A DNA stretch of 62,522 bases, filler included, from Actinomycetota bacterium (GTDB lineage Bacteria > Actinomycetota > Acidimicrobiia > IMCC26256 > VFJJ01), in NCBI GenBank assembly GCA_009886115.1. It is 4 parts of 4 records of this genome, joined end to end, with 100 filler letters (N's around TTAATTAATTAA, not from the genome) between each part and the next. Parts side by side here need not be neighbours in the genome. Positions count along the whole stretch, not along the records: positions 37,797 to 50,842 come from VFJJ01000216.1; 3 more parts are not named here. One strand, written 5' to 3'. Position numbers and translations under genes: made by a program. Under the pieces are notes generated by a model. That model was not told the DNA's origin. It saw only the letters and a program-made list of their open reading frames with translations, and searched no databases. This document shows, in pieces, positions 1 to 62,522 of the stretch (positions within the stretch are counted from its first letter, which is position 1; the number at the start of each line of letters is the position of its first letter).

Positions 1-2
1 GG

Positions 3-644
3 GGCGCGACGGGTAGGGACGGCTGCCGTGCGGCGGTCGCGCTCGCAGGCCTGGCGCACGTGGCAGCCGTGCATGTGGTCGTTGACGACGCCCAGCGATT
101 GCATCGCGGCATAGCACGTCGTGGGGCCGAGGAAGCGGAAGCCGAAACGCTTGAGCTCCTTTGCCAGCGCGGTCGACTCTGGTGTCGTCGACGCCAGGTC
201 GCCCATGCGCTCGGGCGCCGGCCGCGCCCGACGGGTCGGCTCGAACGACCACACCAGCGCGGCCAACGAGCCCACCCGGTCCCGGACGGCCAAGGTGGCG
301 CTGGCGTTGGCGATGGCAGCCTCGATCTTTCCCCGATGCCGGACGATCGACGCATCGGCCAGCATCCGTTCGACGTCACGCTCGTCGAAGCAGGCCACCA
401 CCTCCGGGTCGAAGCCGGCGAACGCGCGGCGGAAACCCTCGCGCTTGCGCAGGATCGTCAGCCACGACAAGCCCGATTGGAAGCCTTCGAGGCACAGCTT
501 CTCGTACAGGCGGATGTCGTCGACGGCCGGTCGGCCCCATTCGTCGTCGTGGTACGCGGCGTAGTCGGGCGTCGAGGCACCCCACCCGCAGCGGCGACGA
601 CCGTCATCCCCGGGCACCGTCCCGACATCGTGCCAGTCAGTCAT
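3..644 (-). CDS. tag: DNA-3-methyladenine glycosylase I (runs off left edge; absent from ORF track)
   Basis: Manual translation from ATG at 644 (GGAGG upstream): MTDWHDV...RRRCGWGASTPDYAAYHDDEWGRP...ELKRFGFRFLGPTTCYAAMQSLGVVNDHMHGC, the Tag N- and C-terminal Zn motifs; no stop before the edge. Confidence 0.93.
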   Translation of the reverse strand, partial: MTDWHDVGTVPGDDGRRRCGWGASTPDYAAYHDDEWGRPAVDDIRLYEKLCLEGFQSGLSWLTILRKREGFRRAFAGFDPEVVACFDERDVERMLADASIVRHRGKIEAAIANASATLAVRDRVGSLAALVWSFEPTRRARPAPERMGDLASTTPESTALAKELKRFGFRFLGPTTCYAAMQSLGVVNDHMHGCHVRQACERDRRTAAVPTRRA

Positions 645-818
645 CGAACCTCCGAGGTTGCTTCGCCCCGTGTGCGGTGCGACCGATACCCGGCCGATCA
701 TGCCACCGTCCCGGCCTTGACGCGCTCCGATGGGCGCCCGTTAGGCTCGGCGGTCGATCGGCCGATCGGTCGCCGTCCGGCGACGCGACGACGCCGACAT
801 GCCGACCCGGGGGCAACC

Positions 819-1343
819 GTGGCGTCACAACGACCAGATCCGGCGACGAGGATCGAGATCGAGGACCTGGCGGTCGGGTACGCCCGCGGCACCGATGCCA
901 TCGGAAGCGGCGATCTCGAACGAGGCAAGGCGATCTACCGCACATGCTTCACCGACGACGCTCGCACGACCGTCTACTTCCCGGGCACGCCTTCCGCGGG
1001 CGAACCCGACTTCAGCACCGTCGGAACCGACTCGTGGGCCGACTTCGTCGCCGGCGTGTTCTCGGGCGCGCCCTACACCGCCACCCAGCACCTCATGGGG
1101 AGCTTCTTCGTTCAGCTCGACGGTGACGGAGGCGATGACGGTGGCAACGTCGGCGGCGAGCGTGCCCGGATGGAGTCGTACCTCCACGCCACGCACGTGC
1201 GGACCGACGGGACGGTCGACATCGCCAACGGCACCTACACCGACTCGGTGGTGAAGGTGAACGGCGAGTGGCGCATCGCGGAGCGGACCCTTCATCTCCT
1301 CGAGATGATCACCGTGGGCTCCGTCGTCGCTGCACCCTCGTGA
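819..1343 (+). CDS. SnoaL/NTF2-like domain protein
   Basis: C-terminal part of ORF 60..1343: IEDLAVGYARGTD...TQHLMG...GTYTDSVVKVNGEWRIAER; GTG start at 819 inferred. Confidence 0.8.
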   Translation: MASQRPDPATRIEIEDLAVGYARGTDAIGSGDLERGKAIYRTCFTDDARTTVYFPGTPSAGEPDFSTVGTDSWADFVAGVFSGAPYTATQHLMGSFFVQLDGDGGDDGGNVGGERARMESYLHATHVRTDGTVDIANGTYTDSVVKVNGEWRIAERTLHLLEMITVGSVVAAPS

Positions 1344-1407
1344 CCTCGGTCATCCGGGCGTGGCGCCGGCCGCCCGTCCTCGCCCGCTCCTGACCACCCT
1401 GACCACC

Positions 1408-2226
1408 GTGACCGAACGGATCGTCCCCACCGGGACCGACGTGGTCGACATCCGGGTCACCGATCGGGTGGCCGTCATCACGCTCACCCGACCCGAGCGG
1501 CGCAATGCGCTCCATCCTGACATGTACCCGCCGATCCGCAGTGCGCTACGCGAGTTCGCCGAGGCGACCGATGTCGGCTGCATCGTCGTCACCGGCGCCG
1601 GCGGGGCGTTCTGCGCCGGGGGTGACGTGCGCGAGAGCCGTCCCCGTAACCCGGACGGGACCCGCCCGTCGACGGCCGAGCGCGAGGCCGCCCTGCTGGC
1701 CGACGCTGCGCTCGTGCTCGATCTGTACGACCATCCGAGGTTGACGATCGCCGCCGTGAACGGGCCAGCGGCCGGCGCCGGCCTGTCCCTGGCCCTGGCC
1801 TGCGATCTCCGAATCGCTTCGGCTTCGGCTCGCTTTCTCACCGGATGGGCTCAGTTGGGCTTCAGCGGCGACTTCGGTGGGGCCTGGTTGCTGACCCGCC
1901 TGGTCGGTCCGGCCCGGGCGCTGGAATGGCTGGCGTCTGGGGCGACGATCGGCTCCGACGAGGCACTCTCGGCCGCGGTCGTGAACCGGGTCGTCGCCGA
2001 CGACCTGTTTGCCGAGGCATGGGGCGACTGGGCTCGGGTGTTCGCGCACGGTCCGCAGGTCGCGATCGCCGGCATGAAGCGCAATGTCCGCGACGCGCTC
2101 GCCCTGCCGCTCGCCGAGGCGCTCGCGCCCGAGACGGCGAGGATGGTCGCCTGTTCGGAGACGGCCGACCACAAGGAGGCCGTGCGGGCCTGGATCGATC
2201 GGCGCGAGCCCCGCTTCGGCGGCTGA
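1408..2226 (+). CDS. enoyl-CoA hydratase/isomerase family protein
   Basis: ITLTRPERRNAL, FCAGGD, AAVNGPAAGAGLSLALACDLR. Confidence 0.9.
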   Translation: MTERIVPTGTDVVDIRVTDRVAVITLTRPERRNALHPDMYPPIRSALREFAEATDVGCIVVTGAGGAFCAGGDVRESRPRNPDGTRPSTAEREAALLADAALVLDLYDHPRLTIAAVNGPAAGAGLSLALACDLRIASASARFLTGWAQLGFSGDFGGAWLLTRLVGPARALEWLASGATIGSDEALSAAVVNRVVADDLFAEAWGDWARVFAHGPQVAIAGMKRNVRDALALPLAEALAPETARMVACSETADHKEAVRAWIDRREPRFGG

Positions 2227-2249
2227 GCGCGGCCGAGCGTGTTCCGGCT

Positions 2250-2993
2250 TCAGTCGTCGAAGAGGCGAAGTGGTTGCTCGGCGTCGTGGCGTTGCACGGT
2301 GAAGCGCATCTGCTTGCGCCAGTGCTCCTCGGTCTTTTCGACGTCCCCGGCTTCGACGAGGCGGACGAGCTTGCGATACGAACGCACAGCCCGCCGCATC
2401 ATCGCCTGGTCGGTGTGCCGGACCGACGTCATGTAGTACTGCTGCACCAGCTCGTGCAGGAGCTTGGAGATGGTCGCCAGCGTGGTGTTGCCGCCACGCT
2501 CCACGATCGTCTCGTGCACCAGGGCTGCCGCGAGGGCGAACGCGTGCCGGTCGTCAGCCTCGGCCGCGTCGGAGGCTGCGTCGATGGCACACGTCAACGC
2601 AACGATGTCGTCGTCGGTGTGGCTGGCGGCGAGCGCGGCAGCGAGGCTGGGCGCGATGAGCTGGCGAGCCTCGTCGAGATCGCCGACCGTCGTGCGCCGC
2701 AACTGCAGCAGAACGGCCATGCCTTGGGCGAGGTTCTCGTCGTCGGGCATGGTGACCACCGGGCCACCGCCGCGCCCCCTCCGGATCTCGATCAGGCCTT
2801 GCGATTCGAGGATGCGCAGCGCTTCGCGCAGCGTGGTGCGGGCGATTCCGAAGACAGCGGTGAGCTCCTCCTCGGGAGGAAGTCGCTCGCCAATCGCCAA
2901 CTCTCCGTTGACGATTCGTCTGCGGAGGGTATTGGCCACAACCTCACCCGTCTTGGGTGGGCGCGGCGCTTGTTCATGGTCATGATCGAGCAT
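2250..2993 (-). CDS. GntR/FadR family regulator
   Basis: GERLPPEEEL...FGIARTTLREALRILESQGLI HTH followed by an FCD-like domain. Confidence 0.92.
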   Translation of the reverse strand: MLDHDHEQAPRPPKTGEVVANTLRRRIVNGELAIGERLPPEEELTAVFGIARTTLREALRILESQGLIEIRRGRGGGPVVTMPDDENLAQGMAVLLQLRRTTVGDLDEARQLIAPSLAAALAASHTDDDIVALTCAIDAASDAAEADDRHAFALAAALVHETIVERGGNTTLATISKLLHELVQQYYMTSVRHTDQAMMRRAVRSYRKLVRLVEAGDVEKTEEHWRKQMRFTVQRHDAEQPLRLFDD

Positions 2994-3042
2994 CGATCCT
3001 CGTCGGTCGGCACATCGGTTCGGACGGAGCTGGCGGACGCCC

Positions 3043-4410
3043 TCATGGCAGGTCGGGCAGGTGCCGGGTGGCGAGCACCCCCATCGAGTCGGCCGAGCGG
3101 GCCTGGTCGTACACGACGCGGGTCCAGGCGTAGGGGAGGAGGGCGACGGCGTCGAGTCGGCCGGCGACGACCTCCTGCTCCAGGAGGGCCCGCGCCTCGG
3201 AAATCGATCGCGGTCGCTGGCCCAGGACCGCAGCGGCCGAGCCCAGCTCGGCCTGCTCCGGGCCGTCTCCGAACCGGTCGACGTTGCGCAGGTACTTCAC
3301 GACGCGAGCCACGCCCTTGGCGCGACGCAGTGCGAAGGGATCGCCGATCGCCGGTGTCACGATGAGGCGGAGCTGGGTGAGCACGGCGTCGTAGGCGGCC
3401 GAAGCATCGGTGTCACCGGGCTGCTCGACCACCACGACCGGCAGGTCGACACCGGCCAGGGAGGCTAGCGCCTCCACCGTGAGGCGCGTGTGGAGCGTGC
3501 CGTAGATGAGCCGGTTGCCCAGATCGGCGAGCGGGTCAGGAGGATCGCCGCGACGCTCGGCCGCCAGCACGGCGATGCGGAGCTCGGCGAAGAGGAAGTG
3601 GTAGCGGATGCGTTCGGCGTCGACCCGAAAGCCCCCAGCGGCTTCGTATCCGTGCAGCAGCGCCGCGTAGTCGGGAACGGGCTCCTGGGCGTTCCGGGTG
3701 CCGATCCAGGCCAGGTCTTCCATCGGATCACCCAGATGAGCGAGCTCGAAGTCGAGGATGGCCGTCACCTGGCGACCGTCGTGGAGGAAGTTGCCGGGCC
3801 CGGTGTCGCCCTGCACGAGCGACGGCGGTCCCGCGACGTGAGGTGCCGTGTCTCGCAACCACCCAAAGCACGCTCGGAGGAAGGGCTCGACGCAGCCGCT
3901 CGCGTCGAGCCGATGCTCCCAGGTGTCGAGCTCGGCGATGACGTGCTCGCGAATCGTGCGGACCGGCGCCAGCGAAGGCAGGTGCATGGCGTGCACGTCG
4001 GCCCGGTGCAGTCGCACCAGGATCGGCACGAAGTGCTCGATGACGGCTCGTTGGGCCTCGACCGCCAGTGGGGTGAAGCTCGCCACTCCCGCTGCCTGCT
4101 CCATCAAGACCGCGTCGAGCTCGGGATGTACCGCGACGATCGCTGGTACCGGAATCCCGGCAGCGGCCGCCGCCTGGTAGATCTCGGCCTCTCGGCGCAG
4201 CGTGTACGTCTCGTAGTCGGGCAGCGGCCCGAGATCGGTCCGCAGGAACAACGAGGACGTGCCCGTGCCCTCGGAATCGTCGAGCTCGACGTCCCACGCC
4301 TCGTGCCGTCCACCGCCGGGCCGACGCTGCAGCGACCGCACGGTGGCCCCGGTTGTCAGCTCCACCCAGTCGGTCAGGACGCGCTGGCGACCGTGAGGCT
4401 CGCTGGTCAT
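3043..4410 (-). CDS. APH/choline-kinase-like phosphotransferase family protein
   Basis: LVQGDTGPGNFL and ILDFELAHLGDPMEDLAW motifs. Confidence 0.88.
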   Translation of the reverse strand: MTSEPHGRQRVLTDWVELTTGATVRSLQRRPGGGRHEAWDVELDDSEGTGTSSLFLRTDLGPLPDYETYTLRREAEIYQAAAAAGIPVPAIVAVHPELDAVLMEQAAGVASFTPLAVEAQRAVIEHFVPILVRLHRADVHAMHLPSLAPVRTIREHVIAELDTWEHRLDASGCVEPFLRACFGWLRDTAPHVAGPPSLVQGDTGPGNFLHDGRQVTAILDFELAHLGDPMEDLAWIGTRNAQEPVPDYAALLHGYEAAGGFRVDAERIRYHFLFAELRIAVLAAERRGDPPDPLADLGNRLIYGTLHTRLTVEALASLAGVDLPVVVVEQPGDTDASAAYDAVLTQLRLIVTPAIGDPFALRRAKGVARVVKYLRNVDRFGDGPEQAELGSAAAVLGQRPRSISEARALLEQEVVAGRLDAVALLPYAWTRVVYDQARSADSMGVLATRHLPDLP

Positions 4411-4571
4411 CGTGGGTCCCGTTCTCACTGGTCGGCAGGGGTGTCGATAAAGTAGTGACCTATTTTACCAAGGGCCGACGGCATGGACCAGCGCCGACCG
4501 GGCAGCCCGGCGACACCGGCGACACCGGCCGAGCCGAGCCAACGCCATGGGTTGCCCAACGAGAGGTGAGC

Positions 4572-5756
4572 ATGATGGTCGACGAGCTCCGTACCGCCGT
4601 GCGAGCCTGGCTGGCCGAGCGTTTCGAGGAGCGCGACCCCGCGCTCGACGACGACCGTCTCGACATCATCTCGCGCACGCCCGACGGCCACGATGCCCTG
4701 GTGTCACGGGCCCGTGCGCTGCAGGGAGACCTGGCCCGTGCGGGGTTCGCGGCGGTCGACCTTCCCGAGGAGTACGGAGGCCGGGGCTTGAGCCGGGCCC
4801 ATGCGGCCGCGGTGGCCGACCAACTGAACGCGTTCGCCTCGCCGTCGTTGCGGCCCTTGGCGATCGGGCTCTCCCTGGCCGCTCCCACGATCCTGGCCTT
4901 CGGCACCGAGGAGCAGAAGCGCCGGTTCCTCCCACCCTTGGTCAGCGGCCGTGAGCTGTGGTGCCAACTGTTCTCGGAGCCCGACGCCGGCTCCGATCTG
5001 GTGGCGTTGCGCTGCCAGGCCGTCCTCGACGGCGACTCGTGGATCGTCGATGGCCAAAAGGTGTGGTCGTCGTACGCCAGCGATGCCCAGCTGGGCATGC
5101 TGCTGGTGCGGAGCGATCCGTCGGCAGCGAAGCCCCACGCCGGGATCACCATGCTGGTGCTGAAGATGGACGCTCCTGGGGTCGTGATCCGTCCGCTCGT
5201 CGACATCGCAGGAGGGCGTCACTTCAACGAGGTCTTCCTCGACGGGGTGGTCGTTCCCGCCGGCGACGTGCTCGGCGCCGTCCATGGCGGCTGGCAGGTG
5301 GCGAACGGCACCCTCGGTGGCGAGCGCGGCAAGTATCGCGGGGGGTCCGGAGACGGGCGCCGACGGCGGCAGGTGCTCGATGCCGCGACCCGTGCGGGCG
5401 TCGGGGTGCGGGCCGATCCCTTGTGGCGTCAGCGGATGGTGTCGGTGATCGCCGACGAGCTGATCCTCGACTGGTTGGGGGAGCGGATCGGCGCTGGCGC
5501 CGTGAGCGGGGGGAGCCCGGCGGCCGGGTCGCTGATGAAGACGGCGGCGGGAACCCTCGAGCAGGCCGCGGCCGAGCTCGTCAGCGCGCTCGAGGCGTCC
5601 GGGGGGATGGGCGGGTTGGCCTGGCGTGCAGACGATCGCGATGGCGACGCCGCGGCGCATGCGCTGTGCGCTTCCCGTCAGGCCACGATCGCCGGTGGCA
5701 CCCACCAGATCCAGCGCAACCTCATCGGCGAGCGCCTCCTGGGCCTTCCCCGCTGA
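4572..5756 (+). CDS. acyl-CoA dehydrogenase
   Basis: WCQLFSEPDAGSDL, GQKVWSS, HFNEVFLD, TIAGGTHQIQRNLIGERLLGLPR; GAGGTG RBS before 4572. Confidence 0.93.
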   Translation: MMVDELRTAVRAWLAERFEERDPALDDDRLDIISRTPDGHDALVSRARALQGDLARAGFAAVDLPEEYGGRGLSRAHAAAVADQLNAFASPSLRPLAIGLSLAAPTILAFGTEEQKRRFLPPLVSGRELWCQLFSEPDAGSDLVALRCQAVLDGDSWIVDGQKVWSSYASDAQLGMLLVRSDPSAAKPHAGITMLVLKMDAPGVVIRPLVDIAGGRHFNEVFLDGVVVPAGDVLGAVHGGWQVANGTLGGERGKYRGGSGDGRRRRQVLDAATRAGVGVRADPLWRQRMVSVIADELILDWLGERIGAGAVSGGSPAAGSLMKTAAGTLEQAAAELVSALEASGGMGGLAWRADDRDGDAAAHALCASRQATIAGGTHQIQRNLIGERLLGLPR

Positions 5757-5797
5757 CGGCCCTCACCCGCCTGACGGCCGGCCCCTCCCCGATCTGC

Positions 5798-5843
5798 GTG
5801 CAGAAATCGTCGCCACGCGACGATTTCTGCACAAATTTGGAGG
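5798..5843. repeat. palindromic intergenic element, family A (copy 1)
   Basis: Perfect 16-bp IR gtgcagaaatcgtcgc-cac-gcgacgatttctgcac followed by aaatttggagg, between convergent genes. Confidence 0.85.
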
Positions 5844-6983
5844 TCAGGAGCCGAAGCTGTAGAGGCGGCGGGCGTTGAGCTCGCCGATCATCCGCACCTC
5901 GTCGTCGGGCACGTCGAGCACCGCCTCGGCGAGGACCTTGCGGCTGTTGGGCCAGTTTCCGTCGTTGTGCGGGAAGTCGCTCTCCCACATGAGCTTGTCG
6001 AGACCGATCAGGTGCCGGTTCACGATGGCGTAGCGGTCGGCGACCATGCAGACCCAGAACTGGCGGGCGAACTGCTCGCTGGGGCTGATGTCGCAGTTGA
6101 CACCGTCGTAGCGGCTGCGCTCCCACGTGTAGTCGAGACGCTCCAAGGCGTAGGGGACCCAGCCCGCGCCGCCCTCCGAGAGGGCGATGCGGCAGTTCGG
6201 ATACTTGTTGAGCTGACCCGAGTAGAGGAGGTCGCCCAAGGCGGCCATGGAGTTCACGCCGCACAGCGCGATGCCGATCGACGGGGAGCAGTCGGGCGAG
6301 GGCTGCACGAGCAGGTTCGACGACGTGCCGATGTGCATGTTGATCACGAGCCCGGTGTCGTCGGCCGCCGCGAACACCGGCTCCCACACACCGCTGATGA
6401 ACGAGCCCAACCCGAGCGGCGACGGGTTCTCGGTGAAGGCGATCGCTCGCGAGCCCTTCTCGGCCACCCGGTACATCTCGGCCGCGGCCAGCGCCGGATC
6501 CCACAGCGGCACGATGCTCTGGGGGATGAACCGGTCGGGATAGCTCGCCGTCCACTCGTCGAGCATCCAGTCGTTCCACGCTCGGACGCAGGCCAACGCG
6601 TAGTCCTTGTCGGTCGCCTCGAGGAATCGGGTGCCGGCGAAGCGGGGGAACTGCGGGAACAGCACCTGCGCGGTGACGCCGTCCTCGTCCATGGCCTTGA
6701 CCCGCTCGTGCACGTCGAAGGCCGCGGGGATCATGTCGTCGTAGCAGCGGGAGAAGAGCTCGTTGCCCCGCCCCTCACCGGAGAACCGACGGGTCTGCGA
6801 GTTGCCCTGCAGCATGATCGGCTCGAAGCGGCCTTCCCAGAGCCAGCCCTCGACGCCGGGCTCCTGCTCGACGACCCGGGGCGCCATCTCCCGGTACTTG
6901 GGCTCGATGTGGTCAATGAACGTGTGCGGCGGCTCGACCACATGGTCGTCGACGGAGATCAACTGGGTGTCTGAGCTCAGCAT
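5844..6983 (-). CDS. amidohydrolase_2 family protein
   Basis: ISVDDHVVEP, NMHIG, LMWESDFPH. Confidence 0.9.
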   Translation of the reverse strand: MLSSDTQLISVDDHVVEPPHTFIDHIEPKYREMAPRVVEQEPGVEGWLWEGRFEPIMLQGNSQTRRFSGEGRGNELFSRCYDDMIPAAFDVHERVKAMDEDGVTAQVLFPQFPRFAGTRFLEATDKDYALACVRAWNDWMLDEWTASYPDRFIPQSIVPLWDPALAAAEMYRVAEKGSRAIAFTENPSPLGLGSFISGVWEPVFAAADDTGLVINMHIGTSSNLLVQPSPDCSPSIGIALCGVNSMAALGDLLYSGQLNKYPNCRIALSEGGAGWVPYALERLDYTWERSRYDGVNCDISPSEQFARQFWVCMVADRYAIVNRHLIGLDKLMWESDFPHNDGNWPNSRKVLAEAVLDVPDDEVRMIGELNARRLYSFGS

Positions 6984-7034
6984 GGCGGGCCTTTCGTAAG
7001 CTCGGGCTGCACCGAGATTACCTGGCGACTGCGC

Positions 7035-7862
7035 TCAGTCACCACGGGTCCGGCGCGAAAGCAGCGACTCCTGGCTCACCATGGCGGCGAGGGTCCCGTG
7101 AGCATCGAAGATCGAGCCGTGGTAGAGACCCCGTCCGCCGATGCCCTTGCCCGGGATCAGATCGAGCAGCAACCAGTCGTCGGCCCTGACCCGGTGGTGG
7201 AACCAGACGGCATGGTCGAGGCTGGGGCCGCCGGCCGCGAGAGCGGGGTCGACCAGCCGCCCGAAGCCATGGCCCAGGTCCGAGAGGTACGTGAGCGCGC
7301 ACGCCTGCACCGTCGGATCGTCGGGGAGAGGGCTCGTCGCTCGCACCCACATGCGCGACGACGGCGTGCCCCTGACTCCCGGCTGAGGCGGCTGACCGTC
7401 GACGATGCGGATCTCGGCCGTCCGGTCGACGGGACGCCCCACCAGGCCGTCGGGTCCGGGCACGCCCTCGGGCATGGTCGGCGACAGCTCGGCGAAGGGC
7501 TCGATGCCTTGGAACGATGCGAGCATCGAGAAGATCACCTCGCCCTCCTGGCGGGCCACGACATGACGGGCCGAGAAGGAGCGTCCGTCGCGGTCGCGAT
7601 CGACGTGCAGGATGACCGGACGGTCGAGCCGACCGGGGCGGAGGAAGTACCCGTGCAGCGAATGGGGGAAACGTCCCTCGGGAACCGTCGCCGCAGCCGC
7701 GCTCAGAGCCTGCGCCGCGACCTGGCCGCCGAAGAGCGTGGACCGTTCGTGATCGGCCCGGGCGTGCGTTCCCCGATACAGGTCGCGATCGAGCTCCTCG
7801 AGAGCGAGGAGCGCCGTGAGATCGGTGTGGACGTCGAAGCGCTGCTCGCCGCCGAAGCTCAA
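7035..7862 (-). CDS. acyl-CoA thioesterase II (TesB-like)
   Basis: LFGGQVAAQAL, HSLHGYFLRPG, RDGRSFS, SLDHAVWFH. Confidence 0.9.
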   Translation of the reverse strand: MSFGGEQRFDVHTDLTALLALEELDRDLYRGTHARADHERSTLFGGQVAAQALSAAAATVPEGRFPHSLHGYFLRPGRLDRPVILHVDRDRDGRSFSARHVVARQEGEVIFSMLASFQGIEPFAELSPTMPEGVPGPDGLVGRPVDRTAEIRIVDGQPPQPGVRGTPSSRMWVRATSPLPDDPTVQACALTYLSDLGHGFGRLVDPALAAGGPSLDHAVWFHHRVRADDWLLLDLIPGKGIGGRGLYHGSIFDAHGTLAAMVSQESLLSRRTRGD

Positions 7863-9118
7863 CGGCTACCGGCCGTCTCGTAGCGGGCCCGCCATTCGGC
7901 CCGGGACCGGACGGTCGTGTCGACGTCGGGCGACAGGGCCCGCAACGCCCCGACCGTCGCCTGCTCACGTGGGATGATCGCGAACGGATCGTGGCCGATG
8001 AAGCGGGCGCTGTTGCGCCAGGTGATCTTGTCGATCTCCTCGTCGGTGCACCCGGCGGATTCGAGCTCGCCCATGAGGAACTCGGGGGCCCCGGGCCACA
8101 CCGAGTCGGAGTGGGGGTAGTCGCACTCCCAGGCGATGGTGTCGATCCCGATCTCGTTGCGCAGCTTGAGCGCGGCCGGATCGGAGATGTAGCACGCCAG
8201 GGAGTGCTCACGGAAGATGTCGCTGGGCAGCTTGTCGCCGAAGTCGTGTCCCAGCCACCGCTGGTTGAGATAGTGACGGTCGCAACGGTTGAGGTAGAAG
8301 GGGATCCAGCCGATGCCGCCTTCCGACCAGGCCACCTTGAGGTCGGGGTAGTTGAAGAACGCTCCACCCCACAGAAGGTCCTGCGCTGCGATGGCCGACA
8401 CCTGGGTGGAGAGGATGATCAGGTTGTCGACCGGGGCCAGCGGCGAGGTCTTGATGGCCCCGAAGCCCTGTCCGATGTGGAGGCAGACGACCACACCCTC
8501 CTCCGACACGGCTTGGAAGAACGGACCCCAGTAGTCGAGATCGTGGTAGCTCGGGTAACCCTCGATGTGGGGGAGCTCGGGCATCGTGACGGCCCGGCAA
8601 CCCTTGCGGGCCACCCGGCGCACCTCGGCGGCGAGCGCATCGGGGTCCCACACCGGTCCGAGCGCGAGCGGGAGGAAACGCCCGGGATACTCGGTGCACC
8701 ACTCGTCGATGTGCCAGTCGTTGTAGGCCTGCAACATGATCAGCGCGAGATCCTTGTCGGGCGACTCGCTGAAGAACCGTCCGCTGAAGCCAGCAAAGGA
8801 CGGGAAGCACATCGACGCCAGGATCCCGTTGAAGTTCATGTCGCGCACGCGTTCATGGATGTCGTACGCGCCGGGGCGCATCTCGGCGAACGTCGTGGGA
8901 TCGAAACCCCACTCCTCCTTGGGCCAGCTGACCACAGCGTTGAGGCCGGTCGACTTCGACACCTGGCCCTGGAACGTCCACTGCTCCATGCCGTCGGTGT
9001 CCATGACGAGCTTCGGTGCCTGGTCGCGATACTGCGCCGGGACGTGCCGGTCGAACATGTCGCGCGGCTCGATCACGTGGTCGTCGATGCTGATGAGCAC
9101 CATGTCCTCGACGTTCAT
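7859..9118 (-). CDS. amidohydrolase_2 family protein
   Basis: ISIDDHVIEP, CLHIG, AWECDYPHSD. Confidence 0.9.
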   Translation of the reverse strand: MNVEDMVLISIDDHVIEPRDMFDRHVPAQYRDQAPKLVMDTDGMEQWTFQGQVSKSTGLNAVVSWPKEEWGFDPTTFAEMRPGAYDIHERVRDMNFNGILASMCFPSFAGFSGRFFSESPDKDLALIMLQAYNDWHIDEWCTEYPGRFLPLALGPVWDPDALAAEVRRVARKGCRAVTMPELPHIEGYPSYHDLDYWGPFFQAVSEEGVVVCLHIGQGFGAIKTSPLAPVDNLIILSTQVSAIAAQDLLWGGAFFNYPDLKVAWSEGGIGWIPFYLNRCDRHYLNQRWLGHDFGDKLPSDIFREHSLACYISDPAALKLRNEIGIDTIAWECDYPHSDSVWPGAPEFLMGELESAGCTDEEIDKITWRNSARFIGHDPFAIIPREQATVGALRALSPDVDTTVRSRAEWRARYETAGSR

Positions 9119-9235
9119 CGTGGCCTCCAGCCCCGGTGGGAGCAGCTCGTGTCGATCATGCGCCGGCGATCACCGACGACCTCGACACTATTCCGCAGCA
9201 TCGTGCGGTGACGGTGCTGAAGACCATGTATGACA

Positions 9236-9250
9236 ATATGATCATATAAT
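9236..9250 (+). promoter_or_regulatory. putative -10 box with overlapping palindromic ArsR operator
   Basis: atatgatcatat palindrome (9236-9247) overlapping TATAAT (9245-9250) in an AT-rich patch upstream of arsR-sulP. Confidence 0.6.
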
Positions 9251-9303
9251 AGGATCGTAAATCAATCAGATCCTCATCCATGCGATTGCTGAGGAGGCAC
9301 CAG

Positions 9304-9669
9304 GTGCCCGACCGCGAGCTCGAAGAGGCGCTGCATCGACCGATCTCGGAGCTCAAGGCCGAGTTGTTCAGGGCCTTGGCCCACCCGGCGCGCATCCGGA
9401 TCCTGGAGCTCCTCTCGGCGGGGGACCGGGCGGTCGGCGACATGCAGCCGCTCGTCGGTATCGAGTCGTCGCACCTGTCACAGCAGCTCGGAGTCCTCCG
9501 ACGGGCCGGAGTGGTGATCACGAGGAAGGAAGGGTCATCGGTGATCTACCGCCTCCGCGATCCGGCGATGGCCGATCTGCTCGCAGTGGCCCGGGGCATG
9601 TTGATCCGGACCCTGGCCGAGTCGACGGAGCTCCTGGCCGAGCTCCGGACCGCGGCCGGCGAGCCATGA
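9304..9669 (+). CDS. ArsR/SmtB family regulator
   Basis: KAELFRALAHPARIRILELL...SQQLGVLRRAGVV; GAGGAGG RBS before GTG 9304. Confidence 0.92.
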   Translation: MPDRELEEALHRPISELKAELFRALAHPARIRILELLSAGDRAVGDMQPLVGIESSHLSQQLGVLRRAGVVITRKEGSSVIYRLRDPAMADLLAVARGMLIRTLAESTELLAELRTAAGEP

Positions 9670-11387
9670 GGGGCATGGCTGCCCGCGAACGGGTTTCGGC
9701 CGTGACGCGACGGACCCGATCGCTCCTGCCCAGGCGGTCCGACTACGCGCCGGCGGCGACATCGTGGAAGCGTGATGTGGTGGCCGGGATCACCGTCGGG
9801 GTGGTGGCACTTCCGCTGGCGTTGGCCTTCGGGATCACGACGGGGCTCGGCGCATCCGCCGGTCTGATGACCGCGATCGTCGCTGGTTTTGTGGCCGCCG
9901 TCTTCGGCGGGTCGAGCGTCTCGGTGTCGGGACCGACCGGCGCCATGACCGTGGTGCTCGTACCGATCGTGAGCCGCTATGGCGTCGACGCCGTCTTTCT
10001 CGTGGGGATCATGGCAGGCCTTCTGATGCTCGTGGCCGCCTTCGCTCGGCTCGGTCGCTACCTCGCCTACATCCCCTGGCCGGTCATCGAGGGTTTCACG
10101 ATCGGTATCGCGGCGATCATCTTTCTCCAGCAGGTCCCCGCTGCCCTCGGGGTGGCCAAGCCCGACGGCGAGAACACCGCGGCGGTTGCCGGTCGAGCGG
10201 TACGAGACGCACTCGACGATGGTCGTCTCGCCGCCGTCGGCCTCGTCGCGCTGGTCGCCGTGGTGATGCTGCTGGCACCTCGACTTCACAAGGCGCTACC
10301 GGTATCGCTGTTGGCGGTGATCGTCGCCACGCTGGTCTCCCGCCTCGCCCACCTCGACGTGGCTCGGATCGGGCGTCTGCCCGACTCCCTTCCCGTGCCA
10401 TCGCTCCCGACGGTGTCGACGACCCGGATCAGCGAGCTGTTCGGTGCTGCCTTCGCCGTGGCCTTGCTCGGCGCGCTCGAGAGTCTGCTCTCGGCCAAGG
10501 TCGCCGACGGCATGGTCGATACCGGCCGGCACGATCCCGACCGGGAGCTCTTCGGTCAGGGGCTGGCGAACCTGGCATCGCCGATCTTCGGTGGCATGCC
10601 CGCCACGGGAGCGATCGCTCGGACGGTCGTCAACGTGCGCGCAGGCGCCGTCACCCGGGTCTCGGCTCTCGTGCATGCGCTTGTCCTGGTCGGCGTCGTC
10701 TACATGGGCGGCGGGCTCGTGTCCGAGATCCCGTTGGCGGCGCTGGCCGGGGTTCTCATGGTCACCGCGATCCGGATGGTCGAGATCCACAACGTCAAGG
10801 CGGTCCTGGGTGCGACCCGCCCCGATGCCGTTGTCCTCGTACTCACTGCCGCGGCGACGGTGATCTTCGACCTGATCCTGGCCGTCGAGATCGGCGTCGC
10901 GGTCGCGGCGGTTCTCGCGCTTCGGGCCGTGGCGCGAGCATCATCGGTGGTGGCCGAGCCGATCCAGCTCACTTCCGAGCCAGGCGCCGGGGCCGGTTTC
11001 ACCGGGCTCACCGACCAGGCGGAGCACGAGCTGTTGTCGCAGCACATCGTGGCGTATCGACTCGATGGTGCGCTGTTCTTCGGTGCGGCTCAGCGCTTTC
11101 TCGCTGAGCTGTCGGCGGTCACCGACGTCCGGGTGGTCATCCTCCGGCTACCCGAGATCCAGGTTCTCGACGCGACCGGTGCGCAGGCTCTCGGTCAGGT
11201 GGTTGCCGATCTGGAGCGGCGAGGTATCACGGTGTTGTTGAAGGGTCCCAGGCCGGAACACCTCCGCGTGCTGCAGTCCGTTGGTGCCCTGGAAAAGCTG
11301 GCCCACGAGAAGCACCTCTTCGCCGACCTCGATGAGGCCATCGAACACGCCCGCTCGCATGTGGCCCGATCGAGTTCCGTCGCCTGA
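9666..11387 (+). CDS. SulP family anion transporter with STAS domain
   Basis: DVVAGITVGVVALPLALAFG, GPTGAM, ELFGQGLAN, YRLDGALFFGAA. Confidence 0.95.
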   Translation: MRGMAARERVSAVTRRTRSLLPRRSDYAPAATSWKRDVVAGITVGVVALPLALAFGITTGLGASAGLMTAIVAGFVAAVFGGSSVSVSGPTGAMTVVLVPIVSRYGVDAVFLVGIMAGLLMLVAAFARLGRYLAYIPWPVIEGFTIGIAAIIFLQQVPAALGVAKPDGENTAAVAGRAVRDALDDGRLAAVGLVALVAVVMLLAPRLHKALPVSLLAVIVATLVSRLAHLDVARIGRLPDSLPVPSLPTVSTTRISELFGAAFAVALLGALESLLSAKVADGMVDTGRHDPDRELFGQGLANLASPIFGGMPATGAIARTVVNVRAGAVTRVSALVHALVLVGVVYMGGGLVSEIPLAALAGVLMVTAIRMVEIHNVKAVLGATRPDAVVLVLTAAATVIFDLILAVEIGVAVAAVLALRAVARASSVVAEPIQLTSEPGAGAGFTGLTDQAEHELLSQHIVAYRLDGALFFGAAQRFLAELSAVTDVRVVILRLPEIQVLDATGAQALGQVVADLERRGITVLLKGPRPEHLRVLQSVGALEKLAHEKHLFADLDEAIEHARSHVARSSSVA

Positions 11388-11428
11388 CGACGCACGCTGC
11401 GCGACCGGACCAGCTCCCTCGGGAAAGG

Positions 11429-12988
11429 TCAGAGCTTTCGGCCGGACGCGGCCCAGTACTCGTCGCGGAGCAGGCGCTTGTAGAGCTTGCCCGCCTCGGT
11501 GCGGGGAAGGGCGTCGCGGAAATCGACCGAGCGCGGGCACTTGTAGGCTGCCAGCGAAGCCCGGCAGTGCTCGATGATCTCGGCCGCCAGCTCGGGTGTG
11601 GGTGACACCCCGTCCTTGAGCTGGACGACGGCCTTGACCTGCTCGCCCCAGTCGGCATCGGGCACGCCGATGACGCCGGCGTCGAACACCGCGGAGTGCG
11701 AGAGCACGATGCCCTCCACCTCCTGTGGGTAGACGTTGACCCCGCCGGTGATGATCATGTCCTTGGCCCGGTCGAGGATGAAGAGGTAGCCGTCTTCGTC
11801 GAGGTAGCCGATGTCGCCGAGCGTGAACAACCGTCCCCGGTGAGCCTGACGGGTACCGTGCTCGTCGCGGTGATAGGAGAAGCCGTCGGTGGTGGCCATG
11901 TAGATCGAGCCCGTGGTGTTCGGCGCCACGTCGTTGCCCTCGGCGTCGAGGATGGCCACCGTCACGCCCTTCACGGCTCGCCCGACGGTTCCGGGCTTCT
12001 CCAGCCACCGCTTCGGTTTGGCGATGGTGGCCGCGCCCTCCATGCCGCCGTAAGTCTCGTAGATGACCGGCCCCCACCAGGCCAGCATCTGCTCCTTCAC
12101 GTGACGGGGACACGGCGCAGCCGAGTGGACCACGGCCTTCAGGCTGGAGATGTCGTAGCGGTCTTTGACGTCGGCGGGGAGCTGCAACAGTCGATGGAAC
12201 TGGGTCGGCACCATGTAGGCCGACGTGACCCGGTGGGCGTCGATGAGGCGCAGCGTCTCCTCGGGGTCGAAGCGCTCCATGATCACGAGGGCGTGACCGA
12301 CCTGCAGCGCGCCCATGTAGAAGCTGTGCGAGCCTCCGTGGTACATGCCCGTCGACACCAGGTGCGGTCCGTCGAAGGGGGTGAAGTCGAAGGCCCGTCC
12401 GAAGAGCGAGGAGGCGTGGGCGATCGCCGACGGCTCGCCAGCCGGGATGGGACGACGGACTCCCTTGGGTGCGCCGGTCGTACCCGAGGTGTACGTGAAC
12501 AACCCGCCGGGCTGCCGGTCGGCCGGGCCTGTCGTGGGTTGCTGGTTCCGGAGCTCGTCGAGCGATTCGACCCCGTCGATCGAGCCGATGGCGAAGCACA
12601 GGGCCTGGCCTGTGGCTCCGCCACGGCGGATCTCGTCGACCAGGTCGGCGAACCTCTCGTGCACCACGAGAACCGCCGCCCCCGAGTGGGCGAGGATCGC
12701 GGCCGTCTCGGCCGCGGTGAGATACGTGTTGAGCGGGATGAAGTACCACCCGGCTTCGTGACAGGCGAGTGAGAGCTCGACGATGGCCACGCTGTTGGGC
12801 ACCATGGCGGCGATCGAATCACCCGGTTGCAATCCTCGGGACCGGAACAGGTGGACGAGCTGATGGGCTCGGCCGGCGAGCTCGCCGTAGGTGAGCGCTC
12901 CCGTGGGGGACGCGACGATGGCCGGAGCGTCGGGGTGGTCCTCGGCGATCCACCAGACCCCGAGGCGCTGGTCCCAGTCGCTGTTCAT
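11429..12988 (-). CDS. acyl-CoA synthetase (AMP-binding)
   Basis: YTSGTTGAPKGV, YGGME, GDIGYLD, LPRTEAGKL. Confidence 0.93.
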   Translation of the reverse strand: MNSDWDQRLGVWWIAEDHPDAPAIVASPTGALTYGELAGRAHQLVHLFRSRGLQPGDSIAAMVPNSVAIVELSLACHEAGWYFIPLNTYLTAAETAAILAHSGAAVLVVHERFADLVDEIRRGGATGQALCFAIGSIDGVESLDELRNQQPTTGPADRQPGGLFTYTSGTTGAPKGVRRPIPAGEPSAIAHASSLFGRAFDFTPFDGPHLVSTGMYHGGSHSFYMGALQVGHALVIMERFDPEETLRLIDAHRVTSAYMVPTQFHRLLQLPADVKDRYDISSLKAVVHSAAPCPRHVKEQMLAWWGPVIYETYGGMEGAATIAKPKRWLEKPGTVGRAVKGVTVAILDAEGNDVAPNTTGSIYMATTDGFSYHRDEHGTRQAHRGRLFTLGDIGYLDEDGYLFILDRAKDMIITGGVNVYPQEVEGIVLSHSAVFDAGVIGVPDADWGEQVKAVVQLKDGVSPTPELAAEIIEHCRASLAAYKCPRSVDFRDALPRTEAGKLYKRLLRDEYWAASGRKL

Positions 12989-13134
12989 CGTGAAGCTCCG
13001 TCCGCGTTCCTTGCGAGGGTTGGTTCAAAAAGCTTCACCTATATTACCGGCGAACCACGGAGCAGGCCGGCTCGCCCGACGGGCCTGATGTGGAAGCGGT
13101 TGATCCCGGGCGGTCCCAGCGGGCGGCTTGGGGC

Positions 13135-14799
13135 TCAGCCGGCGCGGAGACGGGCGCGCAGCTCGAACTTCTTGACCTTGCCGCTCATGCCCCGGGGGAG
13201 CTCGGTCACGAGCTCGATGCGCTCGGGGGTCTTCTGGCGGGCGACACCGGCCTCGGCGAAATGGCGGCGAACGTCGTCGAGGTCGAGGGTCTGGCCGGGG
13301 CGGGTTATCACGAACGCGGCGACCCGCTCGCCGTAGCGCTCGTCGGGGAACGCCACCACCGCTGCCTCCGACACAGACGGATGGCGGGCGAGGATGTCCT
13401 CGACCTCTTTGGACGAGATGTTCTCGCCGCCGCGGATGATGACGTCCTTCAGACGGTCGGTGATCGTGAGGAAGCCGGCGTCGTCGAGACGGCCGATGTC
13501 GCCGGTGCGGAACCAGCCGCCAGGGAGGAAGGCGATCGCATCGAGCGATGCGTCACGATAGCCCACGAACTGCTCGGGGCCGCGCAGGACGACCTCGCCC
13601 TCGTGGCTCACGGCCACGTCGCGACCGTCGGCGTCGACGATGCGGATCTCGTTGCCGGGCATGGGCCGGCCATCGGTCTCTGATCGCTGGGCAGCGCTGT
13701 CGTCGGGCTGACCACTGGTGGCCACCGGATGCTCGGTGGAGCCGTAGGCCCGGTAGGCGATGACCCCGGCAGCATGGGCCTGTTCCACCAGGGCCGGGGG
13801 CACGCTGGCGGCGCCGACCATGAAGTTGCGCAGGCTCGCGAGTGTGTGGCCCCCGGCCCGGGCGGCCTCGAGGAGCGACGTGAGGTGAAAGGGTGCGCCC
13901 GCGGTGTTCGTGACCCGGTGCTCGGCAACCAGCGCCGCCGCGGCGACGGGGTCCCACTGATCGAGCACGATGCTGGTGGTGCCGTTCACGAACGTCCGTA
14001 GGAGCTGCAGCACGCTGGCGATGTGGCCGGCCGGGAACGCGGCCAGATACACCGAATCGTCGGCCTGGCCGAGAAGCCCGGCGTTGCCCCGGGCCTCCGC
14101 CGCCAGCGTGTTGTGCGTGTGCTGCACCCCCTTGGGCTCCGCCGTCGTGCCCGACGTGTAGATGAGCAGGCACACGTCGTCGGCATCGGCTGAATCGCCG
14201 GGAGGAGTGAACCCCACCGACGACGTGGCGGCGAGCGCATGCCAGTCGTGGGCCCCCGGGGGACGTCGATCGCCGATCACGATCAGGTGCTCGAGTTGGG
14301 CCACCTCGCCGAGTGCATCGAAGCGCTCGAGATAGTCGATGCTGCGCCAACGATCGGGGACCACGAACGCCCGAGCCCCCGACTGGCGAAGAATGAAACC
14401 CACCTCGGCCGGACCGTAGATGTGCACGATGGGGACGATGACCGCACCGAGCTGCATCGCGGCCTGGTAGGTGAGCGCACCTTCGAGCCAGTTGGGGACC
14501 TGGATGGCGATGGTGTCGCCGGGCCCCAGGCCCAACCCGGCCAATCCCGCGGCCAGGCCCATGCTCCGTTCGTGCATCGTGTGCAGATCGGCCTGAGCGG
14601 GACGTTCCGATCCGTGGAAGATCGTCATGGCATCGGGGAAGCGCCGAGCCCCGTCGGCCATGAGCTGAGCCAGCGTCGAGGCGCTGAAGAAGCCCTCCCG
14701 ATACCACCGCTCACGCAACACCGAGCGCTCGGCCGCAAGCTCGGCCGCTCGCTGAGCGGCCATGGGTGGGGGAGCGGCCATGGGCGCAGGCGTGGCCAT
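13135..14799 (-). CDS. acyl-CoA ligase (cyclohexanecarboxylate-CoA ligase-like)
   Basis: YTSGTTAEPKGV, AYGSTE, FRTGDIG, QKTPE, SGKVKK. Confidence 0.9.
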   Translation of the reverse strand: MATPAPMAAPPPMAAQRAAELAAERSVLRERWYREGFFSASTLAQLMADGARRFPDAMTIFHGSERPAQADLHTMHERSMGLAAGLAGLGLGPGDTIAIQVPNWLEGALTYQAAMQLGAVIVPIVHIYGPAEVGFILRQSGARAFVVPDRWRSIDYLERFDALGEVAQLEHLIVIGDRRPPGAHDWHALAATSSVGFTPPGDSADADDVCLLIYTSGTTAEPKGVQHTHNTLAAEARGNAGLLGQADDSVYLAAFPAGHIASVLQLLRTFVNGTTSIVLDQWDPVAAAALVAEHRVTNTAGAPFHLTSLLEAARAGGHTLASLRNFMVGAASVPPALVEQAHAAGVIAYRAYGSTEHPVATSGQPDDSAAQRSETDGRPMPGNEIRIVDADGRDVAVSHEGEVVLRGPEQFVGYRDASLDAIAFLPGGWFRTGDIGRLDDAGFLTITDRLKDVIIRGGENISSKEVEDILARHPSVSEAAVVAFPDERYGERVAAFVITRPGQTLDLDDVRRHFAEAGVARQKTPERIELVTELPRGMSGKVKKFELRARLRAG

Positions 14800-14831
14800 C
14801 GATCCGAGCTCTCCGGGCCCGTGAGCCGCCG

Positions 14832-15704
14832 TTACCCGAGCGCGCCCTGCTCGCGGAGCGCGCTGATCTCATCCCAGTCGAGGCCCGCCTCGAGCAGCAC
14901 GTCCTCGGTGTGCTGACCCAGCTCCGGCGCCCGGGTCCGCGGTGCCGAGTGCACACCGTCGAAGTGCATCGGCGGCGACACCAAGCGAAACGCCGCCCCT
15001 GCGCCGTCGTCGATCTCGGGGAGGTACCCGTTGGCCGCCACCTGCGCATGCTCGTGCAGGTCGAGGAACGACAACACGGGCGCCCACACGCCGCTGAAGC
15101 CGTGGAACCGTTCACGCCACTGGTCGAGCGTGCGCGACGCGAACACGGCATCGAGGATCTCCACGCACTCGACCCGGTTCTCGAAGCGCACCATGGCGTT
15201 GGCGAACTTGGTGTGCTCGACGAGGTCGGGACGATCGAGCACACCACAGAGCTCGGCCCAGAACCGGTCGGCCTGCAGCAGCACGAGGTACAGCCATCGA
15301 CCGTCGCTGGTCCGGTACCCGTTGGTGATGGGGTTGCCCGGAGCCTTGCGGTCGAGGCGCATGAAGTCGTCGACATACGGCGCGCCGACGATGTCGGGGG
15401 CCAGCGACCACATGCCCACGTTCAGGAGCGACACGTCGACCTCGGACGGCTCACCGGTGCGCTCGCGCTTGAACAGCGCCATGGCGATCGCTCCGGCGAT
15501 GGTGTTCGCCCCCTGGAGGTCGTAGTACGCCGGCGGCTGGAACGGGGGCTCGCCGCCAGGCGGGGTGAGCCGGTAGGCCATGCCGCTACTGGCCCAGGCC
15601 GACGCCAGGTCGTAGCCACCGGTCTCGGCCATGGGCCCCTCGGAGCCCCAGCCGGAGCCTCGCACGTAGACGATGCCCGGCGCGACGGCTCGCACGTCGT
15701 CGAC
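14832..15704 (-). CDS. CaiB/BaiF CoA-transferase (5' truncated by contig end)
   Basis: GSGWGSEGP, GGYD, RERTGE, APELGQHT. Confidence 0.88.
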   Translation of the reverse strand, partial: VDDVRAVAPGIVYVRGSGWGSEGPMAETGGYDLASAWASSGMAYRLTPPGGEPPFQPPAYYDLQGANTIAGAIAMALFKRERTGEPSEVDVSLLNVGMWSLAPDIVGAPYVDDFMRLDRKAPGNPITNGYRTSDGRWLYLVLLQADRFWAELCGVLDRPDLVEHTKFANAMVRFENRVECVEILDAVFASRTLDQWRERFHGFSGVWAPVLSFLDLHEHAQVAANGYLPEIDDGAGAAFRLVSPPMHFDGVHSAPRTRAPELGQHTEDVLLEAGLDWDEISALREQGALG

Positions 15705-15804
15705 NNNNNNNNNNNNNNNNNNNNNNNNNNNNNNNNNNNNNNNNNNNNTTAATTAATTAANNNNNNNNNNNNNNNNNNNNNNNNNNNNNNNNNNNNNNNN
15801 NNNN
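15705..15804. other. artificial contig linker
   Basis: N44-TTAATTAATTAA-N44. Confidence 0.98.
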
Positions 15805-16694
15805 CCCGTCGTGGTGGTGGTCGTGGTGGTCGACTCGCCCGTGGTGGTGGTGGTGGTCGTGGTGGTGGATCCCGACCCCCCGGGGGCCGTCCCCGAGTCG
15901 GTCGGAGCCGTCGTGGAAGGACCCGAGGAGTACGGGCCCGAGGGCGCGGGGCCCGAGGAGTACGGACCCGAGGAGTACGGGCCTGAAGAGTACGGGCCCG
16001 AGGGCGCCGGAGCTGAGGAGCTCGGTCCCGAGGCGGTCGGGAGCGCGCCCTCGCACTGGAGCACGATCTGGCGGGGATCGACGGGGTTCCACCCGGCCGG
16101 CGAACCCTGACCCACGTGGACCATCGTGAAGTGCCACTGCACGGCGACGACGGCGAGGGTTCCGAGATCGGCTCCACGATCCGCGGCGATCGACGGAGGA
16201 CGCGTCCAGAGATCGCCGTCATCTTCGGCCGACGCCGAGCTTCCCAACCACATCGAACCGTCGGGCACATCGGCCATGAAGCTCGACCGCACGCCGCCGA
16301 GCTCGAGCGCCCAGCGCTGCACCGTCTCACCGTCAGAATCGAACGGCACCGACGAGACCCCCCATGCCCGCCACACACCCGGCGCCAGCGCGCCCGGCAG
16401 CGGCAGCGTTCGGGACGTGGCGCCCCATTGCTGGCCACCGACAAGTGGCCACTTCCAGCCGTGGTCGCGCCACACGTCGATCGACACGACCTCACCAGCC
16501 GCACACACCGCCGGCGCTCCGTGCCCGGTGCCCGCCGTCGCCCCGACCGCTCCGATGACCATCCCCGCCGTCGACAGTGACGCCAAGGCGATCAGGCCGG
16601 CCACCACCAGGCGGCGGGCCGGACTCGAGCCGCGCTTCGAGGGCTGGATCGGTTCCCGACCGGCGGAGCGGACCCTGGGGGGAAGGAGGTCCAT
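15805..16694 (-). CDS. secreted protein with (SSGPY)n and poly-Thr linker (3' truncated)
   Basis: Hydrophobic signal RRLVVAGLIALASLSTAG, a globular segment, 15-bp repeats and a Thr run reaching the contig end. Confidence 0.65.
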
Positions 16695-16877
16695 AGATCG
16701 TCAGTCCTTGTTCAGCCTTGCGCCGCATGTGAATGCACGAGATCCACCGAGGCCACGCATCCGAGATGGTACCCCGAAATTCCCCCGAACCGGGCGATCC
16801 CCCCCCAAAGTGCACTCCGCCCGGCCTACTGCCCGGCGGATGGCCACGTACCGACATCGCTCGGTACCCTCGGGGCC

Positions 16878-17666
16878 ATGAGCCCATCGATCCATGTCGA
16901 CATCACCGACCACGTCGCCACCGTCACCATCGACCGTCCCCCCGTCAACGCCATTACCATGCAGGCCATGGTCGAGCTGCGGACGGCGTTCGAGTCGTTC
17001 AACGACCGTCGCGACGTCAGGGTCGCCATCTTCACGGGCGCGGGGACCCGCGCGTTCATCGCCGGCGTCGATCTGAAGGAGGTGTCGTCAGGCCTGGCAC
17101 CCGCGGCCGACGCCGCGCCGACGGTGATCGTCGACTCGGGCCGGATCGCCCGCGATGCCATGTGGGCCATCACCGACTGCGCGGTCCCGGTCATCGCTGC
17201 GGTCAACGGGCCGGCCATCGGAGCTGGGCTGGCCCTTGCCGCATGTTGCGACATCATCGTGGCGGCCGAGCACGCCCGGTTCGGGACGACCGAGATCAAC
17301 GTCGGGCTCCTCGGCGCCAGCGCTCACCTGTCGCTGCTCGTCGGGCGGCACAAGGCCCGCGAGCTGTTCTTCACCGGCGAGCTCATCACCGCGGCTGAGC
17401 TGTACCGGCTCGGCGCGCTGCGGGCCGTGGTCTCGGGAGACGAGCTGATGCCCACCGCCGTGGCCCTCGCCACCGAGCTCGCCGCCAAGAGCCCCATCGC
17501 CCTGCGGCTGGCGAAGGAGGCGATGAACCGGGTGGAGCATCTCCCGCTCAAGGAGGCCTACCGGACCGAGCAGGAGTACACCAGACGGCTCATGACCTTC
17601 GACGACTCGGTCGAGGCCCGCCAGGCCTTCATCGAGAAGCGCCCCGCCGAGTACCACTGGCGCTGA
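16878..17666 (+). CDS. enoyl-CoA hydratase/isomerase family protein
   Basis: IDRPPVNA, FIAGVDL, AAVNGPAIGAG. Confidence 0.92.
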   Translation: MSPSIHVDITDHVATVTIDRPPVNAITMQAMVELRTAFESFNDRRDVRVAIFTGAGTRAFIAGVDLKEVSSGLAPAADAAPTVIVDSGRIARDAMWAITDCAVPVIAAVNGPAIGAGLALAACCDIIVAAEHARFGTTEINVGLLGASAHLSLLVGRHKARELFFTGELITAAELYRLGALRAVVSGDELMPTAVALATELAAKSPIALRLAKEAMNRVEHLPLKEAYRTEQEYTRRLMTFDDSVEARQAFIEKRPAEYHWR

Positions 17667-17696
17667 CAGCCCCGCACCACCCCACCCCCCACCCCA

Positions 17697-17752
17697 CCGA
17701 AATTTGCGCGGAAATGGTCATCTGGTGAGCATTTCCGCGCAAATTTGGAGGG
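17697..17752. repeat. palindromic intergenic element, family A (copy 2)
   Basis: aaatttgcgcggaaatg...catttccgcgcaaattt + ggagg, between convergent genes. Confidence 0.85.
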
Positions 17753-17769
17753 TGGGGATGTGAAAGCTG

Positions 17770-18786
17770 TCACGCCTCTCGGACGACGTCGCGGGGGTCG
17801 AGGTCGTCGCGGAGGCCGAGGTACGCGGGATGGCGGATCGCGCCAGAGCCCGTCCAGCCGGCGAAGCGCACGTCGCAGACGAGCCCTGGGTCGACGAACT
17901 GCGTGCCCGGGGGAACGTCGCCAGCCGAAAACGGCGAGTCGGCCCGGGCGAGCGGAACGAGCAACCCGGCCAGACGGTCGAGCTCGCGCTCGGTGAAGCC
18001 GGTTCCCGCCTTGCCGGCACAGACCAGCCGGCCCGTCTCGTCGTGCACTCCCAGCACCAACGCTCCGATGCGGCCGGCTCGGCCCCGCTCGCCCAGCGTG
18101 AACCCGCCGATCACGAATTCCTGCCGATGGTGGAACTTGACCTTGAGCCACGAGCGAGACCGGGCTCCGGGCTCGTAGCGTCCGTCGAGGCGCTTGGCCA
18201 GCACCCCTTCCAGCGCCGAGCCGTGCACGACGGCCAGCACCGGCTCGGCCACGCCGATCGAGGCCGGGGGCACCCGCCAGGCGGCCCCCGCTCCCAGGCC
18301 CAATGACGCCAAGGCTTCCCGGCGCTCGGTGTACGGGCGCCGGACGAGCGGCTCCCCGTCGAGCCAGAGAACGTCGAAGACCACGGCCACGACGGGTATG
18401 GTCACCGCGAGGCGAGCGACCGCTCGGACGTCGCGGACGTGCATGCGTTGCTGCAGGGTCTCGAAGCTGGGCCGGCCGTCGACGTCGAAGGCCACGATCT
18501 CACCGTCAAGCATGCAGGCCCGCCCGGCGAGCGCGTCGGTCAGGCCCGCGAGCTCGGGATACGCCGGCCCGAGGTCGCGGTCGTTGCGGCTCACTGCGCG
18601 GACGGTGCCGTCGGCAACGGTGATGATCGCCCGGACGCCGTCCCACTTCACCTCGAAGGCGTAGCGGGATTCGTCGGACGGGATCGACGGGGCGGCGCTG
18701 GCGAGCATCGGCCGGTAGGACGGCGGCTGCGAACCCGGCGGCTGCGGACCCGAGCCTTCCCCGCCGCTCGTCTCATCGTTCACCAT
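17770..18786 (-). CDS. ligD: NHEJ ATP-dependent DNA ligase (LigD ligase domain only)
   Basis: PMLA, EVKWDG adenylation motif, LDGEIVA, FDVLW, EGVLAK, YEPGARS..WLKVK, GTGF. Confidence 0.93.
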   Translation of the reverse strand: MVNDETSGGEGSGPQPPGSQPPSYRPMLASAAPSIPSDESRYAFEVKWDGVRAIITVADGTVRAVSRNDRDLGPAYPELAGLTDALAGRACMLDGEIVAFDVDGRPSFETLQQRMHVRDVRAVARLAVTIPVVAVVFDVLWLDGEPLVRRPYTERREALASLGLGAGAAWRVPPASIGVAEPVLAVVHGSALEGVLAKRLDGRYEPGARSRSWLKVKFHHRQEFVIGGFTLGERGRAGRIGALVLGVHDETGRLVCAGKAGTGFTERELDRLAGLLVPLARADSPFSAGDVPPGTQFVDPGLVCDVRFAGWTGSGAIRHPAYLGLRDDLDPRDVVREA

Positions 18787-18809
18787 CTGGACGATGATGA
18801 CACGCGCCC

Positions 18810-19697
18810 ATGCCTTCTCCCGACCGGACCCAGGTGGCCGTCGACGGCCGAACCCTCGAGGTGTCGAACCTCGCCAAGGTGTTGTACCCGCGCGCGGGCT
18901 TCACCAAGGGCCAGATGATCGACTACTACGCCCGCGTTGCCCCGGTGCTCCTGCCCCACCTGGCTGATCGACCGCTCACGCTGGTGCGCTACCCGAACGG
19001 AGTCGACGCCGCCCACTTCTACGAGAAGCGTTGCCCGCCGCACGCGCCCGACTGGGTGCGTACGGCGGCCGTCCCCAGCGGACGGGCCGGAGTGGTGAAC
19101 CACGTCGTGTGCAGCGACCTGGCGACCCTGGTGTGGTTGGCGAACCTGGCCGCGCTCGAGCTCCACCCGTTGCTGGCCAAGGCCGAGCGGCTCGACCATC
19201 CCACGAGCTTGGTGTTCGACCTCGACCCGGGAGCACCGGCCGACATCCTCACCGCCGCCCGGGTGGCCCTGCTCGTGCGCGAGCTCCTCGACGCGGCCGG
19301 GCATCAGGCGCTGGTGAAGACGTCGGGTTCCAAGGGACTGCACGTGATCGTGCCGCTCGAGGGGACCTCGACATACGACGACACCCGCCCCTATTCCCAG
19401 GCCGTGGCTCAGACGCTGGCCCAACGCCACCGTGATCTCGTGGTGGCCGTGCAGCGCAAGGAGCTCCGAGCGGGACGGGTGCTCGTCGACTGGAACCAGA
19501 ACGGGTTCACGAACACCACGGCGTGTGTGTACTCGCTGCGAGCCACGCCCACACCCCGGGTCTCGACGCCCGTGACCTGGGACGAGATCGACGACGCGCT
19601 CACCACCGCCGATCCCGATCGTCTGAGCTTCGGACCCGACGAGGTGCTCGCCCGGATCGCCACCCACGGCGACCTCCTGGCCCTCGCCGCCCGCTGA
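18810..19697 (+). CDS. ligD: LigD primase-polymerase domain, stand-alone
   Basis: SNLAKVLYP, RPLTLVRYPNG, FDLDPG, KTSGSKGLH, DWNQN, YSLR, VSTPVTWDE. Confidence 0.93.
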   Translation: MPSPDRTQVAVDGRTLEVSNLAKVLYPRAGFTKGQMIDYYARVAPVLLPHLADRPLTLVRYPNGVDAAHFYEKRCPPHAPDWVRTAAVPSGRAGVVNHVVCSDLATLVWLANLAALELHPLLAKAERLDHPTSLVFDLDPGAPADILTAARVALLVRELLDAAGHQALVKTSGSKGLHVIVPLEGTSTYDDTRPYSQAVAQTLAQRHRDLVVAVQRKELRAGRVLVDWNQNGFTNTTACVYSLRATPTPRVSTPVTWDEIDDALTTADPDRLSFGPDEVLARIATHGDLLALAAR

Positions 19698-19842
19698 ACT
19701 GCGACGTTCTCGGGAAGCGGGAGGCGGGAGTCGGGAGTCGATCGGTCGACGGTCGGCCACCAGATCCCTCGATCGCAGGGCACAATGGGGGCAGGATCAT
19801 CGTGTCGCGACGATCTCGACCAGTCGAACAGGAGGTGTCGCC

Positions 19843-20748
19843 GTGCCGAGCACCGTGTGGAGCGGCTCGATCAGCTTTGGGCTGGTGAGCGTGCCCATCA
19901 AGATGAACACGGCGACCGTCAACCGTGACGTGTCGTTCAACCAGATCGAGGCCGGGACGGCTTCACGGGTTCGGATGCGTCGGGTCTCGGAGGCCACGGG
20001 TGACGAGGTCGCAAGCGACCAGATCGTCAAGGGGTACGAGATCACCAAGGGCCACTACGTGATCATCGAGCCCGCCGAGCTCAGCGCCATCAGGCCCACG
20101 TCGACCGAGACCATCGAGATCGAGGAGTTCGTCGACCTCGACGCCATCGATCCCATCTACTTCGAGCAGCCCTACTACCTGGTGCCCGACAAGCAAGGCG
20201 CCAAGGCCTATCGCCTCCTCGTGGCCGCGATGGAGGGCCTTCGAAAGGCTGCGCTGGGCCGCGTCGTCATCCGCAACAAGGAGAGCCTGGTCGCCATCCG
20301 GGTCGTCGAGGGGGCGCTGGTCGTGCAGATGATGCGCTATGCCGACGAGGTCATCCCGGTCTCGGAGCTGAGCGGCATCCCCGGCGACGAGATTCCCGTG
20401 TCGGACAAGGAGTTGGCGATGGCCCGTCAGCTCGTCGACGCGCTCTCGGCGGAGTTCGAGCCCGAGAAGTACCACAACGAATACCGGGAGCAGGTGCTGG
20501 CCCTGATCGATCAGAAGGCTGCGGGCATGGAGATCGTGGCACCACCGCTGGCGAGCCCGGCGGCCAAGGTGCTCGACCTCATGGCCGCGCTCGAAGCCAG
20601 CATCGCCGGCGTCGGCGCACGGCCGCTGCCCGCCGGGGAGACGAGCACCGACACCGGCGCCGCGGCCGCGGCCACGCCCGCCGAGACCGACACCGGCGCC
20701 GCGGCCACGCCCGCCGAGACCGACCAGGCGCACCAGCGCAGCGCCTGA
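19843..20748 (+). CDS. ku: NHEJ Ku protein
   Basis: WSGSISFGLVSVPI, IVKGYE, IDPIYFEQPYYL, DLMAALEAS; GGAGG RBS. Confidence 0.96.
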   Translation: MPSTVWSGSISFGLVSVPIKMNTATVNRDVSFNQIEAGTASRVRMRRVSEATGDEVASDQIVKGYEITKGHYVIIEPAELSAIRPTSTETIEIEEFVDLDAIDPIYFEQPYYLVPDKQGAKAYRLLVAAMEGLRKAALGRVVIRNKESLVAIRVVEGALVVQMMRYADEVIPVSELSGIPGDEIPVSDKELAMARQLVDALSAEFEPEKYHNEYREQVLALIDQKAAGMEIVAPPLASPAAKVLDLMAALEASIAGVGARPLPAGETSTDTGAAAAATPAETDTGAAATPAETDQAHQRSA

Positions 20749-20782
20749 CGGCCGGACGATCGGGCGACACGGAGGGTTGTCG

Positions 20783-21856
20783 ATGACCGGGGAGCGCGAT
20801 CCCGCCGAGACACTCGAGCGCATCGGGTACCTGCTCGAGCGCACCGGGGCGCCCACGTTCAAGGCGGCGGCGTTCCGCAAGGCCGCGGCGACCGTGCGGG
20901 CCATCGACCCCGTCCTGTTGCGGCGGGCCGCCGAGGCCGGGTTGCTCGAGAACGTGCCCGGTCTCGGGGCCAGCACGGCCGGCGTCGTGGTCGACGTGCT
21001 CGCTGGACGGGCACCGGAGTACCTCGTCCGGCTGGAGGCATCGACGCCGGCCGACCTCGAGAACGACTCGGGGGCCAACGCCATGTTCCCCATCCCCGAC
21101 CTCACCGGCGACGCCCTGGCACTCCGGGGGGCGCTCCGGGGCGACTGTCACCTCCACACCGACTGGTCCGACGGGGGCGACAACCTGGAGGCCATGGCCG
21201 GGGCTGCAGCGGCGCTCGGTCACGAGTACCTCGTGGTCACCGACCATTCTCCCCGCCTGCGTGTGGCCCACGGCCTGAGCGAGGAGCGGCTCCGTCACCA
21301 ACGAGCGGCGGTCGACCGGTTGAACGAGACCCTGGCCCCCTTCCGCGTGCTCACCGGGGTGGAGGTCGACATCCTCGCCGACGGCCGACTCGACCACGAC
21401 GACGAGACGCTGGCCTCGTGTGACATCGTCGTGGCCAGCGTGCACTCCCGGCTCGCCGAAGATCCCGAGGCCATGACCCGCCGGATGGTGGCCGCCGTGT
21501 CGCACCCCCACGTCGACATACTCGGCCACTGCACCGGACGCCTCATCGCAGGCCGTCAGCGCGCCGAGTCACGCTTCGATGCCGGCGCGGTCTTCGACGC
21601 TGCCGCGGCCCACGGCACCGCGATCGAGATCAACTGCCGGCCCGAGCGGCTCGACCCGCCCCGCCGCCTGCTCCAGAGGGCACTCGACGCCGGATGCCAG
21701 TTCGCCATCGACTCCGACGCCCACTCCGTGGCTCAGTTGGCGTGGCAGCCCTTCGGATGCGCGCGGGCCGCCGAGCTGGGCCTCACCGCCGAGCGCGTCG
21801 TCAACACGCTCCCGGTCGACGAGCTGCTGCGCTGGACGAACGCGCCTCCTCGGTAG
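20783..21856 (+). CDS. HhH + PHP domain protein (PolX-derived, lacking the polymerase palm)
   Basis: N-terminal AFRKAA..VPGLG; DCHLHTDWSDG, TDHS, GVEVDI, SVH, GHCTGR, EINC, IDSDAH. Confidence 0.88.
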   Translation: MTGERDPAETLERIGYLLERTGAPTFKAAAFRKAAATVRAIDPVLLRRAAEAGLLENVPGLGASTAGVVVDVLAGRAPEYLVRLEASTPADLENDSGANAMFPIPDLTGDALALRGALRGDCHLHTDWSDGGDNLEAMAGAAAALGHEYLVVTDHSPRLRVAHGLSEERLRHQRAAVDRLNETLAPFRVLTGVEVDILADGRLDHDDETLASCDIVVASVHSRLAEDPEAMTRRMVAAVSHPHVDILGHCTGRLIAGRQRAESRFDAGAVFDAAAAHGTAIEINCRPERLDPPRRLLQRALDAGCQFAIDSDAHSVAQLAWQPFGCARAAELGLTAERVVNTLPVDELLRWTNAPPR

Positions 21857-21859
21857 GCC

Positions 21860-22663
21860 TCAGCCGTCGAGACGGGTCCGCCGCCGACCGGCCCAGTTCA
21901 GCGCGATCATGCCCGCGCCGATAGCGACGACCGAGATGGCAACGAGCGGACCGGTGTCGGAGCCCGTGAACGCGATCCGGCCGGAATCGCCGGGGACCGG
22001 GTTCCCGCCTCCGCCTCCCCCACCGGGGCCGGGACCGCTGACCGGAGGCAGGGTGGGGGCGGTCGTCGAGCTGACCTGCGGGACCGTGGCCGAGGTGGTC
22101 GGCGGCGTCGTGGCCGTCGTCGTCGCGGCCGGAACGGTCGTGGTCGTTGTCGGCGCGGTCGTGGTGGTGGTCGTCGCTACCGTGGTGGTCGTGGTGGCAG
22201 CGGTCGTGGTGGTCGTGGCGACGGTCGTGGTTGTGGTCGGGATGCAGTTCGGCGGCAGCACCACGTCGGCCGTACGCGTCAGGCCCGGGAACGTCGTCTC
22301 CGGATAGGTACCGATCACGGTGAGCCGGACCGTGCCGGTCATCGTGCCGGACAGCGTGGTGGTGCCGGTGATCAGGTTGGCGATCCCGGGCGGGAGCGAC
22401 GTGCCGTTGCCGAAGCCGACGACCGTCCCCACGACGGTGGCGCCCTGGGTGACGGTGACGCCCTGGAGCTCCATAACGTCGGGCGTGCCGGCCGAGTTGT
22501 TCCACACCGACCAGGTGATGACGTGCTCGCCGTTGGTGCACACGACCGTGCCGGAGACCACCGGGAAGTGCGCGAACGCCGTTCCCACCGTGGCTGCGAG
22601 CACGCCCACGATCACAACCAGCATCACCAGTGCCCGTCGCCCCAACCTCACGCCGATCTTCAT
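21860..22663 (-). CDS. secreted Thr-rich surface protein with sortase-like anchor
   Basis: Signal peptide ending AFA-H, poly-Thr linker, C-terminal IAFTG + TM helix + RRRTR. Confidence 0.75.
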   Translation of the reverse strand: MKIGVRLGRRALVMLVVIVGVLAATVGTAFAHFPVVSGTVVCTNGEHVITWSVWNNSAGTPDVMELQGVTVTQGATVVGTVVGFGNGTSLPPGIANLITGTTTLSGTMTGTVRLTVIGTYPETTFPGLTRTADVVLPPNCIPTTTTTVATTTTTAATTTTTVATTTTTTAPTTTTTVPAATTTATTPPTTSATVPQVSSTTAPTLPPVSGPGPGGGGGGGNPVPGDSGRIAFTGSDTGPLVAISVVAIGAGMIALNWAGRRRTRLDG

Positions 22664-22820
22664 CAGTCCCCCACGCGGTAGCCCTGGACGTACCCTGGGC
22701 CAATCCCAGGTCTGCGTTGCTGGCGAACCCCCAAGCCGGCCGGCAGTCGACGAGGGGCGAATGCGCCGTTCGAGCATGCTACGGCACGACCGGAACGAAC
22801 GCCCGGAATCAAACGACCGG

Positions 22821-23912
22821 TCATCGCACGACGTCGACCTGGGTCCCGATCGGCACGAAGTTCACCCAGGTCTGACCCCGGCTCAGGGCGATGTCGACGC
22901 CGAAGGCCGTGACGAAGCGGGTCGGCTGGTCGGGAGCGGGCTTGATCCAGCGGCCCGTGATCATCTGGCCGTCGACGAAGACCACGGCGTCGCCTTCGCC
23001 CGTCTCGACACCACGACGCGGGTTGATGTACTGGATGATCACGTTCTCGAAAGCGATCTGAGCGTCGCCGATGGTGACGTGCGGGGTGTTGTTGAGCGCT
23101 CGGAGCCACGTCTTGGTCCGAGCGTCCCAGAGCCACTGCGAGAACGAGTCCAGGTTGTGGATCCCGATCCCGCTGACGGCGTCGCCGTCGAACGTGGAGC
23201 CCGGGTCGAGGAAGCTGAACAACGGCTGCGGGGGTGTGTTGTCGACCGCCTGGGTCCACAGCTCGCCGGAGTTCGCGAAGAGGTTGTTCGTTCCCGGCCG
23301 ATTCCGATCGCGGAAGTACCCCGGGGTGCCCTGGGTGAAGAGAACCTGTGACGCCTCGCGGGCGGTTCGGACGAACCCGGCGACACCACCCGAGATGGCG
23401 AACAGGGCGTGCAATGGCCGCACGGTGTTGGCATCGATACCCCGGGCCGATCGGATGGGCCCCACGAGCACGGGGTCGATCGAGTGATAGACGGCCAGGA
23501 ATCGGGTGATGCCCTCGACAGGCTCCTCGAACACCACGTCGGCGACATCGAGGCCGGCCTGGGGACGGGCCTGGGGCGCATTGTCGGTCTTGACGACCAG
23601 CGCCGGCCGGGTGAACAGCGGATCGTCCTCGTCGACGGGCAGCCCGGTGAGCGGAGCGATCGTCCCCTCCTCGATGGCCAGTGCGATACCAGCCGCTTCG
23701 AGCGACTCGGGATCGGCCGCGGTCGAGGACGTGGGCCCGGAACCCCCGCTGGTCGAGCTCGTCGAGGCGGCTGCGGCGCCCGCGGCGGTCGACGAGGAGC
23801 CTCCGGCGTCGACACCGCTGCTGTCAGTGTCCGGACTGGCGTCGCCGCCGCCGCTGCATGCAGCGACGGCGAGGGATGCGGCAACGAGCACGATGGCGAG
23901 CGGGCGTTTCAA
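22821..23912 (-). CDS. DUF3048 domain lipoprotein
   Basis: AGGAG then TTG start MKRPLAIVLVAASLAVAAC lipobox; APLTGLP, VVKTDN, ARPQAGL, GITRF, GPIRSAR. Confidence 0.88.
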   Translation of the reverse strand: MKRPLAIVLVAASLAVAACSGGGDASPDTDSSGVDAGGSSSTAAGAAAASTSSTSGGSGPTSSTAADPESLEAAGIALAIEEGTIAPLTGLPVDEDDPLFTRPALVVKTDNAPQARPQAGLDVADVVFEEPVEGITRFLAVYHSIDPVLVGPIRSARGIDANTVRPLHALFAISGGVAGFVRTAREASQVLFTQGTPGYFRDRNRPGTNNLFANSGELWTQAVDNTPPQPLFSFLDPGSTFDGDAVSGIGIHNLDSFSQWLWDARTKTWLRALNNTPHVTIGDAQIAFENVIIQYINPRRGVETGEGDAVVFVDGQMITGRWIKPAPDQPTRFVTAFGVDIALSRGQTWVNFVPIGTQVDVVR

Positions 23913-24238
23913 GCGGGTGGCTCCTGTGCGTCCGGTCGACACGTCTGGGGATTGGGCAACGAGCGCGCCACGGTCGGTGGCATGGATGGATTCCGGTCTC
24001 CGAAGGCTGATCGACCCGTGGTCTCGAGGTGTCGACACAAGAGGCCACAGGTCGTTCTCGCCAGTGCGTGGCTCGATCGGACCACGGCCATCGTAGTGCC
24101 CCCCTGAGCGCCCCCGGGGGTCGCGGCGCTCCGGCAGCGATCCGCCGAGCGGCACGGGTGCGGGCGCGGTCCTTAGAGTGCGACCTGTTCTTGGAGCCGG
24201 ATCGCCGTGATCTCGGCCGTATCGGGAAGGATCCTCCC

Positions 24239-25471
24239 ATGACCGCCCCGCGCCTACCGCTCGCCGGAGTTCGAGTCGTCGAGAGTTCGCTGCTCGGTCC
24301 TGGTGGGCTCACCACGCACTTGGCCGACATGGGCGCCGAGGTGATCAAGGTCGAGAGCCCGGCCGGCGACTACATCCGTGAGATGACCTGGCCCATCATC
24401 GAGGGCAACTCCCTGCTGCACCTGCACATCAACCGGGGCAAGAAGTCGATCGTGCTCGACCTCACCAAGCCCGAGGGCGTCGCGACCTACAAGGAGCTCG
24501 TCCGCAGCGCCGACGCCGTCGTCGAGGCCATGCGCCCCGGCGTGCTGGCCCGGCGGGGCCTGGGCTACGACGACCTGTAGCAGATCAACCCCCGCATCGT
24601 GTTCTGCACGATCTCGGGCTATGGCGCCACCGGGCCCTACAAGGACATGCCCTCCCACGGGATCGTCTACGACACCTGGGCCGGTCTCGTGCCCCCGGCC
24701 TACGACGAGGACGGCTTCTGCTACCTCCCCGAGCACCCGTCGGTCGGCATCTGGGCCGGGCCTGCGTTCGGCGCCATGGGTGTGCTGGCCGGGATCATCC
24801 AGGCGCGGGCCACGGGCGAGGGCTGCTTCATGGAGATCGCCCAATCCGACGCCGCGGCGTACTTCGACTGGTACCGGTCAGAGACGTGGAAGGCCTATGA
24901 GCGCCCGCAGTCGGAGGTCACCGGTAACAAGACCGACGACTACGAGCGCCGGGCGCCGGGAACGGCCGGCATGAAGGAAGGCGTCCGCTACCAGATGTAC
25001 GAGTCGTCCGACGGCCACGTGCTGTTCATGGCATCGGAGCAGGCGTTCTGGAAGAACTTCTGCGAGGGCATCGACCGGATGGACCTGTTCGAGAAGTGGC
25101 CGGGCAAGAAGTTCGCCGACCACGCCCGCGGCAACCGCGAGCTGCACGTGATCCTGCGCGACATCTTCAAGTCCCGCAGCAGCGCCGAGTGGCTCGAGTT
25201 CGGCAACCGGGTCAACACGCCGATCGGTCCCGTCAACACGCCCAAGACAATCGCCGACGATCCCCAGTTCCAGCACCGCCTGCCGTGGTACTCGCGTGAG
25301 CACCTGGGAGCCGAGGAGCTGCCGCTGCCGTTGAAGATCGTGGGTCAGGAGTGGCCGGAGCCGACGCGGGCGCCGACCGTCGGCCAGCACACCGATGCCG
25401 TGCTGCGATCGGTGCTGGGCTTCGATGACGCCCGTCTGGCCGAGCTGCGGGCCACCGGAGCGCTGGGCTGA
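24239..25471 (+). pseudogene. CaiB/BaiF CoA-transferase interrupted by in-frame TAG at 24578-24580
   Basis: PLAGVRVVE..LADMGAEVIKVE..NRGKKS..GLGYDDL*QINPRIVFCTISGYGATGP..APTVGQHT in one frame. Confidence 0.85.
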
Positions 25472-25502
25472 GCACGGTGCGCGCCAGCCCGGGGGGGTGT
25501 GC

Positions 25503-26717
25503 GTGAAGCTCTCGTGGGAGCCGCAGACGATCGCGTTCCGCGACGAGCTGTGCGAGTGGCTCGACGCGCACGCTCCCACCCGGGCCGAGATGCAGGCCGA
25601 GCCGGCGCTGTCGTCGGCGCACTATCCGTCGTGGGCCCGCCCGTGGCAGAACCGCCTCTTCGACGCCGGTCTGCTCATCCCTGGCCTCGGTCCCGAGCAC
25701 GGCGGCCGCCACCTCGGAGCGGTCGAGCAGCTCGTCTACTTCGAGGAGCTGATCAGCCGGAGCCTGCCGCGCTCGACGAACTGGCAGGGCATCTCGATCA
25801 TCATCCCGTCGATGCTCGAGCACGGCACGCCCGAGCAGATCGCCAGCTTCGCCATGCCGTCGCTGCACGCCGAGCGGTCGTGGTGCCTCGGGATGAGCGA
25901 GCCGAACGCGGGAAGCGACCTGGCCGGGCTGAAGACCCGGGCCGAGCAGCACGGTGACGTCTTCGTGGTGAACGGGCAGAAGATCTGGACCTCGGGCGCC
26001 CAGGATGCCGACATGTGCATGTTGTTCTGCCGCACCGACACGACCGTCGCCAAGCACAAGGGCATCAGCGTGTTGCTCGTCGACATGCGCGCGCCCGGCA
26101 TCGAGATACGGCCGATCAAGGAGCTGCTCGGCCCGGGACCAGGCGAGTACCAGGACCTCAACGAGGTGTTCTTCACCGACGTCGAGGTTCCGGCGGCAAA
26201 CCTGCTGGGGCCACGCAACGGGGGATGGGCGCTCACCCAGGCGTCACTGGCGCACGAGCGGGCGATGTTGTGGATCCAGAGCTCGTTCTTCGTGAACGAC
26301 GCGGTGACGACGCTCGTCGAGTTGGGGGCGCGCGGCTCCGAGCTCGACGGGGCTCGTCTCGGCGACGATCCGCGATTTCGCGATGTCGCCGCTTCGCGGG
26401 CGATCGACGCCTTCGCCATCCGCTGCATGGGGTACCGGGGTTTCGCCAAGTTCATGGCCGGCAAGGCCACACCCGAGCACTCGATCCTCAAGCTCTTCTC
26501 GAGCGAGGCGATGCAACAGACACTGCTGGCCGGGATGGAAGCCGTCGGGGCGCAGGCCGTCGACACCGACCCCATCGGCGGGCCCACGATGCGCTGGATC
26601 ACCCGAAGCTGGGGCGGCGCCTACCTCGGATCGTTCGGCGGAACCATTCCCGGGGGCACCAGCGAGATCCAACGCAACATCATCGCCGAACGAGTGCTTG
26701 GCCTCCCCCGCCGATGA
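25503..26717 (+). CDS. acyl-CoA dehydrogenase
   Basis: WCLGMSEPNAGSDL, GQKIWTS, NEVFF, GGTSEIQRNIIAERVLGLPR. Confidence 0.93.
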   Translation: MKLSWEPQTIAFRDELCEWLDAHAPTRAEMQAEPALSSAHYPSWARPWQNRLFDAGLLIPGLGPEHGGRHLGAVEQLVYFEELISRSLPRSTNWQGISIIIPSMLEHGTPEQIASFAMPSLHAERSWCLGMSEPNAGSDLAGLKTRAEQHGDVFVVNGQKIWTSGAQDADMCMLFCRTDTTVAKHKGISVLLVDMRAPGIEIRPIKELLGPGPGEYQDLNEVFFTDVEVPAANLLGPRNGGWALTQASLAHERAMLWIQSSFFVNDAVTTLVELGARGSELDGARLGDDPRFRDVAASRAIDAFAIRCMGYRGFAKFMAGKATPEHSILKLFSSEAMQQTLLAGMEAVGAQAVDTDPIGGPTMRWITRSWGGAYLGSFGGTIPGGTSEIQRNIIAERVLGLPRR

Positions 26718-26759
26718 AGCCGCCGGCGCCGGCGAGCGCAGGCGCTCTACCACCCATCT

Positions 26760-26810
26760 GAGCAAGAGTGAGTTGTACCCCGCATACCCCGGACAACTCA
26801 CCCTTGGTCG
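26760..26810. repeat. palindromic intergenic element, family B (copy 1)
   Basis: gagcaagagtgagttgt-N16-acaactcacccttggtc. Confidence 0.8.
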
Positions 26811-26844
26811 GGTTGTCGATGTCGCCGAAGCGCCGGGAGGACCC

Positions 26845-27720
26845 GTGAAGACCGCCGCAGCCGAGCTCGTCCACCTCGATGTCGATGACGGCATCGAGAC
26901 CATCGCCGAAGTGCTCGACGAGCACGGGGCGGTGATCGTCGAGCGGATGATCGACGGGGCGACGATCAACCAGATCACCGCCGAGGTCGACGCCCACATC
27001 GCGGCTGCCGATCCGGCCATGAAGCACCTGAACCCGGCGATCCAGGCGTTCTTCGGCGACAAGACGCGCCACGTCTCGTCGCTCGCCGCCAAGTCGCCGA
27101 CGTTCGCCGACGGGCTGCTCGTGCATCCCGTCCTCATGGGGCTCTGCGACCGGGTGCTGCTACCCGCCTGCGCCAACTACCAGCTGAACCTGGCGCACCT
27201 CATCCATCTGGGCCCGGGGGCTCAGGCGCAGGTGCTGCACCGCGACGAGGACGTGTGGATCCACGTCCCCCGGCCCCGCCCCGAGCTGGAGATCGCGTCG
27301 ATCACCGCGCTCGTCGACTTCGAAGCCGAGATCGGCGCCACCCGCGTCGTGCCCGGCAGCCACCGCTGGCCCCGAGGCCGCCAGCCCGAACCCCACGAGA
27401 TCACCCAAGCCGTCATGCCCGCCGGATCATCGGTGATCTACCTCGGCACCACCATCCACGGCGCCGGCACCAACTCCACGAGCAGCGCCACCGCCCGGCC
27501 GCGTCCCGGCGTGCACGTGAGCTACACGCTCGGCTGGCTCCGCACCGAAGAGAACAACTACCTCGGCACGCCACCAGCCGTCGCCCGCGGCCTGTCGAGA
27601 CGAGCCCAGGAGATCCTCGGCTACGGCGTGCATGACGCCATCGCCGACCACGGCGGCTACCTCGGCATGGTCGAGCTCCGCGACCCGCTCGACCTGTTGT
27701 CGGAAGGCCGCCTCGGCTGA
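26845..27720 (+). CDS. phytanoyl-CoA dioxygenase (PhyH) family Fe/2OG enzyme
   Basis: QVLHRDE (HxD), GATRVVPGSH, HGAG, WLRTEEN. Confidence 0.9.
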   Translation: MKTAAAELVHLDVDDGIETIAEVLDEHGAVIVERMIDGATINQITAEVDAHIAAADPAMKHLNPAIQAFFGDKTRHVSSLAAKSPTFADGLLVHPVLMGLCDRVLLPACANYQLNLAHLIHLGPGAQAQVLHRDEDVWIHVPRPRPELEIASITALVDFEAEIGATRVVPGSHRWPRGRQPEPHEITQAVMPAGSSVIYLGTTIHGAGTNSTSSATARPRPGVHVSYTLGWLRTEENNYLGTPPAVARGLSRRAQEILGYGVHDAIADHGGYLGMVELRDPLDLLSEGRLG

Positions 27721-27766
27721 AGATCGTCTCGGCAGGGTCGGCGAGGCTCGGCACACCACACCACAC

Positions 27767-27806
27767 CGCACCCGGCGCACCCGGCGCACCCGGCGCACCC
27801 GGCGCA
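27767..27806 (+). repeat. 9-bp tandem repeat (cgcacccgg)x4
   Basis: Directly visible; preceded by (cacac)n. Confidence 0.9.
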
Positions 27807-27824
27807 ACGGCTCAGGGGACTCGG

Positions 27825-28234
27825 GCCGTTTTGTGGTCGCTCGACCTCGAGACGGCGTTCGACGGCACCGGCAATCACCATCAGATCAGGGTCCGAGGTG
27901 ACGACGAGGTCCCGACGGCGCATGGCCCCCTCGACGACCCACGTGCCCATCAGGCGCTCCGACGTGGGCGCGTGCCGCTCCGAACGGGCAATGGCCTCGC
28001 GGGCCCAGTCGCCAGCCTTGGCGACCTCGGCTGCGCTGAACGCTCCGTGCATCCGCGCGAAAGGACGGTGTATCCCCGACTCGATGCCCGGCCCAGCGCC
28101 TCACGCCAGCACTTCGACGTGCCGATGCCGGCCTCGCCCTCGAGCACCAGACCAACGAGCCCGGAGCGGGCCGCGTCGAGCGTGGAGTCGATGGCCACGA
28201 GATCACGCTCGCAGCCGATGAGGACGCCGTCCAT
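27825..28234 (-). pseudogene. degenerate fragments: LuxR-type AAA ATPase N-terminus and PIN-domain C-terminus
   Basis: LIGCERDL..LVLEGEAGIGTS (decayed Walker A); in another frame VVEGAMRRRDLVVTSDPDL. Confidence 0.5.
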
Positions 28235-28377
28235 GGTGCGACCGTAGCGGCCATGCCGCGACCCCTGCTCGCCGGAATTGGACGAGCGCTCGGGGACCGT
28301 TCGATCCCAGGTGTCTCCCCCCACAACTCATTCCCGTTCGCCCCCATTGGTGGGGCCGGACCTCCCACCCCCCTCCT

Positions 28378-28464
28378 GAGCAGGGGTGAGAAGCACCCCG
28401 CAGGCCCCGGACAACTCACCCCTGGTCGGACGGTCTCCCTGGTCGGACGGTCTCCCTGGTCGGA
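28378..28464. repeat. palindromic element, family B (copy 2), with tandem tail
   Basis: gagcaggggtgag...ggacaactcacccctggtc followed by (ggacggtctccctggtc)x2. Confidence 0.75.
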
Positions 28465-28467
28465 CGA

Positions 28468-29355
28468 CTACGGGGCGACGGGGCGGTTGGTCCAGGTGCG
28501 GCCGGGGCGAGAGGTGGAGCGGAACCAGCCGCCATGGGCCCCGGTTCCGCCGTCGGTGGGGATGGTGTGGCCCGTCACGAAGGCCGACAGGTCGGACGCC
28601 AGGAAGAGCAGCACCCGGGCCTGGTCGGCAGCGACGCCCATCCGCCCGACCGGAACCCACATGGGCCACAGGTGCGCCTGATCCTCGGGGACCCACTTGG
28701 AGTACGGGACCTGGAGCGACTCGGTGACGTCGGGGCCGATCCCGTTGACCCGCACGCCGTGGCGGCCGACCTGGACGCCGAGGCATTTCGTGAAGTGCAC
28801 GACGGCGGCCTTGAACGCCCCGTACACCGCATCCGACGGATAGCCCCGGAGGCCCTCCACCGACGACACGTTGATGATCGAGCCCGAGCCCTGCTCGATC
28901 ATCGACGGCAGGAACGCGTGGGTGACGCTGAACACGTGGAGCAGGTTCACCTGATAGAGCGCGTCCCAGTGGGCCGGGGTGCTGTCGACGAAATCGCCCA
29001 GATGCCTGACCCAATGGCCGACGTTGTTCACCAGCACGTCGACCCGTCCGAGCTCGGCCAGCACCTGGTCGCGCAGGCGCAGCACCGCCTCGCCGTCGCG
29101 GACGTCGGTGACGATCGACGTGATCGCTCCTCCGTCGGCGCTGACGTGTTCGACCGTGGCTGCCGAGAGGGTCTCGTCGATGTCGGCGATGACCACGTGC
29201 GCGCCGTGGAGTGCGAACAGAGCAGCCGTCGACGCGCCGATGCCCCCTCCCCCGCCGGTGATGACCGCGATGCGGCCCTCCAACAACGGACCGGGACGCT
29301 CGAGGATCGACGGGTCGGGGTCGGGGTTGGGCGCGGGGTTGGGCGCGCTCGCCAT
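28468..29355 (-). CDS. SDR family oxidoreductase
   Basis: TGGGGGIG, LVNNVG, NVSS, YGAFK, DGG. Confidence 0.93.
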   Translation of the reverse strand: MASAPNPAPNPDPDPSILERPGPLLEGRIAVITGGGGGIGASTAALFALHGAHVVIADIDETLSAATVEHVSADGGAITSIVTDVRDGEAVLRLRDQVLAELGRVDVLVNNVGHWVRHLGDFVDSTPAHWDALYQVNLLHVFSVTHAFLPSMIEQGSGSIINVSSVEGLRGYPSDAVYGAFKAAVVHFTKCLGVQVGRHGVRVNGIGPDVTESLQVPYSKWVPEDQAHLWPMWVPVGRMGVAADQARVLLFLASDLSAFVTGHTIPTDGGTGAHGGWFRSTSRPGRTWTNRPVAP

Positions 29356-29374
29356 GCTGGTGCTCCTGATATCA

Positions 29375-29452
29375 GGGTCGGAGTGCGGACGGGCAGGAGG
29401 GTCGGAGTGCGGACGGGTCGGAGTGCGGACGGGCAGGGCGGGCAGGGCGGGG
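29375..29452 (+). repeat. intergenic direct repeats (gggtcggagtgcggac)x3
   Basis: Directly visible between the SDR and MFS genes. Confidence 0.8.
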
Positions 29453-29529
29453 TCGGCCATCTCGAGCGTCTGTGAGGAGAGGGTGGTACAGGGGCCCCAC
29501 AACTCGCAGGTGCTCGGTGGTCGCGCAGC

Positions 29530-30801
29530 CTACGGAAGGCTGCCGGCCGGCGCCGAGGCCCGGCGCGTACTGTGGCGACGGGTGCCCGTGACGGCCACGG
29601 CCCCGGTGGCCACGGCGGCCAGCCCGCCGAGGCTCACGCCGACACGGGGGCTGGTGAGCTCCGAGAGGCCGCCGATGATGAGGCTGCCGACGGGCGTGGA
29701 ACCCAGGAACAGCACGGCGTAGAGCGACATGACCCGCCCCCGGTAGGCGTCGGCTGTCACCTGCTGGAGGCGGGCATTGGTCGACGACACGTAGACCGCG
29801 GCCGCGCAGGCGCTCGATGCCAGCACGGGCATGGCCAGCCAGGCCCACGGCGAGCAGGCCGTCGCCAACGTGAGCACCCCGAACGCCAGCGCTGAACGGC
29901 CGATTCGGGCTCGGGTCGCCTCGCTGCGGCCCGCCGCGTAGAGCGACCCGCACATCGCTCCGAGCCCACCGACGGCTCCGAACGCGGCGAACAGGCCCGG
30001 TCCGGCGCCGAAGGTGATGCGAGCCAGCAGCGGCGTGGTCACCGCGGTGTTGAGCGCCAATGTGCCCACGATGGCCATGGCCGCCAAGGGGAAGCGCACC
30101 TCGGGCTCCGAGCGGGCGTAGCGGATGCCGTCACGGATCAGCCCCCGGCTCCGGATGACGGGCGTTCGGCGGCGAAGCTCGCTGGTGCGCATCATGAGCA
30201 ACGCACCGATGACGGCCAGGAACGACACGGCATTGAGGTACAGGCAGACCGTGGCGCCAAATGCGACGATGAGCCCGCCGGCGAGAGCCGAACCGACCAT
30301 CCGCGAGCCCGTCATGATCGCGGCGTTGAGCCCGACGGCCGACGGGATGTCGTGGGGCTCGACGAGCTCGGCCGCGAAGCTCTGGCGCGAGGCGGTCTCG
30401 AAGGCCGAGGCCACGCCGAGCAGCATCGACATGACCAGCAGGACCGCTACCGACCGGTGCCCGGCCCCCACGACGATCGCCGTCGCCAGGGCGATGATCG
30501 CCGCGGCTCCGTTCGCCACGGAGATCAGGAGCCGCTTGTCGAGCCGGTCGGCGAGGGCGCCGGCCCAGGTTCCCAGCAGCAGCAGCGGAAGGTACTGGGC
30601 GGCCACCAGCACGCCGAGATCGGTCGATGATCCCGTGTCACGTAAGACGATCCAGGCGACCGCAGTGGTGTGGGTCCACGTCCCGATGACCGAGAGCACC
30701 TGGCCCACGAAGAAGAGGCGGTAGTTGCGCTGGCGCAGGGCCCGGAACGGCGTCGCCCGGTGCACGGGCCGCTTCGCCGTCGGGTCAGGATGCGCCGTCA
30801 C
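29530..30801 (-). CDS. MFS transporter (MFS_3-like)
   Basis: FRALRQRNYRLFFVGQ, GALADRLDKR, YRGRVMSLY; many TM segments. Confidence 0.9.
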   Translation of the reverse strand: MTAHPDPTAKRPVHRATPFRALRQRNYRLFFVGQVLSVIGTWTHTTAVAWIVLRDTGSSTDLGVLVAAQYLPLLLLGTWAGALADRLDKRLLISVANGAAAIIALATAIVVGAGHRSVAVLLVMSMLLGVASAFETASRQSFAAELVEPHDIPSAVGLNAAIMTGSRMVGSALAGGLIVAFGATVCLYLNAVSFLAVIGALLMMRTSELRRRTPVIRSRGLIRDGIRYARSEPEVRFPLAAMAIVGTLALNTAVTTPLLARITFGAGPGLFAAFGAVGGLGAMCGSLYAAGRSEATRARIGRSALAFGVLTLATACSPWAWLAMPVLASSACAAAVYVSSTNARLQQVTADAYRGRVMSLYAVLFLGSTPVGSLIIGGLSELTSPRVGVSLGGLAAVATGAVAVTGTRRHSTRRASAPAGSLP

Positions 30802-30986
30802 GGCGACGAACCTACCCGGGCGATCCCGGCGGCCCAGGCGACCCGCGAACCCGGTCACGATTCTCGTCCGGGATCGTGCGGGCCAGTTGGCAAGCTGTAG
30901 CGGGCCCGGTGCGCCACGACCTGGTTCCACCCCTGCTTCCACCCGTGCCCTGCACCTCATGCCCTTCCACCCGTGCCCTTCACCTC

Positions 30987-33900
30987 ATGCCTGATACCCC
31001 GCTCACTCCCTCATCACCGACGATCGACGAGATCCGAGCCCGGCTGGGGCTCGTGATGGTGCGCGACCAGTTCCGGCTCGCCGGTCGACTCGATGGGCTC
31101 CGCCGCACCCCCGACGGCCGGGGGCGCGCCGAGTCGCTGACCGCGATCACCGCCGCGGTGGTCGAGGCCGAAGCCCGGGTGGCGTTGCGGGCGGCGACCG
31201 TCCCCTCATTGAGCTTCCCGGCCGAGCTGCCGATCAGCGCCCGCAGCGCCGAGATCATCGAGACGCTGCGCGACCACCGGGTGGTGATCGTGGCCGGCGA
31301 GACCGGCTCGGGCAAGAGCACCCAGCTCCCCAAGCTCTGCCTCGCTGCCGGCCGCGGTGTGCGGGGGCTGATCGGTCACACCCAACCTCGCCGTCTGGCC
31401 GCCCGGACCGTGGCCGAGCGCGTCGCCGAGGAGTTGGGCTCGGAGGTCGGCGGCATCGTGGGTTACACGGTGCGCTTCACCGACCGGGTCGGTGAGCGGA
31501 CGCTGGTGAAGGTCATGACCGACGGCATCCTTCTGGCCGAGATCCAGCGCGACCGCATGCTCGATCGCTACGACACGATCATCGTCGACGAGGCCCACGA
31601 GCGGAGCCTGAACGTCGACTTCCTCCTCGGCTATCTCAAGCGGCTCTTGCCCCGGCGGCCCGATCTGTCGGTGGTGATCACTTCGGCCACGATCGACACC
31701 GAACGCTTCTCGCAGCATTTCGACGGTGCGCCCGTCATCGAGGTGACGGGGCGGGGCTACCCCGTCGAGCTGCGCTACCGGCCCCTCGACGAGGGAGACG
31801 ACGACGCCGAGCGCGACCAGATCCAGGCGGTGTGCGACGCCGTTGCCGAGCTCGACGGGGAAGGCCCGGGCGACGTCCTGGTGTTCCTGAGCGGCGAGCG
31901 CGAGATCCACGACACGGCCGATGCCCTCAAGGCCCTGACCCTGCGCCACACCGAGATCCTGCCTCTGTACGCCCGCCTTTCGGCGCACGAGCAGCACCGC
32001 ATCTTCTCGCCGCATCCCGGACGGCGGATCGTGTTGGCGACGAACGTCGCCGAGACCTCCCTCACCGTCCCCGGCGTCCGTTACGTCGTCGATGCCGGGA
32101 CGGCCCGGATCTCCAGGTACAGCAAGCGGTTGAAGGTGCAACGCCTCCCGATCGAGGCCATCTCGCAGGCGTCGGCCAACCAGCGCGCCGGCCGGTGCGG
32201 ACGTGTCGCCCCCGGCATCTGCATCCGCCTGTACGCCGAGGACGACTACCTCAGCCGGCCCGAGTTCACCGAGCCCGAGATCCTCCGCACCAACCTGGCC
32301 TCGGTCATCCTCCAGATGACCGCGATCGGGCTGGGTGACGTGGCCCGCTTCCCGTTCGTCGACCCGCCCGACAGCCGGTCGATCCGAGACGGCGTGGCGC
32401 TCCTCGACGAGCTCGCGGCCCTGGCCCCGCCACGACCGTCGGTGAAGGCCGGTAGCGGCAGCTCGACCCGAGTCGTCCCCGACGGCCAGCGAACCCTCAC
32501 GCCCTTGGGACGCAAGCTGGCCCAGCTACCGCTCGATCCGCGTCTCGGGCGCATGGTGCTCGAGGCCGAGCATCAGGGCTGCGTTCGTGAGCTGCTCGTG
32601 CTGGCATCGGTGCTCTCGATCCAGGATCCTCGGGAGCGCCCGGCCGAGCATCGCCAGGCCGCCGACGAGCAGCACCGCCGCTTCGCCGATCCCCGCTCCG
32701 ACTTCTTGAGCCTGCTGCGGCTGTGGGACTACCTGCGCGAGCTCCAGCAGACGCTCTCGTCGAACCAGTTCCGCAAGCGCTGCAAGGCCGAGTACCTGAA
32801 CCACCTCCGCATCCGGGAGTGGCACGACCTCTACAGCCAGCTCCGCCAGGTGTGCTCGGGGATGGGCATCCACCTCAAGACCGAACGCGCCGAGAGAACC
32901 GACCGGACCGAGAGAACCGACCACACCGAACGCGCCGACCGCACCGGCACCGAAGGGACCCCCGACACCGTCGAGCCGATGGCGCCCGACAGGGCCGACG
33001 CCGTCCACCGGGCTCTGCTGGCCGGGCTCTTGTCACAGATCGGCATGCGCGACCCGGCAACGGGCGAGTACCTCGGCGCCCGCGGCGCCCGCTTCGCGAT
33101 CGCGCCCGGCTCGGTGCTGGCGCGCAAGGGGCCACCCTGGGTGATGGTCGCCGAGCTCGTCGAGACGAATCGCCTGTGGGGAAGGGTCGCCGCCCGCATC
33201 GAACCCGAGTGGGCAGAGACCTCGGGCGGCCACCTCGTGGCCCGCACCTACAGCGAGCCCGTGTGGGACGCCAAGCGCGCCGCGGCGATGGCCTCGGAGC
33301 GAGTCACGCTGTTCGGGCTCCCCATCGTGCCGAGCCGCCGCGTGAGCTACGCCCCGATCGACCCCGAAGCCGCTCGGGAGATCTTCCTCAGACACGCTCT
33401 GGTGGACGGCGACTGGCTGTCGCCGCATGCCTTCCGCGACCACAACCGCGTGGCCATCGAGGCCGTGCAAGCGTTGCAGAGCAAGGCCCGGCGGCGCGAT
33501 CTGCTCGTCGACGACGAGGCGATCTTCGAGTTCTACGACCAGCGGGTGCCGGCCGAGGTCGTGACCGGACGCGACTTCGACCAGTGGTGGAAGCGGGAGC
33601 GCCGAGCCCGACCTGCGCTGCTCGATCTCACGCACGCGGTGCTGCTGCGTCCCGATGCCCGCTGGGTCGACGGCGAGGCCCTGCCCGACACCTGGCCTCT
33701 CCCCGCCGAGGCCGTCGAGGCGGGGTCGGCGAGGCCGTCGAGCGCCGGGGAGGCCGGCGAGGCCAGCGAGGCCGGGGAGGCCGCGACCCCGGGCGAGGCG
33801 CTCCTCCTCACCTACGCATGGGACGCCGGCGCGCCCGACGACGGGGCGACCGTCCACGTTCCATTGCTGGCTCTGCCCAAGGTAGGGATGGCGCGTTTCG

Positions 33901-35132
33901 AGTGGCAGGTGCCCGGGTGGCGCCTCGAGCTCGTGAGCGCGCTGATCAAGACCCTGCCCAAGGACATCCGCCGCCACCTGGCTCCCGTTGCCCCGCACGC
34001 CGCGGCCTTTTGTGCCCGTGCGATCCCGTCCGACGGCCCCCTGCTCAGCGTGCTGGCACGTGCGCTGGGCCGCTCGATCGGGATCCCGGTCACGCCTGCC
34101 GATTTCGACCCTGAACGTCTGCCCGAGCACCTGCGCATGAAGATCGCCGTGTTCGACGTCGACGGCCGGTGCCTCGCGGTCGGCACCGATCTCGACGCGC
34201 TCCAGGAGCGCTTCGGCGCCACGGTGCGAGCAGCTGCGCTGGCGGAGGTGCGCGCGGCAGCCGGGAAGTTCGAGCGCGACGCCGTGACGACGTGGGATCT
34301 GGGTTCGCTCCCCCGCGAGATCGCCGTGGTACGTCAGGGCCAGAAGGTCGAGGCCTATCCCGCGCTGAAGGTCGAGGGCGACCGGATCGCCGTTCGAGTG
34401 CTGGCCAGTCGCTTCGAGCAGGAACTCGAGATGCGGGCCGGGACACGAGCGCTGCTGCTGCGCTCGGTCGTGTCGTTGAAGGCGATCCTCGGTCGGATGC
34501 TGTCGAACGAAGGCCGCTTGGCGCTGGCTCGCACCGGCTACGGGACGGTCGACGCCCTCGTCGACGACTGTGTCGCGGCGGGCGTCGACCAGATCGTCGC
34601 CGAGCACGGCGGGCCCGCGTGGGACGAGCGCGGCTTCGACGCTCTGCGCGTTGCGGTCCGCGACGGGGTCGCCGATCGCGCCATCGATCTCGTGGTCGTC
34701 GCCGCCCGGGAGCTCGAAGCCGCGGCTGCGGCGCAGGCTCGTCTGAGCAGGATCACCAGTCCCCCCTTGGCTCCTGCGGTTGACGACATGGCGGCGCAGC
34801 TCGCCCGGCTCGTCGCCCCCGGCTTCGTGACGGCCACCGGTGCGGCCCGCCTGGCCGACGTCGAGCGCTACGTGCAGGCGATCGACCGGCGCCTCGACAA
34901 GCTGGCCGACGATCCCCGCCGCGACCGTTCCCGGATGGACACCATCACCGAGCTGTCGGCCCGCCACCAGGCATTGGTACGGGCGTTCGCCCCAGGCCCG
35001 GTACCCGACGAGATCGCAGCCATCGGCTGGATGATCGAGGACCTCCGGGTGAGTCTGTTCGCCCAATCGCTCAAGGTCCCCCGCCCCGTCAGCGAGAAGC
35101 GCATCCTCGATGCGCTCGACGATTGGTCGTGA
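30987..35132 (+). CDS. hrpA: ATP-dependent RNA helicase HrpA
   Basis: GETGSGKSTQLPK, TQPRR, DEAHER, SAT, ATNVAETSLT, QRAGRCGR, C-terminal RVSLFAQ. Confidence 0.96.
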   Translation: MPDTPLTPSSPTIDEIRARLGLVMVRDQFRLAGRLDGLRRTPDGRGRAESLTAITAAVVEAEARVALRAATVPSLSFPAELPISARSAEIIETLRDHRVVIVAGETGSGKSTQLPKLCLAAGRGVRGLIGHTQPRRLAARTVAERVAEELGSEVGGIVGYTVRFTDRVGERTLVKVMTDGILLAEIQRDRMLDRYDTIIVDEAHERSLNVDFLLGYLKRLLPRRPDLSVVITSATIDTERFSQHFDGAPVIEVTGRGYPVELRYRPLDEGDDDAERDQIQAVCDAVAELDGEGPGDVLVFLSGEREIHDTADALKALTLRHTEILPLYARLSAHEQHRIFSPHPGRRIVLATNVAETSLTVPGVRYVVDAGTARISRYSKRLKVQRLPIEAISQASANQRAGRCGRVAPGICIRLYAEDDYLSRPEFTEPEILRTNLASVILQMTAIGLGDVARFPFVDPPDSRSIRDGVALLDELAALAPPRPSVKAGSGSSTRVVPDGQRTLTPLGRKLAQLPLDPRLGRMVLEAEHQGCVRELLVLASVLSIQDPRERPAEHRQAADEQHRRFADPRSDFLSLLRLWDYLRELQQTLSSNQFRKRCKAEYLNHLRIREWHDLYSQLRQVCSGMGIHLKTERAERTDRTERTDHTERADRTGTEGTPDTVEPMAPDRADAVHRALLAGLLSQIGMRDPATGEYLGARGARFAIAPGSVLARKGPPWVMVAELVETNRLWGRVAARIEPEWAETSGGHLVARTYSEPVWDAKRAAAMASERVTLFGLPIVPSRRVSYAPIDPEAAREIFLRHALVDGDWLSPHAFRDHNRVAIEAVQALQSKARRRDLLVDDEAIFEFYDQRVPAEVVTGRDFDQWWKRERRARPALLDLTHAVLLRPDARWVDGEALPDTWPLPAEAVEAGSARPSSAGEAGEASEAGEAATPGEALLLTYAWDAGAPDDGATVHVPLLALPKVGMARFEWQVPGWRLELVSALIKTLPKDIRRHLAPVAPHAAAFCARAIPSDGPLLSVLARALGRSIGIPVTPADFDPERLPEHLRMKIAVFDVDGRCLAVGTDLDALQERFGATVRAAALAEVRAAAGKFERDAVTTWDLGSLPREIAVVRQGQKVEAYPALKVEGDRIAVRVLASRFEQELEMRAGTRALLLRSVVSLKAILGRMLSNEGRLALARTGYGTVDALVDDCVAAGVDQIVAEHGGPAWDERGFDALRVAVRDGVADRAIDLVVVAARELEAAAAAQARLSRITSPPLAPAVDDMAAQLARLVAPGFVTATGAARLADVERYVQAIDRRLDKLADDPRRDRSRMDTITELSARHQALVRAFAPGPVPDEIAAIGWMIEDLRVSLFAQSLKVPRPVSEKRILDALDDWS

Positions 35133-35146
35133 GTCCCCACCCCTTC

Positions 35147-35192
35147 CCCAAATGTGTGCAGAAAACGTCGCCTGGCGACGTTTTCTGCACAC
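35147..35192. repeat. palindromic intergenic element, family A (copy 3)
   Basis: cccaaat + gtgtgcagaaaacgtcgcc-t-ggcgacgttttctgcacac just after the hrpA stop. Confidence 0.85.
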
Positions 35193-35229
35193 GGAACCCC
35201 GGGGGCGATGTCGCGTAGGCTCCGGCCCC

Positions 35230-36159
35230 GTGTACCTGAACGAGTTCGCCGATGATCTCTCGCCCCTCGACATGACGGCCTCCCCCGAGTTCACCAGCCT
35301 GCTGGAGAGCGCAGCCGATCTCGGGATCCCTCACCCGCCCGGCGTGCGCTACGTGTCTCGCCACACCGTGGTTCGCAGCCAGCGCTTCCACTTCTCGGAA
35401 TGGGGTGAGCCCGCACGGCCACAGGTGTTGCTGCTGCACGGCGGGAACCAGTCGGCGCACTCGTGGGACCTCGTGAGCCTGCACCTGTCCGACCGCTACC
35501 ACGTGTTCGCGCTCGACCAACGGGGCCACGGCGACTCCGAGTGGAACCGCGAGCTCGACTACTCGGTTGAGGCCATGGCCGCCGACGCCTTGGCGTTCAT
35601 CGCCGATCAGCGGCTCGACAAGCCGATCATCTTCGGCCATTCGATGGGCGGACGGGTCACGCTCACCTTGGCGTCGCAGCATCCCGAGATCGCCCGGGGA
35701 CTGGTGATCGTCGACGTGGGCCCCGAGCTGTCCCCCGAGGGCATCGAGAAGATCTCGAACTTCGTGACCCACAACGTGGAGTTCGACGATCTCGACGTGT
35801 TCCTCGACAACGTCGCCACGTACGACCCGTTCCGCTCCCGGGCCCACATCGCCCGAACGGTCAAGTACAACATGCTGCGGCGGATCGACGGGAAGTACGT
35901 GAGCAAGGTCGACCATCGCCGCATCCCCGGCCGCCACGTGGATCTCACGCTCGACAGCGTTGCTTCGTTGCCGTGCCCCGTGTTGGTCGTCCGCGGTGCC
36001 GAGTCGAACATCCTCACCCCCGAGGCAGCCCAGCGTTTCGCCGGCTCCCTCCCCAAGGGCCAGCTGGTGACCGTGCCCGACTGCGGCCACAACGTCCACT
36101 CCGGCAACACCCCCGGCTTCCTCGACGCCATCAGCCCCTTCCTCGCCGACCTCGCCTGA
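35230..36159 (+). CDS. alpha/beta fold hydrolase
   Basis: LLHGG, DQRGHGDS, GHSMGG, GHNVH. Confidence 0.92.
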   Translation: MYLNEFADDLSPLDMTASPEFTSLLESAADLGIPHPPGVRYVSRHTVVRSQRFHFSEWGEPARPQVLLLHGGNQSAHSWDLVSLHLSDRYHVFALDQRGHGDSEWNRELDYSVEAMAADALAFIADQRLDKPIIFGHSMGGRVTLTLASQHPEIARGLVIVDVGPELSPEGIEKISNFVTHNVEFDDLDVFLDNVATYDPFRSRAHIARTVKYNMLRRIDGKYVSKVDHRRIPGRHVDLTLDSVASLPCPVLVVRGAESNILTPEAAQRFAGSLPKGQLVTVPDCGHNVHSGNTPGFLDAISPFLADLA

Positions 36160-36200
36160 GCACGACGCCCGCGCAGGCCGGCCTCCGCCGGCGCCGCCGA

Positions 36201-36650
36201 TCAGTCGGCGATGTCGGCCTTCGCCACGATCCGTGTCGGGTGAACACGGACGACCATCTCGGGGGCGACGCCGTTCCTCCGACCGTAGGTCTCGGCCTGC
36301 TCAGCGCCCATGTACCGGCCGCCGATACGGGTTGCCCATGCGAGCAGATCAACCGGATCGGTCGACACGGTGACGGTACCGGCCACGGTCACGAACGAGA
36401 ACGGCGGGCGCTCGTCGTCCCAGCACAAGCTGACCCGGCCGTCGCGCACGATGGCGCGGCCCTTGATCGTGTCGGCCGACGTCATGAAGACGATCTCGTC
36501 ACCGTCGAGGTCAACCCACACGGGAGCAACGTGCGGGCTCCCGTCCGCCTGGCGCGCACTGATCTGCGGCTTCCGTCCGTCCAGTCCGTCGAGTGCGGCC
36601 CCGTGATACGCCGAGTCCGCCATCCCGTAGAACACGCTGAGCCGAGGCAC
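36201..36650 (-). CDS. PPOX-class F420-dependent oxidoreductase, atypical N-terminus
   Basis: ADGSPHVAPVW, KGRAIVRDGRVSLC.DDERPPFSFV, YGRRN. Confidence 0.8.
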   Translation of the reverse strand: MPRLSVFYGMADSAYHGAALDGLDGRKPQISARQADGSPHVAPVWVDLDGDEIVFMTSADTIKGRAIVRDGRVSLCWDDERPPFSFVTVAGTVTVSTDPVDLLAWATRIGGRYMGAEQAETYGRRNGVAPEMVVRVHPTRIVAKADIAD

Positions 36651-36740
36651 GTCACCAATGACGGGAGCGTCGGCGCGTCAAGCCCCGCACCGTCTGGCGG
36701 GCAGGCTTGCCGTCGAGCCCCACTCCCGGATCGTGGGTAA

Positions 36741-36775
36741 CAAGAAGGGCGGCCTCCCATTGGGAGACCGCCCTT
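36741..36775 (-). terminator. intrinsic terminator downstream of the tRNA fragment
   Basis: Hairpin aagggcgg-c-ctccc-att-gggag-a-ccgccctt with a T-rich tail on the minus strand. Confidence 0.75.
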
Positions 36776-36793
36776 GAACTGGCACTACCTGAG

Positions 36794-36839
36794 CAGCCCG
36801 TACGGGATTCGAACCCGTGTTTTCACCTTGAGAGGGTGA
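36794..36839 (-). mobile_element. 3' half of tRNA-Glu(CTC): att site of an integrated element
   Basis: Minus strand tcacc-ctCTCaa-ggtga aaac acggg-ttcgaat-cccgt acgggctg; no D arm or 5' acceptor strand upstream. Confidence 0.85.
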
Positions 36840-36845
36840 GCACTG

Positions 36846-36961
36846 GCGTAATGCCACATTACGCTGCGGGTGTTTGCGCAGTTCAGCGTAGGCGTGACCT
36901 TCCGTCTGGTGTCGTCTCGTCCGCCTGGTGTCGCCCAGTGGATTGGCAAAGGGATTGGCAA
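36846..36961. repeat. putative integrase-binding repeats beside the att site
   Basis: IR gcgtaatg-cca-cattacgc (36846-36864); direct repeat ggattggcaa at 36940 and 36952. Confidence 0.6.
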
Positions 36962-37150
36962 GCGCCTCCGGCTCCGCATACGCCACCCGCCCCCCGGGTG
37001 CTTGTCGGCGTCTGGTCGGGCAGAGCGATCCGATCAACGACTGACTGGCGCAGCGCCCGATTAGTGTGCCCGGTTTGAGCGTTTCATCCAGGTTCCGGGC
37101 CAGATTTAACCGAATTCTGAAGAGCACGTGTCACAAATTCGGCCCACGAA

Positions 37151-37390
37151 TTGCTCTTACAGGTAGGGGACTTCGCGCGGCGGAGTCCAGACCTTGGCGA
37201 TCCGCTCAGCATGTTGCGGGCGGCTGATCAGACGCTGCTCCGGTTGTGGTCGTCAGGAATGTCGACGGCCGAGCTGGCCGCGGAGCTGTCGGTGAGCGAC
37301 GCCGCCGTCAGGCAGCGACTGTCGCGTGCTCGCAAGCAGCTGGCGACAGCGCTCTTGTCAGCGAAAAAAAGGGCTGGGGACGGGTCGTGA
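37151..37390 (+). pseudogene. sigma-70 region 4 HTH fragment (truncated ECF sigma)
   Basis: DQTLLRL..GMSTAELAAELSVSDAAVRQRLSRARKQL; no region 2. Confidence 0.6.
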
Positions 37391-37696
37391 TGGTGAGTGG
37401 CTCATGGCGGCGTCGGGTCGGGTGGTTGATGGCGGCGCTCGTTCTCGTTGGTGTCCCGGTCGCCGCGTACGAGGCGGGGCAGCGGGTCAGGTCGCCGGCA
37501 CAGGCGGCCGCCGATGCGGCCCCTCCGGTCCCGTCGGTGATCACCGCTCCGGTGGAGCGCCGCGTGTTGACCGACGCAGTCGTCTTTCGTGGCGACGTGA
37601 TCGCAGCGGGTGCGGTGGATGTGGGTGCGCCGTCGTTGTCGGGTGAGACGGTGCCGGTGGTGACCGATGTGCGGGTCGGGGTTGGCGATCCAGTCG
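37387..37696 (+). CDS. efflux adaptor / peptidoglycan-binding protein N-terminus (3' truncated)
   Basis: TM helix then VRSPAQAAADAAPP.PSVITAPVERRVL...RG. Confidence 0.7.
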
Positions 37697-37796
37697 NNNN
37701 NNNNNNNNNNNNNNNNNNNNNNNNNNNNNNNNNNNNNNNNTTAATTAATTAANNNNNNNNNNNNNNNNNNNNNNNNNNNNNNNNNNNNNNNNNNNN
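37697..37796. other. artificial contig linker
   Basis: N44-TTAATTAATTAA-N44. Confidence 0.98.
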
Positions 37797-39098
37797 CTGG
37801 GTGCCGATCAGGAGGTCCTTGAAGGGGACGCCCTTGTCTGGGCGGGGTTCTGAGGGCAGCCCAAGGGTGCGCTCACCGAGCACGTTGCGCTGCACCTCGT
37901 CGGAACCGCCGTAGATCGACGGGGCCGGGCTGAACAGCACCACCTCGTTGTACGCGCCTCGGTTCGGGGCGTCGGAACCGGCCAGGAGGGCGTCGGGGCC
38001 GAGGATGCGCACCACGAGATCACGGCCGAGCCTGACGATACGGCTCATCGCCAGCTTGGCCATGTTGGGCTCGCCACCCGTCAGCCGTCGACCGGCCTGG
38101 GCCGCTGCCTTGGCCCGCAGGTTCCCGAAGCGGCCGATCTGCTCGAGGGTTCGCAGACGCATCAGGTCTTGGCGGATGGTGGGGTCGCTCCACACGCCGC
38201 GCTCGCGCGCCAGGGCCACGAGCGCGGTGCTCGACAGCGCCGTGCCCCCACCCGCCGTCGTACCCCGTCGACCGGTGCGGACGAAGTCGCCGGCCCGCCG
38301 GGACAGATCGCCGACGATCGTGCCCGGTGCGGCCAGACCGGCCGCATTGTGGCCTCCAGCGCCGAGGCCGGCTCGCTCGAAGTTGAGCGTGGTGTTGGCG
38401 ACAGCCCAGCCGTTGTCGAGCCCGCCGATCAGCGTGTCGGCGTGGCTGCGGGCGTCGATGAGGAACACCTCGTTGAACAGGGCCCGGCCCGTCATCTCAC
38501 GCAGGGGTCGGACGTCGATGGCGTCGGGCTGATGCATCGGAAGCGCGAAGTACGAGATCCCCGCGTGCTTGGGCACCTCCACGTTGGTGCGAGCGAGCAG
38601 CATCCCCTGGTCGGCCTGGTGGCCACCCGAGGTCCAGACCTTCTGCCCGTTGAAGATCCACTCGTCGCCGTCACGAACGCCCTTGGTCTGCAGGCCGGCC
38701 AGGTCGGAGCCGGCGCCGGGCTCGCTGAAGAGCTGGCACCACGCCTCGGCGCCGGTGACGATCGGCCACAGGTAGCGCTGCTTCTGCTCGTCGGTGCCGT
38801 GGACGATGATCGTGGGCCCGGCGAGCAGCATCCCGAGGCCACCGGGCGGTCCGAGCACGTTCGCAGCCTCGAATTCGTGGACCACGACCGCCATGAGGTC
38901 ACGGGTCAGGCCCCGACCGTGCCATGCGGACGGCCATGTGGGCACGGCCCAGCCCGATCCCGCGAGCAGCTCCCACCAGCCGGCCACGGTCAGCTCGGGA
39001 TCCCAGTGCGTGTGCAGCCAGGCGGCCAGCTCCTCGCCCACCGACGCGGCGTCGGTCGTCTCGGACATCGAAGCCATCGGAACCTCCGGGTTACTCAC
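37797..39098 (-). CDS. acyl-CoA dehydrogenase (stop beyond contig end)
   Basis: WCQLFSEPGAGSDL, GQKVWTS, FNEVF, IYGGSDEVQRN. Confidence 0.93.
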
Positions 39099-39165
39099 GG
39101 GTAGGTCGCCCAGGCTATCGACCGGCCTGGTTGCCTGGCGGACGGATCGCCGTCAAGCTGCGCCG

Positions 39166-39681
39166 ATGAACCCGCCCGATGACAGCACCGTGCCGACGCC
39201 GGTCCCGCGCCTGGCCTTCGTCCACGCCGACGACGTGGCCTTCACCGAGGTCGTCGCGCAGGAGCATCCCGGGGGCCGGCGGGTGTCGGCGTACAACAAG
39301 TTCCTCGAATGGACCGACCGGCGCCTGGTGAACATCACCCGCTACGACCCGGGACTGGTACTCGAACGGCACGCGCATGCGAGCGATCACGTGGTGTTCG
39401 TACTGGAAGGCGACCTGGAGATCGGCGGCCGGCCCTGCCCCACGGGCACGCTCATCGTGCTCGAGCAGGGCGCGGTGTTCGGGCCGCTCATCGCCGGGGC
39501 CGACGGGTGCACGCTGTTCGAGCACTGGGCCGGCGATCCGATGCCGGTGCCCGTCGATCCTGACCTGTACCACCGGACACTCGACGAGCGCGGCATCACC
39601 CGTCTGCCCAATCCCCCGTTCGATCCACCGGCCCACCTGTCGAACCGTGAGCGATTCGGCCGGGGCGACCGCTTCTCGTGA
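39166..39681 (+). CDS. cupin domain protein
   Basis: RHAHASDHVVFVLEG...GPLIAG.DGC. Confidence 0.75.
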   Translation: MNPPDDSTVPTPVPRLAFVHADDVAFTEVVAQEHPGGRRVSAYNKFLEWTDRRLVNITRYDPGLVLERHAHASDHVVFVLEGDLEIGGRPCPTGTLIVLEQGAVFGPLIAGADGCTLFEHWAGDPMPVPVDPDLYHRTLDERGITRLPNPPFDPPAHLSNRERFGRGDRFS

Positions 39682-39767
39682 GCCCGGCAGTATCGTGAGG
39701 CCATCGTCGTCGGGGGTCACCTGCCGCTCGCGAGAGCCGAGTTCGGCCATGCCCGGGAGCCGGTGTC

Positions 39768-40571
39768 CTACCGGCGCTGGAACCTCGGGACCCGCTTCTC
39801 GGCGAAGGCCAGGGGACCCTCCTTGGCGTCGTCGGTGCGGAAGATCGCCGATCCGTAGTCCTGCTCGTAGGCGAAGGCCTCGGGCTCGGTCATGCCCTGG
39901 GTCTCGTGCAGCGTCTTGAGGATGGCCTCCACGGCCAGGGGCCCGTTGCCGGCGATGACCTCGGCGATCTCGCGGGCCTTGGCCAGCGCCTGACCGTCGG
40001 GCACGACGTGACCGATCAGCCCCAGCGACTTGGCCTCGGCCGCGGTGATGTGCTTGCCGGTGAGGAGGATGTCGGCCGCCTCGGTGTAGGGGATCTGGCG
40101 GGCCAGGCGCACCGCCGAGCCGCCCATCGGGTACAGCGACCAGCGGGCTTCCGAGACGCCGAAGCGAGCCGACTCGCCGGCCACCCTGATGTCGGTGCCC
40201 TGGAGGATCTCGGTGCCGCCGGCGATGGCGACCCCCTCGACGGCGGCGATCACCGGCTTGGTGGGCCGGTAGCTCTTGAGCAGTCCCTTGTAGATGAGGT
40301 CGGGGTCGGCGGCCAGTCGGGCCGGCACGTCGACCCCGCTCGACTCGCCGGCATCGCCCGCCATCGCCCGGAGATCGGCGCCCGACGAGAAGTTCCCGCC
40401 GGCCCCGGTGAGGATGATCGCCCTGACCGAGTCGTCGCGGCTGGCCTCCATCCAGGCGTCGGCCATGATGATGTACATGGCCAGCGTCTGGGCGTTCTTG
40501 CGCTCGGGACGGTTCAGCGTGACGGTCATCACGTGCCCGTCACGTTCGACGATGCAATCAGGCATCGGCAT
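39768..40571 (-). CDS. crotonase/enoyl-CoA hydratase
   Basis: [44 protein letters not shown]. Confidence 0.93.
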
Positions 40572-41760
40572 CGGAGGGCTCCTGGGTCGCGTCCGGCTGG
40601 TGGTACTCGGTGATGGCGTTGCCGATGGCTTCCTGCATGGCGCCGATGAACCGGGTGCTGTTCGACCCGGCCCAGGCCAGGCTGGCCTGGCGGTTCACGT
40701 TGGCTCCGCTGTAGTAGGGCATCACGTGACGGGCGAAGAGCTCGTAGCTGCGCCGGGTCGCCTCGGGGGTGGCTGCGGTGTGGGTGAGGAACAAGAGCGT
40801 GCCGAAGCCGCCGCTCTCGTCGACGAGACGGTCGATGGTGGCGATGATGTCGTCGGGCGTGCCGATCGTGGCCACGCCCAGCACGTGGAAGCCGTCGCCT
40901 CGCCACTGGTCGATCGCCGCCTGGGCCGACGACGCCCACGGCGGCATGCCCCTGCCGCCGAGGCCGCCCATGTAACGGGCCAGGTCGAGGATCCCGTGCG
41001 CCGCCTCGGCATCGGCCTGCTCGCGCGTCTCGGCGATGTGCATGGGGACGACCACCCGCCAGTCGGCCCGATCGGGCACGTGACCATGCTCGATCGCGGC
41101 CTTCTCGTAGATGGCCCAGTTGGCGGCCAGGGTGGCGAAACCCTGGGCGGTGCTCGCCGCGACCGACAGGAGTCCGGCGCCATGCCGGCCCGCAGCGACC
41201 GAACCCGTCGGTGAGAACGTCGACGCCACGGCCACGTCTATTCCGCGCCGCGGGTCATAGGGCAGAAGCTGGCAGCGGGCTTCGTCGAGCACGAACCAGT
41301 CGGTCTTGGCACTCACCACCTCGCCCCGCATCAGCGGGACGATCGCATCGAGGGCCTCGTGCATCATGCGCCGCTGGTCCCGGGGGTCGATGCCCATCAT
41401 GAAGGCGTCGGCGGGGAGCTGGCCGGGGCCGACGCCGAGCATCATCCGGCCCTGGGTCTGGTGGTCGAGCTGGATGATGCGATCGGCCAGCAGCAGCGGA
41501 TGGTGGTACGGCAGCGAGCTGACGCCCGTCCCGAAGCGGATGCGGCTCGTGTGCTCGGCCGCGGCAGCGATGAACACCTCGGGCGAGGCGATGATCTCGA
41601 AGGCCCCACTGTGGTGCTCGCCGATCCAGGCCTCGTCGTAGCCCAGCCGGTCGAGGTGCGCGATCAGCTCGATGTCCTGACGCAGCTGCAATGACGGATG
41701 CTGGCGATCGGAATGGAAGGGCGCGATGAACACGCCGAACTGCTGGGGACCTCTGGTCAT
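40558..41760 (-). CDS. LLM-class flavin monooxygenase (LimB-like)
   Basis: [41 protein letters not shown]. Confidence 0.9.
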
Positions 41761-41872
41761 CGGGCTTCCTCGAGGTGCCGGTCGCTCACTGGTCGGGTGC
41801 GGTGTCGGACAGTGCATCTGAGTCGGTGCGACCGGGCTCTCGCAAGGCGGGCGGCGGGGGCCCGGCCCCTCC

Positions 41873-42132
41873 TCAGCCGGCGGGGCTCGGCGTCAGGCGC
41901 CGCCGCAGGCTCCTGCGGTCACCGCTTCGGAGGAGGACCAGGGCGCAGAGCACCAAGCACAGAGCTCCCAGGGCGATGGGGTGCTGCGCCGCCGAGCCCT
42001 CGTCGCCGGGCTTGGGCTCGGGCTCGGTCGGCGACTCGGTCCTCGTGACACCGTCCACGGCGACCAGGTAGGTGCCCGAGCTCAGGCCCGGGACGGTGAG
42101 CTCCCCAGACGAGCTCCGACGTTGTCGGGTGG
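41873..42132 (-). pseudogene. orphan 3' end of a membrane-anchored protein
   Basis: GELTVPGLSSGTYLVAVDG...PEPKP...TM helix..RRR; the frame is closed upstream by a stop near 42133 with no signal peptide. Confidence 0.45.
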
Positions 42133-42261
42133 ATCATCCCGAGACGGACCGGCACTCCGCCAACTCAAGAACCAGCCCCCGAAATCACCCCAATGCGCCC
42201 CGCTATCGAAGTACCTCGCGAGGTTCAGTCCAGTTTCAGCGACCGTCGTGCTCATAACGAA

Positions 42262-42945
42262 CTAAGAGCTTGACGAGCGTCCGACGAAGCGCCACGGGCT
42301 GGCCTGGCGAGGAGTCTTGTACTGCTTGATGGACTGTTCGATCCGCGATCTGACGGACGGTTCGATCGAGATGAACCGACAGCGGACCAGATAGGTGGTT
42401 TCACCACCAAACATGGGGGGCTCGATTCCTGCCACCACCGCATCTGCGAAGGCCGACCCATCAGGGAGACCGATCCTCAGCACGAGGGCATCGCCGATGC
42501 TCAGGGAACGGTCAGCTCGAAATGACAAACCCCCGAGGCCGATATCCGTGGTCCTCGTCTCGATGCCCAGACGATCGGTGCCTGTTCCGGCCACGACGTT
42601 CAAGAGATACGCGACTTGAAGGCGACGGTTGTTGCGCTGTTCGATCCGGTCGACGATTCGCGGCAGGGTGCACACCACGAGACCATCGCCATCGAGTTCA
42701 ACCGTCTGCTCGATCAGGGTTCGGAAGGAGTCGACGCCCAGGTCCGACTCCCGAGTGACGACGACATTGCGCTCGCGGCGGGTTCGCAGTAGGCGGTCGC
42801 TCGCGCCGATTCGTACGCCAAACGCCGACTCGTTGACCACGGAGACGACGCCTCGGGATCTGATCGAACGCCAGAGATTCGGGCTGTAGCACAAGACGAC
42901 GGCATCGCCGACGGCCAGCGGAGCGTCGACATAGTCGATCATCAT
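42262..42945 (-). CDS. PilZ domain protein (YcgR/flagellar-brake-like architecture)
   Basis: N-terminal beta domain then EQRNNRR (RxxxR) and TTDIGLGG (variant of D/NxSxxG). Confidence 0.8.
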   Translation of the reverse strand: MMIDYVDAPLAVGDAVVLCYSPNLWRSIRSRGVVSVVNESAFGVRIGASDRLLRTRRERNVVVTRESDLGVDSFRTLIEQTVELDGDGLVVCTLPRIVDRIEQRNNRRLQVAYLLNVVAGTGTDRLGIETRTTDIGLGGLSFRADRSLSIGDALVLRIGLPDGSAFADAVVAGIEPPMFGGETTYLVRCRFISIEPSVRSRIEQSIKQYKTPRQASPWRFVGRSSSS

Positions 42946-42999
42946 GAGTGGGGTCCGCTCAGAATGTGCGCACTCCGCGCACCGGGTCCAATGTCCCAA

Positions 43000-43028
43000 G
43001 TATCGGTGGCCCTGAGACCAACCTTGAC
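43000..43028 (-). promoter_or_regulatory. sigma28/FliA-type promoter of pilZ
   Basis: Minus strand GTCA-N17-ACCGATAC. Confidence 0.65.
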
Positions 43029-43107
43029 AGACTGGCCCAGAATCGCCGCGTACGTGTGCTGCTGCTGCCGCTGTGTCGTTGTTAGCTCCTCATGGCCCGT
43101 ATAGGGA

Positions 43108-44331
43108 TCAGCGGAGATGGTTGCCGGTCCGAACCGACTCCCCGCGCAGCCGACGGACGGGTCCGTCGAGCAGTCGCTTGACCTCGGTCGCCAACGCTCG
43201 TCGGTGCTGCTCCTCGCAGGCGGCGGGGTCGTTGACCCGCGCCGTGACCCGCTCGACGAACTCGGGGATCTGACGGTACAGGTCGCTGATGATGGCTTCG
43301 ATCCCAGCGGAGGCCGAGGTCTGGGCCCATTCCCGAGTCGCATCGTCGACGAGTTGCTCCAACTGCCGGCGGTGGTCTTCCACCCGGCCGAGCGCGGACT
43401 CCACACCCGCGCCGATCCCGATCAGGTCCACGAGCTCGACGCCGGGCAGGCGGCCGGCGTCCGGATCGATGTTCCTCGGTAGACCAAGGTCGACCAGGAG
43501 CAAGGAGCCCACCTCACGCGGACCTGTCGCCTCGACGAGCTCGCGGGTGACCACCATGTGCGGTGCGGACGTGGCAGCGACGACCGTGTCGACGCGGCCC
43601 ATGAGGCCCGCGAGCTCGTCCCACTCGTGCGGCTCGGCGCACCACCGGCGGGCCACCGATTCGGTCGCCTGGTAACGGCGGCCGACGATCGAGACGTGAA
43701 CACCCGGCCGGCGCAGGGTCGCGGCCACGACACGCTTTGCCATCGCGCCGGTCCCGATCACGAGAACAGATCCGGAACCAGTCCCGGCGCTCGACCAACG
43801 GTCGAGCACCATGCGAGCCGCAGCATCGCCGGCGCTGGTGGCGATCTTGTCGAGGCCAAACTGACGACGTGCGTCACGTCCCAGCCGGATGGCGCGGGTG
43901 AACACATCGTTGATGCCGACCCTGGCGGTGCCGGCGCTCGCAGCGCTGGTCAGGGCCAAGCCGAGCTGCGACACGATCTGCGCGTCTCCGAAGACCGACG
44001 ACTCGAGCCCACATGACACCCGAAAGATGTGGCGGGCTGCCTCGCCGTCTCGGGCCTCGAAGGTCCACCCGGCATCGGAGGGATCGGTGACGACTCCATC
44101 GGCCAACACGTCGCGAAACGCCTCGACGGGGTCATCCTCGCTGGCGAGGTACCACTCGGTGCGGTTGCACGTGGACAGCAGCGCCACCTCGAGATCGGCC
44201 CGGCGGCTGCGCACGTGGCCCAGGGTCGCCATCGAACCGAACCCGCTCGTCGCCAGTTGCTCGAGGTGCGCGAGCGATGCGGTCCTCACGTTCGCACCCA
44301 CAACCGCGAGGTGCAGCTGTCGATTCTTCAC
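43108..44331 (-). CDS. hemA: glutamyl-tRNA reductase (divergent, stand-alone)
   Basis: LSTCNRTEWY, HIFRVSCGLES, GTGAMA, VAATSAPH, DLGLPRNIDP. Confidence 0.88.
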   Translation of the reverse strand: MKNRQLHLAVVGANVRTASLAHLEQLATSGFGSMATLGHVRSRRADLEVALLSTCNRTEWYLASEDDPVEAFRDVLADGVVTDPSDAGWTFEARDGEAARHIFRVSCGLESSVFGDAQIVSQLGLALTSAASAGTARVGINDVFTRAIRLGRDARRQFGLDKIATSAGDAAARMVLDRWSSAGTGSGSVLVIGTGAMAKRVVAATLRRPGVHVSIVGRRYQATESVARRWCAEPHEWDELAGLMGRVDTVVAATSAPHMVVTRELVEATGPREVGSLLLVDLGLPRNIDPDAGRLPGVELVDLIGIGAGVESALGRVEDHRRQLEQLVDDATREWAQTSASAGIEAIISDLYRQIPEFVERVTARVNDPAACEEQHRRALATEVKRLLDGPVRRLRGESVRTGNHLR

Positions 44332-44337
44332 CGGCGA

Positions 44338-46695
44338 TCAGGACCCGATGGACGCTTTGTCGCGTGAGAGGTTGGCGAGGAGCGACGGCGCCAGAGCCGA
44401 CAGCACTGCTGTGAGGTCGAGGATCTCGGTGACCCGCCCCTGGACCACGGCCGAACCGGTGATCCCGGCAGTGTTCGACACCTGCTGGACGACGATGCGT
44501 TCTTCGATGACATCGATGATGCGGTCCACCGCCACGCCGATCGTATGGCCGTCGATCGACAGGACCACCACGGCGGCGGTCTCGGACTCGCTGGTGGCGG
44601 CGTTCGGGAACAGGTCGGCGAGCCAGACGATCGGCATGATCGTTTCGCGGTACTGCACGACCTTCTGATTGCCGCTCTGCTCCATGGACGAGAGCGGGAT
44701 CTCCTCGAGGCGGTTCACGCTCGACAACGGCATCGCGGCGATGCGCTCCGACTCGCCCGTTCCGGTGCCGACGAGGAGCAGCCGCTGGCCGCGGTTCGCC
44801 TCGGACTCCTGGCGCACCGCCCCCGAGCCGTTCTTGGGTTCACGACTGGTGCCGAGGCCGGCGTTACCGGCAACCCCGAGCACGTCGAGGATCAGCCCCA
44901 CCCGGCCGTCGCCCATGATGGTTGCTCCGGCGAAGCTCGAGATGTGCTTGAGCAGCTTGCCGAGTGGCTTGACCACGATCTCCTCGGTGTCGAGGATATC
45001 GTCGACCACGAGACCGAAGGCCCGGTTGTCAGCCTGGAGAATGACGATGTTCAATGCGCCGTCGTGGTGCGAGACGGCCGTGTCGGACACGTCGCCCTGC
45101 CCCGCCGCGACCTCGTCCGCGGGAGCGACCTGCAGCTCCTGTTGGAGGTAGAGGAGCGGGAGGAGCTCGCCCCGCAAGCGGTAGACGAGCGCGCCGTGGA
45201 TCTCACTGATGCTGGCAGCCGCATGGCCCTCCTCGATACGCACCAGCTCGAGCAGGTTCACCTGGGGGATGGCGTAGGAGTCACCTGCCGTCTTCACCAT
45301 CAGAGCCGGGATGATGGCCAACGTGAGCGGGATCTTGATCCGGAAGGTCGTGCCCTGGCCGAGCGTCGTGTTGATGTCGATCGACCCGCCGATCTTCTCG
45401 ATGTTCGTCCGGACGACGTCCATGCCCACGCCTCGTCCGGAGAGGTTCGAGACCGTCTCAGCGGTCGAGAACCCGGGAAGGAAGATCAGGTCGAGGATCT
45501 CGCGGTCGCTCATCCGAGTGACCTGATCCGGGGTCACGGTGCCGCGGCTCAGCGCCTTCTCCCTGATCCGGGCGACGTCGATACCGCCGCCGTCGTCGCT
45601 GATCTCGATGTTGACCTGACCACCTTCGTGGTACGCACGGAGGTGGAGCCGGCCCTCCGCGGGCTTGCCGCAGGCCTCCCTCACCTCGGGCAGCTCGACT
45701 CCGTGATCGACGGCATTGCGCACCAGATGGGTGAGCGGGTCCTTGACGGCCTCGATGATCGTCTTGTCGAGCTCGGTCTCGGCGCCTTCCATCTCGACGC
45801 GCACGTGCTTGTGGCAGGTACCGGCGAGGTCGCGCACGATCCGGGGGAACTTGTTCCAGATGTTGCCGATCGGCTGCATCCGGGTCTTCATCACGCCTTC
45901 CTGGAGCTCGGTCGTGATGTGGTTGAGTCGCTGCGACGTCCCCAGGAACGAGGCCTCGGCGACGACCGCCGAGACCTGGAGGATCTGGTTGCGGGCCAGC
46001 ACCAGCTCGCCAACGAGGTTCATCAGCTTGTCGAGCAACCCGACGTCGACCCGGATGGTCGTGTCGGCGGCGCTACCAGCGCCGCTGGTCGGGGCTCCGG
46101 ATGCAACGGATGCGACGGCCGCCTCGTCGCCGCCGGCGGCGGTCGGAGCCGGGCCCGCCGGACCCACCCCGGCGGCCTCGTGGGTGTCGCCGGTCGGCAC
46201 CGGGGCCCCCCCCTCGTCACCGTCACGGACATCGTCAGAGGCAGCGTTGCCACCGGTGTCGCCGGTCGGTGCCGAGCCTGCGGGGTCGGCATGCGTTGCA
46301 CCGTCGCCTTCGCCGGCGAGGCGAGCGAGCCCGGCGATCATCTCGGCGTGGTCGTCGGTGCCGTCGTTCCCAACGGTCTCGAGGTGGCCGAGCATCACGC
46401 GCACCGCGTCGACCATGGCGAGGAGCGCGGACGTGATCTCCTCGGTGAGCTCGAGCTTCTTGTCCCGCAGGCGTGAGAGGAGATTCTCTCCCACGTGCGT
46501 CAGCGCCTCGAGGCGGTTGAGGCCGAGAAACCCCGAGCTCCCCTTGAGCGTGTGCACGGTGCGGAAGATCGAGGCGATGATCTCCTCGTTGGGTTCGGTT
46601 TCCAGGACGATGAACTGCCGGTCCAGGTTGTCGAGATTCTCGTAGCTCTCGACGAGGAACTCCTGAACCAGCTCATCGACTACCAAGTCGCTCAT
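44338..46695 (-). CDS. cheA: chemotaxis histidine kinase CheA with two CheW-like domains
   Basis: FRTVHTLKG (Hpt His), IRVDVGLLDKLMNLVGELVL, HLVRNAVDHG, DDGGG, FLPGFST, GRGVGMDVV, two CheW folds. Confidence 0.96.
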   Translation of the reverse strand: MSDLVVDELVQEFLVESYENLDNLDRQFIVLETEPNEEIIASIFRTVHTLKGSSGFLGLNRLEALTHVGENLLSRLRDKKLELTEEITSALLAMVDAVRVMLGHLETVGNDGTDDHAEMIAGLARLAGEGDGATHADPAGSAPTGDTGGNAASDDVRDGDEGGAPVPTGDTHEAAGVGPAGPAPTAAGGDEAAVASVASGAPTSGAGSAADTTIRVDVGLLDKLMNLVGELVLARNQILQVSAVVAEASFLGTSQRLNHITTELQEGVMKTRMQPIGNIWNKFPRIVRDLAGTCHKHVRVEMEGAETELDKTIIEAVKDPLTHLVRNAVDHGVELPEVREACGKPAEGRLHLRAYHEGGQVNIEISDDGGGIDVARIREKALSRGTVTPDQVTRMSDREILDLIFLPGFSTAETVSNLSGRGVGMDVVRTNIEKIGGSIDINTTLGQGTTFRIKIPLTLAIIPALMVKTAGDSYAIPQVNLLELVRIEEGHAAASISEIHGALVYRLRGELLPLLYLQQELQVAPADEVAAGQGDVSDTAVSHHDGALNIVILQADNRAFGLVVDDILDTEEIVVKPLGKLLKHISSFAGATIMGDGRVGLILDVLGVAGNAGLGTSREPKNGSGAVRQESEANRGQRLLLVGTGTGESERIAAMPLSSVNRLEEIPLSSMEQSGNQKVVQYRETIMPIVWLADLFPNAATSESETAAVVVLSIDGHTIGVAVDRIIDVIEERIVVQQVSNTAGITGSAVVQGRVTEILDLTAVLSALAPSLLANLSRDKASIGS

Positions 46696-46794
46696 CACAT
46701 CCCCGCTCGACGGAAGTTGTTGTGGTTCCGCTACCCGTGGAGCCGCAGGCACCTGAGCAGGTGACCGCGACTCCACGGGTCCGGCACGGCGAGA

Positions 46795-49053
46795 TCAGCT
46801 CTTCGAGGTGGACAGAGCCAGGAGCTGGGCGGCCAGCCGGGAGAGCTCCACGCTGGCACCTTGCACCTCGGAGGCACCCTGCGTCGTCTGGTTCGCGCTC
46901 TCGGCGACCCCTCCGATGTTCTCGGTGATGCTGGCGACGCCAGTCGCGGCCTCCTGGACCGAGCGACTCATCTCGGCCGTCGTGGCCGACTGCTCCTCCA
47001 CCGCCGTTGCGATGGTGGCGGAGATGTCGTTGATCTCGCCGATCACCTGCGAGATCGTCCCGATGGCCGATACGGCGTGCTGCGTGTCGACCTGGATGGC
47101 CTCGATCTTCTGGCCGATGTCCTCGGTCGCCCTGGCGGTTTCCTTGGCCAGCTCCTTGACCTCGTTGGCGACCACGGCGAATCCCTTGCCGGCCTCGCCG
47201 GCCCGAGCGGCCTCGATCGTGGCGTTGAGGGCGAGGAGGTTGGTCTGCTGGGCGATCAGGGTGATCACCTTGATGACCTTGCCGATCTCCACGCTGCTCT
47301 CGCCGAGCTTGCCGATCATCTCGTTCGCCTCGCTGGCCGTGACCACCGCCGAGCCCGTCACCTGGGCCGCCCGTGAGGCGTTGTTGGCGATCTCACCGAT
47401 GCTCGCGGTCATCTCCTCGGCCGCGCTCGCCACGGTCTGGACGTTCTCGGTCACCTGATCCGACGATGCCGACACGACCGTCGCCTGGGTTGCGGTCTCC
47501 TCGGCGCCAGCGCTGAGCGTGGTGGCGGTGGCTGTGAGCTCCTCGGCGGCACCGGCGAGACTCTGCGCGATCTCGGCCGTCTCGGCCGCGATCCGGGTCA
47601 TCTCCTCGGTGCGGATACGGTCGGCCTCGGCGGCCTGCAGACGACCGATCGCCTCCCCGAGGCCCCGACCTACTCCCCGGAGCGTGTCGAAGCGCCCCTC
47701 CGACGGGTCGAGGATCTCGGTGGCGAACCAGTCCAACGTCCCCGCCACGGCGCCGCCCACCATGATCGGGACGCACACACCCGACTTCACACCCACTCGC
47801 TTGGCGATCGGGGCCCGGCAACAATCGGTCATGTCGCCGATGTCCTTGGCGAAGAACAGGTCGCGGGTCCTCCACGCCCGGCCCGACAGCCCCACACCCT
47901 CGGCGAACGACGCCTCCTGTGTCACCCGACGGAACTCCTCACCGGCATCACCCGACTCGGCCGCGAAGCGCAGCACGTTGGCCGTCGGGTCGATCGCCCA
48001 GTACGAGCTGTACACCCACCCGAACTCGTTGCGGACCGCATCGAGCGCGTCCTGCACAGCCTGCTCGGCCGACTCGGCAGCCGCCAGCGCCCCGCTGACC
48101 TTGAACGACGCTGCCAAGTTCTCCGCCATGTCCTTCATCTGCGCTTCAGCCTGATCCTTGGCACGAAGCTGCTCGGTGACCACCGACCACGAGGCCATCG
48201 CGCCGATGTAGTCGCCTGAGGTGTCGAGGATCGGCGAGACCAGCAGGTCGAGCGTCTCCGGCCCGACCTGGATGTTCGCCTGGCGGGGAAGGTGCGCCTT
48301 CGGGTCAGCGAGGAGCCCCCGCTGATAGCTCGGGTCCTTGTGGAAGATGTCGATCGACTGGCCGATCAGGTCGTCGACCTTGACCGGCAGGAAGGCCTCC
48401 AGCGTCTTCAACGTCTTCACCGATGCAGGGTTCATGTACCGCAGGATGAGATCCTTGTCGGCGAACATGACGTTGATCGGCGCGTTCTCGAGCAGCTGAT
48501 GCGCAAAGTCGACGTCCTGTGAGTTCTCGAGTACCGCGCTTGCACCGTTGAGGGCCATGGACTGCTCCGTTTCCGCGGCCCGATCGCCGCTGCTTGTCGT
48601 GCTCGCCGTGTTCGCTTCATTGCTCGGGGTGGGGTTGCCGTCGTGCGAGACGATGTCGGCCGACAGCGGCGCCACGACGCTGACGACCTCGTCGATGAGA
48701 TCGGTCGAGACGCCGAGCGACACCAGGACCTCGACGAGATGCCCGGCGACCCGGTCGAAGTCCTGCTGGTGGATCGCCAGGTGGGCGTGGGCCGCGGACA
48801 TGCTGGGACCCTTGTAGATCGCCGGCCCGCCCAACGCCGTCGAGAGGAACTGGACCTGCCGGTTCTTCAGGCGGGTCACGTTCACATCATCGAAGAACCC
48901 GACCAGCTCCGGGTCGCCGAGCAGGCGCTCGTAGAGCGCATCGACCGCGGCAACGATCGAGTTCTTGCCGCCGAGACGCTCATACAGGCTCGGGGGCCCG
49001 GTCTCGGGAGCGGGGGGGGCTTTCGCCACGACAGCGGAGCGATGCTCGGCCAT
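46795..49053 (-). CDS. soluble MCP: truncated globin (group I) - Aer2-like PAS - GAF - signalling domain
   Basis: [75 protein letters not shown]; no TM helix. Confidence 0.93.
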
Positions 49054-49119
49054 GCAACACCACCTCTGGTCAGTAGTTCGGACAGTTGGACGGGGGGTCC
49101 AAGAGGGATATCTCGTCGG

Positions 49120-49147
49120 TTATCGGACGATCGCCGCGAACCTTGAG
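49120..49147 (-). promoter_or_regulatory. sigma28/FliA-type promoter of the MCP-cheA-hemA unit
   Basis: Minus strand CTCA-N16-TCCGATAA. Confidence 0.75.
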
Positions 49148-49174
49148 AGCATTGTGCGAAAAGAGGTCATTCAT

Positions 49175-49224
49175 GATCCGCGAAAGAGGACGATCCGCGA
49201 AACAGGACGATCCGCGAAAGAGGA
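49175..49224 (+). repeat. 17-bp tandem repeat x3
   Basis: gatccgcgaaa(g/c)aggac, contiguous copies. Confidence 0.9.
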
Positions 49225-49330
49225 ACTGCGGGAGCTGCGGGTCGAGGGCGTGCTCGGTGCCGTGCGTCGTTCCACCAAGGGAACTGAACCGGGGGATCCG
49301 TGGGGTTCAGTGCCGATCACCGTTGCTCGG

Positions 49331-49771
49331 CTAGTCGGCGCGGCTTACCTCGGCGGCCTTGTCGGCGTCGAGGATCAGAAGCAGCCGGTCCTCGAGCTTG
49401 TAGATGCCCTCGATCAATTCACCGGGAACACCCCGGATGGTGTCGAGCCGTCGCTCGAAGATCTCGTCACCGACCTCGACGACGTCGCCGATCTCATCGA
49501 CCAGAAAGCTCACGGGCCCGTCGTCGGTACGTACGACGACGTTCATCGGTAACTGGTCGTCTGGGCGCTCGGACAGTTCGAGTCGGCGACGGAGATCCAG
49601 CGCTGTGACGATCTGGCCGCGCAGGTTGATGAGGCCCTCCACCACTGCCGGGGCCAGCGGGACGTGCGTCATCTGCTGATAGCGGATGACCTCCTGGACC
49701 CGAAGCACGTCGACTCCGAAGTAGTGCTCATCCAAGAGAAACGTGCAGTATTGGCGTGCCCGCTCGGCCAT
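49331..49771 (-). CDS. cheW: chemotaxis coupling protein CheW
   Basis: QYCTFLL..FGVDVLRVQEV..GLINLRGQIV..LVDEIGDV. Confidence 0.96.
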   Translation of the reverse strand: MAERARQYCTFLLDEHYFGVDVLRVQEVIRYQQMTHVPLAPAVVEGLINLRGQIVTALDLRRRLELSERPDDQLPMNVVVRTDDGPVSFLVDEIGDVVEVGDEIFERRLDTIRGVPGELIEGIYKLEDRLLLILDADKAAEVSRAD

Positions 49772-49835
49772 GGTCGGTTCCCCTGAGCCCAGGATCGGCA
49801 ACCCCGATCCGATCCGTGATTTGCGATTCGTGATG

Positions 49836-49864
49836 ACATCGGGCAGTTGGGCTCTCGACTTGAG
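49836..49864 (-). promoter_or_regulatory. sigma28/FliA-type promoter of cheW
   Basis: Minus strand CTCA-N17-CCCGATGT. Confidence 0.65.
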
Positions 49865-49936
49865 CGAATCGCGCAAGTTTTTCCGGCTCCTCGAGAACAC
49901 GAGACAGCTCGACCTACCCGCGTAGTCGCGCGGCTC

Positions 49937-50614
49937 ATGGTCGCTCGGGCGGATCGCAGCTGTGCTTATCCTTTCTCGCCAGCCGCCGATTTCCCCAGTA
50001 TGCAGGCCGTTCTGCGACAAGCAGCCCTCGAGTTCGTCGATGTCGATGCGGAGACGTTCCTGCGCATGGTCCGCCACCGGACCTCGTCCGACGCTGCCAA
50101 GGGCGGCGTGAGGTCCCAGTACGAAGCCCAGCTGGCTCGGGGCGACTCGTCGGTACAGGTGTTGGGTCTTACAGCGTGCGGAACGCTGGTCGGAGCGGTC
50201 AGCGTCGGCTTGGTCGACCTACGCCTCAAACCGGACACGGTCGGAGGGCGTATCGACATCGTCGTCACCGAACCGCACTGTCGCGGACTCGGCGTCGGTG
50301 GAGTGCTCGTCGCCGCGGCCATCCAGCGTCTCATCACCGATCACGGTCCCAGATTGCGGCACCTCTCCACGATCGCCGTGCACCCCGCGATCGCCCACAT
50401 GGTCGAGAACCTCGAGTTCATCCGCGTTCCCACGGGCGACGTTCCTCTCTACGCTCGCGATGTGGAGGAAGCCACCATCGCCGCGTTGAGCAAGCGGGCC
50501 AGCACATTGCTGAGCTCGTCGCTGAGGAGTCTGCGCCTGCGTTGCGTGGATTGCCGACGCAAGCAGTGGTCTGAACCCTGGTGCCTTCCGAGTCCGACCC
50601 GTCGCAACGTCTGA
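49937..50614 (+). CDS. GNAT family acetyltransferase (start uncertain)
   Basis: IDIVVTEPHCRGLGVGGVL acetyl-CoA motif A; C-terminal CVDC...C. Confidence 0.7.
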   Translation: MVARADRSCAYPFSPAADFPSMQAVLRQAALEFVDVDAETFLRMVRHRTSSDAAKGGVRSQYEAQLARGDSSVQVLGLTACGTLVGAVSVGLVDLRLKPDTVGGRIDIVVTEPHCRGLGVGGVLVAAAIQRLITDHGPRLRHLSTIAVHPAIAHMVENLEFIRVPTGDVPLYARDVEEATIAALSKRASTLLSSSLRSLRLRCVDCRRKQWSEPWCLPSPTRRNV

Positions 50615-50735
50615 TCCCGCCCGATCGGCTGCCGGTTCCTGGTGCCTCCCAAAACGAGGCGTAGGCCACCGAGGTCCGCTCAGGAATGTGCCCCAACTCG
50701 TGGATCTTCACTCAGGTCGCGTCGGCCTGCATCCG

Positions 50736-50842
50736 TGTCGACGTTCAAGTAATCCACCGCGTGGTGGGTGGTGTGTTCAAGTAATCCTCCGGCGGGCGTT
50801 CACGTATTCCCTCGCGGCGCGTTCACGTTATGGAGCGGCGCC
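50736..50842. mobile_element. probable IS end with multiple terminal repeats (IS21-like)
   Basis: TGTCGAC start; gttca(a/c)gt-core repeats at 50743, 50775, 50798, 50821; contig breaks at 50842. Confidence 0.55.
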
Positions 50843-50942
50843 NNNNNNNNNNNNNNNNNNNNNNNNNNNNNNNNNNNNNNNNNNNNTTAATTAATTAANN
50901 NNNNNNNNNNNNNNNNNNNNNNNNNNNNNNNNNNNNNNNNNN
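50843..50942. other. artificial contig linker
   Basis: N44-TTAATTAATTAA-N44. Confidence 0.98.
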
Positions 50943-50947
50943 GGTGC

Positions 50948-51730
50948 TCAGCCGATGGTGATCTGGAGGCGCACGGGGTTCTCGAGCCAGGCCACGCTGA
51001 AGCCGCGCTGCGCGTCGAGGCCGATCACCCAGTTCAGGGTGGCCTCGAAGTCGCCCAACTCTTGGACGGTGGTCACGTACCTCGACCCGTCGGGGACGAT
51101 CTCGTCGGGGCCGGTGTAGGTCTCGACGAACGGATCGACCGACAGATCGACGCCGGACGCGCCCTCGAAGTGCACCGCGATCCACGACGCCCCGGAGACC
51201 TCGACCTGACGGCCCTCACCGTCGGTGGTGAACGGCGGCTCGGCCACCGAGACGCGAAACGCCGGCTGCTGCTCGGCCAAGGTGGCACCGTCGAAGACGA
51301 ACGTGACGACGTCGCCGCAGGTGTCACTCTCGACCGTGACATCGGCGAGCAGCGCGATACCGGTCCCCCCGACGACACCGATGGCGTCGTCGCGGCCACG
51401 AGCAGGCGGGCAGGGCCGTTGCGTGGCCCCTGTGGATCCGCTCGCCGGCGCGCTCGAGCCGGTGCTCGAACCCGTGGCGTCTGTCCCAGCGCCCTCGGGA
51501 TCGTCGGCGTCGATGGTCGCGTCCGTCTCTCCTGATGTCGAGGCGTCAGCTGTCGAGGAGCCGGGCGAGCCGGCATCGGGCCGTTCGGTCGAAGCTGTCG
51601 AGGAGCCCGACCCGCTCGGAGAACCGCCGCCACCGCTGTCCCCGTTGCACGCCGCGAGGACGGCGACGGCGACGATCGCCACCACGGATCTGACGGATCT
51701 GACGGATCGAGCCCAACGAGGTGCGGTCAC
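50948..51730 (-). CDS. lipoprotein (AMIN-like C-terminal domain)
   Basis: VAVLAAC lipobox, Ser/Gly linker, DVVTFVF...GDFEATLNWVIGL...P.RL.I. Confidence 0.75.
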   Translation of the reverse strand: MTAPRWARSVRSVRSVVAIVAVAVLAACNGDSGGGGSPSGSGSSTASTERPDAGSPGSSTADASTSGETDATIDADDPEGAGTDATGSSTGSSAPASGSTGATQRPCPPARGRDDAIGVVGGTGIALLADVTVESDTCGDVVTFVFDGATLAEQQPAFRVSVAEPPFTTDGEGRQVEVSGASWIAVHFEGASGVDLSVDPFVETYTGPDEIVPDGSRYVTTVQELGDFEATLNWVIGLDAQRGFSVAWLENPVRLQITIG

Positions 51731-52923
51731 CCGAGCGGGCCCCAACCGAAGCGGCTCAAGACCTCGGGGCTCATGTCGGACACGGCCACGGTCTCCCGGG
51801 CGAACCACGTGGCCACACCGGGATCGCACACACAGACCTGCACGGCGAGGACCATACCTTCCTCGATCAGCCAACGACCTTCGCCTCCGGAACCGGGCCC
51901 GCCCACGCCCACGATCGGCGGTTCCATCCCCAGCCCGACACCGGTGACGATCGGCAGAGCCGGGAGCGGCTCGCCCGTGGCCTCCCAGGCCCGCCGGAAC
52001 GCGACCGCTGCCCGCCCGGGGACGCACTCGGCCACGAGGGCGTCGAGGGCCCGGCGTCCCCTGGCGGCCAGGGCCACCTCGGCCGGCGACGGGCTAGCGC
52101 CACCCGAGCCCACGCGCCAGGTGCGGCCCACGCCTCCCTCGTAACCCCCGTACTGCACGATCGCGTGCAGAGCCACGAGATCGCCGTCGCGCACGACGCG
52201 ATCGCCCGGGATGTGGCGCAGCGCGGCGCCTGCCAACGAGACCGGGTCGGCCGGCTCGTGGGTGGTGACACAGAACGCGCCTTCCTGACCCGGGGTGGTG
52301 ACGCCGTTTCGGGCCATGGCGTGCTCGAACGCGCCCAGGAGCTCGCGCTCGCTCACCCCGGGCTCGAGCGCGTCGAGCGCTCCGGCGAGCGAGGCCTCGG
52401 CCAGCGCGCAGGCCGTCCGGATGATGGCGATCTCCTCGTGCGACTTGATCCGTCTGACCGAGCGCACGAGATCGTCACCGTCGACGAGCTCGGCGTCGGG
52501 GAAGGTGTTGTGCAGCAAGGTCTCGAACAGCGGCGTGAGACCGTCGACGGCGATCACCCGGGCGTCGGTCGTCCCCGGGATCTGTGCCAGCCGCATCATC
52601 AGGTTCATGGGGTTCCAGCTGATGGGAAACAGGTGCGCGTGCGGGATCTCGAGCGGCACGCCCTCGTCGCTGATCGACAGCAGATGCACGTCGCGGGTGT
52701 GGCGAACCAGCACGCAGGTGGGCGCGAACGGCCGCGACCCCAGCAGCGTGAGCCCCCGGCTGCCGGCCACGTACTTGGGATTTCCGCCGCGCCCGACCAT
52801 CAGCACGTCGACGTTCCGTGCCTCCATCTCGGCCAGCACCCGATACCGACGCAGGGCCCGAACAGCGTCGAATGCCACCGAAGGCCCGTCCTCCAACGTC
52901 ATGGTGCCGAAGCTCTGGTGCAC
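51727..52923 (-). CDS. M24-fold protein lacking metal ligands
   Basis: RRIKSHEEIAIIR.A, GVSEREL, GRTW, GVGLGME.P. Confidence 0.8.
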   Translation of the reverse strand: MHQSFGTMTLEDGPSVAFDAVRALRRYRVLAEMEARNVDVLMVGRGGNPKYVAGSRGLTLLGSRPFAPTCVLVRHTRDVHLLSISDEGVPLEIPHAHLFPISWNPMNLMMRLAQIPGTTDARVIAVDGLTPLFETLLHNTFPDAELVDGDDLVRSVRRIKSHEEIAIIRTACALAEASLAGALDALEPGVSERELLGAFEHAMARNGVTTPGQEGAFCVTTHEPADPVSLAGAALRHIPGDRVVRDGDLVALHAIVQYGGYEGGVGRTWRVGSGGASPSPAEVALAARGRRALDALVAECVPGRAAVAFRRAWEATGEPLPALPIVTGVGLGMEPPIVGVGGPGSGGEGRWLIEEGMVLAVQVCVCDPGVATWFARETVAVSDMSPEVLSRFGWGPLG

Positions 52924-52941
52924 GGAACTCGCTCCTCGCTG

Positions 52942-52992
52942 CGTTCTTTGTGTCCAGATCCGCTCCAGGCGCGGTCGTGGACGCAAAGAACG
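52942..52992. repeat. intergenic hairpin
   Basis: cgttctttgtgtcca...tggacgcaaagaacg. Confidence 0.65.
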
Positions 52993-52994
52993 GG

Positions 52995-54197
52995 TCAGTC
53001 GTCGGGGAAGGGGTGGTAGGTGTCGTGGCTGAGGGCGATCCAGCCGGTCTCGGTGACGGCGACGACGTCCTCCGACCTGTAACCGGCGTGGCCGTGCTCC
53101 CAGATGACGGGCTCGAGCACCATGACCATCCCCGGTACCAGCACGATCGACTCGTCGAACTCCGAGCCGAGGTCGGTGCCGATCAACGGGGCTTCGGCCG
53201 GATCGGTACCGATCCCGTGCACGAGATAGAAGTGCGGCAGCCAGGGTCGGCGCGCCTCTCCGACACACGCGGCCCGAACGAGATCGCCCCCCGTGGCGCC
53301 GGGACGGGTCGCCTCGAGAACCCGATCGACGACCGCGCGCCACCGCTGATACTGGGCCACTTGATGTGCGTCGGGACGGGCGTCGCGTGACACCAGCCAG
53401 GTTCGGCCGTGATCGGACGCATATCCGTTCCAGTTACACCCGGTATCTGTCCAGATCACATCGCCCTCGCGGAGGATGCGGTCGGTGGTCGCCGTCGGAA
53501 ACACCACGTCGCCCGTCGTCGAATACGGCCCCGACGACACACGGGCCGGCATCACCTGCCAGACGGGATCGACGCAGTTCGACGAGATGCAGAGCTCGCG
53601 GATCCGGCGGAGGAAGGCCGCGGTGAGCTCGGTCTGGCGCACCCCCGGACGCGCCAAGGGCCGCACGGCATCCATGGCCGTGTCGTTGATGCGCTGCGCC
53701 TCGCGGATGCAGGCCAGCTCGTCGAACGTCTTGCACAGCTTGGCCGCGCCCATGACCGCCGACGCATCGCCGAGCTCGAGGCCCGACACCGACACCTCGG
53801 CGTACAGGGGCATCGTGTACTCGTCGAACGCCACGACGCCCACGGGGCGCCCGCCGAGCACGTCGTAGATCGCGTCGACGAGACCGCCGCCTCCGAGCTC
53901 GACCGGCAGCGGCCCATGACAGCTCTCTGGCGGGAGCTCGGGCGGGAGCCCTTCCGGGAACGCACTGAACACGTGGGGCACCCATCCGTCGACGGTGACC
54001 ACGGCGATCGGACGCTGCAGGGTCGCCCGTCCGATCTCGGCCGCGGGAGCATGAGCCCCGGTGGCGTAGCGCACGTTGCTCTCGCCCAGCAGCACGAGCA
54101 CGTCGACGTCCTGCGTCTCCATCGCGGCGACGAGCTTGGCGTGACGCTCGCGGCGCATGCGAGCGAGATCGGGAGTTCCTTCGAAGAGCGGCTGCAT
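52995..54197 (-). CDS. M24 family metallopeptidase
   Basis: DTG...YASDHGRT, HGIG, VLEP, RSED. Confidence 0.88.
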   Translation of the reverse strand: MQPLFEGTPDLARMRRERHAKLVAAMETQDVDVLVLLGESNVRYATGAHAPAAEIGRATLQRPIAVVTVDGWVPHVFSAFPEGLPPELPPESCHGPLPVELGGGGLVDAIYDVLGGRPVGVVAFDEYTMPLYAEVSVSGLELGDASAVMGAAKLCKTFDELACIREAQRINDTAMDAVRPLARPGVRQTELTAAFLRRIRELCISSNCVDPVWQVMPARVSSGPYSTTGDVVFPTATTDRILREGDVIWTDTGCNWNGYASDHGRTWLVSRDARPDAHQVAQYQRWRAVVDRVLEATRPGATGGDLVRAACVGEARRPWLPHFYLVHGIGTDPAEAPLIGTDLGSEFDESIVLVPGMVMVLEPVIWEHGHAGYRSEDVVAVTETGWIALSHDTYHPFPDD

Positions 54198-54209
54198 CGA
54201 GAGCAGTGT

Positions 54210-55409
54210 CTACCCGGAGAGCCCGTAGGCCGTGACGACGTTGCGCCAGCAGATGTTCTCGCGGGCGGCCTCGGTGAGCGGCTCGATGGCTTCGTGCAGC
54301 TCGGCCACGACGGTGGGGTGGTACTCGGGATGCGGGTAGTCGGAGGCCCAGAGGATCCGCTCGGAGCCCAGCCAGTCGGAGCACGCGGCGAGGTTCCACT
54401 CCTCGGCCTCGAAGCTCACGTAGCCCTGGCGCTTGAAGTACTCGCTCGGCAGCGAGTTGAGCCAACGCCGTTCGAGGGGGAAGGCCTTCACCTGCTCGTC
54501 CATCCGCTGGAGCTGGGTCGGTACCCATCCGCCGCCGGCCTCGAGGAGCAGGAACCGCAAGCGGGGGAAGCGTTCGCACACCCCGCCCATCAGCAGACGC
54601 CCGAGGGTGACGTTCATGTCGACGGCGTTGCCGATCGCCTGGCCCAGCCCCGAGCCGCCGTGGAGCTCGTCGACCTGCATGTTGGTGACCGACGTGTTCG
54701 GCGAGTTGGCGACGAGCCCGTACTTCAAGCAGGCGCCGGGCGTGTCGATGTGCACGCCGTTGTGGAAGGCCACCGGTACGTCGAGATCGCACGCCGCGGC
54801 CCAGAAGCGGTCGTAGGCGTGGTGCGAGAACGGGAGCTCGGTGTCGCCGTCGAACAGGTAGGCCGACGGGCGCACGAACACCCCGCGGTGACCCTGGTTC
54901 ACGGCCCGTTCGAGCTCGGCCACCGCGAGATCGACGTCTTGCAGCGGGACGGCCGCCGTGGGGATCAGCCTGTGGGGATCGGCCGAGCAGTACTCGGTGA
55001 TCCAGTCGTTGTACGCCGCCTGGCAGTCGCGTACGAACTCGGTGTTGCGCAGGGCCTTGATGGGATCGATCGGGCCGAAGAACAACGCGAAGCTGGGGTA
55101 GAGCACCACTCGGTCGATGCCGTCGCGGTCCATGTCGGCCAGACGGGCGACCGGGTCCTCCCCGCCGGGGGTGCGGAGCTGCGCCATGAGGCCCCGCACG
55201 CCTTGGGGGGTGAGCCCGGCCTTCTCGGCGATGGCGTCGGTGACCTCACGGCCTCCGCCGCGCAGCTCCCCGCCCAACCAGATGAACTCGTAGGGCTCCT
55301 CGGTGGTCTTGTGCGGGATCCAGTCGCCCCACTTCTTGCGGTCCATGCGGTCGGTCCAGACCGCATCGAACGGCTCGTAGACGTGGCCATCGGCGTCGAA
55401 GACGGTCAT
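54210..55409 (-). CDS. amidohydrolase_2 family protein
   Basis: FDADGHVYEP, AFH, LEAGGGW, WASDYPH. Confidence 0.9.
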   Translation of the reverse strand: MTVFDADGHVYEPFDAVWTDRMDRKKWGDWIPHKTTEEPYEFIWLGGELRGGGREVTDAIAEKAGLTPQGVRGLMAQLRTPGGEDPVARLADMDRDGIDRVVLYPSFALFFGPIDPIKALRNTEFVRDCQAAYNDWITEYCSADPHRLIPTAAVPLQDVDLAVAELERAVNQGHRGVFVRPSAYLFDGDTELPFSHHAYDRFWAAACDLDVPVAFHNGVHIDTPGACLKYGLVANSPNTSVTNMQVDELHGGSGLGQAIGNAVDMNVTLGRLLMGGVCERFPRLRFLLLEAGGGWVPTQLQRMDEQVKAFPLERRWLNSLPSEYFKRQGYVSFEAEEWNLAACSDWLGSERILWASDYPHPEYHPTVVAELHEAIEPLTEAARENICWRNVVTAYGLSG

Positions 55410-55445
55410 GGGCTGCTCCCTCTGTGCGTCCTGTGCGTACATCGA

Positions 55446-55497
55446 CGACCAGGAGTGAGTTGTACCCCCTCTGTGCCGGTCAACTCACTCTTGCTCG
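55446..55497. repeat. palindromic element, family B (copy 3)
   Basis: cgaccaggagtgagttg-N18-caactcactcttgctcg. Confidence 0.8.
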
Positions 55498-55562
55498 GGG
55501 TTCGTCACGTAGCCTGCCTCCGTGAGCACCGTCGTGCAACGTAAACCTGACGCTGGCGTCAC

Positions 55563-56408
55563 ATGAGCTCGCTCGCCGAGCGCTCCCTCTGCGAGCGGCT
55601 GGGGCATCGGGCCGACGCCCGCCTGTTGCTGGTGACGGCCGACGACCTCGGCATGACGCATGCCGCCAACGTCGGGGTCTACGACGCGCTCCGTCACGGC
55701 CTGGCTACCAGCGCCGGGCTGATGGTGCCGTGCCCGTGGGCCCGCGACGCCGCCGCGGCTTACCGGGGCGAGGACGTGGGCGTGCACCTCACGTTCAACG
55801 CCGAGTTCGACACCTACCGCTGGGGGCCGCTCACCCGCTCCCCGTCGCTCGTCGACGGCGACGGCGGATACCCCCGCACCGTCACCGACCTCTGGGGCCA
55901 CGCCGACCTCGAGGAGGTGCGCCGCGACGGACGGGTCCAGATCGAGCGGGCGATCTCATGGGGCTTCGACCCGTCGCACCTCTCGTCGCATCTGTCGGCG
56001 CTGGTACCCCGGGCCGAGTTCTTCGACGCCCTGCTCGAGCTGGCCGTCGACTTCCGGCTCCCGCTTCGCCTGCCCGGCGCCGACGCTGAGAAGGCGATCG
56101 GCTTCCCCTTGCGCCGCTTGGCCGCCGAGGAAGGCGTGGTGTTCCCCGACCAGTTGGTGACGCTCCGGGGCGACTCCCGCCGGGCATTCGAGCAGGCCGT
56201 CTTCAACCTCGCCCCCGGCGTCACCGAGATCCGCATTCGCCCCGCCGTCGCCTCCGAGGAGCTCCGGGCCGCGTGTCCCGACTGGGCCCGCCGGGTCGAC
56301 GACCACGCCACTGCCCGCCACGACCGGGCCCTCGCGGACCTGGTCGAGCGGGCGGGAGCGATCCTTATCGGCTGGAAACCCTTACGGGAGCTGATGCGGC
56401 GAGGGTGA
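55563..56408 (+). CDS. YdjC/ChbG/HpnK family deacetylase
   Basis: ADDLG, SAGLMVP.PW, VGVHLT, SHLSSH. Confidence 0.85.
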   Translation: MSSLAERSLCERLGHRADARLLLVTADDLGMTHAANVGVYDALRHGLATSAGLMVPCPWARDAAAAYRGEDVGVHLTFNAEFDTYRWGPLTRSPSLVDGDGGYPRTVTDLWGHADLEEVRRDGRVQIERAISWGFDPSHLSSHLSALVPRAEFFDALLELAVDFRLPLRLPGADAEKAIGFPLRRLAAEEGVVFPDQLVTLRGDSRRAFEQAVFNLAPGVTEIRIRPAVASEELRAACPDWARRVDDHATARHDRALADLVERAGAILIGWKPLRELMRRG

Positions 56409-56674
56409 GGGTGAGGCCGAAGCCGTTCTCAGCCTGGCCGTGAAGGCGTGGGATTGTCCGTCAGGCAGGGTGACGGCACCTCCGACCGCATCGCCGGTCA
56501 ACGTCGCCGTGAGAACGATCTCCCCGAGCACGTCCTCGGCAGCGAGCGTGTCGCCGGTACGACTGCCGGTCAGGTAGTCCCACAGCTTGTCGCTGTCGCA
56601 GACGTAGGCGAGCACCTGGCTATCGTCGGCCACCACAGCGACGAAGGCGTCGCTTCCCTCCACGGCGCCCAGCT
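56382..56674 (-). pseudogene. headless fragment of a secreted beta-rich protein
   Basis: SDAFVAVVADDSQVLAYVCDS...GAVTLPDG; no independent start outside the SCP2 gene. Confidence 0.4.
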
Positions 56675-57130
56675 TCAGCCCGCTCGGGAACCCGCCAGCT
56701 CCCGGAGTACGGCGCGGCGGGCGGGGTGGTCGAACCACTCGAGGAGCTCCAACAGGAGGCCCTGATCGCCCGAGGTCTTGAGCTTGCCCTGCATGAACGC
56801 CACCGTGGCCGCCGTCTCGCCGGAGAGCACCGACGAGGCGAGCGGCCATGGTGCGTTCAGGCTCACGGGCAGGTCGGGTGCCGGCGTTCCCAGCTCCACA
56901 TCGGCGAGCTGGCCGTCGTTCAGCACCAGGGTCGCGGCGACGTCACCCATGCCCCCGCCCGACGTGCCCCCGCCCGACGTGCCACCGCCCGACGTGCCAC
57001 CGCCCGACACGAGCAGCCCGACACGCAGCGACGGACGGGCGCCCGATCCGCCGACGTCGGTTGCGGCCAGAGCCAGGCGCCAGGCCTCGAACCAGTCGGG
57101 CGAGAGCAGTGACAACGCAGCGACCGTCAC
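56675..57130 (-). CDS. SCP2 sterol-binding domain protein with (SGGGT)n insert
   Basis: LSPDW...AFMQGKLKTSGD; start overlaps the mca stop. Confidence 0.8.
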   Translation of the reverse strand: MTVAALSLLSPDWFEAWRLALAATDVGGSGARPSLRVGLLVSGGGTSGGGTSGGGTSGGGMGDVAATLVLNDGQLADVELGTPAPDLPVSLNAPWPLASSVLSGETAATVAFMQGKLKTSGDQGLLLELLEWFDHPARRAVLRELAGSRAG

Positions 57131-58044
57131 GACCGTCGTCGACCCACGGGCGAGCGGAGGCCGGCGAAGAGGTCGGTCTCCCATTCGCCCGCCGCCACAC
57201 CGGTCTCGACGAGGGACCGGGCGAGCATGAACTCCTCCCAGGGGAACAGCTCCTTGGTGGCCTCGTCGGGCATGCGCATCCAGAACCCGTTGGGATCGAC
57301 CTGCGTCCGGTGCGCCAGCAGGGAGAGGCGGCGGGCTTCGAGGTGCTCACCCACGTGGATACGTGTCGTGAGCGTCGCTTCCTCGTAGGTGTCGATGTGC
57401 TCCATCCACCGGTCGTAGGGGTTCTCTCCCTCGCGTTCCGAGAACCACTTGTGCAGCACGAGGATCCGGGCTTTCGACCAGAAGCCCATGTAGTAGAGCT
57501 TGACGGGCTGGAAGGGCTCACCGGCTTCGGGGTAGCGATCGGGATCGCCAGCCGCTTCGAATGCCCGCACCGACACGTCGTGGACCCGGATGTGATCGGG
57601 ATGCGGGTAGCGCGAGTGGTCGTCGCCATAGGCCATCACGACCTGGGGGCGCTCGGCCCGGATGATGCGCACCAGACGGCCGGTGGCCTCGTCGAGATCG
57701 GCGTTCCAGAAGTTGTCGGGGCGGTGGTTGACCTCGGTGTCGGGCATGCCGGAATCGTGGTAGCCGAGGAGGTGCAGCGTCCCATAGGCCAGCGCAGCAC
57801 ACGACTCCCGGAGCTCTCGCATCCGCAGGGCGGACAGATCGGCCCGGTTCTCGGGGGTGTCGAGCTCCTTGGTGAGGATGTCGCCAGCCTCGCCACCCGT
57901 GCAGCACACCAACACCGTGCGTACGCCTTCGGCCGCGTAGAGCGCGGCCGTCCCCGACCCCTTGGAAGCTTCGTCGTCGGGATGGGCGTGGACCTGGAGG
58001 AGGCACAGCTCCGAGCCCGTAGTCTCGTCGATGGGGGGCGGCAC
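57127..58044 (-). CDS. mca: mycothiol S-conjugate amidase
   Basis: VHAHPDDEASKG, CTGGEAG, LGYHDSGM, YPHPDHI, AHRTQVDP, ETDLFAG. Confidence 0.88.
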   Translation of the reverse strand: MPPPIDETTGSELCLLQVHAHPDDEASKGSGTAALYAAEGVRTVLVCCTGGEAGDILTKELDTPENRADLSALRMRELRESCAALAYGTLHLLGYHDSGMPDTEVNHRPDNFWNADLDEATGRLVRIIRAERPQVVMAYGDDHSRYPHPDHIRVHDVSVRAFEAAGDPDRYPEAGEPFQPVKLYYMGFWSKARILVLHKWFSEREGENPYDRWMEHIDTYEEATLTTRIHVGEHLEARRLSLLAHRTQVDPNGFWMRMPDEATKELFPWEEFMLARSLVETGVAAGEWETDLFAGLRSPVGRRRS

Positions 58045-58182
58045 GGCTGACGAGGGTAGCTGGTCAGGCCGACCGGCCCCGTCCCCGCCCTCCGGCGACG
58101 TGCACGAGAGGCTGCCTCGGGTTCGCTACCGTTGTCGGCTCTGACGAGGGGTCAGGACGGGGCGGGGCCCCGAGGGGGTTGT

Positions 58183-60042
58183 GTGGACCGCAGGATTCGG
58201 AGGCTCGCACTGGGTGCGGGCACCGTCGCGGCTGTGTGGGCGCTGGGGATCATGGCCGAGCGCCTGATCTGGAGTGGCCAGGTGCTGCCCCGCGTCGAGG
58301 CGCCCGGCCATCAGGTGGCTCGGCGCGATATCGACGAGGTGCGCGCCGAGCTGGTGGCCGACGTGCTCCGCCGCGAGACCGAGCCCATCACGTTCAGCGC
58401 GGGCGACGTTCAGCTCGTGCTCGACCCTGCCGCTGTGTACCTCGACATCGATGAACCCGCTCTGGTCGAGGGCGTCACGCAGGCCGGTCGCAGCGGGAAC
58501 CCGCTGGCCCAGGCGTTCGGGTTCGTCGCCCGACGGTTCCGTCCCGACGTCATCGAGCCCACGGTCACGTTTGACGACGCTGCGCTCGGGACGGTCGTCG
58601 ACGGCTGGGTGATCCAGGTCGCCGGCGGATCGAGTGGTGGTGGCCTCCAGCTCCAAGGGACGATCGTCGTCGGCATCGACCCCCAGGTCGGCAATCGACT
58701 CGACGCGACCGCCGCGCTCGACGCTGCCGTCGTGGCGTTGCGCACAGGCGTCACGTCGAACCAACCGCTCCCCGTCGCCGAGGCCACTGCCGTGCAGGAC
58801 CCGGCCGCGATCGCAGCCGCCATCGAGCAGGCCCGGATGTTGCTCGACGGCCCGGTGACGATCCTGGCGCCCGGCGTGGTCTTGCCGCTCTTCCCCGAGG
58901 ACCTCGCCCAGACCTTGGTGGTGACGCCTCGCGGGACGGGGCTCGCGGTCGTGGTCGACCCGACGCGCCTGCAGACCGTCCTCGGCAACGACCTGAGCGC
59001 CCTCGAAGCCCTGCCCCGCAACGCCAGCATCGATCTCGGCTCCGGGCAGGCCGTGGTGCTCGCATCGCAACCCGGACGGCGCCTCGACGTGGTGGCGCTG
59101 GCCGCTGCGCTCAGCTCGGGCGCCACCGAGGTGACCGCCACGTTCACCGACATCCCTGCCGAAACCACCACCGACGAGCTCGCCGCCTTGGGCATCAAGG
59201 AGGAGATCTCCCGATTCACCACGATCCACCCGGCCGGCGAGCCCCGGGTCACGAACATCCACCGCATGTGCGACCTGGTGCAGGACACCGTCGTCATGTC
59301 GGGCGACACGTTCTCGTTGAACACCGTGGCCGGGCAGCGCACCGAGGCGAGGGGCTTCGTCGCCGCCCCCGCCATCGATGCCGGCGAGTTCGTCGAGGAG
59401 GTCGGCGGCGGCGTGAGCCAGTTCTCGACCACCCTGTTCAACGCCGTGCTCAAGGGCGGCTACGACCTGCGCGAGCACCAGCCGCACTCGTACTGGCTCT
59501 CGCGCTACCCCAAGGGTCTCGAGGCCACGCTGTCGTGGCCCCATCCCGACCTGGTGTGGGTCAACGACTTCGAGACCCCGGTGCTCGTGCACTGCGCCTA
59601 CGACGCCACCACGATCACCGTGGTGCTCTTCGGCGACAAGGAAGGCCGGCAGGTGCTCATCGAGGGGCCGGAGATCACCAACGAGGTTCCGGCCGTCGAT
59701 CGGATCACCGTCGACACGAGCTTCAGCGACAACCAGATCGAGATCGTCGAAGAGCGGTCGTACGACGCGTTCGATGCCCGGTGGGTCCGCACCGTGTCAC
59801 GCCCCGGACGGGAACCCCACGCCGAGGTCTTCGAGACGAGCTATCGGATGCTCGGCCGCAAGGTGATCGTCGGGGCGACGACCACGTCGACCACGGCCCC
59901 GGCGACGACCACGACCAGCGCTGTCACCACGACCGTGCCGGTCGCCACCACCACGTCGTCGGTCAGCACCACCACGACGGTCACGACCACCACGACGGCT
60001 CCGCCGCCATCGGAGACGACGACCACGACCGCTGCCGCCTGA
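58183..60042 (+). CDS. VanW family protein
   Basis: FSLNTVAGQRT, GGGVSQFSTTLFNA, HSYWLSRYP.G.EAT; Thr-rich tail. Confidence 0.9.
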   Translation: MDRRIRRLALGAGTVAAVWALGIMAERLIWSGQVLPRVEAPGHQVARRDIDEVRAELVADVLRRETEPITFSAGDVQLVLDPAAVYLDIDEPALVEGVTQAGRSGNPLAQAFGFVARRFRPDVIEPTVTFDDAALGTVVDGWVIQVAGGSSGGGLQLQGTIVVGIDPQVGNRLDATAALDAAVVALRTGVTSNQPLPVAEATAVQDPAAIAAAIEQARMLLDGPVTILAPGVVLPLFPEDLAQTLVVTPRGTGLAVVVDPTRLQTVLGNDLSALEALPRNASIDLGSGQAVVLASQPGRRLDVVALAAALSSGATEVTATFTDIPAETTTDELAALGIKEEISRFTTIHPAGEPRVTNIHRMCDLVQDTVVMSGDTFSLNTVAGQRTEARGFVAAPAIDAGEFVEEVGGGVSQFSTTLFNAVLKGGYDLREHQPHSYWLSRYPKGLEATLSWPHPDLVWVNDFETPVLVHCAYDATTITVVLFGDKEGRQVLIEGPEITNEVPAVDRITVDTSFSDNQIEIVEERSYDAFDARWVRTVSRPGREPHAEVFETSYRMLGRKVIVGATTTSTTAPATTTTSAVTTTVPVATTTSSVSTTTTVTTTTTAPPPSETTTTTAAA

Positions 60043-60112
60043 GGGCACGGTCGTGCATCGACGCTCAGGTCGGAGCTACGTGAGGAGCTTCGAACGAGAC
60101 TCGGTTGCCGCC

Positions 60113-60778
60113 GTGATCACACGCTCGAGCCCCGTGGCGTTGGCGCTGACGGTCACCGACGTGCTCAGTGTGGCCGTGTTGGCGTTCGTGGGTTATCGGC
60201 TGGTGAAGGCGGCTCGCATCACCATCGACCGCCGGCACCGGACCATTCGGCTCCTCCGTGGCTTGCGCGTTCGGCACTTCGCGCTGGCCGTGCCCGTCTG
60301 GCTCGGCGTGGTGACGGCCTACGTGGCGCTGGCCGAGGTGCCGGGTCTCGACGTCGGCTGGTGGTACGCGATCGGCGGTGACGGCAACCCGGCGTTGGGC
60401 TCGACCTCGGCCGGCGGCGGGGCGCTCGACTGGCTCCCGTTCGTGTTCATCCCGGTGCTGGCCGTCGCGCTCCCCGTGCTCGTCGAGAGCGAGGAGCGCA
60501 TGTTCCGCCTCGGCGCCGAGACGCGCTCGACCGCGGCCAACCTGCGCCGGGCGCTGTGGTTCGGCCTGGTGCATGCCGTGGTCGGCATCCCGATCGCCGC
60601 GGCGCTGGCCCTCACCGTCGGCGGCTGCTACCTGACCCAGCGCTATCTCGGCGCCTGGAGGGCCACGCGCTCGCGAGACGCCGCGCTCGCCGAGTCGACC
60701 CGGGCCCATCTGGCGTACAACCTCACGATCCTGGCCCTGGCCGTCCCCCTCCTCGTGTACCTGGCCCTGTGGGGCTGA
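60113..60778 (+). CDS. membrane protein, CPBP/Abi-like
   Basis: Multiple TM segments, EERMFR, FGLVH, HLAYN. Confidence 0.6.
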   Translation: MITRSSPVALALTVTDVLSVAVLAFVGYRLVKAARITIDRRHRTIRLLRGLRVRHFALAVPVWLGVVTAYVALAEVPGLDVGWWYAIGGDGNPALGSTSAGGGALDWLPFVFIPVLAVALPVLVESEERMFRLGAETRSTAANLRRALWFGLVHAVVGIPIAAALALTVGGCYLTQRYLGAWRATRSRDAALAESTRAHLAYNLTILALAVPLLVYLALWG

Positions 60779-60841
60779 GCTCGCTCCGGAGCGCCGAGTG
60801 GCTGTTCCAATCGGGGTTTGCTGAGACCCGAGCGACCCGAC

Positions 60842-61249
60842 TCACACGAAGTCGTACGCGATCTCGAGCGAGGCATAGGTGGCCGCGGCTCGTTGGTCTC
60901 GCGTGAGCAACGTGACGTCGGTTCCGACGACGGCCAGGGCGATCATGGCGTCGTAGACGGCTCCACCTGCGATCTGGTGGTGCGCCAACACGTTCGGGAG
61001 ATCGGCCAGCGTTTCGGGATCGACGGTCAATGGGGGGGCGAAGCCCGACGACAGCAGCCGGGCGGCGTCGTGTGGGTCGAGCCGGGCATCGCCAGGGAGG
61101 CGGGTCAGCACCGAGTACGTCTCGGCGAGAGAGTGGACGGTCATCGAGATCGTCGCGTCCCGCACCGCTTCGCGGGCGAGCGCGTGAGACGTGTGCCGTC
61201 GGAGCAGCAGCGGGATGGCGACGCTCGTGTCGAGTGCGACGTGCTTCAC
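60842..61249 (-). CDS. vapC: PIN domain toxin
   Basis: ALDTSV, AETYSVLTRLP, GGAVYDA, LLTRD.RA. Confidence 0.92.
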   Translation of the reverse strand: MKHVALDTSVAIPLLLRRHTSHALAREAVRDATISMTVHSLAETYSVLTRLPGDARLDPHDAARLLSSGFAPPLTVDPETLADLPNVLAHHQIAGGAVYDAMIALAVVGTDVTLLTRDQRAAATYASLEIAYDFV

Positions 61250-61482
61250 CGGCGGATCGACTCCAGCAGCCCGAAGACGACCTCGTCGGTCACGACCGTG
61301 TCGGAATCCGCGACCAGACGACCGTCTTCGTTCACGATCCGGGCCGTGCGTCCCACGGGGATCACCTGCAACCCAGCCCCGTACAGGCTCACGTCGACCT
61401 TCGTCCCGGTCGTCAGGCCGAGGGCGTCACGTAGGGCCTTGGGCACGACGATCCGACCGACGCCATCGATGCTCGCTTCCAT
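61246..61482 (-). CDS. vapB: AbrB/MazE-type antitoxin
   Basis: IDGVGRIVVPKALRDALGL; 4-bp overlap with vapC. Confidence 0.9.
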   Translation of the reverse strand: MEASIDGVGRIVVPKALRDALGLTTGTKVDVSLYGAGLQVIPVGRTARIVNEDGRLVADSDTVVTDEVVFGLLESIRR

Positions 61483-61507
61483 GGGAGAAGGCTACCATTG
61501 ATTTCCC
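61483..61507 (-). promoter_or_regulatory. putative leaderless promoter/operator of vapBC
   Basis: Minus strand gggaaa..TGG-TAGCCT-tctccc-ATG: extended -10 six nt from the ATG inside an imperfect IR. Confidence 0.55.
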
Positions 61508-61538
61508 TTCGACGGCGCCCGAAGGGGGATGACCGGCA

Positions 61539-62522
61539 TCACCGGAAGTCTCTCGACGGGGTGACCGGGATGGGAGTGGCAGTTCCGACCACTGCAGACA
61601 ACGGGCGGATGACGCCGGCCATGAGGTTGATCACCTGGCCCTGGCGCTCGACGACGCCCTTGATCACCAACAGGTTTCGGGTGCGGACGATGCGCTGGTA
61701 GCGCTTCCAGATCCCTTGGACGCAGATCACGTTCACCAGGCCGGTCTCGTCCTCGAGGTTGAGGAACGTGACCCCTCCCGCGGTCTCGGGGCGCTGGCGG
61801 TGGGTGACGACCCCGGCGACCTCCACCAGGCGCCCGTGCGGGATGCCCCGGAGCACCTCGGCCGTCACCACCCCCAACTCGTCGAGGCGGTCACGCACCA
61901 GCTCGGTGGGATGGCGCCCGGGCGACAGGCCCAGGGACCACAGGTCGGCGGCCAGCTCCTCGGCCTCGCTCATGCCCGGCAGGCACGGAGCCTCCAGGCC
62001 CTGCACGAGACCGGGCAGCCGATCGGGACGGGCGTCGCGCAAGGCGCCCGCCGCCCACAGGGCTTCGCGGCGTCCGATCCCGAAGCACTCGCGGAACGCC
62101 CCGGCGGTGGCCAACGCCTCCAACACCGGCGTGGGGGCGCCCGTCCGTCGGGTGAAGTCCTCCATGTCGACGAACGGCGCCCGCTCGCGTTCGGTCTCGA
62201 TGCGCTCCAGCAACGTGTCGCCCAGGTTGCGGACGTAGCGCAACCCCAGGCGTACAGCCAGCGGTGACGGATCGGCGTGCCATCCCCGCCGGCCCGAGCC
62301 GCCCCGGGGCTGGCCGAGCAGGCCGCCCGGATCGTCGACGCGGCGGGGCTCCAGGGTGCAGTCGCGCCGCGACGCGTTGACATCGGGGCCCCGGGTGAGC
62401 ACGCCGTGGCGACGGGCGTCTCGCACCAGGGTGTGCGGCGAGTAGAAGCCCATCGGCTGGGCGTTGAGCAGCCCAGCGAGAAACTCGGCCGGGTAGTGCA
62501 GCTTCAACCAGGCCGACTCGTA
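61539..62522 (-). CDS. dnaE2: error-prone DNA polymerase DnaE2, C-terminal part
   Basis: LLNAQPMGFYSP, VTHRQRPETAGGVTFLNLEDETG, terminal SRDFR motif. Confidence 0.95.
   Translation of the reverse strand, partial: YESAWLKLHYPAEFLAGLLNAQPMGFYSPHTLVRDARRHGVLTRGPDVNASRRDCTLEPRRVDDPGGLLGQPRGGSGRRGWHADPSPLAVRLGLRYVRNLGDTLLERIETERERAPFVDMEDFTRRTGAPTPVLEALATAGAFRECFGIGRREALWAAGALRDARPDRLPGLVQGLEAPCLPGMSEAEELAADLWSLGLSPGRHPTELVRDRLDELGVVTAEVLRGIPHGRLVEVAGVVTHRQRPETAGGVTFLNLEDETGLVNVICVQGIWKRYQRIVRTRNLLVIKGVVERQGQVINLMAGVIRPLSAVVGTATPIPVTPSRDFR

Follow-up and report, generated by a model that had tools for sequence, protein, structure and literature searches.

A glutamyl-tRNA reductase paralogue in a chemotaxis gene cluster beside a heme-type chemoreceptor gene

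A chemotaxis gene cluster of an Actinomycetota bacterium (GCA_009886115.1) carries a paralogue of glutamyl-tRNA reductase (GluTR, HemA) beside the gene for a heme-type chemoreceptor, an arrangement that we could not find described; a search of the literature gave no description of a che operon with a GluTR gene. Judged from sequence comparison and trees, the che-linked GluTRs form a distinct, fast-evolving branch, and they are always additional to the ordinary hemA, all 8 genomes examined having at least two GlutR_N matches. A sequence-only reading of this DNA had proposed an undescribed gas-sensing module; that remains apt for the linkage of che genes to GluTR but not for the receptor type, which is known from a Corallococcus MCP with Bac_globin and PAS domains (PMC6194562) and from Aer2-type receptors (PMC13401364), in the parts of both papers available to us.

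The che locus

The window, by which we mean the whole stretch of DNA analysed (62,522 nucleotides), consists of four contigs with N spacers between them. ORF calling and Pfam place on one 13-kb contig (37797-50842) a string of minus-strand genes, cheW, the soluble receptor gene, cheA, the GluTR homologue and a PilZ protein gene (Table 1); this contig ends at 50842 and therefore the sequence from 50943 onward belongs to a different one. The co-orientation of the five genes described in the sequence-only reading is confirmed, as are the 6 bp that separate the cheA stop codon (44338-44340) from the GluTR start (44331) and the absence by Pfam of cheY, cheB and cheR between the luciferase-like monooxygenase gene and the contig end.

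Table 1. Features of the che-cluster contig, in window coordinates
Feature	Position	Strand	Details
Luciferase-like monooxygenase gene	40558-41817		
PilZ-domain protein	42262..42999	-	245 aa from TTG, possible later ATG 42948; 29.8 bits (cut-off 22.5)
Che-linked GluTR paralogue	43108..44331	-	407 aa; GlutR_N 96.7 bits; Shikimate_DH 72.5 bits (NADPH-binding Rossmann)
cheA	44338..46776	-	812 aa; Hpt, dimerisation, HATPase_c, two CheW-like domains
Soluble chemoreceptor (MCP)	46795..49053	-	752 aa; truncated globin, heme-type PAS, GAF, MCP signalling domain
MCP signalling domain	46888..47334	-	aa 574-722; MCPsignal 102.9 bits
GAF domain	47647..48075	-	aa 327-469; GAF_2 52.3 bits
Aer2-type heme-binding PAS domain (predicted)	48118..48495	-	aa ~187-312; PDB search
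Group-I truncated hemoglobin (trHbN) domain	48652..48990	-	aa 22-134; Bac_globin 71.6 bits
Three tandem 17-nt repeats	49175..49225	.	in 277-bp cheW-MCP spacer; 94-100% identity (repeat search)
11-nt inverted repeat	49280..49314	.	directly past cheW stop; 91% complementary, 13 nt between arms
cheW	49331..49771	-	146 aa; Pfam CheW 101.6 bits
Divergent ORF, GNAT-like	49847..50614	+	Acetyltransf_1 19.5 bits, below Pfam cut-off 20.7; membership doubtful

The ORF listed for cheW runs from 49331 to 50077, the protein being set at its present length by the first Met and the CheW domain. CheA shares 45-56% identity with the CheA of related clusters, and Pfam found no receiver domain in it. The tandem repeats upstream of the MCP gene are possibly an operator or promoter region; their length varies in two other assemblies, with 14 nt missing at 49192 and 9 nt extra at 49225. 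The terminator scan made no call at the inverted repeat.

Misassembly is not indicated, as a 5584-nt DNA contig from an independent study spans 41611-47193 with the same gene order. Metatranscriptome contigs bridge the MCP/cheA and cheW/MCP junctions, one covers position 44333 at 50 nt from its own end, and an RNA-library contig covers 50370-50592, within the divergent ORF. The crossing of gene junctions by such contigs speaks for co-transcription, although they leave a single transcript unproven and the library may hold DNA.

The two outermost genes had been counted into the module by the sequence-only reading. The c-di-GMP motifs of PilZ domains are RxxxR and D/NxSxxG; the PilZ protein has RNNRR and DIGLGG, with Gly at the expected Ser position. 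The divergent gene does exist as a plus-strand ORF, but its GNAT match is sub-threshold and an NCBIfam search gave no match. Neither had a tblastn match in 15, 78 and 80 related loci, and both are therefore local neighbours rather than conserved parts of the module.

The chemoreceptor

In the PDB the receptor globin finds its best match in HbN of M. tuberculosis (1IDR, E 4.9e-27). It retains at the aligned positions the Tyr, the Gln and the proximal His of HbN, which we take to be B10, E11 and F8, and the proximal His is invariant in all 13 receptors aligned. By its sequence the domain is a group-I truncated hemoglobin with 2-on-2 features, and it is predicted to bind heme. The PAS domain was not reported by Pfam at E <= 0.01 and its assignment comes from a PDB search, where it matched the heme-PAS of Aer2 (6CEQ, E 2.6e-16; 3VOL, 1.8e-13; 4HI4, 4.3e-11). 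The His of an FHK motif and a later Trp, the latter presumably the O2-stabilising residue of Aer2-type PAS domains, are aligned and retained here and nearly invariant in the receptor alignment. The available text of a 2026 review gives H234 of Aer2 as the heme ligand (PMC13401364). Homology to trHbN and to Aer2-type PAS domains supports the two heme-binding domains that had been predicted for this receptor.

The GAF domain has no solved relative below E 0.05, and GAF domains closely resembling it occur in one of the related loci (L087). Pfam detects no HAMP domain in the receptor, and the best NCBIfam model for its signalling domain is Aer2 of Vibrio, at 151.8 bits far under the cut-off of 1200. 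Relatives number 1811 at E <= 1e-20, many combining PF01152, PAS, GAF and PF00015, and related receptors hold 2-4 Aer2-like PAS domains.

Heme and chemotaxis genes in the rest of the genome

An ordinary Rex-hemA-hemC-hemD-hemB-hemL cluster lies on another contig (C54) and its GluTR has all three domains, so the che-linked gene is not the only hemA; the two GlutR_N matches in the genome score 172.4 bits (hem cluster) and 99.6 bits (che-linked copy). All three CheW-family matches fall on the che-cluster contig, MCPsignal matches once and CheA is likewise a single copy, and therefore, at a genome completeness of 95.6%, the window holds the sole CheA, CheW and MCP. The array is hence not the add-on that it had been taken for. 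The same reading had expected CheY, CheB and CheR to be borrowed from elsewhere, and they are: contig C110 encodes cheB, cheR, HDOD, cheY and cheX. The suggested search for a main che cluster and flagellar genes found these cheY-cheX and cheB-cheR genes, and fliL/M/N/O/P, flhA and flagellin on contig C142, but no second core array. As predicted from the genes, a complete flagellar chemotaxis pathway is encoded, comprising CheA, CheW, MCP, CheY, CheB, CheR and the flagellar switch.

The GluTR paralogue and its branch

According to the available text of two papers, the Cys of GluTR attacks the ester and hydride transfer follows (PMC7242693, PMC6399207). The motif of the nucleophilic Cys, STCNR, is unchanged in all 8 che-linked copies and all 112 other GluTRs compared. 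The che-linked copies all keep STCNRTE with its Cys, the His of RH.FRV, GL.S, the Q and the GxGxxA NADPH loop, in which G193 and G195 are invariant. They differ in the G-E-x-Q-I motif, the Glu of which, presumably a substrate-pocket residue, is Asp in all 8 whereas all 112 ordinary GluTRs have Glu; they also carry Phe where His is common, and the remaining pocket residues are unchanged. Since the position is otherwise invariant, the branch may depart from ordinary GluTR in specificity or regulation. The Asp is compatible with a hem-cluster enzyme, for it also occurs in L267, a GluTR of housekeeping type whose gene neighbours are hemB and hemL.

An AF2 model of the window copy (pLDDT 91, pTM 0.88) finds GluTR structures as its best Foldseek matches, with a TM of 0.71-0.73 to Arabidopsis GluTR. 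The PF00745 dimerisation domain has no match in the window copy at E <= 0.01 (90.9 bits in the housekeeping copy) and its signal is weak or absent in che-linked copies; the model retains a long spinal helix (317-366) and one more helix (373-402). At 200.4 bits the window copy stays under the TIGR01035 cut-off of 209.55, which the housekeeping copy (400.9) and the che-linked copies L147 (256.6) and L056 (221.5) pass. It shares 26% identity with the housekeeping HemA of its own genome and at most 35% with any of 5.8 billion clustered proteins.

Trees place the che-linked copies together on one side of a branch, with an SH-aLRT of 98 (120 rows) or 95 (150 rows), and the same split is found at 97 both in 59 rows under a mixture model and in 57 rows without two other long rows. 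Members share 29-49% identity, excepting a Terriglobia pair (L146/L147) at 74%, and occur in Actinomycetota, Acidobacteriota and Verrucomicrobiota. Thirteen of the 14 lie in che clusters, mostly directly downstream of a heme-type receptor gene; che genes are absent within 19 kb of the exception (L240). When three GluTR-seeded scans are pooled (181 rows), 8 of 10 Asp-type rows (7 of 9 distinct contigs) are beside che genes, as against 1 of 164 Glu-type rows. A receptor with a globin and/or an Aer2-like PAS domain shares the locus in 11 of 14 che-cluster loci, and of the other three one has no MCP match (L061) and two have an MCP match of an untyped class (L236, L242). An ABC1 kinase gene is found downstream of the paralogue in L075, L235, L239 and L240, and the window has no orthologue of it. 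The linkage thus recurs across genomes and at least three phyla, and nothing that the sequence-only reading had named as speaking against it was encountered, since there is a second hemA, a recurring linkage, an independent assembly and RNA contigs that cross the junctions.

What the paralogue may do

We lean, without calling it probable, towards an active GluTR that is co-expressed with a heme-rich receptor and supplies heme precursor. The paralogue would remain a working GluTR, its Cys nucleophile, NADPH site and fold being kept, and, made together with the receptor, it would raise the rate-limiting heme-precursor step when the array is built, an array that may need 2 to 5 hemes per subunit. 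Its strong divergence may further free it from the controls that restrain the housekeeping enzyme. The array would sense O2, NO or redox state and signal through CheA and the CheY from C110 to the flagellar switch (C142), with CheB, CheR and CheX supplied from C110. A genome of the same genus (G001) speaks for this reading, as it lacks the paralogue and its che cluster has an MCP with HAMP and signalling domains, a sub-threshold 4HB match and no heme domain. Several findings count against precursor supply: heme-type receptor loci are mostly without a GluTR gene (74 of 78 loci found by the N-terminal part of the receptor), among heme-pathway enzymes duplication is limited to the first, the otherwise invariant Glu is changed to Asp, L240 lies apart from che genes, the G129 copy is split over two frames, and no other GluTR diverges as much as the window copy, whose end branch is 2.1-2.2.

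GluTR binds heme and is under feedback control, and it is conceivable, if on the unlikely side, that the paralogue is a signalling accessory, comparable to the CheD, CheC and CheX of che operons. It would then bind heme, NADPH or Glu-tRNA, and would either keep the receptor array informed of heme, redox or charging status or help to load heme. Its place in the operon core, where the MCP gene typically lies on one side and cheB/cheR or cheY on the other, would suit such a role, as would the fast evolution outside L146/L147 with long end branches, the branch-specific Asp at an otherwise invariant Glu, the Phe for a common His and the weak or missing dimerisation-domain signal. However, all scorable catalytic and cofactor motifs are kept, which argues for retained catalysis, and the Asp is shared by the hem-cluster GluTR mentioned above.

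That there is no functional link, the gene being a duplicated hemA that is decaying or is carried along by a mobile che cassette, we regard as improbable. The cassette does look exchangeable, for in G001 flanks that are 92-96% identical enclose at the same site a ~50% identical, reordered che cluster. A GC of 0.64-0.69 in the island against ~0.70 in its flanks, a frameshifted copy split over two frames (G129) and the extreme divergence of the window copy point the same way. Yet the linkage survives gene-order rearrangement in three phyla, 13 copies are intact with open frames and invariant catalytic motifs, and the best 150 profile matches include at least 95 distinct 50%-identity clusters with the Asp signature. 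This is too much conservation for a passenger.

Very improbable, finally, is a changed substrate, in which the Cys-thioester and NADPH chemistry would act on another aminoacyl-tRNA or on another glutamyl ester, such as the gamma-glutamyl methyl esters of receptors, the paralogue then working alongside CheB as reductase or esterase: GluTR itself attacks an ester and then transfers hydride, the MCP gene and cheB/cheR flank the gene in L087, L146 and L147 (less closely in L239, where an ABC1 kinase gene and a receiver gene separate it from cheB/cheR) and the pocket Glu is Asp in every che-linked copy, but the idea is pure speculation with no precedent known, CheB and CheR are also present in the genome, the other pocket residues are as in ordinary GluTR, and the window gene comes after cheA, not the MCP gene.

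Chemotaxis operons are much studied, and to our knowledge their accessories CheC, CheD, CheV, CheX and CheZ are all signalling proteins, so that a conserved paralogue of a central biosynthetic enzyme within che operons would be an accessory of a new sort. If the paralogue is active, a sensory machine brings the supply of its cofactor with it, a point of relevance to heme allocation in cells; if it is inactive, an enzyme has been repurposed for signalling. For annotation, GluTR genes of the Asp type in che surroundings should not be taken as the hemA of the cell. The branch also offers experimenters a way to test the role of Aer2-type oxygen receptors, which is still debated. More speculatively, and we think this rather unlikely, the che-embedded branch could be, rather than a supplier in the housekeeping style, a new chemosensory component, derived from an enzyme, that links the array with tetrapyrrole, redox or Glu-tRNA status or chemically modifies receptor glutamyl esters, and which, with its frequent ABC1-kinase partner, would mark an unrecognised, "cofactor-aware" class of energy taxis across Actinomycetota, Acidobacteriota and Verrucomicrobiota.

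Comparison with known systems

With canonical GluTR (HemA/GtrR; TIGR01035; PF05201, PF01488 and PF00745; 1GPJ, 4N7R) the paralogue shares, in its model, the whole-length fold, as well as the Cys, His, Arg and Gln motifs and the NADPH loop. The canonical enzyme is encoded with hemC/D/B/L, has Glu and scores over the TIGR01035 cut-off with PF00745, whereas the paralogue lies in a che operon on a separate branch with Asp, and the window copy stays under that cut-off and has no PF00745 match.

The Aer2 receptors and Che2-type clusters of P. aeruginosa, Vibrio and Leptospira resemble the window in a heme-PAS with its ligand His, a soluble receptor and their own cheA and cheW; unlike Aer2, the window receptor has no detected HAMP domain, and a truncated globin at its N-terminus and a GAF domain are extra. 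Much work exists on Aer2-type PAS-heme receptors, and in the available text of the 2026 aerotaxis review the words "glutamyl", "tetrapyrrole" and "truncated" are never used, therefore no GluTR gene was found reported there for Aer2 clusters (PMC13401364).

The "aerotaxis" cluster Cc-5 of Corallococcus coralloides, described in silico, has, like the window, a cytoplasmic receptor with Bac_globin, PAS and MCPsignal domains and its own che genes, together with the accessory non-che enzymes ABC1 and ABM, as far as the available text goes; "glutamyl" occurs 0 times in that main text, which mentions no GluTR gene for Cc-5 (Sharma et al. 2018, PMC6194562). The ABC1 kinase is common to Cc-5 and the four GluTR-branch loci named above. 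HemAT transducers are, like the window receptor, soluble fusions of a heme globin to an MCP; the HemAT globin is of the protoglobin type, whereas the window receptor reaches Protoglobin only at E 0.0051, below the cut-off, and matches Bac_globin/trHbN.

Gene order and integrity of the locus

Five genes stand in one orientation on contig C37, which holds the whole finding: cheW, an MCP receptor gene, cheA, a homologue of glutamyl-tRNA reductase (GluTR) and a PilZ-domain gene; ORF and Pfam calls here bear out what the sequence-only reading had proposed. Its divergent GNAT gene stands in part, the ORF being present and its GNAT identity weak (19.5 bits against a cut-off of 20.7). Further downstream on C37 are genes for a luciferase-like monooxygenase, an enoyl-CoA hydratase and an acyl-CoA dehydrogenase. 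The window joins four contigs out of a 224-contig assembly with N spacers and is not one molecule; each spacer (15705-15804, 37697-37796 and 50843-50942) consists of 44 N, 12 bases and 44 N, adjacency across them is not real, and the numbering of C40 does not directly continue that of C37.

Contigs of the window and features of the che-GluTR locus on C37
Feature	Position	Strand	Remarks
C35	1-15704		
C36	15805-37696		
C37	37797-50842		13,046 bp; whole finding inside
C40	from 50943		
PilZ-domain gene	42262-42999	-	
GluTR homologue	43108-44331	-	start 6 bp past cheA stop
cheA	44338-46776	-	start 18 bp past receptor stop
Receptor (MCP)	46795-49053	-	752 aa
cheW-MCP spacer			277 bp
cheW	49331-49771	-	CheW domain starts just past first Met of longer ORF (ORFs, Pfam)
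Divergent ORF	49847-50614		sub-threshold GNAT match only

Ten public runs from six studies contain the stretch or part of it, and four were compared over 41500-50842. The order monooxygenase, PilZ, GluTR, cheA, MCP is confirmed by DNA of an independent study, in which a contig of 5584 nt spans 41611-47193 with 43 differences; the misassembly named beforehand as a ground for refutation is not seen over this span. Contigs from a metatranscriptomic library cover 43621-43854, 44495-46173, 47152-48258 and 48577-48952, with one (46180-47170) crossing the MCP/cheA junction and one (48939-49809) the cheW/MCP spacer; another includes position 44333, its end being 50 nt away, and thus crosses the cheA/GluTR junction. 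These contigs are consistent with co-expression and no more: assembled contigs do not establish a single transcript, and DNA may be present in a library made from RNA. The RNA-library run X6 has no cover over 41812-42747 (the 3' part of PilZ and the spacer) whereas DNA runs cover it, which has no bearing on PilZ expression. A promoter and terminator scan was uninformative (0 promoter-like sites where shuffles gave 0.7, and 3 terminator-like sites where they gave 2.7).

The cheW-MCP spacer holds three tandem 17-nt repeats (49175-49225) and an 11-nt inverted repeat (49280-49314), and its sequence varies in two further assemblies from near-identical strains, 14 nt being absent at 49192 and 9 nt inserted at 49225; the repeats may be a variable regulatory site. 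For the 14-nt repeat core the window has three matches where 1.86 would be expected, thus there is no evidence for a regulon.

Chemosensory, flagellar and hem genes in the rest of the genome

The sequence-only reading described an "add-on" array, and this is not borne out: in the source genome, which is 95.6% complete, there are three CheW-family matches, all on C37 (CheW and two domains of CheA), and one MCPsignal match, so that C37 carries the organism's only chemosensory core. The expectation that CheY, CheB and CheR are supplied from elsewhere does hold, with contig C110 carrying HDOD, cheR and cheB genes on one strand and a CheY-like receiver gene and cheX on the other. These genes are 49-55% identical (cheX 36%) to counterparts inside L087, a related operon. 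Flagellar genes, which had also been suggested as a target for searching, are present on C142 (fliL, fliM, a CheC-FliN fusion, a receiver, fliO, fliP, flhA and flagellin). An ABC1 kinase gene near cheX on C110 was considered as an orthologue of the ABC1 genes linked to GluTR in other genomes and rejected; it is 25-33% identical to them over partial length and no closer than a second ABC1 on C144, the linked ones being 37-46% mutually identical.

The housekeeping hemA-hemC cluster sought elsewhere in the genome lies on C54, where a Rex-like gene is followed by hemA, hemC, hemD, hemB and a class-III aminotransferase gene in the hemL position. This hemA has all three Pfam domains (GlutR_N 172 bits), therefore the che-linked gene is a second copy and not the only one; the two proteins are 26% identical.

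The receptor

The receptor has the Pfam domains Bac_globin, GAF_2 and MCPsignal, and homology to trHbN and to the Aer2-type PAS backs the earlier prediction that two of its domains may bind heme. Its globin is a group-I truncated hemoglobin, the best solved relative being M. tuberculosis HbN (1IDR, E 4.9e-27), and the residues aligned with the distal Tyr, distal Gln and proximal His of HbN, which we take to be B10, E11 and F8, are retained. Residues ~187-312, blank in Pfam, match the heme-binding PAS of Aer2 (6CEQ, E 2.6e-16; 3VOL; 4HI4), and alignment to these structures finds the FHK histidine and the later Trp retained. In P. aeruginosa Aer2 a b-type heme is coordinated via H234, and in multi-PAS Aer2 receptors heme is bound by each PAS, according to a 2026 review (PMC13401364). 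The GAF domain had no solved relative below E 0.05; it (47647-48075) shows a conserved G-W-x-Y-x-S-Y-W ... M-T-D-C-x-R-A-P pattern common to the two tandem GAFs of L087, and resembles the plant MYC N-terminal domain only faintly.

Relatives of the receptor have up to four Aer2-like PAS repeats plus globin, and the family is large, with 1811 proteins at E <= 1e-20, many of them PF01152+PAS+GAF+PF00015 and some named from Acidimicrobiia, Mycobacteriales and Nocardioides (L073, with an internal stop, was left out of the receptor alignment). Some related operons have the truncated globin as a separate small gene beside a PAS-only MCP (L152:6760-7104, L147:5738-6157 and L235:4936-5619), L235 having both the separate gene and a fused globin. 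A further Bac_globin protein (L234:1676-2434, G000:C6; 57.2 bits, 252-aa frame), without an MCP signalling domain, is 34% identical to the receptor globin domain.

Enzyme features of the che-linked GluTR

GluTR chemistry proceeds through a Cys thioester and a hydride from NADPH, as outlined in reviews, and the Cys nucleophile motif, His, GL.S, Q and NADPH loop are all retained in the che-linked GluTRs. The AlphaFold model of the window copy is full-length and confident (pLDDT 91, pTM 0.88), with Arabidopsis GluTR (TM 0.71-0.73) and Methanopyrus GluTR (TM 0.50) as its best structural matches. PF00745 has no match in the window copy, its TIGR01035 score of 200.4 is below the cut-off of 209.55, and together with an Asp in the G-E-x-Q-I motif these features speak against plain GluTR membership. 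The missing PF00745 match and the Asp would suit a GluTR-derived accessory for signalling or loading, a reading that we consider less likely beside the retained catalytic and cofactor motifs, if the most probable of the alternatives.

Linkage to che genes in other genomes

GluTRs are here called Asp-type or Glu-type according to which of the two residues they have in second place of the G-E-x-Q-I motif. No relative of the window copy above 35% identity was found among 5.8 billion clustered proteins, and in 60 same-order genomes the best match is 33% identical, relatives were therefore reached via CheA, the receptor and GluTR itself. Tallies over genomes, that of the 60 among them, count some that are flagged as unpublished (G054, G249, G075, G092, G125, G118), on which no individual claim depends. 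With the window GluTR alone as query 21 loci were found at 25-35% identity: 18 Glu-type without che genes, two untypable and one with no match. Of 201 genomes in the order, 24 have a CheA match, and among 15 loci reached in this way two che clusters include a GluTR homologue, arranged as cheA-cheW-globin/PAS MCP-GluTR-fliN-cheX in genome G152 and as cheA-cheW-GluTR-cheB in genome G129, where GluTR is split over two frames; a housekeeping hemA is present in each of these genomes as well. The split in G129 (L061:7315-8961, G129:C5) lies near 7986-8040 and is a frameshift error or a pseudogene, with CsrA upstream and a truncated-looking cheB downstream.

A search with the N-terminal 330 residues of the receptor gave 78 loci. 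A GluTR gene directly follows the MCP gene in four of these (L075, uncultured; L087, Acidimicrobiales; L146 and L147, Terriglobia), the order being cheA-cheW-(globin)-PAS MCP-GluTR and then cheB/cheR/cheX/HDOD or an ABC1 kinase; none of the other 74 has a GluTR gene. GluTR-seeded scans used the che-linked alignment and a blind query, P0024, picked by sequence alone (80 loci each); pooled with the first scan (window protein) they give 181 rows, six untypable and one without a match. Eight of the ten Asp-type rows are beside che genes; counted by contig, with L152 and L238 falling on the same one, this is seven of nine, and two of the seven are short or at a contig end with only the MCP visible. 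Among Glu-type rows the figure is 1/164, the one being L221, on the opposite strand and housekeeping-like. In each of five additional carrier genomes tested, GlutR_N matches two or more times. Among carriers of the branch, the Opitutus and Pelagisphaera records are MAGs. The linkage of a GluTR gene to che genes, for which a neighbourhood search had been proposed, recurs in G152, G129, L075, L087, L146, L147 and most of the Asp-type loci.

The carrier genomes G264 (C1, C66, C257) and G266 (C47, C110, C139) have three GlutR_N matches each, their third copies scoring 156 and 143 bits. An ABC1 (UbiB-like) atypical kinase gene comes directly after an Asp-type GluTR at L075:8216-9787, L235:10160-11788, L239:10115-11731 and L240:10040-11782, the pair at L240 standing without any che gene.

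A distinct branch with an Asp signature

Every tree places the che-linked GluTRs together on one side of a branch, with support of 98 in a 120-row tree (LG+G4), 97 in a 59-row tree (C20 mixture model) and 95, for 13 che-linked copies plus L240, in a 150-row tree, all values being SH-aLRT from quick searches on unrooted trees (L201, L066 and L017, under 330 aa, and the frameshifted L061 were omitted). The window copy has the longest branch and its exact position inside the che-linked set is unsure; with two other long che rows removed (57-row tree) it is still with the che set (SH-aLRT 97). In the window the gene order (cheW-MCP-cheA-GluTR-PilZ) is rearranged and cheY/B/R/X are separated from it, and the GluTR is a highly divergent member of this branch.

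The Glu of G-E-x-Q-I, which presumably has a role in the glutamate pocket, is Glu in 112/112 other GluTRs and Asp in 8/8 che-linked ones, and a His of the N-terminal region (97 of 112 others) is replaced by Phe in six of the eight. A profile built from the branch and run against 1.84 billion representatives gave only Asp-type proteins in ranks 1-30 (30/30); ranks 31-60 were Asp-type in 27/30 with three untyped, and ranks 121-150 were Glu-type in 27/30; at least 95 Asp-type clusters lie within the top 150 matches. Two loci cut against a simple rule that Asp means che-linked. L240 (Limisphaerales) is inside the branch, yet its neighbour is an ABC1 kinase only, and L267 (Vicinamibacteria; L267:4728-5915) is Asp-type, outside the branch and beside hemB and a hemL-type aminotransferase gene. 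In the latter, Glu has changed to Asp independently in an enzyme of a hem cluster, and Asp is thus compatible with such an enzyme.

A probable cassette replacement at a fixed site

In the same-genus genome G001 the flanking genes closely match those of the window (monooxygenase 95.7%, hydratase 95.1%, dehydrogenase 92.0%) and the same site (L051, G001:C25:1-14000) holds cheA-cheW-MCP, in another order and ~50% identical. The G001 receptor there has HAMP and MCPsignal, a sub-threshold 4HB match (21.8 vs 27 bits) and no heme domain, a GGDEF gene stands where the window has PilZ, and G001 has no GluTR paralogue. Genes of c-di-GMP signalling are on both sides of the comparison. The che island of the window has a GC content of 0.64-0.69 against ~0.70 in the flanks, and with the G001 swap this makes the che cassette look exchangeable, in what looks from these sequences like cassette replacement at a fixed site, the GluTR paralogue travelling with the heme-type receptor. 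A passenger gene could be carried along in this manner, an explanation to which we give little weight beside the recurrence of the linkage and the retained catalytic residues.

Proposed function and relation to known systems

The reading we tentatively prefer is that the paralogue is an active GluTR, co-produced with a receptor that would need several hemes per subunit, and that it would thereby raise the supply of heme precursors at a controlled step. A switch to another substrate, perhaps glutamyl esters of the receptor itself, might be read into the Asp of the presumed glutamate pocket but is very improbable.

Neither the type of receptor nor the family of the enzyme is new, whilst a dedicated che-embedded GluTR branch appears to be undescribed. 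Literature searches on GluTR and chemotaxis gave, by titles and the starts of abstracts, only unrelated genome papers, and the words glutamyl, tetrapyrrole and truncated are absent from the available text of the aerotaxis review (PMC13401364). A published system for comparison is a Corallococcus cluster; GluTR is not described in the main text of that paper, as far as it was available, and its supplements may list neighbouring genes. From the same text, the Corallococcus cluster has a globin and PAS MCP with ABC1 and ABM accessories, and an ABC1 gene is likewise found beside some of the Asp-type GluTRs.

Follow-up and report, generated by a model that had tools for sequence, protein, structure and literature searches.

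Gene organization and domain layout

The window, meaning the whole stretch of 62,522 nucleotides that was analyzed (filler included), carries a cheW, receptor and cheA gene set on the minus strand of a single contig. The coordinates of the receptor gene were exactly those of the first-pass annotation, which had described a chemoreceptor without a transmembrane helix that fuses an HbN-like 2/2 truncated globin to an Aer2-type heme PAS domain and a GAF domain. The genes, and the features within the receptor gene, are listed below.

49331..50077, minus strand: cheW, upstream of the receptor gene (Pfam CheW, 101.6 bits)
46795..49053, minus strand: receptor gene, open reading frame of 752 aa with an ATG start and an SD-like GAGG upstream of it
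49000..49053, minus strand: residues 1–18, disordered N-terminal extension (pLDDT <50), not aligned to HbN, at the position of the HbN pre-A segment
48643..48999, minus strand: residues 19–137, group I (N) truncated globin (Pfam Bac_globin, match to HbN 1idr, residue positions, family conservation; pLDDT 75–94), with Tyr41 (B10), Phe54 (CD1), Leu62 (E7), Gln66 (E11), Leu70 (E15), His89 (F8), Val102 (G8), and Gly-Gly at 28–29 and 75–76
48502..48642, minus strand: residues 138–184, disordered low-complexity tether (pLDDT <50, without secondary structure)
48556..48568, minus strand: internal SD and start, with GGAG at 48565–48568, 6 nt, and the in-frame ATG of Met166 at 48556–48558
48175..48501, minus strand: residues 185–293, Aer2-type PAS-heme domain (matches to 6ceq, 3vol and 4hi4; pLDDT 62–80), with His238 and Trp289
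48079..48174, minus strand: residues 294–325, continuous PAS-GAF helix (AF2 model)
47635..48078, minus strand: residues 326–473, GAF domain (Pfam GAF_2, family alignment; model pLDDT 93.3), with invariant W346, Y348, W352, GVGLSGRAW at 386–394, D410-C411-x-R-A-P and GVKSG at 421–425
46798..47634, minus strand: residues 474–752, kinase-control (MCP signaling) hairpin (Pfam MCPsignal), with the hairpin motif EAARAGE at 614
44338..46776, minus strand: cheA, 18 nt downstream of the receptor gene, with Hpt, dimerization, HATPase_c and two CheW-like domains
43108..44331, minus strand: divergent paralogue of glutamyl-tRNA reductase (HemA-like), 6 nt beyond cheA, keeping the catalytic-Cys motif STCNRTE

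Pfam recognized Bac_globin (residues 22–134, 71.6 bits, cut-off 21), GAF_2 (327–469, 52.3 bits) and MCPsignal (574–722, 102.9 bits) above cut-off. The PAS segment fell under the cut-off of every Pfam PAS model (PAS_4 15.7, PAS_10 16.7) and was recognized through the solved Aer2 domains instead. In the AF2 model the globin, PAS and GAF domains were folded, residues 138–184 were disordered, and one helix ran from 452 to 751. A Kyte-Doolittle scan found no transmembrane helix; the highest 19-residue mean was 1.65, at residues 109 and 426, and both maxima lie within the confidently folded globin and GAF cores of the model. The earlier domain calls, the soluble character of the protein and the positions of Tyr41, Phe54, Leu62, Gln66, His89, His238 (in IDIFHK, 234–239) and Trp289 thus all held.

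The MAG contig that carries the gene is 13 kb long, and split versions of the gene pair occur elsewhere, as would be expected if the fusion were an artefact of assembly or gene calling, or a decaying gene without a function as a single protein. We consider this highly improbable, as the 752-codon frame is uninterrupted, the key residues are all intact, and in-frame fusions were found in 16 independent assemblies and 44 database proteins.

The truncated globin

A phmmer search against the PDB aligned residues 19–138 without gaps to residues 11–130 of Mycobacterium tuberculosis HbN (1idr, E 9.8e-27), with about 48 of the 120 aligned positions identical when counted in the printed alignment. The constant offset of 8 places the five globin residues on HbN Tyr33, Phe46, Leu54, Gln58 and His81, which confirms the 13/8/4/23 spacing proposed at first pass. 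HbN scored 96.9 bits, other group I truncated hemoglobins 63–78 bits and the group II protein HbO 15 bits; by these matches and by Pfam PF01152 (Bac_globin), the domain is nearer to group I than to groups II or III. The group I (N) residue set is complete, with HisF8, TyrB10, PheCD1, LeuE7, GlnE11 and ValG8 (not TrpG8) represented by H89, Y41, F54, L62, Q66 and V102. Gly-Gly hinge motifs are defining for truncated hemoglobins, and both were present at the AB and EF corners (G28-G29 and G75-G76); G28, G75 and G76 were invariant and G29 was kept in at least 90% of 20 sequences. The six-residue set is conserved across the family, in which TyrB10 and HisF8 were each kept in 43 of 44 globin domains.

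All six heme-site residues and both Gly-Gly motifs are identical to those of HbN, whereas HbN is free-standing and the present globin is fused to a receptor, its pre-A segment cannot be aligned, and its NO dioxygenase activity is only predicted. HbN is described as a potent NO dioxygenase in which Phe62 (PheE15) is the NO-gate residue of the long tunnel, and PheE15 substitutions roughly halved the activity (PMC3493545). This gate is absent here, where Leu70 aligns to HbN Phe62, which counts against an NO dioxygenase role; the E15 column of the family (n = 44) holds F in 19 domains, L in 17, V in 5, I in 2 and M in 1. No reductase partner for a catalytic NO dioxygenase cycle was identified. The Leu at the gate position is a point absent from the first-pass annotation.

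The receptor also resembles HemAT and other globin-coupled sensors in placing a globin before an MCP signaling domain in a soluble, aerotaxis-type protein. The HemAT globin is of the 3/3 S family, whereas the present one is of the 2/2 T family, and a 3/3 sensor globin was not supported (Pfam Protoglobin, 17.3 bits vs. a cut-off of 25). Where HemAT joins globin and output by a helical linker, the model has PAS and GAF in between and a tether that is disordered.

The heme-PAS domain, the GAF domain and the output module

The PAS domain matched the solved Aer2 PAS-heme domains 6ceq (E 2e-16), 3vol (E 6.8e-13) and 4hi4 (E 3.5e-11). In these alignments a 12-residue stretch of the query falls on IDVFHKNPAHQR, and the query Trp falls on the Trp of QWTDRTE. 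The earlier match of His238 in IDIFHK and of Trp289 to Aer2 was therefore upheld. In Aer2 PAS domains, the E-eta His ligates heme and the Trp of I-beta stabilizes O2 (PMC10107281). By alignment, His238 is the predicted proximal heme ligand and Trp289 the predicted O2-stabilizing I-beta Trp. The His was kept in 258 and the Trp in 271 of the 276 PAS domains of the family. The conservation of the globin and PAS heme sites points to purifying selection on both, and since the heme-ligand residues are so clearly conserved across the family, a two-heme cytoplasmic receptor is a fair reading of the sequence.

The GAF domain was the most conserved sensor module, with 67% mean column identity and 41 invariant columns in the family alignment. 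According to the model it lies within the rigid signaling path immediately before the kinase-control helix, and the MCP hairpin runs straight on from the last GAF helix (helix 452–751). Relatives carry one to four GAF copies, and 16 of the best 120 homologues have GAF and MCP domains without PAS. These features would suit a receptor in which GAF reads a small molecule or a redox state as the main input through the invariant Cys411 of D-C-x-R-A-P, with the heme domains acting as redox/oxygen permission modules or being partly vestigial. We regard that arrangement as unlikely; vestigial heme domains would not keep their ligand residues so conserved, and a ligand of the GAF domain could not be inferred. 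A fold search returned generic GAF folds only (TM ~0.78, 12–19% identity; fRMsr 3mmh, the cAMP-binding Lcd1 GAF 5w10 and phytochromes), and the best match of a PDB sequence search was the MYC3 N-terminal domain (E 0.05).

The GAF-to-MCP spacing is 7 aa, vs. a family median of 58. The C-arm of the hairpin measures 130 residues, or 18.6 heptads as counted without class-specific MCP HMMs, which suggests a hairpin of predicted 36H length. The best NCBIfam model for the signaling module was Vibrio Aer2, a partial match of 151.8 bits vs. an equivalog cut-off of 1200. No HAMP domain was found by Pfam at E up to 1, so the HAMP or poly-HAMP flanking of PAS seen in the Aer2 family is missing.

Distribution and attachment of the globin

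Among the best 120 homologues, 44 carry a globin (23 of them together with GAF) and 76 have the same PAS/GAF/MCP core without it. The receptor-fused globin is N-terminal in all 44, and most of the closest relatives with a single globin are chemosensory (MCPsignal in 10 of the 16 long ones, a CheA link in 1). Both observations, together with the conservation of both heme pockets, would be consistent with the main idea of the first-pass annotation, in which the globin is a true second sensor, either detecting O2 over two ranges or comparing O2 with NO, and would signal by reversible, ligand-dependent docking onto the PAS/GAF spine. The O2 affinities of Aer2 and HbN differ by orders of magnitude. 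Truncated hemoglobins with TyrB10 and GlnE11 have low O2 off-rates, and this pocket would give the globin an affinity range unlike that of the Aer2 PAS; the same source predicts NO detoxification for subgroups resembling Mt-trHbN (PMC4720485). The way in which the globin is attached argues against a second sensor. The other junctions have short, fixed connectors, with median linkers of 2 aa for PAS-PAS (n = 171), 16 aa for PAS-GAF (n = 65; range 16–24 aa) and 17 aa for GAF-GAF (n = 77). The globin junction, unlike every other one, has no fixed-length or helical connector: the globin-PAS linker is 19–54 aa in 35 of 40 cases, with an extra PAS between in the other 5, and is unconserved, low in complexity and rich in P/S/T/G/N. 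This difference in connectors is a new observation. Sequence and model together show a rigid signaling spine leading from the PAS heme through a continuous helix and GAF to the kinase-control hairpin, without HAMP; ahead of it the globin, its proximal His intact and its distal pocket made up of Tyr/Gln/Leu/Val, hangs N-terminally from ~45 disordered residues.

Of the globins at 20 GTDB loci, 16 were fused in frame, two were separate genes (L001 and L075), one was fused to CheA-REC rather than to the receptor (L019), and one had no PAS downstream (L059). In L001 and L075 the stop codon of the globin gene lies within the AAGGAG-ATG junction before the receptor gene, and the two genes are translationally coupled. 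Split-gene (two loci) and CheA-fused (one locus) globins are new. The globin-less majority of core homologues (76/120), together with the split and CheA-fused loci, suggests that the globin is dispensable and able to act in trans. The same facts weigh against a second sensor, as does the lack of any known docking interface. A modeled complex of the globin and PAS alignments with two hemes scored 0.00 in a run without controls and speaks neither for nor against docking. Since a disordered tether is compatible with ligand-dependent docking, we keep the second sensor as a doubtful but possible alternative.

In 12 of 17 fused genes, with Met166 here among them, the globin is closely followed by an in-frame start that has an SD ahead of it, vs. 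166 of 884 control windows (18.8%), an excess whose significance is overstated because the genes counted are related to one another. The retention of this internal start is also new. The split genes L001 and L075 share the junction, but with a stop codon. The SD and ATG at Met166 may be a relic of gene fusion or a start still used for a predicted globin-less PAS-GAF-MCP isoform. A per-start-codon SD count (17/88 in linkers vs. 85/619 elsewhere) was uninformative, as its window included PAS-initial Met codons; the per-gene comparison of windows given above took its place.

A globin-domain tree (97 rows by 115 columns, excluding multi-globin proteins and domains <100 aa) was poorly resolved; the MCP-fused state needs 23 changes on it, and at least 5 are forced by starred branches. 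Among the short globins in this tree may be some split-gene partners.

Comparison with described receptors

The Bac_globin, PAS and MCPsignal architecture was described in silico in 2018 by Sharma, Parales and Singer (PMC6194562), who reported Cc_4972 of Corallococcus coralloides and six other such proteins with a predicted function. The present protein likewise combines these three Pfam domains in a polypeptide without a transmembrane segment; it adds GAF, and has a single PAS and no HAMP. A further likeness is an ABC1 kinase, which lies in the che cluster of several loci (L003, L063) and on contig C110 in the present genome. The accessible text of that paper assigns neither the PAS to the Aer2 heme type nor the globin to group I; in a term search Aer2, nitric oxide and HDOD were absent, and GAF came up solely as a light sensor of a generic kind. 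The novelty implied by the first-pass annotation was not borne out, since the architecture was already in print and is frequent in metagenomes and MAGs across many phyla, being widespread in uncultured bacteria. The annotation had also named, as grounds for refuting it, an architecture already common and characterized. Common it is, but a 2026 aerotaxis review, in its accessible text, treats it as predicted only (PMC13401364), and our literature searches found no experimental study of the exact domain combination.

The closest characterized relatives are the Aer2 receptors (Pseudomonas aeruginosa Aer2/McpB, Vibrio cholerae Aer2 and the tri-PAS Aer2 of V. vulnificus). Like them, the present receptor is soluble, carries the I-beta Trp along with the IDxFHK..P..QR heme-His motif, is encoded in a cheA/cheW cluster of its own, and has a signaling module closest to the Aer2 model; tandem PAS-heme copies are frequent among its relatives. 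In contrast to Aer2, GAF and plain helices replace the HAMP or poly-HAMP, and a truncated hemoglobin precedes the PAS at the N-terminus. The genes of the cluster (HDOD, CheX, ABC1 kinase and a GlutR-like gene) are not the F7 gene set of PMC7184735, and Aer2 is an accessory system beside a main one, whereas the present receptor is the sole one found.

Chemosensory context and proposed function

One MCPsignal match was found in the whole genome, a 95.6% complete MAG; that the receptor is the only MCP found is new and rests on an assembly of 224 contigs. The cheW and cheA beside it are the only separate CheW gene and the only CheA-type locus found; cheY, cheX, cheB, cheR and HDOD lie together on another contig. 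Flagellin, FliG and FlhA are present. With a single receptor found in a flagellated organism, we propose that its taxis is essentially gas or redox taxis.

On balance we think the protein is probably a soluble, Aer2-related heme gas chemoreceptor with a rigid PAS-GAF spine and the globin as a tethered accessory heme module. It would feed the single CheA/CheW pair of the genome, and by analogy with Aer2 the primary signal would be O2 binding at the PAS heme. The heme of Aer2 also binds NO and CO, and the PAS heme here may do so too. The globin would be kept at the chemosensory array to act on what the PAS heme meets, and may consume NO by HbN-like dioxygenase chemistry or buffer O2 at very low tension; alternatively, it might modulate the receptor by reversible docking rather than through a mechanical linker. 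Several points count against this explanation: the PAS lies under all Pfam PAS cut-offs and is modeled with moderate confidence (pLDDT 62–80), the SD and ATG could be a mere fusion relic, and GAF could supply the true input or one of equal rank.

We rate a conditioner of NO or O2 as likelier than a second sensor with rigid coupling. The first-pass annotation had offered three functions, comparing O2 with NO, covering two affinity ranges, or shielding the PAS heme from NO; shielding or conditioning of the PAS heme fits better, and a rigidly coupled O2/NO comparator less well, because of the disordered tether, the split genes, the CheA-fused globin and the globin-less relatives. In its strictest form, which we put forward tentatively, the truncated hemoglobin would be an array-resident enzyme or buffer and not a sensor, removing NO or clamping O2 near the heme-PAS, held there through the receptor, the CheA N-terminus or a coupled gene, with the internal start giving guarded and unguarded receptors. 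Met166 may yield a globin-less isoform, in which case the proportion of receptors with and without the guard could be adjusted by the cell.

If the globin is a conditioner, the receptor would report O2 faithfully under nitrosative conditions, would be the first chemoreceptor with its own ligand-conditioning enzyme, and would give group I truncated hemoglobins a physiological role beyond pathogen defense. The role of most bacterial truncated hemoglobins is an open question, and here a group I member is linked to an assayable output, CheA kinase control and swimming. The tie to chemotaxis is seen in three ways, by fusion, operon and translational coupling. As the globin sits beside a well-understood heme-PAS sensor with a defined output, its role as NO shield, O2 buffer or second sensor is open to test by the assays available for Aer2. 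The organism seems to navigate by a single receptor and would be a clean natural system for gas taxis, a value tempered by an architecture already published at the Pfam level and common in metagenomes.

Other features of the locus

A promoter and terminator scan of 41800–50842 gave no promoter-like and three terminator-like sites, not above shuffled sequences. A neighboring pilZ gene was considered as a conserved output and set aside as probably incidental, because none of the 78 related loci had a PilZ match. The HemA-like paralogue downstream of cheA shares 28% identity with the canonical copy, which lies on contig C54, and in 7 of the 78 related loci a gene of its type comes after the receptor.

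Domain identities of the receptor

The receptor ORF begins with ATG, has 752 codons and carries each of the seven residues named in the first-pass annotation (five in the globin, His238 and Trp289) at its expected position. The whole receptor was modelled with AlphaFold2 using 28 aligned relatives (mean pLDDT 75.4), and the GAF domain was also modelled alone (pLDDT 93.3).

Features of the receptor (residue ranges from the AlphaFold2 model, except the GAF domain)
window 46795-49053 (-): receptor ORF
residues 19-137: 2/2 globin, confident
residues 138-184: segment after the globin, pLDDT <50, without secondary structure
residues 185-293: PAS fold, pLDDT 62-80
residues 294-325: single unbroken helix into GAF
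residues 326-473, window 47635-48078 (-): GAF

When residues 1-142 were searched against all PDB chains, the top match was M. tuberculosis HbN (1idr, E 9.8e-27). Because receptor residues 19-138 aligned gap-free with HbN residues 11-130, Tyr33, Phe46, Leu54, Gln58 and His81 of HbN correspond to Tyr41, Phe54, Leu62, Gln66 and His89 of the receptor, with Val102 at ValG8; the top match and these pocket residues bear out the proposed HbN-like globin. Other group-I truncated haemoglobins scored 63-78 bits against 15 bits for group-II HbO, which places the globin in group I by sequence. At position E15, missed by the first-pass annotation, the receptor has Leu70, versus Phe62 in HbN, the PheE15 described as its NO gate (PMC3493545).

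Pfam detected Bac_globin (71.6 bits), GAF_2 (52.3) and MCPsignal (102.9) in the receptor, and the PAS segment fell under every Pfam PAS cut-off. The same segment matched solved Aer2 PAS-haem domains (6ceq, E 2e-16; 3vol, E 6.8e-13; 4hi4, E 3.5e-11); a 12-residue motif aligned with IDVFHKNPAHQR of Aer2 and Trp289 aligned with the Aer2 Trp, in agreement with the Aer2-type haem PAS that had been proposed. No transmembrane segment was present in the receptor, as had also been noted, since the two 19-mers of highest hydrophobicity (mean 1.65) lie inside the folded globin and GAF cores.

The GAF model matched generic GAF folds only, at 12-19% identity. Its signature was strongly conserved, with an invariant Cys411 within D-C-x-R-A-P and a W-x-Y-x-S-x-W motif. 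Plant bHLH-MYC N-terminal and NLP GAF-like domains gave weak sequence matches and have a 'C-x-RA' stretch in common with it; in relatives this GAF subtype occurs in tandem, in up to four copies.

In the AlphaFold2 model, the MCP coiled coil directly prolongs the last GAF helix without a break, and no HAMP domain was detected in the receptor by Pfam; in most relatives, about 58 residues, often a HAMP, separate GAF from MCP. The C-terminal MCP arm has 130 residues, or 18.6 heptads, and the top NCBIfam model for the output module was Vibrio Aer2 (151.8 bits; runner-up, 100.9). Aer2 receptors are assigned to the 36H class (PMC7184735), and the arm length and top model are consistent with, though short of proof of, a 36H output module.

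Globin-bearing relatives

A family search with receptor residues 1-480 found 1819 proteins, of which the best 120 were mapped with domain profiles derived from the receptor itself. A globin stood at the N-terminal start of 44, while 76 had the same core without it. The globin-bearing homologues followed the order globin, one to six Aer2-type PAS, zero to three GAF and MCP, with GAF present in 23 of the 44. The receptor is the minimal form of this pattern, being the sole globin-PAS-GAF-MCP case with a single PAS and a single GAF among the best 120. Haem residues were conserved in globin and PAS domains alike: TyrB10 in 43, PheCD1 in 42, LeuE7 in 38, GlnE11 in 36 and HisF8 in 43 of the 44 globins, and the PAS His and Trp in 258 and 271 of 276 domains, respectively.

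An exhaustive globin-only search (E up to 0.001) yielded 4501 representative clusters, headed by tandem multi-globin proteins. Many tandem truncated-globin units were seen in database proteins P0121-P0172, where as many as 13 stretches of an 1882-aa protein were matched. Among single-globin matches, stand-alone truncated haemoglobins and N-terminal fusions were equally close (50-59% identity). Sixteen long single-globin matches were annotated for domains: ten carried MCPsignal, three, possibly fragments, had globin and PAS but no detected output domain, one was CheA-associated (P0256), one, a close relative, joined the globin to an E1 dehydrogenase component (P0230), and in one only the globin was visible (P0246, 296 aa).

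Across species-representative genomes, the globin was present in 20 of the 78 related loci kept, distributed over Acidobacteriota, Actinomycetota, Spirochaetota, Verrucomicrobiota, Planctomycetota (including a Kuenenia MAG), Alphaproteobacteria, Bdellovibrionota and Gemmatimonadota; the globin tree could not resolve the number of fusion events.

Attachment of the globin

Spacings between domains were short and near-fixed at all junctions except after the globin.

Inter-domain spacings
PAS-PAS: median 2 aa
PAS-GAF: 16 aa, range 16-24
GAF-GAF: 17 aa, range 13-22
globin-PAS: 35 of 40 linkers 19-54 aa long, unconserved and with many P/S/T/G/N residues; an additional PAS lies in between in the remaining five

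Sixteen of the 20 globin loci encode in-frame globin-receptor fusions. In two Acidobacteriota loci (L001 and L075) the globin is a separate gene, its stop codon lying within an AAGGAG-ATG junction to the receptor gene; in L019 it forms the N-terminus of a CheA-REC protein, as confirmed by Pfam, and L059 has no downstream PAS. The L019 protein is one 1196-aa frame (L019:1874-5461, +) containing Bac_globin, Hpt, H-kinase_dim, HATPase_c, two CheW and REC, and adjoins a five-PAS MCP without globin; P0256 is a second CheA-associated globin.

The linker of the receptor gene reads GGAG, 6 nt, ATG (Met166), then 'ALNG', and fused linkers look as if they retain an AAGGAG-ATG-like split-gene junction. 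A Shine-Dalgarno-preceded in-frame start right after the globin was found in 12 of 17 fused genes versus 166 of 884 equal-sized control windows from the same ORFs, where the nominal binomial P of 5e-6 overstates the case because the fused genes are mutually related.

Proposed function of the globin

A rigid, Aer2-like signal path would run from the PAS haem through the helix and GAF to the kinase-control hairpin. In Aer2, the E-eta His is reported to bind haem and the I-beta Trp to hydrogen-bond O2, starting signalling (PMC10107281). The globin would be an accessory haem module retained at the array and not a mechanically coupled input, since a disordered tether is its sole join, some loci encode it separately or as part of CheA, and most relatives lack it. 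The main rival is a second-sensor role in which the globin would act through docking. As an accessory module, the globin could act as an NO shield or O2 buffer for the neighbouring PAS haem; this role is favoured by a distal pocket that is that of HbN, described as a potent NO dioxygenase (PMC3493545; PMC4720485), and weakened by the Leu at E15 and by the lack of an identified reductase. The observations of the first-pass annotation were confirmed, and its interpretation, a two-haem receptor that could compare O2 and NO, cover two affinity ranges or shield the PAS haem, was supported in part only.

Comparison with known systems

Aer2 receptors are the closest characterised systems and have the PAS-haem type and output module in common with the receptor, but they have HAMPs instead of its globin and GAF. 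The novelty implied at first was not supported: Bac_globin+PAS+MCPsignal was already described in silico in seven proteins from 8,075 complete genomes (Sharma, Parales and Singer 2018, PMC6194562), and was still presented as an in-silico prediction in a 2026 aerotaxis review (PMC13401364). The receptor is a variant of that architecture. The globin literature seems to have paid little attention to group-I chimeras: the Fig. 1 legend of a 2020 review gives bacterial chimeric T globins for groups O and P only (PMC7475203). A full-text literature search found no experimental study of globin-PAS-MCP receptors. Full-text searches also retrieved no passages on the Aer2-type assignment of PAS in globin-bearing receptors, the GAF-containing, HAMP-less variant, the contrast of a loose globin tether with fixed junctions, the split-gene and CheA-fused globin forms, or the internal start after the globin. 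The receptor type is common and predicted in print, yet through it the function of a group-I truncated haemoglobin could be tested directly.

Genomic context

Paired 44-N runs with 12 bases between them mark contig joins at 15705-15804, 37697-37796 and 50843-50942, so the window concatenates at least four contigs and genes flanking a join are not shown to be neighbours. On the minus strand, cheW is followed by the receptor gene, then by cheA after 18 nt, by the GlutR/HemA-like gene after a further 6 nt, and by pilZ.

Features around the receptor gene
window 37797-50842: contig C37, 13,046 bp, carrying the receptor gene
window 43108-44331 (-): divergent GlutR/HemA-like paralogue, 6 nt after cheA
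window 42262-42999 (-): PilZ-domain gene, 108 nt downstream of the GlutR-like gene

The receptor was the sole MCPsignal match in its own genome (5.45 Mb, 224 contigs, 95.6% complete), which has one CheA, one separate CheW gene, flagellin, FliG and FlhA. On contig C110, cheY, cheX, cheB and cheR are clustered with an HDOD gene, and an ABC1 kinase is encoded close by. The usual order in other phyla is cheA, cheW, receptor, optional GlutR-like and ABC1 genes, cheY, cheB, cheR, HDOD and cheX, with CheA identity across phyla of about 50%; this gene set is that reported for Corallococcus Cc-5 by Sharma et al. (PMC6194562). The HDOD gene recurs beside cheR (L079, G000:C110:610-1440; L001:12104-13012).

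Chemotaxis was rare among relatives of this genome: any MCP was found in five of 21 searched genomes, this one included, and the globin+PAS pair in this one only. A same-genus genome has a single MCP adjoining cheA (L081, G001:C25:619-5324), whose signalling module is 56% identical to that of the receptor over 252 gapless residues and whose sensor is 4HB (transmembrane-type) plus HAMP in place of globin-PAS-GAF, suggesting either a swap of the sensor end or separate acquisition of the two clusters.

The GlutR/HemA-like paralogue keeps the catalytic STCNRTE motif and shares 28% identity with the canonical copy, which lies on contig C54. A GlutR-like gene follows an Aer2-PAS receptor in seven of the 78 related loci (L003, L009, L011, L014, L017, L021 and L076) and may tie haem supply to the multi-haem receptor.

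GlutR-like genes in related loci
L003:6903-8174
L009:9936-11210
L014:11299-12480

The PilZ-domain gene had no match in the 78 related loci and is therefore probably an incidental neighbour of the che cluster.

The receptor's own genome encodes a second group-I-like truncated globin (C6:16151-16534, -), whose N-terminus resembles a Tat signal plus lipobox (RRRFLGASG...LAAC), suggesting that it may be exported or lipid-anchored. Two readings of this frame disagree: one counts one TGA within the match itself, and the other, which begins above 16534, ahead of the signal-like stretch, meets no stop before the one that ends the globin. A third globin, on C193, looks like group II.
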